A stretch of DNA of 48,834 bases from a virus. Positions 1 to 48,834 of the stretch are shown here, piece by piece; positions within the stretch are counted from its first letter, which is position 1; every line of letters starts with the position of its first letter. The DNA lies in the IMG/VR virus record IMGVR_UViG_3300005976_000005, positions 100,448 to 149,281 of that record; one strand, written 5' to 3'. Position numbers and translations under genes: made by a program. The notes under the pieces are model-generated. The model did no database searches and had not been told where the DNA came from. It was given only the letters and a program-made list of their open reading frames with translations.

Positions 1-918
1 AACATAACATTGTTTGATAACTCAAATACAAGACCTTCGTACTCATCACCAAACTTACCTGACTTTATTAGACTACCAAGCTTCTTTGAGAAGTCCTTCT
101 GCATCTGGAGCAATTCTTGTTTGATTCTTCTCTTTTGTTCCATAGCGGGTTTCTTTCTGCTTGGATTCATAATGATTTCATCAATCTTCTGTCCATATTC
201 CTTCTCAATGTTATTTATAAATTTCTCAACTCTCTGAATTTCAGGAGTCAAATCAACTTCATTGAAATCCGAAATATCACCATAGTCAAATCTTATTCCA
301 TTGGTGCTCAAATTCTTCAAGTCTTCTTTTATCTTCTGGACCTTTTCCTGCTCTAAAGGTCTTCCCTTTCCATCCGTCGCATTTATAACAACGAATGTTG
401 CCCACTCACCAAGCTTTTCCTTTTTGTACCAAGTAGCAACAAACTTTACAAGCGAGCTATCTTCTTCCGAACCTTTTCCAATTGGAAGATAAAAAGCCTC
501 TGTTTGGATTTTTATTCCACTTGGTGTGTTTATTGACTTGAGATATTTCTGAAGCTTATCATAATTCTTCAATCTTTTCAGAATATCCTCATAACCTTCT
601 GTAACTGGGTCTGTCTGTCCCCTCTTACCAATAGTAAACTGTCTGAATTTTCCCTCGTCAAATATAGGTCCCGAATGCGATGACTCAACAAAGAACTTAC
701 CGTCTTTATCAACTCCAAAAAAAAAAACGAAAACCGTCCATTTTTTCACTCAAATTAGTATTCACTCTATTTAATTTTCCTTCATTTGAAGATTTAATAA
801 ATCTAATAATATCTAAAAAATCTTTAGGTTTCATACTATACTTATCATGATAAATATGTTGGATTCCAGTTCTCGGTGAAGATGAAACTTCACTAAAATA
901 ATGTTTGATAAAATTCAT
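1..918 (-). CDS. ATP-dependent ligase/covalent nucleotidyltransferase-superfamily protein (RNA-ligase-like); 3'-partial, with a +1 frameshift in an 11-nt homopolymer at 717-727
   Basis: ATG at 918 (MNFIKHYFSE...) reads to motif I SEKMDGFRFFF. Removing one T from the T11 run continues GVDKDGKFFVESSHSGP...QTEAFY...FVVINA...YEGLVFELSNNVM, open to the window edge. KxDG and EGxV match ligase motifs I and IV. Confidence 0.7.
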
Positions 919-2011
919 TTTCCAAGACCTCATTAATATTTTCATTAAAATCAATTCTCAATAATTTTATATTATTATCCTTACAATATTTATTCTTAAT
1001 TTCATCTTTAACTTTCTGATTTAAAAAATCTTCTTTTGTCGTTTGATATTTTCCAATAAATGAAAAAGGTTTAAAATGTTGTTCTCCATCATATTCAATA
1101 CAAGTATTATATTTTGGAAGATAAAAGTCAAACGGCAATGGTAATTTATACCTACAATCTTTAAATCGTTTTTGACAAACAAACTTAATATTGTTTTTAA
1201 TTAGCCAACTCTCTATTTTTCTTTCACCGTTTGAGTTTTGACATTTTGGACAACCTCTAGCATTATTCTTGTGATTATTAGGAGTTTGCCAAAATTCACC
1301 ATGTTTCGGACAAATGATACAAACTTTCGTAAAAATATCCTTAAATTGAACTTTACTATAATCGTATTTATTATTATGAACCATATTACAAATATTTATA
1401 AAATCTTCATTTGTTAAATGTTGTCCGGCACATTTTGGACAACCTTTACCAGCTAAATGATTGTCCGGTATTTGTTCAAAAACTCCATGTTCTTTACAAA
1501 TAATTTTGATTGATAAATTTGTTCTTTTGTAATTAACTAAAGAGTAGTCATATTTATTTTTATGTACCTTTTGAAATTTCTCTAACATTTCATCCAATGA
1601 ATTTCTATGACTATTTGCTCTTTTGATTTTTCCACAAAAAGGACATCCTATTCCAGAAACATGAGAAGATGGTATTTGTTCAAAAACTCCATGTTCTTTA
1701 CAAATAATTTTTATTTTTAAATTATTCTTTAATTTTTCAAAGTTAACTAAAGAATATTCATATTTGTTCTTATGTGTTTTTAAAACTTTCCTTACAAAAT
1801 CTTCTATGCTATTTATTCTACCGGCACATTTTGGACATCCTTGACCTTTCCAATGTTTTTGAGGTGATTGTTCAAAAACTCCATGTTCTTTACAAATAAT
1901 TTTTACCTTAGAACGATTATTTTTATATTTAACTAAAGAATATTCATATAAATCTCTATGAACTTTTATAGCTTTTTGAATAAAAATATCGTTTGTAATA
2001 ATTTTTGGCAT
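893..2011 (-). CDS. Free-standing homing endonuclease: tandem Zn-ribbon repeats plus C-terminal PD-(D/E)xK (Vsr-like) domain
   Basis: Four repeats of YDYSLV...KIICKEHGVFEQ.P..H..G.GCPKC, then PFDFYLPKYNTCIEYDGEQHF; much more AT-rich than flanking genes. Confidence 0.85.
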   Translation of the reverse strand: MPKIITNDIFIQKAIKVHRDLYEYSLVKYKNNRSKVKIICKEHGVFEQSPQKHWKGQGCPKCAGRINSIEDFVRKVLKTHKNKYEYSLVNFEKLKNNLKIKIICKEHGVFEQIPSSHVSGIGCPFCGKIKRANSHRNSLDEMLEKFQKVHKNKYDYSLVNYKRTNLSIKIICKEHGVFEQIPDNHLAGKGCPKCAGQHLTNEDFINICNMVHNNKYDYSKVQFKDIFTKVCIICPKHGEFWQTPNNHKNNARGCPKCQNSNGERKIESWLIKNNIKFVCQKRFKDCRYKLPLPFDFYLPKYNTCIEYDGEQHFKPFSFIGKYQTTKEDFLNQKVKDEIKNKYCKDNNIKLLRIDFNENINEVLENEFYQTLF

Positions 2012-2026
2012 TCAGTTTACCTCTAA

Positions 2027-2150
2027 TTAGAGATCACTTATGTCTCCTAAGAATCTAATAATCTCAAGAAAGTCATTAGGCTTCATAGAATCTGGACTAA
2101 AATAAACAACAGCTTCGTCAAAATGATCTTCGTTTAATTTTTCCTTCGAA
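2027..2150 (-). pseudogene. Stranded remnant of the original 5' end of the ligase-like gene
   Basis: Encodes ...FSPDSMKPNDFLEIIRFLGDISDL*, matching SMKPKDFLDIIRF at 799-837; follows an AGGAGA RBS but has no intact start. Confidence 0.7.
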
Positions 2151-2160
2151 ACTTATTCTC

Positions 2161-2436
2161 CTATGCTGGACGCTTACCAAGGTCTGGTTTTGTTTTGCTT
2201 GCCAATGTAGAAAGTTCATTTCTAACTCTACCAAAAGCCTTATCTGCCGCCTGGTTGAAAGATTGATAAGCATAATCTATAGCGAGTACATCATCAACTT
2301 TGGTAGAATCCATATACTCCCAAAAAGCACTGTACGCTTTGTCTACAGCTCTCTCTACTGCTTCTTGAAAAGAATATGGTCTAACCTCTATACCTTTGTT
2401 AAATTCTTCTGATAGATACTTCTGATATTCTTTCAT
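2161..2436 (-). CDS. Hypothetical protein, probable internal head protein
   Basis: 91 aa; N-terminus MKEYQKYLSE resembles the T4 capsid-targeting sequence MKTYQEFIAE; ATGA-type overlap with upstream gene. Confidence 0.7.
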   Translation of the reverse strand: MKEYQKYLSEEFNKGIEVRPYSFQEAVERAVDKAYSAFWEYMDSTKVDDVLAIDYAYQSFNQAADKAFGRVRNELSTLASKTKPDLGKRPA

Positions 2437-4301
2437 TTTTTAATCCCCTTCTTTCTTTTTAAGTCTTGATAGAATGGTAACACGAAATCTCTCAATTGCT
2501 CATCACTCATTTTGAATTGAGGAAAGACTTTCGCAAACTCGTCATAAGCAGCTTTCTTTGCCTCAAAGTCATTCATTTGTATTCCGTCTTTCCAAGCATC
2601 TGGTCCTTGTTCTATTTCCTGTCCCTTTCTCCATATAATGTCCATAAAGTTATTATATACCATCTTTATAGTGTCGTTGTCAAGATATTTTTTCATTAAC
2701 TTCAAAATACCTACAAACGAATGGAAGTCTTTCTTTTCTACTGGTGTAGGCTTCTTCTCAAAAACAAAAGCAAAAATATCTTCAATATCTCTTTCGTAGT
2801 TTGAAACTTTCGTTGGAATTTCCTTATATATTGGCTTTCCTTCAGGTGTTCTTTGAATCTCACCCTTATCATCAAGGACTGGCTCAAAAGCAACTCTCAT
2901 TCCCTTATCAACAGAGAACTTTCTCATTGCTGGGTTGTCATATTTAGTGCTTGTTGAAATCTTACCAGTTGGTGTTTGAATAGCAATATCTCCAAGTCTT
3001 TGCTTTGCTGATACAAGCGATCTCATAAGAAGCTTTGAGAAAGCTCCCTTTACCTTATTCTTTATGTCCTGCCAAGAACTGTAGTGAGCAAATGTTGAAA
3101 ATTCGTTTGGTACACCGTCCTCAAAAAATGTTGGCTCAAAGTCAATCTGAATATTCTTCACTAAGTCGGGAACAACAGATGAAACGAATATTGTGTTTTC
3201 CTGTGTTTGTGATTTACCACCTTTACCTAAGAAAGTCATCTTACCAAACTTCTGTCCTTCATTATCCTTGAGGAATTCCTTAAGAAGAGGTCTTAGCTCT
3301 TCTGGATATTGTAAATCCATATCTCCAACTGCCTTTTTATGCTTACTGAATTCATCATAAGGCTTGGAAAAGAACAATCTTGTAGAACCAGAGAATAGTT
3401 TTCCACTCTTAACATTCTCTTCAAATTTTGGGAACAATGGTTTGTTGTATTTCTTCTCGAATTCTTTATTGAATGCTCTTAGTGCGTCGACTATTTCCTT
3501 CTGTAATTCTCTAAACTGTTTTGCGGAAATCTTATCCATCGGAATTTTTTCTGCTGGAACTTCTTTACCATCTTTAGTGATAACCTTTACATTACCACCT
3601 TCTTTCAAATAGTAAAATTTATCAAATCTCATTGTATTATGGCTCTCTATAATATTGTTCTTTTTTAGCATATCAATCATCATATCATATACTGACTCTT
3701 CATAACCAGTAAGTCTCAAAAACTCTTCCTTGTTTTTATCAAGGAGAGCCCTTCTAACTTTTGTACCAGAAGTATCTTCTTCTCCACGACTTTCAAGAAA
3801 GAAGTATTCACCCTTTCCGAAATCAGAATCAGATGGATCAGTAGTTCCTTCGTTCTTTGGATCATACTCAACGAAATATCTCTGGAAGTCCTTTATTCTG
3901 TCTGGACCTACTATGAATACTGGTCTATCAACACCAGCCTGAACTACTCTTGTAAACATTCTAATTGGAATTGAGGAGTCCACACGAATAAATCTTGCTC
4001 CGGTAGCCTCCTCAATTATCTTCTTTTTCTGTTCATCAGTAAAAATGTCGACCTTTGGGTCGACTTTCTTTCTGGTTGGAGAAACGATTACAACGTCATC
4101 AAAATGTTGCTTAGCAAAATCAACAAGCCTACCGTGCCCCTTTTTTCCAGTCCAGGGAGCAAATTTCCCAAAGATGACAGCGGTAGGCTTCTCATTCTTG
4201 TCAATTACATAACGATTTAGTTCAACCGTTTTAGATGGGTCGTTCCTATCTGGAACTTCAACTGTTATCATTCCTTCCAGAATTGTAGAAAACATTCCCA
4301 T
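2433..4301 (-). CDS. Two-domain protein: HIGH-family cytidylyltransferase-like domain fused to a Pol-beta-type nucleotidyltransferase domain
   Basis: N-terminal FGKFAPWTGKKGHGRLV, IVGPDR and SGTKVR (HIGH/KMSKS-like); C-terminal FSGS...GDMDLQY and QIDFE (GS-DxD-D pattern). Confidence 0.75.
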   Translation of the reverse strand: MGMFSTILEGMITVEVPDRNDPSKTVELNRYVIDKNEKPTAVIFGKFAPWTGKKGHGRLVDFAKQHFDDVVIVSPTRKKVDPKVDIFTDEQKKKIIEEATGARFIRVDSSIPIRMFTRVVQAGVDRPVFIVGPDRIKDFQRYFVEYDPKNEGTTDPSDSDFGKGEYFFLESRGEEDTSGTKVRRALLDKNKEEFLRLTGYEESVYDMMIDMLKKNNIIESHNTMRFDKFYYLKEGGNVKVITKDGKEVPAEKIPMDKISAKQFRELQKEIVDALRAFNKEFEKKYNKPLFPKFEENVKSGKLFSGSTRLFFSKPYDEFSKHKKAVGDMDLQYPEELRPLLKEFLKDNEGQKFGKMTFLGKGGKSQTQENTIFVSSVVPDLVKNIQIDFEPTFFEDGVPNEFSTFAHYSSWQDIKNKVKGAFSKLLMRSLVSAKQRLGDIAIQTPTGKISTSTKYDNPAMRKFSVDKGMRVAFEPVLDDKGEIQRTPEGKPIYKEIPTKVSNYERDIEDIFAFVFEKKPTPVEKKDFHSFVGILKLMKKYLDNDTIKMVYNNFMDIIWRKGQEIEQGPDAWKDGIQMNDFEAKKAAYDEFAKVFPQFKMSDEQLRDFVLPFYQDLKRKKGIKK

Positions 4302-4306
4302 TCTCC

Positions 4307-6316
4307 TTATCCTCTTGCTCCACCCTTCTTGTATTCAGATGGTATTTGAGGAGATGGAACTTTCTCAATCTTCTCCTTTGGCTTTGAAGGAGACTTTGTG
4401 TAGTTTCCAGATGGTGCTGCCTTCTTGTCACTCTTTGGAACTTTACCAGCAGGTTCCATCTTATGCTTTGGCTTAGATGGAGACTTTGTGTAGTTTCCAG
4501 ATGGTGCTGGTTTAGATGGAGACTTTGGTGCCGATGGAACCTTCTCAATCTTTTCCTTTGGTTTCGAAGGATTCGATGTGAAGCCGTCAGCACTATGGTC
4601 AGATGCGTTGTAAATTTCTTCCTCGTCCATCTCCATATATCTGTTTGCTAACTTAGCAAAACTCAATCCTTCTTCTGCCATTTCTTCCATTTCTTCTTCA
4701 CTTCTATTCAGTGCGTTCTTCCACTGACTCTTGAATTTAGATGAGTAATCGTCTTCACTTCTACTCTTATTTCTCTTCAACGCATCCTTCCACTGACTCT
4801 TGAATTTAGATTGGTAGTCCATTTCTTCTTCACCATCTATAGCGACACTTATAGCAGCGTGGATCACATCTATTTCTTCGTCGGAAAGTCTTTCTCCAGA
4901 ATGAAGCTTATCCATTACGTTGTCAAGAACCGCTGTGTCAGATTTTCCTTCTTTAGCGGCGGCGATAGCTCCGGCAATTATATCTCTTTCTGGTTCTGAA
5001 AGATTTTCACCGTCACGAACCTTTGCCATAACATCTTCCAAGCCACCGTCGTCTTCCATTTCTTCTTCAGCATATTCCATTTCTTCTTCAGCATATTCCA
5101 TCTCTTCTTCAGAAGTTCCTGGTCCAATAACCTCAAGCTGTTCAATAGGTGCCTCATACTCCTCACCATCCTGGTCAGTAACATAAGCAATATCACCTTC
5201 AAATCCAGCAACCATACAAGGCATTCCCTTGTAAAGAACTTCCTGACCATTCTTCAATGGGCAACCCATTTCTTCTTCACTGTATTTCATACCACACTCT
5301 TCTTCAGCATCATATTCCATTTCTTCAACTTCATCAATAGTAAACTTAGACTTCTTCTTGTTGATATCCACACCAACAATCTCTTTATCTTTGGTAACTG
5401 AAACAACATTATACCAATCTTCGTTGACTTTTACAAGTTTACCAACAAGCTTATTGAGGTCAAGGCTTTCTAAGTCATACATAGAAGAACCAGCATAACC
5501 TCTCTTTCTCATTGTCATTTCTTCTTCTGCTTCTTCATCATCACCACCAAGATCAGCGATGTCTTCCCAGTTTATAGCATCAGCATCTTCAGGTTCTTCT
5601 CCTGCGTCTTCTGACTCTTCACCAGCATCTTCAGGTTCTTCTCCTGCGTCTTCTGGCTCTTCACCAGCATCCTCAGGTTCTTCTTCCTCTGCTTCTCTAA
5701 TGCTCTTGGATTCTGGATACATCTCTTCTTCAGCTTCTCCACCTTCTTCTGGCTCTTCCATCTGAACTGTAAATCCTTTGAAAAGAGTCTCAAGAGAATC
5801 TGTAAATGCCTTTAATTCTTCTTCACTATCAAATTCGTGTTCTGACTTTTCAAGACCAGTTCCATCAGAAGGCTCTACCATTACCTTCATTCCTTCAACA
5901 GAAACCTTTACAATCTTTTCTTCCTCTGGTTCTTCTGTTTCCTCTTCAACAACGTCCTTTCTCGGTCTTCCTCTTTTCTTACCAGTAGATTCCATACCAA
6001 GACCAGACGATCTGTTTTTATCAACGTCATTATTGATAGTGATTCTGATTTCACCTTCATCAAGTGAGTTGACCTTCTCAACAACGTAATCCATATTGTT
6101 CTTAAGGAATTCAACGTCAATTGTTGAAGGAGCAATTCTTTCATCTACGAATTCATTCTGAATTCTGTGAAGTGCTGTCTTCTTGTCTGAGTAATCATCA
6201 TCAAAAGCTTCTCTGACGATGGATACAACCTTATCCCATCTTTCCTTAATTATCTTCTCAGAAGCGGAAACATCCTCATTGAAGTTTTCTTTAAGATACT
6301 TTGTAAATTCTAACAT
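4307..6316 (-). CDS. Very acidic repeat-rich protein, possible prohead core/scaffold or internal polyprotein
   Basis: 669 aa; starts MLEFTKYLKE; AT-hook-like KKRGRPRK; many [ASG]EEEM motifs; basic Pro/Lys-rich repeated C-terminus. Confidence 0.75.
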   Translation of the reverse strand: MLEFTKYLKENFNEDVSASEKIIKERWDKVVSIVREAFDDDYSDKKTALHRIQNEFVDERIAPSTIDVEFLKNNMDYVVEKVNSLDEGEIRITINNDVDKNRSSGLGMESTGKKRGRPRKDVVEEETEEPEEEKIVKVSVEGMKVMVEPSDGTGLEKSEHEFDSEEELKAFTDSLETLFKGFTVQMEEPEEGGEAEEEMYPESKSIREAEEEEPEDAGEEPEDAGEEPEDAGEESEDAGEEPEDADAINWEDIADLGGDDEEAEEEMTMRKRGYAGSSMYDLESLDLNKLVGKLVKVNEDWYNVVSVTKDKEIVGVDINKKKSKFTIDEVEEMEYDAEEECGMKYSEEEMGCPLKNGQEVLYKGMPCMVAGFEGDIAYVTDQDGEEYEAPIEQLEVIGPGTSEEEMEYAEEEMEYAEEEMEDDGGLEDVMAKVRDGENLSEPERDIIAGAIAAAKEGKSDTAVLDNVMDKLHSGERLSDEEIDVIHAAISVAIDGEEEMDYQSKFKSQWKDALKRNKSRSEDDYSSKFKSQWKNALNRSEEEMEEMAEEGLSFAKLANRYMEMDEEEIYNASDHSADGFTSNPSKPKEKIEKVPSAPKSPSKPAPSGNYTKSPSKPKHKMEPAGKVPKSDKKAAPSGNYTKSPSKPKEKIEKVPSPQIPSEYKKGGARG
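4357..4570. repeat. Coding repeats (APSGNYTKSPSKPK x2, KEKIEKVPS x2)
   Basis: ggagactttgtgtagtttccagatggtgctg and gatggaac.ttctcaatctt.tcctttgg each occur twice. Confidence 0.85.
5056..5110. repeat. 21-bp tandem repeat (EEEMEYA)
   Basis: ttccatttcttcttcagcata, about 2.5 copies. Confidence 0.85.
5581..5685. repeat. 21-bp tandem repeat x5 (EEPEDAG) with a 42-bp higher-order unit
   Basis: Alternating cagcatcttcaggttcttctc / ctgcgtcttctg.ctcttcac units. Confidence 0.9.
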
Positions 6317-6343
6317 ATCTTCTCTCCTATAATTATGTGAAAA

Positions 6344-6490
6344 TCAATCATCATCTGTTTTAATAAATATTGTTTCTCCAAAGTCCAATTCTTCTGGCTC
6401 TTCATCTTCATCTTCAAAGCCATAGAAATCTTTGAAATCTTCGAAATCTTCAATGTCATTCTCGTCCCTAATATAATCATTGTTAGACAT
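6344..6490 (-). CDS. Small acidic protein (48 aa), absent from the ORF track
   Basis: AAGGAG RBS, ATG at 6490, MSNNDYIRDENDIEDFEDFKDFYGFEDEDEEPEELDFGETIFIKTDDD*; directly downstream of a late promoter motif. Confidence 0.65.
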   Translation of the reverse strand: MSNNDYIRDENDIEDFEDFKDFYGFEDEDEEPEELDFGETIFIKTDDD

Positions 6491-6887
6491 CTAACGACTC
6501 CTTATTTGTATTTATAGTCTTAAAATTAAATTTATGACTTATCTTCCATTCCATCTTCTGGTTATGAGGCAAGACAAATACAAACTTATTATGAGGTTCT
6601 ATTTCTTCATCACCAACTTCAATCAAACCCCAATTTTTAAGACAGAAAGCAATTGCGTTTCTTCTTAGTAAGTCATCTTCACATACTGAGTTATAGGCTG
6701 AATCTCTTGTCAAAAGAAACATCTGTTTAAAATGTACCAAAAAGGTCTTTCCATCCTGCTCATAAAGATAACAACTTGGATACAAAATCTTTTTCTTCTT
6801 GTTTGCGATTCCGATTCTATTAAGAGTTTCCTTTATTACCTTATCATCAACAAGAACTTTCACTTCAAGCAAATCATTAAAAGTCAT
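6483..6887 (-). CDS. regA: RegA translational repressor
   Basis: IKETLNRIGIANKKKKILYPSCYL...LVHFKQMF...RRNAIAFCLKNWGLIE parallels T4 RegA. Confidence 0.92.
   Translation of the reverse strand: MTFNDLLEVKVLVDDKVIKETLNRIGIANKKKKILYPSCYLYEQDGKTFLVHFKQMFLLTRDSAYNSVCEDDLLRRNAIAFCLKNWGLIEVGDEEIEPHNKFVFVLPHNQKMEWKISHKFNFKTINTNKESLDV
6509..6516 (-). promoter_or_regulatory. T4-type late promoter TATAAATA
   Basis: Exact consensus, upstream of the acidic/internal protein cluster. Confidence 0.6.
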
Positions 6888-7129
6888 ATTTCCTCCTTTA
6901 TATTAACTCTACAAACTTCCCAACCCTTATATTTCCTCTGTTGTTTTATTGATTGTTGTTTGATAAACTATCCTTAAATTTTATCAAAATAGGTTCTAAT
7001 CCACATTTCAATAATTTCCTAATCTTATTTACCAACATAAAATGGTTCATAATCAAACTCATACTCACCATACTTATATTTTCCTGGCTTTCTTGAATCC
7101 AAATAAACATATACATAATACTTATTCAT
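6884..7129 (-). pseudogene. Internally deleted GIY-YIG homing endonuclease relic
   Basis: Three out-of-frame pieces: MNKYYVYVYLDSRKPGKYKYGEYEFDYEPFYVGK*, NKIRKLLKCGLEPILIKFKDSLS and RKYKGWEVCRVNIKEEI* (stop overlaps the regA ATG). Confidence 0.75.
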
Positions 7130-7131
7130 AA

Positions 7132-7698
7132 TTAATATCCACAATTACCAGTAGTTGTTTTTGTTTCATATATTATTTCCTGATATGAGAAATTACCGGT
7201 AAAAGTAACTTCCTCACTTATACCAGCATTCAATGAAATAGAACCAAGTGTTACTAGAAATGCTTCTGTAAATCTCCAAACAACAATTGGCCTTTTCTGG
7301 TTGTCAAGGATATTTAGGTTAATTGACTTTATGGTGTATTTTCTAAAAAAATCTTCCTCACTATTAAAATCACCAACCTGTCCATATTTAAGAGCCTGCA
7401 TCCACTCAAAAAGATTTAGATAGTTCTTCATATCCTCCGACAGTTTGAACTCTACCTGTAATTGTGACAAGTCTTCATTAGCCTTAACACCACCAATAGG
7501 ATGCCTAATACGAAACCCTTTTATATCAGAATTGATTTCAAGAAGGTTATAATCTGGAAATACAACACTCTTAACGTAGTTATCGTACATTCTCATATCC
7601 CTAATTGTTTCCAATGATGGTATGTTAGAAAAGCTAACCTGCCACTTATCATTATGGAAAGTATTCGGGAAGTTTGCTGCTGGTGATGGATTAGTCAT
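7132..7698 (-). CDS. Tail tube terminator / tail completion protein (T4 gp3-like)
   Basis: LQVEFKLSEDMKNYLNLFEWM...LNILDNQKRPIVVWRFTEAF...LGSI resembles gp3. Confidence 0.8.
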   Translation of the reverse strand: MTNPSPAANFPNTFHNDKWQVSFSNIPSLETIRDMRMYDNYVKSVVFPDYNLLEINSDIKGFRIRHPIGGVKANEDLSQLQVEFKLSEDMKNYLNLFEWMQALKYGQVGDFNSEEDFFRKYTIKSINLNILDNQKRPIVVWRFTEAFLVTLGSISLNAGISEEVTFTGNFSYQEIIYETKTTTGNCGY

Positions 7699-7731
7699 TT
7701 TTATTACCTAATTTTTTCATCAATCTTTTGG

Positions 7732-7880
7732 CGGTCTTTTCCATTTCTTCTGTGACACTCCACGGGGCAAGCCCCGTGGCTTCTGCTTAGTTTTCTAAGC
7801 ATTCTTTTTCTTGCTTCAACGACAGTTCTATTGAACCATCTCCACAAGCGTTAATTCCGCTGTGCCCCAGCGTATTTCCT
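7732..7880 (-). ncRNA. Putative omega-RNA (reRNA) scaffold plus flanking guide of the IS605-type element
   Basis: TnpB guide RNAs are known to derive from the tnpB 3' end and right end; that segment is what is retained. Guide would be AGAAGAAATGGAAAAGACCG. Boundaries approximate. Confidence 0.55.
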
Positions 7881-7966
7881 ATCATTCCTATATTTAGAAT
7901 TTGTCAAGTGTTTTTTGAAAATATTTTGCCAATTCATCCCCGCCGCAAGCGGGAGGGGTTTTCTTG
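7752..7966 (-). mobile_element. Non-autonomous IS200/IS605-family (tnpB-derived) miniature element
   Basis: Left end CAAGAAAACCCC..GGGG with imperfect hairpin; right-end hairpin CCACGGGGC-TT-GCCCCGTGG ending TCAC; retains a TnpB-like C-terminal tail NTLGHSGINACGD..SLKQE; no target duplication; precise removal restores the host ORF. Confidence 0.85.
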
Positions 7967-8093
7967 GTGTTTCCTATAACAGTAATACAATCGTCCAAAC
8001 ATCCTTCATAGTGAAACTCTACAAATCCGTTACCATCGTCGTCTATTTTTGAACTAGTCAATTTCAACATATGGTTTAAGAAATATTTTTCCA

Positions 8094-8585
8094 CTATAGT
8101 AATTCCTCTATCTCCTCGTCGCTTTCTTTTACCAGAACTCTTAAAACATCAAAATTGAAATTTGTAGGAAGAGCCTCAAATCTACATTGAATGATGTCAA
8201 CTTCTACTTCCTCTTTCAGTATCTCATTGTAAATCTCAATTTCTTTTTCTCTTTCTTCTATAGCACTCTTAAATTTTTCTACCAACTTCATTACTTCATT
8301 CTGACATTCCAATTTTACTTCATCTGATGGAAATACAGGAATATTATCATTTACAGAAGAAGCATATTTCTTTATAGTTTCTATCTTCTTTGACTCAAAT
8401 TCTCTATATTCCTGAACACTACTTTCTCTTGACTTTACCAATTCGGAAGCGATTGGTTGAATGTTTGATAATGTTCTTGAAACTGCAAAGTTAAACCTCT
8501 TGTCATACTTTGTCAAGTCAGGATAATTTGCTTTCAAAGAATAAACAATGTCAAAAATCTGTCGGTTTGTCAAATTAACTTTCAT
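8094..8585 (-). CDS. Hypothetical helical protein
   Basis: 163-aa ORF with AGGAGG RBS; no recognised motif. Confidence 0.75.
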   Translation of the reverse strand: MKVNLTNRQIFDIVYSLKANYPDLTKYDKRFNFAVSRTLSNIQPIASELVKSRESSVQEYREFESKKIETIKKYASSVNDNIPVFPSDEVKLECQNEVMKLVEKFKSAIEEREKEIEIYNEILKEEVEVDIIQCRFEALPTNFNFDVLRVLVKESDEEIEELL

Positions 8586-8602
8586 GTAATCCTCCTTAAA
8601 CT

Positions 8603-11452
8603 CTATAAGAAAGCTCTATAAGTAATACAACAATTCAATAATCCTTTTTCTCCACTTGTATTCCAATGATAACCATCTATACTAGCATCCGTTCTGTTAA
8701 CGTATATAAAAGAAGTTGAAAATTTAATATATCCAACTAAATAATCTCCATTGAAATTTATAGGAACTGGCACAAACGAATTAACAGGAGGCTTTATTTC
8801 ACTAGGTATACCACCAACTGCTACTAAAGCAAATAAAGAACTGTTACTTTCTCCTTCTATAATTGGTATTTCCCAAGTTACAACATCTCCAATTCTTGTA
8901 TATAGTATGGTGTAAGTGATAGTATCAGTTGTCTCAAATACATCAGAGAATGGTTCTACTTCAAACGATCCTGTCTTATAATATGTCAAATTACTCTGTC
9001 CAAATGTTATAGAATCTGTTTCTATAGCATCTGTTTGTATAGAATCTGTTTGTATAGCATCTGCTTGAATGAGATCAGCATCAACCTCCGTTGCGTGAAC
9101 ATCTATAGAATTTACATCATGAGCAAACACATTATTAAATCTTTTGTCAGAAGTACCAAGATTAGTCACTTCATCCTGAATAGGTGTTATTAAAAGAGAT
9201 TCAAATCTAACTATACCTGCAACCAAAAACAAATCTGATGGTATTTCTATCAAATCATCCATAGGGTCCGGCAAACCTTCTCCCATTTTTTCTACTATGT
9301 CTTCGTAAGAAACGTCCGACTTCACACCAGCCCCAATAAACATCCTATTCTGAGGGTCTCTCGAAATTATTATAGCATTATTTTCATCGCCATCATCATT
9401 CTTAACCAGACTCTGGATTTCTATCGGTCCACGCAAACTTATCTTGTCTTCAGCAGTAATGTCTAATTCTAACGATCTGGCACTTATAGAAGATACTTTT
9501 AAATCGAAGAAAGATGCTTCTTCTATAAACGCATTCTCAACGTTAATTTCTTCAATGTATAAATTTTTAAACTTATAGCCGGGAGTACCAAGTAAAGTTC
9601 TTCCATCCTGAAGTGGCATTATTGTATAAGCCTCAACTCTAATATCATTGGAAACTAGATACAAAACTGAAATGTCATCTACCAAATCACTCATTGCGGG
9701 AATAAAGATACCGGAGCCCATTCTATTTGCTATTGTTTTGTGAGAAACGTCCGACTTCACACCAGCCCCAATAAACATCAAATTCTGAGGGTCTCTCGAA
9801 AGTATTATAGCATTATTTTCATCGCCATCATCATTCTTAACCAGACTCTGGATTTCTATTGGTCCGTGTAAACCTATTTCCCCCCTAGCAGCAATATGTA
9901 ATTCTGCTTCTGGTGCCAATCCATCATCATCACCAGCAGAAATTAATCCATATTGATCTATTCCGTTCATTATATTTTTATGAGTTGCACCAGATTGTCC
10001 ATCAGTTATTGAGAAAGTGTAATCTAAATTTAGACCAGCAAACAAATATATGTTTTCTGCTTCATTATCTCCGCTTGTTGTATTGTAAATTAATAAATCC
10101 GTATTATCTCTTACAATATCCCCACCTTTGAAGGCTCCGTATAAATCATTACCACTTGTAATTTCAACTCCAAGATCATTTAATCTCAAAGAGAATTTAT
10201 CATCGCCCATTTGTCCATCTGATTTACCAATTAAAACCTGATTTCCATTGAATTGTGCGGCGTAATTTTCTGAAAAATTCTCAACATTCAAAGTTATAAT
10301 ATCATCGAGACCACCATAGTTCCATAACCACAACTCCCTAAACGAATTATCAAACGTTCCGAGAGAAATGGAAGAATCTATAAAAGGTTTTATAGCTAAA
10401 GCATCTCCAGTATATTCTTCCCAACCAGGATTAATAACCATATCACCACCATCAACCTCACCACTTCTAATGTCGTGCCCATCCGATACAACTTCTATTG
10501 TCCAATACTTATTATCATCCTGGTCAATTCTGAGTTGTGGAATATCATCATCTATTTCTCCATCTTTTCTTTCTCTTCTAATGTGCATAGTAGCACTTAT
10601 TTCTTTCTGTCCATCCTCAAAAACACCAACACCAATTCTACCAGGATAATAAAGTCCACCAGGGCTGTGACTCCAATAATCAGCGGAAGACGAATAAAAC
10701 ACATCGTTCCAATCAGCAGATACACCACTAAGATCAATTTGAACATCTGCCTCAAACAAATCATACCCAACACCAATGTCTGATCTAACAGCAACATTAG
10801 AAAGATATGCTTCACCAAAATATCCAATACTATTAGGTATGTCATCTCCATTAGCATCAACAGCAACAGCATACATTGCTATCTTGTTGAATTTTATATT
10901 TCCCCAATTACTATCAATTTGAAACTTGAATGATCCTCTCAATCTATCTTCATCGGGACCATCGTATGTTGGGTAATATCCAACAGTAGTTCCAAATCCA
11001 TCAGCACCAGTACCTGGTTGCGAATCATCCCCTTCTATACCTTGACCACCCGCAATTGCTTCCCAAGTCCAAAGAGATTCTCCGCCTGTTGCTGACCAGC
11101 TTGTGGCGCTAACTTGATTCGAAAGTGGGGTTCCACCATACAAGTTTGTTACAACGGAAGATTTCTGGTACGTATTAGTCAATTTAGAAGAATTGAAATC
11201 AACAGCAGAAATCAAAAATGTAGAAGCGTCTCCAAGAGTATGCTTTCTTTTCCAAAGCTTTTCACCATAAGGCTCTGTTATAGTTTTGTCGGCAATATCT
11301 GAGAATGAAGAAAGTACTGGTGAATTTCTTACACTTGAGTCTATTCTATCATCATAAACAGGGATAAAATATCGCAAGTCAATGTAGATACCATTGTCGT
11401 TTGCTGATGATACAAAGTCCATTCCCTTATCTGTAATGAGTACATTAGGCAT
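8603..11452 (-). CDS. Tail fibre / baseplate-attached fibre-like protein
   Basis: N-terminal VLITDKG...FNKIAMY resembles fibre attachment domains; LGT...F..L[WYF] repeats, IQTD[AS] pentapeptide repeats, C-terminal YTRIGDVVT...IPSEIKP receptor-binding-like tip. Confidence 0.65.
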   Translation of the reverse strand: MPNVLITDKGMDFVSSANDNGIYIDLRYFIPVYDDRIDSSVRNSPVLSSFSDIADKTITEPYGEKLWKRKHTLGDASTFLISAVDFNSSKLTNTYQKSSVVTNLYGGTPLSNQVSATSWSATGGESLWTWEAIAGGQGIEGDDSQPGTGADGFGTTVGYYPTYDGPDEDRLRGSFKFQIDSNWGNIKFNKIAMYAVAVDANGDDIPNSIGYFGEAYLSNVAVRSDIGVGYDLFEADVQIDLSGVSADWNDVFYSSSADYWSHSPGGLYYPGRIGVGVFEDGQKEISATMHIRRERKDGEIDDDIPQLRIDQDDNKYWTIEVVSDGHDIRSGEVDGGDMVINPGWEEYTGDALAIKPFIDSSISLGTFDNSFRELWLWNYGGLDDIITLNVENFSENYAAQFNGNQVLIGKSDGQMGDDKFSLRLNDLGVEITSGNDLYGAFKGGDIVRDNTDLLIYNTTSGDNEAENIYLFAGLNLDYTFSITDGQSGATHKNIMNGIDQYGLISAGDDDGLAPEAELHIAARGEIGLHGPIEIQSLVKNDDGDENNAIILSRDPQNLMFIGAGVKSDVSHKTIANRMGSGIFIPAMSDLVDDISVLYLVSNDIRVEAYTIMPLQDGRTLLGTPGYKFKNLYIEEINVENAFIEEASFFDLKVSSISARSLELDITAEDKISLRGPIEIQSLVKNDDGDENNAIIISRDPQNRMFIGAGVKSDVSYEDIVEKMGEGLPDPMDDLIEIPSDLFLVAGIVRFESLLITPIQDEVTNLGTSDKRFNNVFAHDVNSIDVHATEVDADLIQADAIQTDSIQTDAIETDSITFGQSNLTYYKTGSFEVEPFSDVFETTDTITYTILYTRIGDVVTWEIPIIEGESNSSLFALVAVGGIPSEIKPPVNSFVPVPINFNGDYLVGYIKFSTSFIYVNRTDASIDGYHWNTSGEKGLLNCCITYRAFL
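9308..9865. repeat. Near-identical ~123-bp in-frame direct repeat (9308-9430 and 9743-9865)
   Basis: Both encode GPIEIQSLVKNDDGDENNAII.SRDPQN.MFIGAGVKSDVS. Confidence 0.9.
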
Positions 11453-11545
11453 TTTACGTCTCCCAAATCAATTTATTAGATTTCTTCAAATTATTTTCTT
11501 TTATCAATATTTGTATTTTCAAAACATCATTCTTTTACTTTCAAT

Positions 11546-11553
11546 TATTTATA
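11546..11553 (-). promoter_or_regulatory. T4-type late promoter TATAAATA upstream of the fibre gene
   Basis: Exact consensus, intergenic. Confidence 0.65.
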
Positions 11554-11557
11554 TTAT

Positions 11558-11765
11558 CCGTTCTGAAAAACTTATAGAATCTTTGCAAGACTCATGTTTT
11601 CTTCCTGCTTCGTAGAAACCGCCTCTTCAAAACCTAAATTTTGATTTGGTCTTACGCTTTCTCCACAGGCTTTAATTCTACTTTATAGGCTTTATTTATT
11701 TTCATTTTTATTAGATTTAGTTAGATTTTGCTAAATTTCTATAAATTATTTATATCTGCTATTAT
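11558..11765 (-). mobile_element. Non-autonomous IS607-family (tnpB-derived) miniature element with omega-RNA region
   Basis: AT-rich left end with short repeats (aaatctaa x2); TnpB start MKINKAYKVELKP fused directly to the tnpB 3' segment GCCTGTGGAGA..GTAAGACC..GAAGCAGGAAG; IS607-type right end ..ATAAGTTTTTCAGAACGG; inserted at a GG. Confidence 0.75.
11747..11754 (-). promoter_or_regulatory. TATAAATA late promoter motif inside the IS607-type element
   Basis: Exact consensus pointing into the element. Confidence 0.5.
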
Positions 11766-13405
11766 CCCCAACCATTACTATATCCATCCGATTCAATGAC
11801 GGCGTACCTTGTCATTCTAACATATCCACCAACATATATATTCAAAACTCTATTTACATATCCGACAAGTTTCCTAAACACTGTATTTATTGGTCTGATT
11901 GATTCTATTGCTCTTATAACCTTTTGTCTTCTCTGTATATCTGTTGAGATATCCTCGCTTACGTCAAAATCAACACTCACTGCGAAATGCGGGGTCGGAA
12001 AAAAGTTATCCGGAATTGTACTCAAATCTCCATGTTGATCCAATATCCATTTTCCACCAGCACTTGTTGGTAAGTAGCTATCCGTAAAATATTCTAAAAC
12101 TTCAGCAACCAATCCAAAGGAATAAAGCATAACCTTGATAGAATTTCTTGTTGTTTTTATCTTATACCAAGTTGGTAAGTTTCTCACAACAAATCTGAGA
12201 TACTTATTTATGTCACTAGCAGAACAAGCACCACCAAACTCGGTAGTACCGAATGTATCTGTTGAACCAACAACTTCTACTTCTTCTCTTGAGACATTTA
12301 CGTTATACCCAAGATTGGCTGCGAAAAACTGAATGAATTCTATATCTATCAAGTCAGGATCGTGTAACTCCGTCAACCTATGTACTTTCTCAAGAATTGA
12401 AATCTTTTGAGCCGAAGTAGCATATTGAGCATTTGTTGGCCAATGAAGTTCTATTTGCTCTGCGTCAGTAGATTCGGTTGGAGTATCAGTTCCACAAAGG
12501 TCATAAGTAAACTCCCTGTTTACTTCAGCAGAAACTGAACCTACAGATGACACTGACCAGTCCTCAGTAATATTTAGTTCGTTTGCGCTTAACTGCCATC
12601 CACAAAGACCATTGAACATATTGTTGAGGAAGTCCTCAAAAAATATCACGAAGTCCTCTGTTTCTCCTCCCTTCAAGTAAAGAGGAAGGTAATCTCTGAG
12701 ATTTATTCTTCTACAGTCACCGTACCTACCTAGCATATCAGGACCACATACAGTTATGTAATCCTCCTTTGCCTCGCAGACATCACCACCCAATATACTT
12801 ATGGAAGCAGTATCCGATCCACCATTTCCACTAACATCGTAAGCCGTCACAGAAACAATATAAGTTCCTACTGAAGAATATGTATGCTCAAGAGTTGCCG
12901 TCAAGTCTGTTGTTGATGAAGTGGAACCATCTCCAAAATCCCAATCAGCACTAACAACAGTGTTAGCAAAGTAGTTGGCTCCATTAGCATCACTGAAACC
13001 CAAAGCGGAGTTTGGTAAAGGAGTTCCTGAGAACTGAATATCTGGTAATGGGTTAATCTTCAGTGTCAATGAATAATCTGTGTCTGTTACAACAAGACTT
13101 CCATTTGCGTAAACATCACTCTTGACACCAGCACCAGCAAACGTCCCCTTGACAGGATATTGGTACTGAAGCGAAGAACTATTAGTAGAAGATGTTTCTC
13201 CATTGTATACAAACTTGAACTCATTTTCTATTGTCCAAGTTGGATCAAATGAATCAGAATCTGATAATGCCGAGAATGTAATATCGTTGTTTACGAAATT
13301 TATGTTGGAGTCTACGGCAGCAGAAATGCTGTAATCAAAACTTCCAAAGTAGAAAGCTCCTACACCATCTCTATCGTTTCCCCACAGTCCAGTATTATAA
13401 CTCAT
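11762..13405 (-). CDS. Baseplate wedge protein (gp7/P2 gpI-like C-terminus) with N-terminal PKD domain
   Basis: WDFGDGS..HTYSSVGTYIVSVT (PKD); LRDYLPLY...DPDLIDIEFIQFFAANLG...LPTWYKIKTT...IESIRPINT. Confidence 0.7.
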   Translation of the reverse strand: MSYNTGLWGNDRDGVGAFYFGSFDYSISAAVDSNINFVNNDITFSALSDSDSFDPTWTIENEFKFVYNGETSSTNSSSLQYQYPVKGTFAGAGVKSDVYANGSLVVTDTDYSLTLKINPLPDIQFSGTPLPNSALGFSDANGANYFANTVVSADWDFGDGSTSSTTDLTATLEHTYSSVGTYIVSVTAYDVSGNGGSDTASISILGGDVCEAKEDYITVCGPDMLGRYGDCRRINLRDYLPLYLKGGETEDFVIFFEDFLNNMFNGLCGWQLSANELNITEDWSVSSVGSVSAEVNREFTYDLCGTDTPTESTDAEQIELHWPTNAQYATSAQKISILEKVHRLTELHDPDLIDIEFIQFFAANLGYNVNVSREEVEVVGSTDTFGTTEFGGACSASDINKYLRFVVRNLPTWYKIKTTRNSIKVMLYSFGLVAEVLEYFTDSYLPTSAGGKWILDQHGDLSTIPDNFFPTPHFAVSVDFDVSEDISTDIQRRQKVIRAIESIRPINTVFRKLVGYVNRVLNIYVGGYVRMTRYAVIESDGYSNGWG

Positions 13406-13418
13406 TCTATCTCCGTTA

Positions 13419-15665
13419 TCATATCAATTCCAATGTTACACAGCATTTGACAGAGTACTTCTGTCCTCTATATCCAGTGTAAACATGTGTGTATGGATTT
13501 TGTGTTGTCGTCACCCAAGGAATATTACAAGTCTCATTGTCGTAATCATAATCAAAACACCATCTATAGTTCTTTACTTTGTATTTACCTTTCAACTCAG
13601 GTGATAGATTTACTCTTGCAGTAAATTCAACAGACAGTGGAGAACTTCCTCTTAAAGGCGTTCCTACGAAATCTACCTCAAAATCCTGAGTAGCATACAC
13701 ATTCAGTGGTTGAAGCATCTGACAATTCACTATCAGTGAAACAGGAGTAACGGTCGCAGAAACAGCATTTTGTGCTGATATAGTTGGCTGTAACATAACA
13801 GCTGATAATTCCATCACATTAGCTGAGACTGTTTCGCTTATAGGACCGAAGTAGAATGCTCCAATATGACCATTTCCTGGTGTTGAATAGAAATAGAAAG
13901 CTCCAACACCATCTCTTGTCAATCCTCCAATACCATATGGAATATCGTCATACCTATTGGAAGGAGTCACAGAAAATCCAAAGTCTTCGTATATATAGTT
14001 CTCTTTGTCAAAGCTGAGATACGTAGCGGATTGAATTGCTGTTACTGCGTCCGACTCGTTTACGACAGCAGATACTTCATATGCGCTAGTATCATTGGCA
14101 GACATATTAGTCTCAACATTCATCAATTTAACGTAATCGTCTGGTAAAAATTGATATGGATTTCCAGCTGGTCCACTATCAATATAAATCACTGTATCCT
14201 TTATTATCGTGTCAGCACTAAATGAATTCTCAGTTAATAGATTGTAATATCCTCGAATAGTAACTCCTTCAATAGTCAAACCATCTGTTGTGTCGTTACC
14301 AATAATGATCGATCCACCACTTTCTCCGAGTAGTATCATTGAGTTTAGGTATTTGAAACTCTTAGTTTTATGATTAGTAATGTAATATCTACCTATTCCT
14401 ATTGCGGCATTAGAACCATCATTCGCAAGTATTACATTATCTCTTATTACAAAAGAAGCAGCTGAAGCTTCACCTCCCAAGTTTATTATATTATATTCGT
14501 CTGAATTTGCTGATGATGTATCAAATCCCCAAAGTCCATAATCACTTAAACTCCACGATTCGAACGTAACAGTTCCAGACAATCCCGACAATGTATATCC
14601 CGCTGGTCTTCCAAGAAGCTCATACGACCATATAGGATTTGTTGTAAAAACATTCTCTATACCTCTCATCTTGAAAGTAGAATTTGGTGGAAGATAATTT
14701 GAAATAACTTCGTTCGATTGTCTTCCTGTCCAAGGACTTCCAGATGTTCCTATTCCGCTTGTAGCAGAATCAGCCGAAAGATCAACATATAATACATCTG
14801 GAAAGTAGAAAGCTCCTATTCCGTATCTTCCATATCCCCAAAGTCCGGTTTCATATTCATTATACCAGTCCCAAGTTCCATATGGATAATATGGTATGGT
14901 ACTACTTGTTGCGATCAAAAACTGGTTGAAATTGAAACTCTCTTTTGCTAATGTCACTTCAGAAGGCCAAGCCGGATTGCTCCATCCAAAATAGCAATTG
15001 TTTGCTGTTACTGATGTGGAACCAGCGGAAACACTCGTAGCATCGTCGGTAAATAAGCTGTTGTTTAGGTGAAGACTGTGACCAGTTCCCTGAACCGAGA
15101 AGCTTCCATCGACAACACAGTTCTCAATATATACAACATCTGAAGTCCCAACATTAGTCTCTATTGTAGAAGCTACAATGGTACATCCATAAGCGCTCAA
15201 TGGAACTGACTTTTCAAGTTGAACACTTCCTTGTAGCCAGCAATTGTACGTTTCATCAGCATAAAGATCACAAACAGAACCGTCAATCATGGCACCTTCA
15301 ACTTTGTCAGTTGCCGCAGAAGTAGTTATACCAAAATCGATATTAGTACCACTCAATATCCAAGGACCATGAGCAGACAAACTCCAAGGCTCAAAATTAA
15401 CAAAACCTTCTACAGAACCATTTGTAAGTGAAATAGTAGACGATTCATATGTCCCTTTTATCTTGTAAACGACTTGAACGTAGCTTACAAGATTATTAAG
15501 AGAGTCCTTGAAATCATTGTAATCGAATGGGTCTGCTAAAGTACCGGCATTACCACTTGTACCAAGGTCCAAGTCAACATAGTAAGTCGTAGTGCTGACT
15601 GAACCAAAATAGAAAGCACCAACACCATCTCTTTCGCTTCCCCACAATCCTGTATTATATGCCAT
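13419..15665 (-). CDS. Virion structural protein: two beta-helix-like modules plus C-terminal PKD-like domain
   Basis: YYVD..G..GT..DPF module starts; GLWG..R.G.GAFYF motifs; GSSPLSVEFT...YRWCF...NPYTHVY. Confidence 0.6.
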   Translation of the reverse strand: MAYNTGLWGSERDGVGAFYFGSVSTTTYYVDLDLGTSGNAGTLADPFDYNDFKDSLNNLVSYVQVVYKIKGTYESSTISLTNGSVEGFVNFEPWSLSAHGPWILSGTNIDFGITTSAATDKVEGAMIDGSVCDLYADETYNCWLQGSVQLEKSVPLSAYGCTIVASTIETNVGTSDVVYIENCVVDGSFSVQGTGHSLHLNNSLFTDDATSVSAGSTSVTANNCYFGWSNPAWPSEVTLAKESFNFNQFLIATSSTIPYYPYGTWDWYNEYETGLWGYGRYGIGAFYFPDVLYVDLSADSATSGIGTSGSPWTGRQSNEVISNYLPPNSTFKMRGIENVFTTNPIWSYELLGRPAGYTLSGLSGTVTFESWSLSDYGLWGFDTSSANSDEYNIINLGGEASAASFVIRDNVILANDGSNAAIGIGRYYITNHKTKSFKYLNSMILLGESGGSIIIGNDTTDGLTIEGVTIRGYYNLLTENSFSADTIIKDTVIYIDSGPAGNPYQFLPDDYVKLMNVETNMSANDTSAYEVSAVVNESDAVTAIQSATYLSFDKENYIYEDFGFSVTPSNRYDDIPYGIGGLTRDGVGAFYFYSTPGNGHIGAFYFGPISETVSANVMELSAVMLQPTISAQNAVSATVTPVSLIVNCQMLQPLNVYATQDFEVDFVGTPLRGSSPLSVEFTARVNLSPELKGKYKVKNYRWCFDYDYDNETCNIPWVTTTQNPYTHVYTGYRGQKYSVKCCVTLELI

Positions 15666-15675
15666 TTAAATTTCC

Positions 15676-17469
15676 TTACCAATCATTAGAGCCAGTGATT
15701 GTTATTCCTGCTCCCAAAATATCATCAGAATAGCTTACTTTTGTAGCACTAAAGCTTGGCCAACTGATGTTAGGTGTCCAACCGAACTGCATGTTATCGT
15801 TTGTATAATTCAGTACATCTCCTCTAAGAGTTGCTGAATTGGCTACATTAGTAGCAACGTAATTCAGGTCTGCCGATATATTATCACCTGCTGTTTTTCC
15901 ATTGTTTGCCGATGTAGTTGCCATGGCAGAGCATTGTAAAACGGAATCCTTCAAGAACAAAGAAAATTCATGAGGAGATTCAAAAAGAACTTCTCTAAGA
16001 ACATCATCTTTCTCACAAAGTATCGTACATCCTCTGAATGTTGAACTTACTGGTATATCAGGAACTTTATTTGAATCATTGTAACTATAATAACTAAAAT
16101 AACCACAGAACTCATATGACCTGAAGGAGACTGTAGATGATCTCATAAACAAATTATCTCCGCTCTTACAATACATTACTAATTTAGCAGCTGATGCGTC
16201 CACCGCAGAAGTATCATTATGTATTATTCCGTTTTCAAGTTCATAACCAGGAAAATGTAACTCGTTGTTATATTCGTAAATTCTCCAAGGTCCATATGCT
16301 GAAGTATCCCAAGCATACATCTTATATTTCTTTCTTGAGAAGAACTTACCATCATTAGGGCTGTTCGTTATATCTATCTCTCCCCTTAGATAGAACTCGT
16401 CATTATCCACAACATCTACTGCCGGAGTTGTTTCTGCGTCATAGTAATCAGTTCCCGCTTTACCAGTAAACTCAAAAAAGTCGTCCCAGTTAAAAGGGTC
16501 TCCAGATGTTCCAGAATGACCACTAGTGGATGCCGACAAATCAACGTATATACCAATGTCAGTAAAATAGAAAGAACCAGGTCCGAATCTAGGGGAGTAG
16601 TAAGAACCATGTTGGTAGTTATATAGTCCACTCGTATCCTCTCCAAAACTATCATACCAGTCAAATCCACTATAGAACTCTCTTCTATCAAGACTTCTTT
16701 CAGGAAGACCGAAATCTTCATATCTTAAATTAGTTTTATCAGAACCGGATATCTCATGAAAACTTGGCATTGGTGCTGATGGTACCCATTCAAAAGTACA
16801 TCCTGAGAAAATAGTTGTTCCATCAATATTACTGTCAATGCTTGCTGATGTGACTGTAAAAACACAACTGTTAAACCTAACAACTTGGCCAGAATACACA
16901 GTATCTCCTGATATAGTATAATCATAGAAAACACAATCATTGAAAGTTGCTGAAGAGTTGTCGCTTTGAGGTTGTATGTCTAAATAACCATTATAAAACG
17001 TACATCCATCAAATTCTTGTATATTATAATAGTCTGCATAGGCTGTATCGGAAACTGTTTCCACCTGAACGTCACCATAAAAAATACAGTTATAAAATTT
17101 TCTTCTAATTTGGCTTGATATATGCGTATAATATGGTGTTGTTGTTGAAACAGCAAGCCCTCTAAAAAATTCTAATGTTCCAGCGTCACTTACGTCAGTA
17201 AAAAATACACCAGAATCCACACCAGAAAGCTTCCAATAATTAAAATCTTCAAAATCTCCCCAAGGCATAACAATATTAAAATTATTGTTATTAGCATTTT
17301 GAACAAAGAAATCACCGGATTCAAGTAAACCTAAACCTTTCGTCTTAAAATCATGACCCTGAGATGCTGTTTGGTAAAAACTCTGAAAATCATATAAATT
17401 AAACGGTTGATCTTCTGTTCCATTTCCATTTGGAGTCCCACTATCAAAATTACAGTAATAGGTTGCCAT
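15676..17469 (-). CDS. Virion structural protein with two beta-helix-like modules
   Basis: YYCN..GNGTEDQPF and IYVD..GHSGTSGDPF starts; F.[NG]C.F repeats. Confidence 0.6.
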   Translation of the reverse strand: MATYYCNFDSGTPNGNGTEDQPFNLYDFQSFYQTASQGHDFKTKGLGLLESGDFFVQNANNNNFNIVMPWGDFEDFNYWKLSGVDSGVFFTDVSDAGTLEFFRGLAVSTTTPYYTHISSQIRRKFYNCIFYGDVQVETVSDTAYADYYNIQEFDGCTFYNGYLDIQPQSDNSSATFNDCVFYDYTISGDTVYSGQVVRFNSCVFTVTSASIDSNIDGTTIFSGCTFEWVPSAPMPSFHEISGSDKTNLRYEDFGLPERSLDRREFYSGFDWYDSFGEDTSGLYNYQHGSYYSPRFGPGSFYFTDIGIYVDLSASTSGHSGTSGDPFNWDDFFEFTGKAGTDYYDAETTPAVDVVDNDEFYLRGEIDITNSPNDGKFFSRKKYKMYAWDTSAYGPWRIYEYNNELHFPGYELENGIIHNDTSAVDASAAKLVMYCKSGDNLFMRSSTVSFRSYEFCGYFSYYSYNDSNKVPDIPVSSTFRGCTILCEKDDVLREVLFESPHEFSLFLKDSVLQCSAMATTSANNGKTAGDNISADLNYVATNVANSATLRGDVLNYTNDNMQFGWTPNISWPSFSATKVSYSDDILGAGITITGSNDW

Positions 17470-17471
17470 TA

Positions 17472-20400
17472 TTATTCTCCTCTATCGTAGTCCTTTCTAC
17501 TATATCCAAACAACCCTGTTTCATAATTAGGATATGTGTAGTAGTTTCGACCCGGATTTGGTGGCGCTGTTATTCCATCGAAAGGCTTTAGATACTTCTT
17601 GTTACTATTTATAAAGTCAATATCTTTGTTATAAAGAGCATTGCTCGGTGTAAACGGATAATCAGTTGGTGGTATCCATCCAAACTGGTTCTCGTCGTTG
17701 GTTTCAACGGTAAAGTTTCCACTAATAGTAGAGTAAGAGTTGCTGAATGTGCTGTTCATCAAAATCAACCCACAAGCACTAAATTGTTCTGATGTCTCTT
17801 TTGTTAGATTAGTTATCACAGAGTCTATTATACTTACATCATAATCTGACTGGTCAAAAGCAGAGTATGTTGCTGAATTGAAATAGTCTGACCATCCATC
17901 ACCACTCAAATAAATCGTAGAACCTATGATATTAGAACCGGCACTAGCTACAATATAACCAGCAGAATCTACTCCAATAGTAGTTGAGCTTATTCCACTT
18001 GTCCATGTTTCAGGAAATCCATATTCTGCCTGCCAATACAGAGGTCCTGTTCCCCAAGCATTTTCTCCACTATCACCTGTTATATATGAGCAACCAGAAT
18101 ATTCAGCAGAACCAGCAAAGTAATATACACCAGTTGTTTCACCGACGGCGCTAACTGTTTCATTAAAATCGTGTTTGTAGGATGCTGAAATTACATTGCT
18201 ACCACTTTCTCTTTCTATCTTAAACCATATATAATATCCAGGTACCTCATTAAATTGGGAAACAACTTCCGAATTATATTCTATTCGATCACCACCCTGA
18301 GTATTAAAGTCAAAAATTTCTGTGCCGTCTTGCTCATTCAATACAAGATGAACCGATTTGTTTCCACCAGACTCTCCAATGAATATCTGAGTCTCTATTA
18401 TAAATCCACCACTGAAGCACGTAGACGAAGTATTGTAATTAATTTCGTCAGTACCGTATCTAACACATCCAGAAAAAGTAGATGTGTCCACAGCACTAAA
18501 ACTTCCAGCAGAAACACCACTACTCCAGAAAGGATTTACATTACCACAACCCAAATCTTCGTAATTATAATCTTCAAAAATGTAAGTATCGTAATCTACC
18601 CAAGATGGTTTGTCAGAGCTTGTTCCTGTTACAATAACAGACTCCGTTGTTCCTGACAACATGTAATTCATCGGGTCTATCTGTATTCTACTATATTCAC
18701 CCTGATACACTACAAACATATTATAAGTTCTACTAAGAATAATTTTACCACCAAAACCAGGAGAACTATATCTTTTATTGTATATGATACCGTTTCTCAA
18801 TGTACATCCACCAGCAGAAAGAACTGAGTTTTCGTCAAAAACGGAAAAGTCTTCAACGATCCAAACCCAAGGTCCGTAAGCAGAAACATCCCAGTCTCTT
18901 ATTGTAAAGTTCTTTCTTCTATCTACTGACAAAACATTCCTATTAGAAGTAGAGCCATAGTCAAGGTTTCTTGATCCTCTTAATCTATAAGTGTCGTTGT
19001 AATCTCCACTTGTCTCGACTCTTCCTCTAAATTCTCCCCAATTGAAAGGATCAGCGGAAGTTCCAACATTACTTCCACACACATCGTATGAAGAATTTAT
19101 GTCCACAAAGTAAATAGCGGAAGTTGAAAATATACTCAATGTGGCGGTATCTGTTGAAGACACACTCGAATCATCTAAAGCATATCCTGATAGACCTATT
19201 GTAAAAGTTGCTCCACTTGTGTAATACTTTGTTTCAGTATCAGAGTCCCCGGAAGTACCATCTCCAAAATCCCATTTATATGAACCAGCAGCTAATCCTA
19301 TAGTACTTGCTAAAAATGTTAAGTTGTCAAAAAATGTAGCACTGGAATTAGTTATATCGTTACCGTTTTTGTAAATTGAAATAGTAACAATAAAATCGCC
19401 AACTAATATTTCAAAGGTATTCGTTGTAAATGTGTACCATTCATTTCTCGAAGTTATTGTAGCAAAAACATCAAATGAACCATTAGATGTAAACGAATGA
19501 GTCAGAGTATCATTGAAGTTTACAGCGGATGTGTAACCGTCATCAAAATTGTAAACCGCGGATGTCGCGCTAAATGCTGTAAACGGATCATTGCCACTCA
19601 AAACAAAATCTACACTAGAATCAATTGGTGAAGTTGCTGAGCTTGCCGAAATAGATATTCCTGATAATGATGGAAAGAAAAGAGCACCAATACCGTCTCT
19701 TGTTCCATTCCACCAAATACCATCATTATAAGAAGTATCCCCAGTAACAGAAATATCTTCAAAACCACCAGATAAATAATTGAAATCATTAGGAGTCACT
19801 GCGCTAATATCTGCGCTAAGTGCTGCTGGTTGTGAGAAATTGAATTGACAATTAGTAACAGCAGACGATCCAATTTCGTAATATTCGCCAGCTGTGAATT
19901 CTGATGAATCAGTAATACAATTATCTATTGATACTGTTGTTTCACTATATCCAAAAAATGTCGTTGGTCCTATTATAATACTGTTGACAATATTTACAGC
20001 AGAAGATGAGAAAAAAATAAAACTACCCGGAGAACCTGACTTTTTAGAAAATGTACAGTTTATGATATTAATATTAGCGCAGTTTGATATATTAATGCTA
20101 ATACCCATACCCTCATCAGCATTTTCTTTTCCAAGAAAATAGCAGTTATCATATGTAAGATTTTGAGTAAAATCATATGCTCCTTCTCCACCCAATATAT
20201 CACAAGGACTACCACTCGATTCGAACATTCCATTTTGAACCTTGAACGAATCGATTCCTGAAAGATTAAAACCAAATGTGAAGTTATCATTATAAATCTT
20301 AAATGGCTCTGTTCCCCAGTTAGTTATAGTTATTGAATTTCCTTTTACATAATACAAGTTGTCAAAATTTATATTAACATTTCTATATCCTGAAAGATAG

Positions 20401-20534
20401 TATGTTTCAGTAGACGGAACACCATTCCCACCACTAAGCACGTTGGTAAATTCATCCCAGTTTAGTGGATCAGACTCAGTACCAGCATTACCTGTATCAA
20501 CGTAATCTTCATTTATGTTTACAAAAATGGCCAT
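17472..20534 (-). CDS. Virion structural protein with beta-helix-like modules and two PKD domains
   Basis: IFVN..GNAGTESDPL, YNFDDG..HSFTSNG, YKWDFGDG, YFVD..VGTSADPF. Confidence 0.6.
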   Translation of the reverse strand: MAIFVNINEDYVDTGNAGTESDPLNWDEFTNVLSGGNGVPSTETYYLSGYRNVNINFDNLYYVKGNSITITNWGTEPFKIYNDNFTFGFNLSGIDSFKVQNGMFESSGSPCDILGGEGAYDFTQNLTYDNCYFLGKENADEGMGISINISNCANINIINCTFSKKSGSPGSFIFFSSSAVNIVNSIIIGPTTFFGYSETTVSIDNCITDSSEFTAGEYYEIGSSAVTNCQFNFSQPAALSADISAVTPNDFNYLSGGFEDISVTGDTSYNDGIWWNGTRDGIGALFFPSLSGISISASSATSPIDSSVDFVLSGNDPFTAFSATSAVYNFDDGYTSAVNFNDTLTHSFTSNGSFDVFATITSRNEWYTFTTNTFEILVGDFIVTISIYKNGNDITNSSATFFDNLTFLASTIGLAAGSYKWDFGDGTSGDSDTETKYYTSGATFTIGLSGYALDDSSVSSTDTATLSIFSTSAIYFVDINSSYDVCGSNVGTSADPFNWGEFRGRVETSGDYNDTYRLRGSRNLDYGSTSNRNVLSVDRRKNFTIRDWDVSAYGPWVWIVEDFSVFDENSVLSAGGCTLRNGIIYNKRYSSPGFGGKIILSRTYNMFVVYQGEYSRIQIDPMNYMLSGTTESVIVTGTSSDKPSWVDYDTYIFEDYNYEDLGCGNVNPFWSSGVSAGSFSAVDTSTFSGCVRYGTDEINYNTSSTCFSGGFIIETQIFIGESGGNKSVHLVLNEQDGTEIFDFNTQGGDRIEYNSEVVSQFNEVPGYYIWFKIERESGSNVISASYKHDFNETVSAVGETTGVYYFAGSAEYSGCSYITGDSGENAWGTGPLYWQAEYGFPETWTSGISSTTIGVDSAGYIVASAGSNIIGSTIYLSGDGWSDYFNSATYSAFDQSDYDVSIIDSVITNLTKETSEQFSACGLILMNSTFSNSYSTISGNFTVETNDENQFGWIPPTDYPFTPSNALYNKDIDFINSNKKYLKPFDGITAPPNPGRNYYTYPNYETGLFGYSRKDYDRGE

Positions 20535-20537
20535 TTA

Positions 20538-23270
20538 TTACCTCTTATATTGATAAGTCAAGTCTATATTCACCTTTACAATTTCGTTTCCAAGTGAATA
20601 TCCACCTTTTATTGGTACTCCTTCGGAATCAACAGCAACGTCATCTGCTATATTTCCCTGAGTATCTATCAAATTGTATCTTATTATTCTCAGGTAATCC
20701 TTTCTTATATCACTAATCAACTTCATAAAATTATCACTATCTACCCAAGAACTATACACAGATTCTGTCTTCAAATCCACATAAAGCCCCTTAGCAAATT
20801 CTTCCAAGAAGGTCCTCTCGGTTATTCCTCTGCTCCACTCAAGACTGTAAGACTGAACCTGTTTTGTGTTTTCATCTATTGTATAGCTAACATTTCTTTC
20901 ACTTGCTCCAATAGTATCACTAAATGTAGCATTAGTAACATAGTTGTTCAATCTCGTATTGATATTATCATAAAGATCATTCTTTTGAGTAGTGCTAAAT
21001 CCAGCAGTTTCAATAGATGAATGTGCTGAGAAGTTATAAAAATTTCCACCAGCAGGGTTCGTTGGATAACTTGGAGCAAATCTCACATCAGCATAAAGGA
21101 CTGATGGGAACTGCTCTATAATTTCAACAACATTAGAAATATATATTTCCTCATTGAAATCAGCATTGTTGTTGAACCACTCGTAAACAGCATCCTCTAT
21201 TTTTACTTTTTCACTTTGTCTATCATACAAGTTCTTTATGTAAACATTTCCAACCAAATCTATAGTCTGTATTATAGGACTTATGTAAATGTTTCTTATT
21301 GTTACCTGACTTCTAGCATCAAGATCGTCAACAACATCTATTATTTTACTACTAAGTTCTCTATTTGTTGTTACAAGAAATGCTGCAGCTGAGGAAATAC
21401 CAATATCAGCAGCAGCGTCATCTGACTGGCCTGTCAATCCTTCTATTGAATATATGTAAGCAGGAGTATCAGGACTATGTGCTATTGTGAATTTATTGGT
21501 GTCAGAGTTGAATGATACTGTTACACTATCATCAACCTTCTGTCCAAAGTTAGCATTTTGAACATTATTGGTTCCTCTATTATCTACAAGATTTCTAAGC
21601 TCTGACTGAAGTCTTGAAGCAATTTCATCCATCGCGTTTGAGAATACGGTCTCTTCGCTTAGATTATCAACATCAATAGTCACGTCAGTAGTTCCACTCA
21701 ATAACTTATTATTAGCAGCAACGTCTGTTGTATAATTCACGGAAAAAACCATACTATCTCCATATGTATTGGAGAAGTAAACCCCGTCTTTACTTGTATC
21801 TACCTGATCTCCTCTCAACTTCCATACAAACGTTGATGTTTGGTAGTTCTTCAATTGTTGAACAAGATTGCTACTATCCTCCGATCCCTTAATGTAAACA
21901 TTGAAGTAGTTTCTTTGGTTCAATTCATCATCATCGTAGTTGAAATCAAGAACTGATGTGTCCAGTCCCGTTGACTTATCCTTTACATAATATGGAGAAA
22001 CTTCTGTCTGATAAAGAGGTCCAACTACACTAAAGAAAACAATGTTGAACATTCTTAGAAGTGCGTCGGTTCCTCTCTCATTCAATTCCTCCTGCTCTCC
22101 CCACGCTATTGCGTTCTTGATATCTATTGGACTTGTTAACGATTTCAAGTAGCTTACATAGTCTCTTCTGGAAACAAGTCTATCAAGAGAGTAATAAATG
22201 TTTGGGGCATTGACACGAATGGAATCAATACTCTCCATATCTGCTCCACCAGTAATATTACTTTCAAAGTAGAATTCTATTCTGTCAGTGACATCATTTC
22301 CATTGCTATCAAAAACTCTTCCAGAAAATTGTATTTTCTTATCCTTGGCACCAACCTGGTTGGCTTTTGATCCCTTGGTAGCAAGATATTGGATGTAAAC
22401 ATTGTCATTAGAAGTGCCAGCACCCTGACCATATGTTGATGCTCCAACTTGAGCAAATCTTCCATCACCGAAAAGTACTTCAACACCTTCAGTAATAGCA
22501 GTTCTTACAACACATACCTTAGTAACCTCACCGGCATTGGCAGCGTCTATTACTTCCCAGTCTATAAGAGACCTTCTGTTTATATTATATTCAGTTTCAT
22601 CACTCTTTACATTTCCAACCCAAACCTTTGTTGTTGGAAAATCATAGTCTTCCTCACCATATCTATTACTGAATTCGGAATCATCTATTCTGTATAATTG
22701 AAAAGTTGAACCAATCTGTGGGTTTGTGTTTCCTTCAATAACCTTTTCCTTTATTTCACCTTGAACAACTTCAATGCTATTGTTCTGATAGTCCTTTAGT
22801 ATGAAGTTTGTTTCTGCGTTCTGAGATGTAAGTATAGTGCTATAATCAGCATAGTTCAATGTCAATGTTCTCTTCAAGACAAATTTCAATCCATTGTAAG
22901 AGAATACTGATTGAACAGGAATTTGTATAGTTGATTGATTGTTCAATCCAAGTCCAGTCCAATCACCTTTCAACTTTATCTTGATTTTAGCTTCTGCTGG
23001 AATAGGTCTTTGTGTCACATATCCTAAACCTCTAGCCAAGAGAATAACAGAACTACGAAGTCTTGCGGTGTCAAAGAATGACTCTTCTGCGCGGCGTTCT
23101 AACATATAGGTAACTAAATCTGCTGTTCCGGCAAATATCTCTGCCATTGTTTGTGCTATTGCCGATTCTCTAAAGTTTGCGAATCGCTCATCAGAGTTAA
23201 ACTTATCGTTTATCTGATTAAGAATTTCGTCATATGTAAGTCCAGAATATTTCAAAAAATTGTTGGCCAT
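20538..23270 (-). CDS. Baseplate wedge subunit (T4 gp6-like)
   Basis: ESFFDTARLRSSVILLARGLGY, VLFGDG, GGADMESIDSIRVNAP..RLVSRRDY. Confidence 0.9.
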   Translation of the reverse strand: MANNFLKYSGLTYDEILNQINDKFNSDERFANFRESAIAQTMAEIFAGTADLVTYMLERRAEESFFDTARLRSSVILLARGLGYVTQRPIPAEAKIKIKLKGDWTGLGLNNQSTIQIPVQSVFSYNGLKFVLKRTLTLNYADYSTILTSQNAETNFILKDYQNNSIEVVQGEIKEKVIEGNTNPQIGSTFQLYRIDDSEFSNRYGEEDYDFPTTKVWVGNVKSDETEYNINRRSLIDWEVIDAANAGEVTKVCVVRTAITEGVEVLFGDGRFAQVGASTYGQGAGTSNDNVYIQYLATKGSKANQVGAKDKKIQFSGRVFDSNGNDVTDRIEFYFESNITGGADMESIDSIRVNAPNIYYSLDRLVSRRDYVSYLKSLTSPIDIKNAIAWGEQEELNERGTDALLRMFNIVFFSVVGPLYQTEVSPYYVKDKSTGLDTSVLDFNYDDDELNQRNYFNVYIKGSEDSSNLVQQLKNYQTSTFVWKLRGDQVDTSKDGVYFSNTYGDSMVFSVNYTTDVAANNKLLSGTTDVTIDVDNLSEETVFSNAMDEIASRLQSELRNLVDNRGTNNVQNANFGQKVDDSVTVSFNSDTNKFTIAHSPDTPAYIYSIEGLTGQSDDAAADIGISSAAAFLVTTNRELSSKIIDVVDDLDARSQVTIRNIYISPIIQTIDLVGNVYIKNLYDRQSEKVKIEDAVYEWFNNNADFNEEIYISNVVEIIEQFPSVLYADVRFAPSYPTNPAGGNFYNFSAHSSIETAGFSTTQKNDLYDNINTRLNNYVTNATFSDTIGASERNVSYTIDENTKQVQSYSLEWSRGITERTFLEEFAKGLYVDLKTESVYSSWVDSDNFMKLISDIRKDYLRIIRYNLIDTQGNIADDVAVDSEGVPIKGGYSLGNEIVKVNIDLTYQYKR

Positions 23271-23282
23271 TCAAACACCCCT

Positions 23283-23678
23283 TTATGCGTTACTAAATAT
23301 CTTCTTTTTGAAGGTACTTTGTATATTAGTTCTTCTTATGATGTAAGGAATTATCAAAATTACAAAATTCCTATCAACATCAGCGATGACTCTCATTTCA
23401 CTTTCAAGAACCGTAATTCTATCTTCCCATATTCTCAGTACCTCAGCAATCTCATCCAGAATAGATTCTGCTTCTTCCTGTGAAAAAAGATTGAATATTC
23501 TATACTGTAGTCCATATCCAAAAGAAGGATTGAACAATCTTTCACCAGGAAGTGTTCCAAGTATTAATTCAATACTTTGGTTTATAACATCAACATCCCA
23601 GATTTCACCAACGTCAATAGGGTTCTTGTCAATGTCGTATGCCCATCTTTCTGATATGTTTCTTATTGTCTTAGCCAT
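23283..23678 (-). CDS. Baseplate wedge / sheath initiator (gp25-like)
   Basis: INQSIELILGTLPGERLFNPSFG...WEDRI. Confidence 0.9.
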   Translation of the reverse strand: MAKTIRNISERWAYDIDKNPIDVGEIWDVDVINQSIELILGTLPGERLFNPSFGYGLQYRIFNLFSQEEAESILDEIAEVLRIWEDRITVLESEMRVIADVDRNFVILIIPYIIRRTNIQSTFKKKIFSNA

Positions 23679-23702
23679 AATATCGTTCCTTATCTGTATT
23701 TA

Positions 23703-25583
23703 TTATAAATCAAATACACCTTGGTTGTTTTTTAGTCTTTCCAAAACATTCGACGGGTCTATACTGTTTACTTCTGCAGTTATCGATGTTTTAATACCAT
23801 TTGCATAGACTGAAAATGCGTTCTCAATAGATGAAGTTATTTGATTTTGAATTCCATAATCCGGGTCAGTGATATTGACATCTAACTGTGGTAAAGGTGT
23901 CGATTCTTTTAATAGATTATAAGATGCTTCGTTAGCGGCGAAAGCAGCCGCAGTCGATGGATTGTTTGCGTTTGTTTCATTTGATACTTTTATTGTTGCC
24001 AACAAAGAACTTGCGGCCGTAAGAGCCGCACTATTTGATGTCTTTTTTGACTCAGCAACAATCTTAACAGCATTCTGAACCAATAAAACCAAAGCCGATA
24101 TACTCTCATAAGAACTTTCAACATCATCATATGAAAATACACTTTCGTCATTTGGAAAATATATTGGTTGAATAGCACCATTGACTAATTTACTTGAAGC
24201 AATTTCAATAATAGACTGAATTCCAACAATTCCCAAATTATCAGCCAAACCATCAACAGAATTTACCATGTTTGTTATAGATGTATTTATATTAGGAATG
24301 GTATTTATGTATATTGGTAAAATTTCTTCTAGGTAAATAGAATACCCATAAGGTTGAATTGCTGTTAATGAAGTTCCCCAAACAACTATTCTTTGAGTCC
24401 TTGTCATTAGCTTAGTAGCATTCTCTATTGCTATTCCTATATTTGAAATTAAGTAATCAGCAACAGGATTAATCAAGCTTTCAAGAGTTCTCATAAGTTC
24501 AACAACATAATTAACTATCTCTAATTCTGATAGGTTAGAATCATTTGTTAACTTCATATATATAAAGTTAGATTCTTCATTGATAGACTGTTTTACTTCA
24601 GTTATTAAATTATCCAAAATATTTGTTGTGGAACCTTCAATTTTACCAATGGGAACATTAACATCTATAGTTGTTTCAGAACCTTTTGACAAATCACTAT
24701 AAGTTATACTTGGGAAACCTGGATTAACTTTTACTGAATATGGTTGCTTCATATCTGGTATTCCTAAAACACCAGGAACAACTATCATATCCAAGTTAAC
24801 ATAATAATCTGTTCCGAACGAAGCAACCCCTTCCGTATATCCCAAAGCGGGTGGTAATAGTGGAACAGGCGATGCCAACATAGTACCTGCGTAAACAGCA
24901 CCAACACCAACATCCGCTTGGCTGGAGTAAACTTCATTTAAATTAATGAAGTCAACTATAGCAGAACCCAATACGTCCCAAAATATCTTTTGGTTAATAT
25001 TTCCCTGGTTTATTAGGTTGTCAAACTTATTAAGAACTTTATCAATAGTATTATCAATTTCATCATACGCAGAACCAAACCCAAATACTAAATCAATATC
25101 AAAATAAAACTTGTCGTCGAGATAATGGCTTTTTGCGGTCATAAAAGGAACACTTAACCAAAGAAGAATAGTTCTTAAAAATTTCTCCATTCCTTCTTTT
25201 CTATCAGTAACGTATCCAGTTTCTGTTGGTCTAAGAATCATTGGCATCATATAAAGTGGAAAAAAATCCAAGTCTTTAGGATCAATCAAACCAACGGTTG
25301 GTGCGTTCTGTAAAGACCATCCTATTTCAACACCTTGAGCATAGCCGTTCTGATTCAAATTAATATAGCAGTAATTATTGATGTATTCTTGTATACCATA
25401 CACAACCGAGAAATGAGAGACAATACCATTTACTCTAGCAGATACAGAAGAATTATCAGAAGCAGAAAAAACGTTATAAACATCTGAATCCGGTGTGTCA
25501 TACTTTCTAAAATATTCTTCTACTCTATTTCTAACTATTGACGAAAGTTTTTCACCGGCTGCTGTAATAGATTGTTCAGCCAT
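23703..25583 (-). CDS. Hypothetical protein between spike and gp25
   Basis: 626-aa ORF with GGAG RBS; no recognised motif. Confidence 0.7.
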   Translation of the reverse strand: MAEQSITAAGEKLSSIVRNRVEEYFRKYDTPDSDVYNVFSASDNSSVSARVNGIVSHFSVVYGIQEYINNYCYINLNQNGYAQGVEIGWSLQNAPTVGLIDPKDLDFFPLYMMPMILRPTETGYVTDRKEGMEKFLRTILLWLSVPFMTAKSHYLDDKFYFDIDLVFGFGSAYDEIDNTIDKVLNKFDNLINQGNINQKIFWDVLGSAIVDFINLNEVYSSQADVGVGAVYAGTMLASPVPLLPPALGYTEGVASFGTDYYVNLDMIVVPGVLGIPDMKQPYSVKVNPGFPSITYSDLSKGSETTIDVNVPIGKIEGSTTNILDNLITEVKQSINEESNFIYMKLTNDSNLSELEIVNYVVELMRTLESLINPVADYLISNIGIAIENATKLMTRTQRIVVWGTSLTAIQPYGYSIYLEEILPIYINTIPNINTSITNMVNSVDGLADNLGIVGIQSIIEIASSKLVNGAIQPIYFPNDESVFSYDDVESSYESISALVLLVQNAVKIVAESKKTSNSAALTAASSLLATIKVSNETNANNPSTAAAFAANEASYNLLKESTPLPQLDVNITDPDYGIQNQITSSIENAFSVYANGIKTSITAEVNSIDPSNVLERLKNNQGVFDL

Positions 25584-25594
25584 TCAAAAACTCC

Positions 25595-26278
25595 TTATGG
25601 GACTGCCGGACCTGTTGGTGCTACATTTCCAGAATGAGGTGCTCCAGTGAACAAACACGCCGGCAAAGCACAAAGAGGTCCACCAGGCGGTGGTATTGGA
25701 CTTGCTACAGTTCCCTGAACTTTTATAGAACCTGGAGAATGATTCAATTTCAAATCTCCGATACTAAAAATTTCTGTAGAACCATCGGCATTTATCAAAA
25801 CCTTTGTACCTGAATTATGATGAAAAGTGGTTTCCTTACTCTTTCTATTTATTGTAAAGTAATCACCTTCATCAGTCTCAAACATTACCATGTTATCAGG
25901 ATAGTCAACATCCTTTTGTGTTGGTTGACTATTTATGTTTACTGCTTTAGTTGTATAATGTGGCAAGTAGATATCTCCTCTATCGAAGTAAACCTTCACA
26001 AGAGCACCATTAGGAGGAACCACAAATGAACCGAGAGTACTTCCAATAAACCCAAAGTCTGGTAGTGCCCATGGTAAATCATTATCTGGTACCTCTTCTC
26101 CAAAGACACCATATACTCTTATCTGACATTTGCCTTGTTTGTCTGGGTCGTTGTTGTTTACGACAATTCCAGTATGAAGGTCAACATCGGCATCAATAGA
26201 ATCGAAATCCTTATCAATGAAATCATTCATTGTCTCTATTGGACTTTTACCAACCTGTCTTCTTACTTCATTTCTCAT
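25595..26278 (-). CDS. Baseplate central spike (gp5/gpV OB-fold), no lysozyme domain
   Basis: GIVVNNNDPDKQGKCQIRVYG..LPWALP..VPPNGALVKVYF; HHNSGTKVLINADG beta repeats. Confidence 0.88.
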   Translation of the reverse strand: MRNEVRRQVGKSPIETMNDFIDKDFDSIDADVDLHTGIVVNNNDPDKQGKCQIRVYGVFGEEVPDNDLPWALPDFGFIGSTLGSFVVPPNGALVKVYFDRGDIYLPHYTTKAVNINSQPTQKDVDYPDNMVMFETDEGDYFTINRKSKETTFHHNSGTKVLINADGSTEIFSIGDLKLNHSPGSIKVQGTVASPIPPPGGPLCALPACLFTGAPHSGNVAPTGPAVP

Positions 26279-27492
26279 TATGACTCTACCTCATAAAAAT
26301 CTACTTCTGGTGACTTATTCATTCCATTTCTACTTATAGCTACCTTTTTTCTATATGTACTTCCGTTTGAAATCTCATGTTGGACTCCAGCTACTAAATA
26401 GAATCCAGACATAACCTCGTTTGATTGCTCAAAAGATATCAAAGAAGGAATGTCCACATCTATAGTATCCATAAGATTTACCTGACTAAGAGCATTTACA
26501 TTCAACACAACAGAATTAGCAAAAAAGTTCTGCTTCAGAAACTTGTTTCTTGCGAGAGACTCAAAGTACTCAACTCCATAAATGTTTCTTTCTATAAAGT
26601 CTCCACCACCACAATCTGAGCATCTTACAGGTTCTCCAGCAAGACTACTGTTTCTGAATGAAAGGTCTGTTAGACTTCTGTTTATATTTGAATATATTCT
26701 ATAAACACTGTTATTCTCTAAATCATAGTATCCGTGAGTTACTCCATACGTCATTTTTTTGTTGAAGTAACCAGAGTAGTTTACTATATTGTATGAGTTG
26801 AACCATATCGTATCGTCTGGATCATCTTCATCAACATCATTTCTTTCGTAATTCTCTACACTGAATTTGGCTCTACCAATTTCTTTTTTGGAAATTTCTG
26901 AGTTGAGAGATGTCAATATAAAATTGTTTTGACTATTTGCGTAGAAAAACATTACATCGTCTGGTAGATAAGCCCTCTTCAGAACGTGTTTTATGAAATC
27001 AAGATTACTCAAGGATGCTTGATACCAAATCATATTATCCGAAGGAATTATGTTGTGAGGGTTTCTAAATGTCAGTCCCGCTTCAGAAGCAATGGTTGAC
27101 AGCACTGAAGAAGAATTCTGTCTTGAGAAGCTCCTAGTCTTCAATACAAACATATCATCTACTTTCAAATGTCCTGTTATCGTAATAATACTTCTTCTAT
27201 TATCACCAACTATTCCAACATTATAGTCATCCAAGGAGAAAGTCATCTCAAGAGGATTTTCGTCGTCTTCATGTTTACCAAGCAAAATCTCAATATCCTC
27301 TTGATCCTGCATAGGGATAACTTCTGTCAAGTAACCTTCATCAACAATTTGAATTTCTATTGTTGGAAGAATATTAAAAATCCATTCTCTTATAACCAAG
27401 TACTGAATATTGTTTGGATTATATCTCTCATCTCCAATACTCAACTCAAGATAGAAATTTTGTCCTGGTAATTGGCCAAATTCCATAATCAA
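26278..27492 (-). CDS. Baseplate hub protein (gp27-like)
   Basis: Position before the spike, 404 aa, C-terminal SGFYLVAGVQHEI motif. Confidence 0.7.
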   Translation of the reverse strand: MIMEFGQLPGQNFYLELSIGDERYNPNNIQYLVIREWIFNILPTIEIQIVDEGYLTEVIPMQDQEDIEILLGKHEDDENPLEMTFSLDDYNVGIVGDNRRSIITITGHLKVDDMFVLKTRSFSRQNSSSVLSTIASEAGLTFRNPHNIIPSDNMIWYQASLSNLDFIKHVLKRAYLPDDVMFFYANSQNNFILTSLNSEISKKEIGRAKFSVENYERNDVDEDDPDDTIWFNSYNIVNYSGYFNKKMTYGVTHGYYDLENNSVYRIYSNINRSLTDLSFRNSSLAGEPVRCSDCGGGDFIERNIYGVEYFESLARNKFLKQNFFANSVVLNVNALSQVNLMDTIDVDIPSLISFEQSNEVMSGFYLVAGVQHEISNGSTYRKKVAISRNGMNKSPEVDFYEVES

Positions 27493-27507
27493 GATTCTCC
27501 AATCTTA

Positions 27508-27846
27508 CTATCCATTATTCTTCCTTCTTTTCCTGACAGCAGAGTACCAATCCTCAATATCTCTAATATTAGGAACTGAAATAACATCTTCAACTTCAAT
27601 GTCATTCCACCAATCTTGAACTTCTGGATTAGCTTTTGCCAATATCCACCAGTAGTTCATTTTACCATAAAGTTTCAGAGATAGTAAATCCGGTCTTCCT
27701 ATATAACTTCTACCAACTGTAAAAAATGTCATTGGTCTTTTTATCTCAAACAAGTCCCAGTTGTTGTCAAGCAAATCCTGTTCAAGAACACCATTAACTT
27801 CTACTTCTTCTGTGAAGTTACTTCTACGATATTTATTTGTTGCCAT
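27508..27846 (-). CDS. Baseplate wedge protein (gp53/LysM-like)
   Basis: GRPDLLSLKLYGKMNYWWILAKAN. Confidence 0.85.
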   Translation of the reverse strand: MATNKYRRSNFTEEVEVNGVLEQDLLDNNWDLFEIKRPMTFFTVGRSYIGRPDLLSLKLYGKMNYWWILAKANPEVQDWWNDIEVEDVISVPNIRDIEDWYSAVRKRRKNNG

Positions 27847-27847
27847 A

Positions 27848-28873
27848 TTATAATCCAGTTGCGTTAGAACCTCTATCCTCTAATAATGTATTACCTTGAA
27901 CAGAAAGATATCTACTCTTCTTTTGAGCTCCATGTAAACCAACACTTGACAAATCAGTCAATATTCTTCTTGTACTCAAATCCAAATTAACTTTTACAAA
28001 AAGTGGACCAGCCTCTGTCATCTCCTTGGAGAACTCAAAATCAACTCCTTTTATAATCATATCATTATTGCTAAAATATTGACCTATTTCTACAGTAACA
28101 GATGTAGGAGATGCTCTCAAGATAAAAGCGTCATCTATACTTCCAATGTTTTCTTTCGATTTTATAAATGCCTCTCTCAAAGCTGGTACATTATCACTAA
28201 CATATTCTTTTAACTTTTGAGTATAATCTTTACCAACTTCAACACCCTCTGCAGCAAAACTACCAGCAGTTCCAACGGCCCTTTCTCCTAAACTACTATC
28301 CTTACTAGTAGCCATTTCATTCAATTTCTCTTGCAGTTTTTCAACACCTTGTTCTACAGCTTCTCTAAGCTCTTTGGCTTTCCTTTTAATATCTTCACCC
28401 TCATAGATATTGTCTGGTAAACAATATCTTGACAATAATAATGAACTAATAATCGGTTGACCTATACCGTCCCAGTCAACTATAATCATAGGAACTTTTA
28501 TAGTCAAATAACCGCTTTTTTGATATATAAGCTGAGATGTCAGACCTGCTCCAATATTTGACAAACCACCGACACTAGCCGCTTGATTTGATTTTTCAAT
28601 AGCACCTTTAATTTTATTAGAAAATGTTGGTAATACAGCCCCACCAATACCACCCAAATCTGCCCAATTTGCTTCAATATTAAAACTAAGACCTCCACTC
28701 GAAGCATCATATACACCTTTTATAGATGGGTCTCTATCTTTCTTCATCAACCTATTAGAATTTGGAATTATTCTTACAACAGCATATCCGTTATTATCAC
28801 CCTTTCCAATAGCACTACCATAAGATTCTCTATTGAATACAGATTTGTCAAAAGTTCCTGCTAAAAATCCCAT
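27848..28873 (-). CDS. Baseplate tube initiator-like protein (gp48/gp54-like)
   Basis: SPTSVTVEIGQYF..MIIKGVDFEFSKE..GPLFVKVNLDL; position between TMP and gp53. Confidence 0.55.
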   Translation of the reverse strand: MGFLAGTFDKSVFNRESYGSAIGKGDNNGYAVVRIIPNSNRLMKKDRDPSIKGVYDASSGGLSFNIEANWADLGGIGGAVLPTFSNKIKGAIEKSNQAASVGGLSNIGAGLTSQLIYQKSGYLTIKVPMIIVDWDGIGQPIISSLLLSRYCLPDNIYEGEDIKRKAKELREAVEQGVEKLQEKLNEMATSKDSSLGERAVGTAGSFAAEGVEVGKDYTQKLKEYVSDNVPALREAFIKSKENIGSIDDAFILRASPTSVTVEIGQYFSNNDMIIKGVDFEFSKEMTEAGPLFVKVNLDLSTRRILTDLSSVGLHGAQKKSRYLSVQGNTLLEDRGSNATGL

Positions 28874-28874
28874 T

Positions 28875-31202
28875 TTATCCTCTCATTTCTGCTGAAGCAC
28901 CAAGTGCCCCTCTTGATTGTCTTGGAATAGCACCTTTGAAAGAAGCTCCCATTGCGTTTGCGAGTGCTTGTATAGTAGAATCTGATAAGTCAAGTTTTTC
29001 TTTCTGATTAGAACTTGACTTTCCAGCGATTTGATTTCTTGGCATATTCAGACCACCACCACCAAAGTCAGTTTTTCCTTGGGCAACAGCATGTCTTATA
29101 GCAAAGTTATTAGTGTTTCTTGGACCATAATCACTGCCTGGATATGGCTCAACGTGCCAAGTCTCTTTCTTCTCTTCCCAGTTCAAAAGAGGTCTGTGGA
29201 ATCCCCACTTCTTCATCAATCCCATTCTTTCAAGTGCGTTTGCGTTTGAAGAATTTATATCAATTGCGTATCCAGCTCCATGAACACTATCTCTCTGATT
29301 TCTATATGCTGAGTTTATCTGAATCAAGTCACCTGTTTCACTGAAATATTCTTTAGCCATTCCTGTAAAGTTATTCCACATATCTTTATTGAGATCACCT
29401 ATCTGAGGACTCCAAGGTTTGTATGTGTACCAACCAACTCCTCTCTCACCAGCAATTGATTCAATTCCTCTCTTTCTCGAATCTTTCTCGGGTCTTTCGT
29501 TTTCATACATCATCTCCTGGGCACCTGATACCATTCCACCAAGAGAACTAGCAACCTTTTTCTTAAACTTCTGTAACAACCCTTTCTTCTGTTTTGCTGA
29601 TTGTGGGGTTACCTGTGGAGCTTTTCTGGCTGCTGTTGTTCTCAATTCTTCTTCTACAGATTTATCTAATTTCTGTATAGCATCAGACGCTTTTTTACCT
29701 TTGTCGGCTACCCATCCACGAATACTGCCAGCTTTACTTTTTATCCAATCAGCAGCACCAAAAATAGCATTGCCAGCTTTAAGAACCAAATCACCAGAAC
29801 CAGGAATCATATTATTCATAAAATTAGCGATATTTTCTACTCCCTTCTTTGGGTCTTTAGCAAAATTAATAATTCCTTCTATTCCGCTTATGTACCACCC
29901 AATAACGGGAACTTTTTTCAACGTTTTGTATGCTGCTGGTGCCATAGAAACCGCAGCTTTAGCAGTCTTTCCAATAAATCCTGGTATGGTTTTAATCAAC
30001 CACGAAGCACCATCAACCAAAGGAAATAGTGTTTTAGAAATTAACCAATCCATACCTGGTATTTGAAAAGTATTCAAACCAAGTAATGCCATCTTAATTC
30101 CTTCCATTGGCGCGCCACCGAAAATCATTTTCACACCCTCGAAAAAATCAATATAACCACCAATGAATGGAACTTTCCTCATATCAATCTTTGAACCCTT
30201 TTTTGGTTTCTTTTCCTTCTTCTTTCCAATAGACTTGAAATCTTTTAATAACAACAAAGCATCAATAGCAAGGGAAATAGGTACTCCCGCTCCTGGTAAT
30301 AGAGTAGGAATGACTCCAGAAACAATTTCACCAATACCACCAAGAATATCACCTTTTCTGAATCTGTTTATTCCGAACATTATTCCCAAAATGGTACCAA
30401 TACCTGGAATTTTCGTAGCTGCTTTTTTAGACATAGTTTTACCAATTTTTCTACCAACCAATGTACCAACACCCTTGAATCCAAATCTACTAAAGGTCTT
30501 TGACAAAAGTCTTCCAAACTTTCCTATATCTTTAACTACATCAACAATTTTAAATAAGCTTTTAGCTGGTTTCAAAGATTTCAGACCTTTAAATCCACTA
30601 AACATTAATTTAGGAATATCCCAAACAGCTTTTTTAATACCCTTAACAACACTGTGTAAGAATTCGCTTTTTCCTGTTAATAAGAAACCAATAAGTCCAC
30701 TACCGGCAATAGCAGCGGACAAACCAACACCAATCATACCAAGCATTCCCAGAAGACCTTTACCTTTCTTCTTCTCTTTCTCAAGTTTCAATCGTTCTTT
30801 TGAAAGTTCTTCAAGGTCATCAACCCCCTTAATTAACTTCTTAACTGGGTCTTCTCTACGAACGAAAGACTTCTTTTCTTGAGATGGTTTTGTCATCTTC
30901 TTAAGTTTCAATTGTTCTTTTGAAAGTTCTTCAAGGTCATCAACCCCCTTAATTAACTTCTTTACTAGGTCTTTACTAACGAAAGACTTCTTTTCTTGAG
31001 ATGGTTTTGTCATCTTAAGGATATTTTGATTAAGAACGGACATTTGTTTGGTTAGATTATCAAGAGCCTTGATATTCCTTGTTGAAAAGGAACTCATAGT
31101 CCTATTAAGAGCCCCTACATCTTCGTTTTTCTTTCCAAACAACTGGTTCTTTAGGTTTCTCTGCGAAACAAAGTCCTGTCCTTTATTTTGTTCCTCTAGC
31201 AC
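28875..31202 (-). CDS. Tape-measure-like protein with C-terminal M15 (LAS-type) peptidase
   Basis: Coiled-coil N-terminus, hydrophobic Gly-rich KIPGIG/KVPFIG repeats, INSAYR..SVHGAGYAIDI..ETWHVE Zn-peptidase motifs. Confidence 0.8.
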   Translation of the reverse strand: MLEEQNKGQDFVSQRNLKNQLFGKKNEDVGALNRTMSSFSTRNIKALDNLTKQMSVLNQNILKMTKPSQEKKSFVSKDLVKKLIKGVDDLEELSKEQLKLKKMTKPSQEKKSFVRREDPVKKLIKGVDDLEELSKERLKLEKEKKKGKGLLGMLGMIGVGLSAAIAGSGLIGFLLTGKSEFLHSVVKGIKKAVWDIPKLMFSGFKGLKSLKPAKSLFKIVDVVKDIGKFGRLLSKTFSRFGFKGVGTLVGRKIGKTMSKKAATKIPGIGTILGIMFGINRFRKGDILGGIGEIVSGVIPTLLPGAGVPISLAIDALLLLKDFKSIGKKKEKKPKKGSKIDMRKVPFIGGYIDFFEGVKMIFGGAPMEGIKMALLGLNTFQIPGMDWLISKTLFPLVDGASWLIKTIPGFIGKTAKAAVSMAPAAYKTLKKVPVIGWYISGIEGIINFAKDPKKGVENIANFMNNMIPGSGDLVLKAGNAIFGAADWIKSKAGSIRGWVADKGKKASDAIQKLDKSVEEELRTTAARKAPQVTPQSAKQKKGLLQKFKKKVASSLGGMVSGAQEMMYENERPEKDSRKRGIESIAGERGVGWYTYKPWSPQIGDLNKDMWNNFTGMAKEYFSETGDLIQINSAYRNQRDSVHGAGYAIDINSSNANALERMGLMKKWGFHRPLLNWEEKKETWHVEPYPGSDYGPRNTNNFAIRHAVAQGKTDFGGGGLNMPRNQIAGKSSSNQKEKLDLSDSTIQALANAMGASFKGAIPRQSRGALGASAEMRG
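30783..31016. repeat. ~117-120-bp in-frame tandem duplication in the TMP-like gene
   Basis: KMTKPSQEKKSFV...VKKLIKGVDDLEELSKE.LKL twice, nearly identical DNA. Confidence 0.9.
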
Positions 31203-31455
31203 CTTGTCCTCCTAACATATCAGCTATTGACATATTACCTTGACCTTTCTTAGCTTCTTCATTCTCTTTGTTTCTTTGCTCAGCCATTCTCTCGTACATC
31301 CAAATCAACTCAAAGAATTCCATATCGTTAAAGCTGGGTCTTATACCCATCGCGTAACCTAGTTGAAACTCAACTTCAAGTATATCACTCAAACTTATAT
31401 TCGGGAATAAAGAAGTCGCTGCGAAAGGACACCGCCACAGCGGCGGTACCTCCAC
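31183..31455 (-). CDS. gp51-like small tail/hub assembly chaperone; true start uncertain
   Basis: DILEVEFQLGY..FNDMEFFELIWMYERMAEQRNKENE; overlaps the end of the gp26-like gene in the +1 frame. Confidence 0.65.
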   Translation of the reverse strand: MEVPPLWRCPFAATSLFPNISLSDILEVEFQLGYAMGIRPSFNDMEFFELIWMYERMAEQRNKENEEAKKGQGNMSIADMLGGQGARGTK

Positions 31456-32359
31456 ATTGCTTACATGTGATATTTACAAATGGCTTGATACCCATTCCTT
31501 TCTTCTCCATGTAAGTTCTCAAGTAAGAGTAATCTCCCGGTTCTAGTTCTATAATCCAATGGTACTTCTGTAACAATGTCTGCTCTTTACCATTGATTGT
31601 CTTTATCATCTGAGCCATTGCTAAAAGCTCATCATCAATATCACCAACAGTATTATAGTTCAACTCTTTAAATCTGTCAATGAAAAGCTCATCCTTAATT
31701 CTGAGATAGTCATATGTTATAGTATCATTAATCAACTTTATTTCTTTATTTGGATCAAAGTCATCTGAAATCTGCTGGACTTCAAGATTGTCAAGTTCAA
31801 AATGATATTCTGACTTTTTCTCACACTTTTGACAAATGAAAGGAACGACGTAACCACTGTCTCTATAAGTGTTTGCTCTCAACCAAAAAAGAATGTATAG
31901 TTTGTCAGCAACATACAAATCGTCGTGAACGATACCAGTTGTTGTCCTTCTGACAATATCATTTAGAATGAAATCTCCATTCTCTTCTCCAAGAGACGAA
32001 ACCTTCTTTACCTCCAAAACCTTCATAGGTCTACCTAGAATTTCAGTACCAGCAGAATAAAACTTTCCTTTAGATGGAAGTCCGTTTATCTTCCAAAAGT
32101 TAGAATTTGTATTCGTGTTCGAATTCATCTGACTAGTAAATTGTGCTGGTGATGCCACCTCTTGTGTTCTTGGCATTTCTGGTTCCACAATATTCTGGTT
32201 TTGCTGTTGACCCTGTTGAACGGGATTTTTACCTTCTTTAATTTGCTGTACCATATCGATTATCTTACTGTCAGGAACTTCATTTGGATTTGAATTGGAT
32301 TGTCTTGAATTCTTTTCAAGTTGTCTAAGTTCATCATCACTAACATCTTTCATTTGCAT
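31385..32359 (-). CDS. Baseplate hub assembly chaperone (gp26-like)
   Basis: LPSKGKFY..RPMKVLE..DKLYILFWLRANTY..CQKC..CKQC..DFFIP. Confidence 0.8.
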   Translation of the reverse strand: MQMKDVSDDELRQLEKNSRQSNSNPNEVPDSKIIDMVQQIKEGKNPVQQGQQQNQNIVEPEMPRTQEVASPAQFTSQMNSNTNTNSNFWKINGLPSKGKFYSAGTEILGRPMKVLEVKKVSSLGEENGDFILNDIVRRTTTGIVHDDLYVADKLYILFWLRANTYRDSGYVVPFICQKCEKKSEYHFELDNLEVQQISDDFDPNKEIKLINDTITYDYLRIKDELFIDRFKELNYNTVGDIDDELLAMAQMIKTINGKEQTLLQKYHWIIELEPGDYSYLRTYMEKKGMGIKPFVNITCKQCGGTAAVAVSFRSDFFIPEYKFE

Positions 32360-32375
32360 ATAAACCTCCTAAAGT

Positions 32376-33029
32376 TTATGTACGGCGACCGGCTACCGCA
32401 TTCTGTATTCCACCTACAATACCACTAGCAGCACCAACCCCTTGAGCTAAAACATTCTGTTTTGCAAACACCGTGCTCATCCTATCACAAGCAAAAGTCA
32501 ATGTTCTCTTTACACTCTCATTACCAGTATAAGAATATGTTGCACTGCTAGCATTCAAAAAATACATATCATGAAATATATAGTAAACAACAGGAACTCC
32601 AGTTTTATCCTGGACTTCAACCGTAAATGCTCTCATTTTTACTTTGTTAGGAGCATTATAGTATCCACTACTATTTATTATATTTCTTTGGTTCCAGTTT
32701 ATGAAATACTCTACAGTACCTTGTTCATCTTCTTCCATTGCAACTTCCACTTCAAATCCTTCAAACTCAAGCACTGGAAAAGTTCTTGGAACCTGACCAT
32801 ACATCATTATTTCTTTCTTAAAGCTGTATGTAGGAATAGTAACATCCAAAATATGAAATGGTTGAATTACTGGAGGGAACTCAACGTTTCTTCCAACCGT
32901 GTCACCTTGAAATGGATTGTAAAGAAAAAATCCATAGAACTGCCAGTTCCTTTGAATAGATTTTCCAAAGGCATTTTCTGGTTGTCTAAAGTACCTGAGT
33001 AATTCTATACCATTTATACCTATTGGCAT
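32376..33029 (-). CDS. Tail tube-like protein (gp19/gp54 paralogue)
   Basis: DVTIPTYSF..YGQVPRTFP..YFINWNQ..TLTFACD tube-fold pattern. Confidence 0.65.
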   Translation of the reverse strand: MPIGINGIELLRYFRQPENAFGKSIQRNWQFYGFFLYNPFQGDTVGRNVEFPPVIQPFHILDVTIPTYSFKKEIMMYGQVPRTFPVLEFEGFEVEVAMEEDEQGTVEYFINWNQRNIINSSGYYNAPNKVKMRAFTVEVQDKTGVPVVYYIFHDMYFLNASSATYSYTGNESVKRTLTFACDRMSTVFAKQNVLAQGVGAASGIVGGIQNAVAGRRT

Positions 33030-33094
33030 ATTTCTGTCCTTGATGTGATTAGTGCTAAAATCAATTCAGTGCGAGACATATAATGCCTCACACT

Positions 33095-33102
33095 TATTTA
33101 TA
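33095..33102 (-). promoter_or_regulatory. Late promoter TATAAATA followed by a leader hairpin (GTGTGAGGCAT-TAT-ATGTCTCGCAC)
   Basis: Exact consensus, intergenic. Confidence 0.65.
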
Positions 33103-33131
33103 AATTGAAAAAGAAAGATATCTTGAAGATA

Positions 33132-33680
33132 TTACGCAAATGACCAGAAATCGAACTGGAAAGTACATGAAAACTGAACAGCCGCATTGTCACTGTATGC
33201 CATTGCGACATCACCAACGTTCTGAACGAAACAGTTGTAGAAACGAATTCTTTCTCTCATTTCGTCACCATTATATCTATACATAAGCAAATAAACATCC
33301 TTAGCAACATCTCTCTTCAATGGTCTCAATGACTGACCACCATCAACAGCATTTGGTGAGATGTTGAATATTAAATTCTGCCAGTTAGTTAGTGCTCTAT
33401 GTACTATCTGATCTTCAGTCTCTTCTATAGTAACTTCAAATGTATTACCAAATGTTGGTTTACCAGGGAAGAACTGTTTCATACCTATGAACTGGCTTTC
33501 AATTGGTTCGTTTCCACGAGCAGGGATCGATGCTGTTCTTGCTCTGATGACCAAGTCCTCTACATCACCCATAATATTATCCGTAACATCAGCAATGGAT
33601 GGGATAAATAGTTCCCACATCCATGTTCTCTGAATGTCAGGTAATGTTTTTGCTCTTCCTTCTATTGTTAAATTTGCCAT
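33132..33680 (-). CDS. Tail tube protein (gp19-like)
   Basis: RTWMWELFIP..ARTASIP..FPGKPTF..W..QFSCTFQFDFW; follows the sheath gene. Confidence 0.88.
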   Translation of the reverse strand: MANLTIEGRAKTLPDIQRTWMWELFIPSIADVTDNIMGDVEDLVIRARTASIPARGNEPIESQFIGMKQFFPGKPTFGNTFEVTIEETEDQIVHRALTNWQNLIFNISPNAVDGGQSLRPLKRDVAKDVYLLMYRYNGDEMRERIRFYNCFVQNVGDVAMAYSDNAAVQFSCTFQFDFWSFA

Positions 33681-33721
33681 TTTTTCCTCCTAAAATTTCT
33701 TCAGCTTAATTAGATGTAATT

Positions 33722-34007
33722 TTAAATTTCAAAAAACCTTGAAAGACCATCTAATTCACTTCTTGCTTCTTCCATTTGTTTTCTGTACATTTCAGCATAT
33801 CGTAAAGCTTTTTGTTGATTAACTTCTTCAGCCGAAAACTTTTTTTGGATTCTTACACATTTTAATTATAGCGTCTTTGATAGAAAATGCTTTAACATAT
33901 CCAACTAAGCCGCTTTCTAGGTCATTTCCATAACCAAAAACGCGAAAAACTTTTTCACCTTCATTAGAGTTTAAAACTTCATTCAAATATTCTTTAAATC
34001 CATTCAT
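33722..34007 (-). CDS. Small probable internal head protein; stops at 33828 (59 aa) unless a +1 frameshift in an A7 run (33840-33846) is corrected
   Basis: AAGGAG RBS, MNGFKEYLNE...NPKK; the shifted frame continues FSAEEVNQQKALRYAEMYRKQMEEARSELDGLSRFFEI*. Confidence 0.55.
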
Positions 34008-34092
34008 TTTATTTCTCCTTATTTCTTAAATTATTTTTTAAATTGTCTTCTTTTAAAAGTATTTGTAATACATTTACAAAAATCTCTCAAAT

Positions 34093-35775
34093 TCATCTTT
34101 GTAAGTATTTATACTTTAATTGTCCCGAATTATATATTCTATAAATTTTTCTTTCTGTCATAATCTCACGTTCTGACATATTTTCATCAAATCCATCTTC
34201 TATAAGTTTATCTTTACGATATTTAAACCTATTTTCTTTAATGTTATTTATATAAAAATAATTGGGCTTACTTATAGAATCTAAATCAAATCCCAATTTA
34301 TCATAAAGGGTTTGCCCGTTATTCATTGTCCAACTCCTATCGGCATAACTTATAACATCTTTAGGACAATAATTTCCGATGAAATATTTAAATAATTTAC
34401 TAGCCCCACCAACAACATTAGTATTTATCTTATTACAAAATCTTAACAATTCAAACGAACCCTCTTTATTTTTATTACCTAAACATTTTCTTAATTTACC
34501 AAATGTCATTAATGAGACTAATTCATCTTGGTAGTAAAGTCCAAATCTAATCTTTGACATACAGTTACCTTGAATATGGTTTTGTTCGAGAAATTCCTTC
34601 GAATCCTTGTAAGAGACTTCTTTAATTTCGGTTTTTCTAGCATAAACCTTTTTGGATTTACCAAGCAAATTTAAAATCCTAGATTTTACAACTTCTTGTT
34701 TGTAAATCCAATCATCTTCATAAATATGGACTAAATGTATTCCGATCTCTTCGCATTGTTCGGTTTTATTTAAGTGATAATTTTTATCTTTATATAATTC
34801 CGAATGCCAATAAAGGCCATTGAACTCAAATGCTAATTTCAAATCTGGCAAATAAATGTCTAACTCATATGGGGTTATTATGTTTCTAACGTTTTCTTTA
34901 ATGTTGTTTGAATAATTTTCTTTAACAAAATTTATCATTTCTTTTTCTAAATGAGAAATTCCCATACATTTACATTTTTTACAACCATTTTTACCATTCA
35001 TATGATTGTCTGGTCTTTGATAAAATATTTCATTATGTTCTTTACATTTAATAGGAACACCTATTTGAACATTTTCTATTTCTTTTATTAAAGAATAATC
35101 AAAAGTATCGCCATGTATCTTAACACTTTTTTCAATAAAATTTTCAACAGATATGCGATGGTTTAATCCATTTTCTTTATTAGCACAAAATTTACAACCA
35201 TGGCCTCTATAATGTAAAATTGCCCTTTGTTTAAAAATTCCATGTAACGGACAAATTATATCTATCATAGATTGGCCGTTATTTATATTATTTACTAGAG
35301 AATAGTCGTACTTATCTCCATGAATATTATTAAAAACTTTCAAATAATCTTCTAAACTTTTCTTATAGTTTACACAACACTTGGGACAACCTTTTCCATT
35401 TTTTCTTAGATGTACTGTTGGTCTTTGTTCAAATTTTCCATGTATAGGACATATTATTGTAACATTGTCATAATTGTTTTTACAATTTACTAAAGAATAA
35501 TCGTACTTATTTCCATAAATTTTTATAGCTTCTTTTATAAATTTGGTTGTATTTAATCTTTTATAATTGTTTCTGTTTTCATTAGCACAAGATGGGCATC
35601 CAGATTTCTGTTTACCTATATGATATTGAGGTTGTTGCCAAAAATATCCATGTTTTGGGCATTTTATACAAACTTTAGTTTCACAATTAATATATTTTAC
35701 TTTAGAATAATCGTACTTATCTCCATGAACTTTTTTTGACTTTTGTATAAAAATTGAATCGTTTAATTTTTTCAA
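34093..35775 (-). CDS. Hef-like free-standing homing endonuclease (Zn-ribbon repeats + PD-(D/E)xK + GNAT-like C-terminal domain)
   Basis: Four CPxHG..GCPxC-type repeats, ELDIYLPDLKLAFEFNGLYWHS, NHIQG..ELLRFC..VVGGASKL..SYADRSW; likely TTG start at 35775 after AAGGAG (the track starts at 35853). Confidence 0.85.
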   Translation of the reverse strand: MKKLNDSIFIQKSKKVHGDKYDYSKVKYINCETKVCIKCPKHGYFWQQPQYHIGKQKSGCPSCANENRNNYKRLNTTKFIKEAIKIYGNKYDYSLVNCKNNYDNVTIICPIHGKFEQRPTVHLRKNGKGCPKCCVNYKKSLEDYLKVFNNIHGDKYDYSLVNNINNGQSMIDIICPLHGIFKQRAILHYRGHGCKFCANKENGLNHRISVENFIEKSVKIHGDTFDYSLIKEIENVQIGVPIKCKEHNEIFYQRPDNHMNGKNGCKKCKCMGISHLEKEMINFVKENYSNNIKENVRNIITPYELDIYLPDLKLAFEFNGLYWHSELYKDKNYHLNKTEQCEEIGIHLVHIYEDDWIYKQEVVKSRILNLLGKSKKVYARKTEIKEVSYKDSKEFLEQNHIQGNCMSKIRFGLYYQDELVSLMTFGKLRKCLGNKNKEGSFELLRFCNKINTNVVGGASKLFKYFIGNYCPKDVISYADRSWTMNNGQTLYDKLGFDLDSISKPNYFYINNIKENRFKYRKDKLIEDGFDENMSEREIMTERKIYRIYNSGQLKYKYLQR

Positions 35776-35799
35776 TATAATCTCCTTGATAGATTTAAT

Positions 35800-35865
35800 A
35801 AAAAAGTGGTAATCCTTACTAATCAAGGTTTCAGGAAATGGTTTGCAACCCACTGTCCCACTTTT
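35800..35865 (-). ncRNA. Structured 5' leader (three-way junction) with an anti-RBS segment
   Basis: AAAAGTGG/CCACTTTT closing stem and two internal hairpins; CCTTGAT is complementary to ATCAAGG at the RBS. Confidence 0.45.
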
Positions 35866-35867
35866 AT

Positions 35868-35896
35868 ATTATAACATATTTATTAACATTTGTCAA
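35868..35896 (-). promoter_or_regulatory. Perfect sigma70 promoter of the endonuclease gene
   Basis: TTGACA-17 nt-TATAAT. Confidence 0.85.
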
Positions 35897-37804
35897 TTAC
35901 GCAGTAGCAATTCTAACTTCTTCGAATGAAATTCCTGTACGTGTTATAACAGTAGTCAACTGGATGAATTCAATCGCTCTTGTTGGCTGTACGTAAATGT
36001 CAACATTCAATCTATTAGCATCAATGACAGCAGGAGTATTATTACTCTCATCAACGACAACCTGATATGCTGTCAATCCACCACCAGCCTGAACACCTGC
36101 CAAGAACTCATCTATCAAGCTAAAGACTCTCAATCTTGTCTTAGCAGTATTATTCTCAAAAACAAATGGAAGCAATGCTGTCTCGATGTTGTTCTCAATG
36201 TAAAGAAGATTTCTTCTTACGTTAATTCTATCAAGAGCAGATGCCTTCAACTGAGCAGTCTTCTGACCCCACATAACATGACCAGTTCCTCTTATGAACC
36301 TCGGCACGTTGATATTTCTATCGTAAAGCTTACCAATCTCATCGAATGTCCAAATCTTTCTCTGGTCAAGAACCGAAAGCGTACCTCTATTGATACCAGC
36401 AGGAGCTTCCCAAGGATTAGCAATGTTGTCTACTCTTGCGAACAAAGATGCTCCAAGAATCGCATTTGGCAAGAAAACGAACTTATCGTTGTACTTGTCA
36501 TAGATTTTTGAATATCCTGCATAGATAGCAACATAAGATGGTGTTCTGTAACCATACAATTCAGCATTTCTAACTTGCGTTGTCGTATCGGCATCAAGAT
36601 CACCAGCCTGAACTGTTGCAATACAGTCCGCTCTTGTTGCTGCTATTCTTCCCATTTCCTGCTTGACAGCAGTATTATGAGAACTTCCGATAAGTATCTG
36701 TACATTGACGTTCTCTCTATCCTCGAATATATTCCATCCAGTAATGTCATTCAATCCATCATCCTTCACACTTTCACCACCAGAAAGTATCATCAATCTA
36801 TTACTATTAGATTGTGTTGTCGCAGAAGAAACAAACTTAACATACTCTTCTTCAGTATCAGATATTTCTGCTGTTGGTATAAGGTCATCACTAGGACCAT
36901 TCTCAATTTCCCATTCTACACCAACACTATTTCCCTTCTTGACATAAATGTACTGAGAGTTCCCATTGATAACCTTTTCGATGAAAAGGTTGTTTCCATT
37001 TTCATCCTTCAAGTCTTCACTAAGAGAACCATAGAATGTTTCTACTGGAGACAAGAAAAGTCTTCCATCGTTTCTATCATCGTTGTTTCTATAAAGATCA
37101 TCCCAACTCTGTGTTGTTGACTTTACGTAAACATTGATTTTAGCAACCTTACTACCGATTGGATACCACTCAGCACAATCATCATTTGTCAATGTGTCAG
37201 ATGAAACCGCATGTGCTGAAGTTGGATATTCATCATATGTGAACTTCCAGTCTGCTGATGGGCTAAATGGCTCAATAGTAACAGCAATACTGTTACCATC
37301 TGTACCAGGACCAAGTGCTCCAATAACAAATTTGTCGTGACCATCTGAATCGTCTGCGTAATCATCAATTATACTAATATAGTCAAGCGTGTCAAGTCTA
37401 TTACCTCTTTCCCATCTTGTTCCAGAAATACCAGCACTCTGAATAGTAAAGTCCAATGTAGATGGTGAAACATCTACATGAGCATAGTTGTCTGAACCAG
37501 GCGTGAAATCTCTAACAACGTAGAGATTGTTGGACTCTTTCAAATATTCAAGTGCTCCATAAGCACCATATCCGTATTCTGGAATAAGCTTTCCATTTGT
37601 TGTGGAATCTGTTCCAGAAGTGAAAATTGGTTCACCAAAAACCTCAATAAATTCCTTGTCGTTTGTGACAAGAACTGGTCTATTGACAGGTCCTTTCTTT
37701 GATCTAACTACAATTCCACCATTGGAAATGCCAGTTGGGACTAATATTTCAGAAAGATCAATCTCTCTGCGATAGACACCAGGGGTTGTGAATACTCTTG
37801 CCAT
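35897..37804 (-). CDS. Tail sheath protein (gp18-like)
   Basis: TPGVYRREIDLS, KGPVNRP, PWEAPAGINRG, WGQKT..SALDRINVRR, VQPTRAIEFI. Confidence 0.96.
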   Translation of the reverse strand: MARVFTTPGVYRREIDLSEILVPTGISNGGIVVRSKKGPVNRPVLVTNDKEFIEVFGEPIFTSGTDSTTNGKLIPEYGYGAYGALEYLKESNNLYVVRDFTPGSDNYAHVDVSPSTLDFTIQSAGISGTRWERGNRLDTLDYISIIDDYADDSDGHDKFVIGALGPGTDGNSIAVTIEPFSPSADWKFTYDEYPTSAHAVSSDTLTNDDCAEWYPIGSKVAKINVYVKSTTQSWDDLYRNNDDRNDGRLFLSPVETFYGSLSEDLKDENGNNLFIEKVINGNSQYIYVKKGNSVGVEWEIENGPSDDLIPTAEISDTEEEYVKFVSSATTQSNSNRLMILSGGESVKDDGLNDITGWNIFEDRENVNVQILIGSSHNTAVKQEMGRIAATRADCIATVQAGDLDADTTTQVRNAELYGYRTPSYVAIYAGYSKIYDKYNDKFVFLPNAILGASLFARVDNIANPWEAPAGINRGTLSVLDQRKIWTFDEIGKLYDRNINVPRFIRGTGHVMWGQKTAQLKASALDRINVRRNLLYIENNIETALLPFVFENNTAKTRLRVFSLIDEFLAGVQAGGGLTAYQVVVDESNNTPAVIDANRLNVDIYVQPTRAIEFIQLTTVITRTGISFEEVRIATA

Positions 37805-37820
37805 TGTTTACCTCCAAAAA

Positions 37821-37985
37821 TTAATTATCTTGACTAGAAGTTTTCTTTCTTCTACTAACTTTCTTTTCCGATGACTGTTTGACTTCAACAACTTCTGGTT
37901 CTTTCAATTTATCAGTCTCTTTCTTATTTATATTAGCAGTGCTTTTGACTGCTAATCCTGCTCTTGGCTTTCTCGAATCTCTCAT
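37821..37985 (-). CDS. Small basic protein (54 aa), absent from the ORF track
   Basis: GGAGG RBS; MRDSRKPRAGLAVKSTANINKKETDKLKEPEVVEVKQSSEKKVSRRKKTSSQDN*. Confidence 0.6.
   Translation of the reverse strand: MRDSRKPRAGLAVKSTANINKKETDKLKEPEVVEVKQSSEKKVSRRKKTSSQDN

Positions 37986-48834: not shown

Follow-up and report, generated by a model that had tools for sequence, protein, structure and literature searches.

A protein-less IS200/IS605 derivative with a predicted omega-RNA scaffold interrupts a small gene of a T4-like salt-lake phage

Protein-less minimal elements that resemble the PATEs (palindrome-associated transposable elements) of the IS200/IS605 group have been described in Geobacillus stearothermophilus, and omega-RNAs that depend on a TnpB acting in trans are often encoded by PATEs (Meers et al., PMC10055086). 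A PATE-like element of 271 nt is also known from Halanaerobium hydrogeniformans (PMC7290912). The element that we describe here, referred to as the mini-element, resembles the PATEs (PMC10055086, PMC7290912) in being short, in having no ORF and in keeping both hairpin ends, and it has the same build as that of H. hydrogeniformans (PMC7290912), namely a left-end piece, the last tnpB codons and a right end. Whereas those PATEs reside in bacterial chromosomes, the mini-element lies in a T4-like phage, interrupts a phage ORF, and occurs in natural samples alongside the exact empty allele.

The closest described nuclease system is ISDra2 of Deinococcus radiodurans (8H1J, 8EXA; PMC10097598, PMC8612924), with whose TnpB the TnpB of full-length relatives of the mini-element aligns over the whole length (E ~1e-60). 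In both ISDra2 and the family of the mini-element, the scaffold overlaps the 3' end of tnpB, has multiple stems, and measures about 116-140 nt. In ISDra2, where the scaffold measures 116 nt, a pseudoknot arises from pairing of positions -5 to -3 with -105 to -103, and nothing 5' of -116 is required (PMC10097598); a comparable long-range pairing, between the last pre-guide bases and a segment ~100 nt upstream, is predicted for the mini-element by RNAalifold. The ISDra2 guide consists of 16 nt of the right flank, and that of the mini-element is predicted likewise. The two differ in that ISDra2 uses the TAM TTGAT, whereas the mini-element has a predicted TAM of TTAT, a right end of TCAC and a deleted nuclease gene, and no RNA sequence similarity between the ISDra2 omega-RNA and the mini-element's scaffold is detectable by Rfam.

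For transposition, the reference is IS608 of Helicobacter pylori, in which cleavage takes place 19 nt 5' of the foot of the left hairpin, at a site read by the four bases 5' of that hairpin, AAAG for TTAC (PMC3201880). Both IS608 and the mini-element are inserted 3' of a tetranucleotide and have their right cleavage site a few nt 3' of the foot of the right hairpin. The AAAG/TTAC pair is mirrored in the mini-element by AAAA/TTAT, a pairing rule that is read from the DNA letters in our case, and the hairpin sequences of the two differ. At the right end, GAAG before the hairpin together with the TCAC cleavage site presumably corresponds to GAAT (GR) and TCAA of IS608.

Homing of transposons into co-infecting phages has been listed as a category, "transposon non-restorative homing", in a 2026 review (PMC13565253). 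Homing by the free-standing Seg and Mob endonucleases of T-even phages has the same outcome as that proposed below, in that a co-infecting phage without the element is cut at its vacant allele, which is then repaired from the carrier; in contrast, the mini-element would bring a guide RNA only and borrow its nuclease. TnpB-guided homing has been demonstrated with engineered elements in bacteria. To our knowledge, TnpB-guided spread among phages that infect the same cell has as yet been raised as a possibility only.

The window analyzed here is a stretch of 48,834 nucleotides (G000:C1:100448-149281) of an IMG/VR virus record of 149,281 bp and 58% completeness, which derives from an uncultivated, T4-like phage of a hypersaline (salt) lake. 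BLASTN of positions 7100-8600 against GenBank phages gave no match. Words sampled from positions 6500-9500 were present at 86-96% in three hypersaline-lake runs and at ~20% in microbial-mat runs; the three runs may stem from one sampling campaign, and the assembly itself may have been made from one of them. Contigs that host relatives of the tail-tube gene reach 264 kb. All features of the locus lie on the minus strand, in the same direction as the flanking phage genes, and are given below in order of reading, with a RegA-like translational regulator located farther along from the tail-tube gene.

8585..8094, minus strand: 163-aa ORF, the stop of which overlaps the GTG start of the small ORF
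7976..8094, minus strand: 5' part of the small ORF (GTG at 8094, codons 1-39 plus 2 nt), ending in the target GTTAT at 7980..7976; the homologues P0001 and P0002 align throughout
7976..7979, minus strand: TTAT, target and cleavage motif of TnpA and predicted TnpB TAM, directly 5' of the left end, with G at 7980
7752..7975, minus strand: protein-less IS200/IS605 derivative (224 bp), delimited by homology to both ends of 1.87-kb elements and by a contig joint skipping 224 bases
7890..7975, minus strand: left-end segment (86 nt), by alignment to full-length relatives
7962..7959, minus strand: AAAA, at the position of the IS608 guide GL, within the left-end segment
7958..7938, minus strand: left-end hairpin, with a T.C mismatch in the window copy
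7790..7909, minus strand: C-terminal tnpB remnant, matching residues 367-407 of a TnpB of 407 aa (80% identity, E 9.5e-14) and containing an internal TGA, no plausible gene
7907..7902, minus strand: TTGACA, -35 relic, by promoter alignment with full-length elements
7890..7898, minus strand: deletion junction TCTAAATAT (9-nt match), by overlap of BLAST segments 1-77 and 69-215
7752..7891, minus strand: predicted omega-RNA scaffold, by covariation and a covariance model built without the window copy
7872..7868 with 7862..7858, minus strand: scaffold helix 1, by consensus structure
7779..7760, minus strand: right-end hairpin CCACGGGGC-TT-GCCCCGTGG, perfect
7755..7752, minus strand: TCAC, right-end closure, the same in >20 related copies
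7736..7751, minus strand: predicted 16-nt guide AGAAGAAATGGAAAAG from the right flank, placed by the TnpB/omega-RNA anatomy of ISDra2 (PMC10097598)
7691..7751, minus strand: 3' part of the small ORF (EEMEKTAKRLMKKLGNKND), closed by the stop at 7693..7691 and sharing bases with the tail-tube gene, whose ATG is at 7698..7696
7698..7132, minus strand: 188-aa tail-tube protein, with a weak match to T4 gp19

The element at 7975..7752 is a 224-bp protein-less, PATE-like IS200/IS605 derivative inside a small phage ORF. Read along the minus strand, the locus runs from ...ACT GTT AT through 17 nt, a GC-rich hairpin, TTGACA, a tnpB-like tail and the right hairpin to AGTGTCAC and AGAAGAAATGG. A sequence-only reading of this DNA had already recognized both terminal hairpins, a right end in TCAC and the lack of a target duplication, all of which we confirm, with the right end closing at 7752 and no duplication at 7976-7980 or 7751, and had given a length of 215 bp and a TAM-like AACAC, both of which we revise. 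In full-length relatives, conservation of the left end starts at GTTAT, nine bases upstream of that earlier boundary. TTAT stands immediately 5' of the element at all ten independent insertion sites of the family (GTTAT at 9/10), while all right ends of the family close with TCAC and the flanks beyond them are unrelated. Together, these three observations place the element at 7975..7752, and the extent of 224 bp is one on which the contig joints, the uninterrupted homologues (both described below) and an IS608-like geometry agree, the cleavage site being 17-18 nt 5' of the foot of the left hairpin and AAAA facing TTAT. In place of terminal inverted repeats, both ends carry subterminal hairpins that have their homologues in the ends of full-length elements, with covariation of the left stems among the relatives. 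Compared with these relatives, the left hairpin of the window has the T.C mismatch and an altered bulge base, changes that could impair TnpA binding; a variant in run X3 (7953 G>C with 7954 deleted) has a perfect 9-bp stem.

A 24-nt right-end pattern was used to pick out 11 viral contigs and 7 genome contigs carrying members of the family. In BLAST comparisons of the 215-bp version, positions 1-77 match the left end and positions 69-215 the right end of elements of 1.68-1.87 kb (L007, L011, L014, L019) at 82-92% identity. As there is one such segment for each end, the mini-element is, by homology, an internal-deletion derivative of 1.87-kb tnpA+tnpB elements, in which 86 nt survive from the left end and 147 nt from the right end. 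The sequence TCTAAATAT is found downstream of the left-end promoter as well as in the 3' region of tnpB, and it takes the place of the ATAGGA microhomology that had been suggested as the point of fusion between an ATG and tnpB; the ATG at the junction is incidental. The remnant of the tnpB C-terminus had been seen correctly, and with its one internal TGA it leaves no credible ORF in the element. Full-length elements have a tnpA promoter, TTGACA-N17-TATATT, followed by tnpA. The mini-element has TTGACA at the place given in the earlier reading, but its TATATT -10 box is deleted, and a promoter scan of the element's strand scored no sigma-70-like site; the hexamer is a relic of the tnpA promoter and no working promoter.

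Between the same ends, the full-length element L014 encodes a 134-aa Y1 transposase (PF01797 Y1_Tnp, E 2.7e-36) and a 407-aa TnpB with Pfam matches to OrfB_IS605, Cas12f1-like_TNB and HTH_OrfB_IS605. This TnpB aligns with that of ISDra2 (8H1J) over its length (E 1.2e-60), and the three RuvC motifs (D/E/D) and the CxxC pairs are conserved between them, so that a compatible TnpA and TnpB, the lack of which would have counted against the earlier proposal, do exist. Full-length relatives with the same ends, for which the earlier reading had suggested searching phage and host, occur in other large phage records, including one complete genome of 140 kb, and in MAGs of Syntrophomonadaceae from the sediments of soda lakes; none was found in the phage record itself. 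Since the tail-tube protein has no match in five viral records that carry full-length elements, these belong to different phages. In run X4, loose ends at 7856 and 7890 run into tnpB and left-end sequence like that of full-length copies such as L010 and L011. Decayed fragments consisting of the right end only are common in the family, as exemplified by copy2 in L002 and by a pair of 47-nt fragments in L015. Junction-specific patterns found no second copy of the mini-element's deletion junction in viral and metagenome contigs, so there is no proof of more than one transposition of the mini-element itself.

In order to assess the omega-RNA region, we built an alignment of the right-terminal ~150 nt from 16 copies, the closest of which are near-identical and the most distant of which have a TnpB that is ~42% identical. 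The RNAalifold consensus has five helices and 31 pairs, with compensatory changes in 17 of them and 98.1% of the cells paired. Its covariation score of 0.380 compares with 0.145 +/- 0.014 in shuffled alignments (0/500 reach 0.380) and with at most 0.066 when the partners are slid by 1-3 columns. Beyond helix 1, the predicted scaffold comprises two internal hairpins, the right-end hairpin and TCAC; it overlaps the tnpB remnant and stops at the element boundary. The element stretch also folds much better than its shuffles (z = -4.45). RNAalifold pairs ACGC (7851..7848) with GUGU (7758..7755), in columns that are nearly invariant, so that covariation is uninformative there. A covariance model was built from 14 copies, with the mini-element and copy2 excluded. 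Against this model of full-length elements, the mini-element scores 154.1 bits (E 1.9e-36), with a match that runs the whole length of the model and standard pairs throughout, a score that almost equals that of the full-length elements. Searches of Rfam 15, of the window at the gathering score and of positions 7500-8300 at E up to 10, returned no relevant family, which means only that no Rfam model reached the threshold. The 147 nt retained are enough for the whole scaffold. A failure against omega-RNA covariance models, which the earlier reading had named as evidence against it, was thus not seen with our model, the Rfam result being the one reservation. The earlier description of a protein-less IS200/IS605 derivative with both ends and the omega-RNA region is thereby borne out by homology to full-length elements, by covariation, and by the score against a model built without the mini-element.

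In the filled genome, the predicted guide is preceded by TCAC and not by TTAT, and a search of the phage record for TTAT followed by the guide gave no site; TTAT followed by the guide is precisely the sequence of the empty allele. This is the same pattern as the discrimination between TAM and TEM described by Meers et al.

The empty site that the sequence-only reading had predicted was found in the public runs X1, X2 and X4. Contigs of these runs join 7751 to 7976 with nothing between, the joint 7749->7974 skipping 224 bases with a 2-base ambiguity, which is exactly 7752..7975. The joint of X4 lies in a 584-nt contig with 239 and 344 nt on its two sides, and those of X1 and X2 rest on short unitigs with 28 nt on the shorter side. 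No empty joint was seen in X3. In X1 and X2, respectively, the unitig of the filled right-end junction (7722-7781) has a depth of 5.2 and 12.4, and the empty joint a depth of 5.9 and 9.5; the flanking unitigs have depths of 18.7 and 18.5 on one side and of 14.5 and 12.9 on the other. Filled and empty alleles coexist in the same metagenomes, and, because the depths of their joints are similar, at comparable levels. The flanking unitigs are unbranched over 1252 and 1351 nt and appear to be shared by both alleles, which suggests a recent event. The right-flank unitig starts at 7987 instead of 7976, which may reflect a linked difference in the 11 nt next to the insertion site; at that codon, the Ile of the window is replaced by Val in P0001.

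Could a repeat-induced misassembly have joined the element to the phage contig? The 95-nt right-end part does occur more than once in the genome, and the depth of its unitig is roughly twofold. However, both junctions are covered without mismatch in X1 and X2 (7722-7781 and 7817-8016) and in X3 (6500-7781 and 7817-8359), and the predicted truncated product is present in the protein collection (P0003), so that we regard a chimera as extremely improbable.

With the 59-aa product of a 224-bp excision as query, two uninterrupted homologues were obtained, P0001, which reads ...DDCVTVIEEMEKSAKRLMKKLGNKK, and P0002, which reads ...NDCVVVVEELEKTAKRIMRKLGMR. The uninterrupted homologues read TVI|EEMEK, and none has the GNT expected from a 215-bp excision. 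They bear out the earlier view that a phage gene, here a real and conserved small ORF, is interrupted and that exact excision restores it, with the product corrected from 62 to 59 aa: scarless removal of 224 bp restores the 59-aa ORF. Distant relatives are in the empty state, both in X4 (~93% identical) and in P0002, which makes the empty state the ancestral one. The empty copies of X1 and X2 could represent either this ancestral state or an excision product, as an empty joint demonstrates that the empty allele exists and not that excision made it.

The restored reading frame, the overlap of the ORF's stop with the tail-tube start, and the coexistence of both alleles would also suit a reversible gene switch, in which excision and re-insertion by TnpA toggle the 59-aa ORF, or its coupling to the tail-tube gene, to the benefit of the phage. 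A search of 16 T4-like phage loci related to this one, however, did not recover the small ORF, the 163-aa gene there being directly adjacent to the tail-tube gene. The ORF is therefore dispensable, and for the same reason these loci are unusable as empty sites. Re-insertion of IS200/IS605 elements at the same site is, moreover, untargeted except by TnpB-driven homing, and we consider such a switch very unlikely.

The phage record contains no match to Y1 TnpA and none to OrfB_IS605, and the Cas12f1-like_TNB model gives a partial remnant only; a comparison of the L014 TnpB with the record likewise returns only two C-terminal remnants. These absences hold for the record, at 58% completeness, and not for the whole phage. 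As the record holds neither a TnpA nor a cognate TnpB, the two proteins must be supplied in trans. We regard the identity of the mini-element as a PATE and its dependence on proteins supplied in trans as near certain, and the proposal that it may be mobilized in trans as well grounded. A 445-aa ORF located by a serine recombinase in the same genome was considered as a TnpB of the phage and rejected, having no Pfam match at 0.01 and no significant similarity to the L014 TnpB.

The same absences are open to another reading, in which the mini-element is an inert hitch-hiker, left behind by a single chance transposition into phage DNA under replication, dead, immobile and with an idle RNA, and the polymorphism is that of an insertion not yet fixed or lost. 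The mismatch that weakens the left hairpin, the loss of the internal promoter, the single occurrence of the deletion junction among viral and metagenome contigs, the abundance of decayed right-end-only fragments in the family, and the ancestral empty state in the X4 contig and P0002 all fit it. It accords less well with the state of the scaffold, in which all five helices are intact with no non-standard pair and which an independent model scores almost like full-length elements, and with the unbranched flanks, apparently common to both alleles, that suggest a recent event. We take this reading seriously, but think it the less probable one.

The explanation that we favor, and hold to be probable on balance, is that of a PATE-type non-autonomous derivative that is served by TnpA and TnpB in trans and may undergo RNA-guided homing into the empty allele. 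A TnpA from the host, or from a co-infecting phage with a full-length element, would have pasted the mini-element into single-stranded phage DNA, and the same TnpA may excise it too. Because the element points along the surrounding late genes, read-through transcripts would hold both scaffold and guide. In a cell with a cognate TnpB, the resulting RNP would cut TTAT followed by AGAAGAAATGGAAAAG, that is, the empty allele, and the filled allele, with TCAC in place of TTAT, would be spared. Recombinational repair would then copy the mini-element into co-infecting phages. A function of the mini-element as a guide is plausible, and so is the RNA-guided homing step.

Guide-only PATEs that rely on a TnpB supplied in trans are a published concept (PMC10055086). 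What this locus adds is a phage as the setting, a filled and an empty allele paired in nature, and an exact prediction of TAM and guide. A natural phage population unites a filled allele, its exact empty allele, and an intact predicted guide scaffold that has the empty allele as its predicted target, and the locus thus offers a concrete TAM (TTAT), guide and target for studies of cleavage and homing. More broadly, nuclease-free, guide-only elements might act as RNA-guided gene drives of a phage lineage, in which an omega-RNA read through from late genes and a TnpB borrowed from the host or a co-infecting phage would cut element-free rivals and the element would spread by recombinational repair or by exclusion of the rivals; we put this forward as a speculative and rather unlikely extension. 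If it were true, several such elements in one jumbo phage would point to a recurrent strategy and not to decay. Should the RNA prove inert, the locus would still be a clean, dated case of single-strand transposition into phage DNA. Small derivatives of IS200/IS605 elements do enter the genomes of large, lytic-type phages.

A second, 5'-truncated copy of the 224-bp protein-less IS200/IS605 derivative (hereafter the mini-element) was located elsewhere in the 149,281-bp phage record:

L002:1505-1603 (G000:C1:77339-77437), minus strand, outside the window: copy2, the truncated second copy.

What remains in copy2 is the final ~95-99 nt of the element, matching the mini-element at 100% identity across 95 nt. 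Its sequence begins only at TGTGGAG, so that the left end, helix 1 and the predicted pseudoknot's ACGC strand are all missing. Copy2 breaks a second small ORF, with MIFDEYYLKESFYQDDEKY... encoded before the fragment and ESIRKIVNGK... after it, and inspection of its left junction revealed no TTAT, the motif 3' of which the full-length relatives are inserted.

The right end of copy2 is a breakpoint separating co-sampled phage variants. In metagenome contig Ga0081528_110111 (L076:1-400), the left flank of copy2 and an identical truncated right-end fragment are followed, directly after TCAC, by another gene, which is ParB-like with a DGHHR motif and was absent when looked for in the 149-kb record. 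Loose ends at window position 7752 in hypersaline-lake sequencing runs X1 and X2 likewise carry a copy2-type left flank and the right-end fragment, leading into the other gene. A third hypersaline-lake run, X3, has a variant of the mini-element's left hairpin, in which a G>C substitution and a 1-nt deletion at window 7953-7954 restore full pairing of the stem. The empty allele was not observed in X3.

Several TnpB-derived mini-elements seem to be present in this phage, and two further loci are as follows:

Window 11565-11704, minus strand: weak match (22.1 bits, E 0.0017) of the family covariance model, an omega-RNA scaffold model built from 14 copies.
G000:C1:27304-27414 (L075), plus strand: partial Cas12f1-like_TNB (TnpB zinc-ribbon) remnant (34.3 bits, profile positions 30-60).

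The minus-strand sequence at 11565-11704 joins a TnpB-like N-terminal MKINKAYKVELKP to a C-terminal tail, ...CGESVRPNQ...STKQEE. Two adjoining ORFs were also recorded in the region of G000 at about 7.7-9.7 kb:

L078:2256-2876, minus strand: serine recombinase of 206 aa with a Resolvase N-terminal domain (E 6e-15).
L078:932-2269, minus strand: 445-aa ORF adjoining the recombinase.

The 445-aa ORF had no Pfam match at a threshold of 0.01 and showed no significant similarity to the IS605-type TnpB of L014; these searches did not confirm it as a TnpB.

At L014:10087-12859, on a viral contig, a full-length tnpA+tnpB relative sits within an apparent HNH-type homing endonuclease gene, and the ORF pieces flanking it on either side extend through the element ends. 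At L017:1312-2729 and L020:5253-5284, the family left end (88% identical) recurs together with the 32-nt right-end hairpin and terminus of the family. The cargo between those ends is different, at about 1.4 kb, and the tnpB tail is absent. Comparison of these sequences points to cargo being swapped as modules between identical ends.
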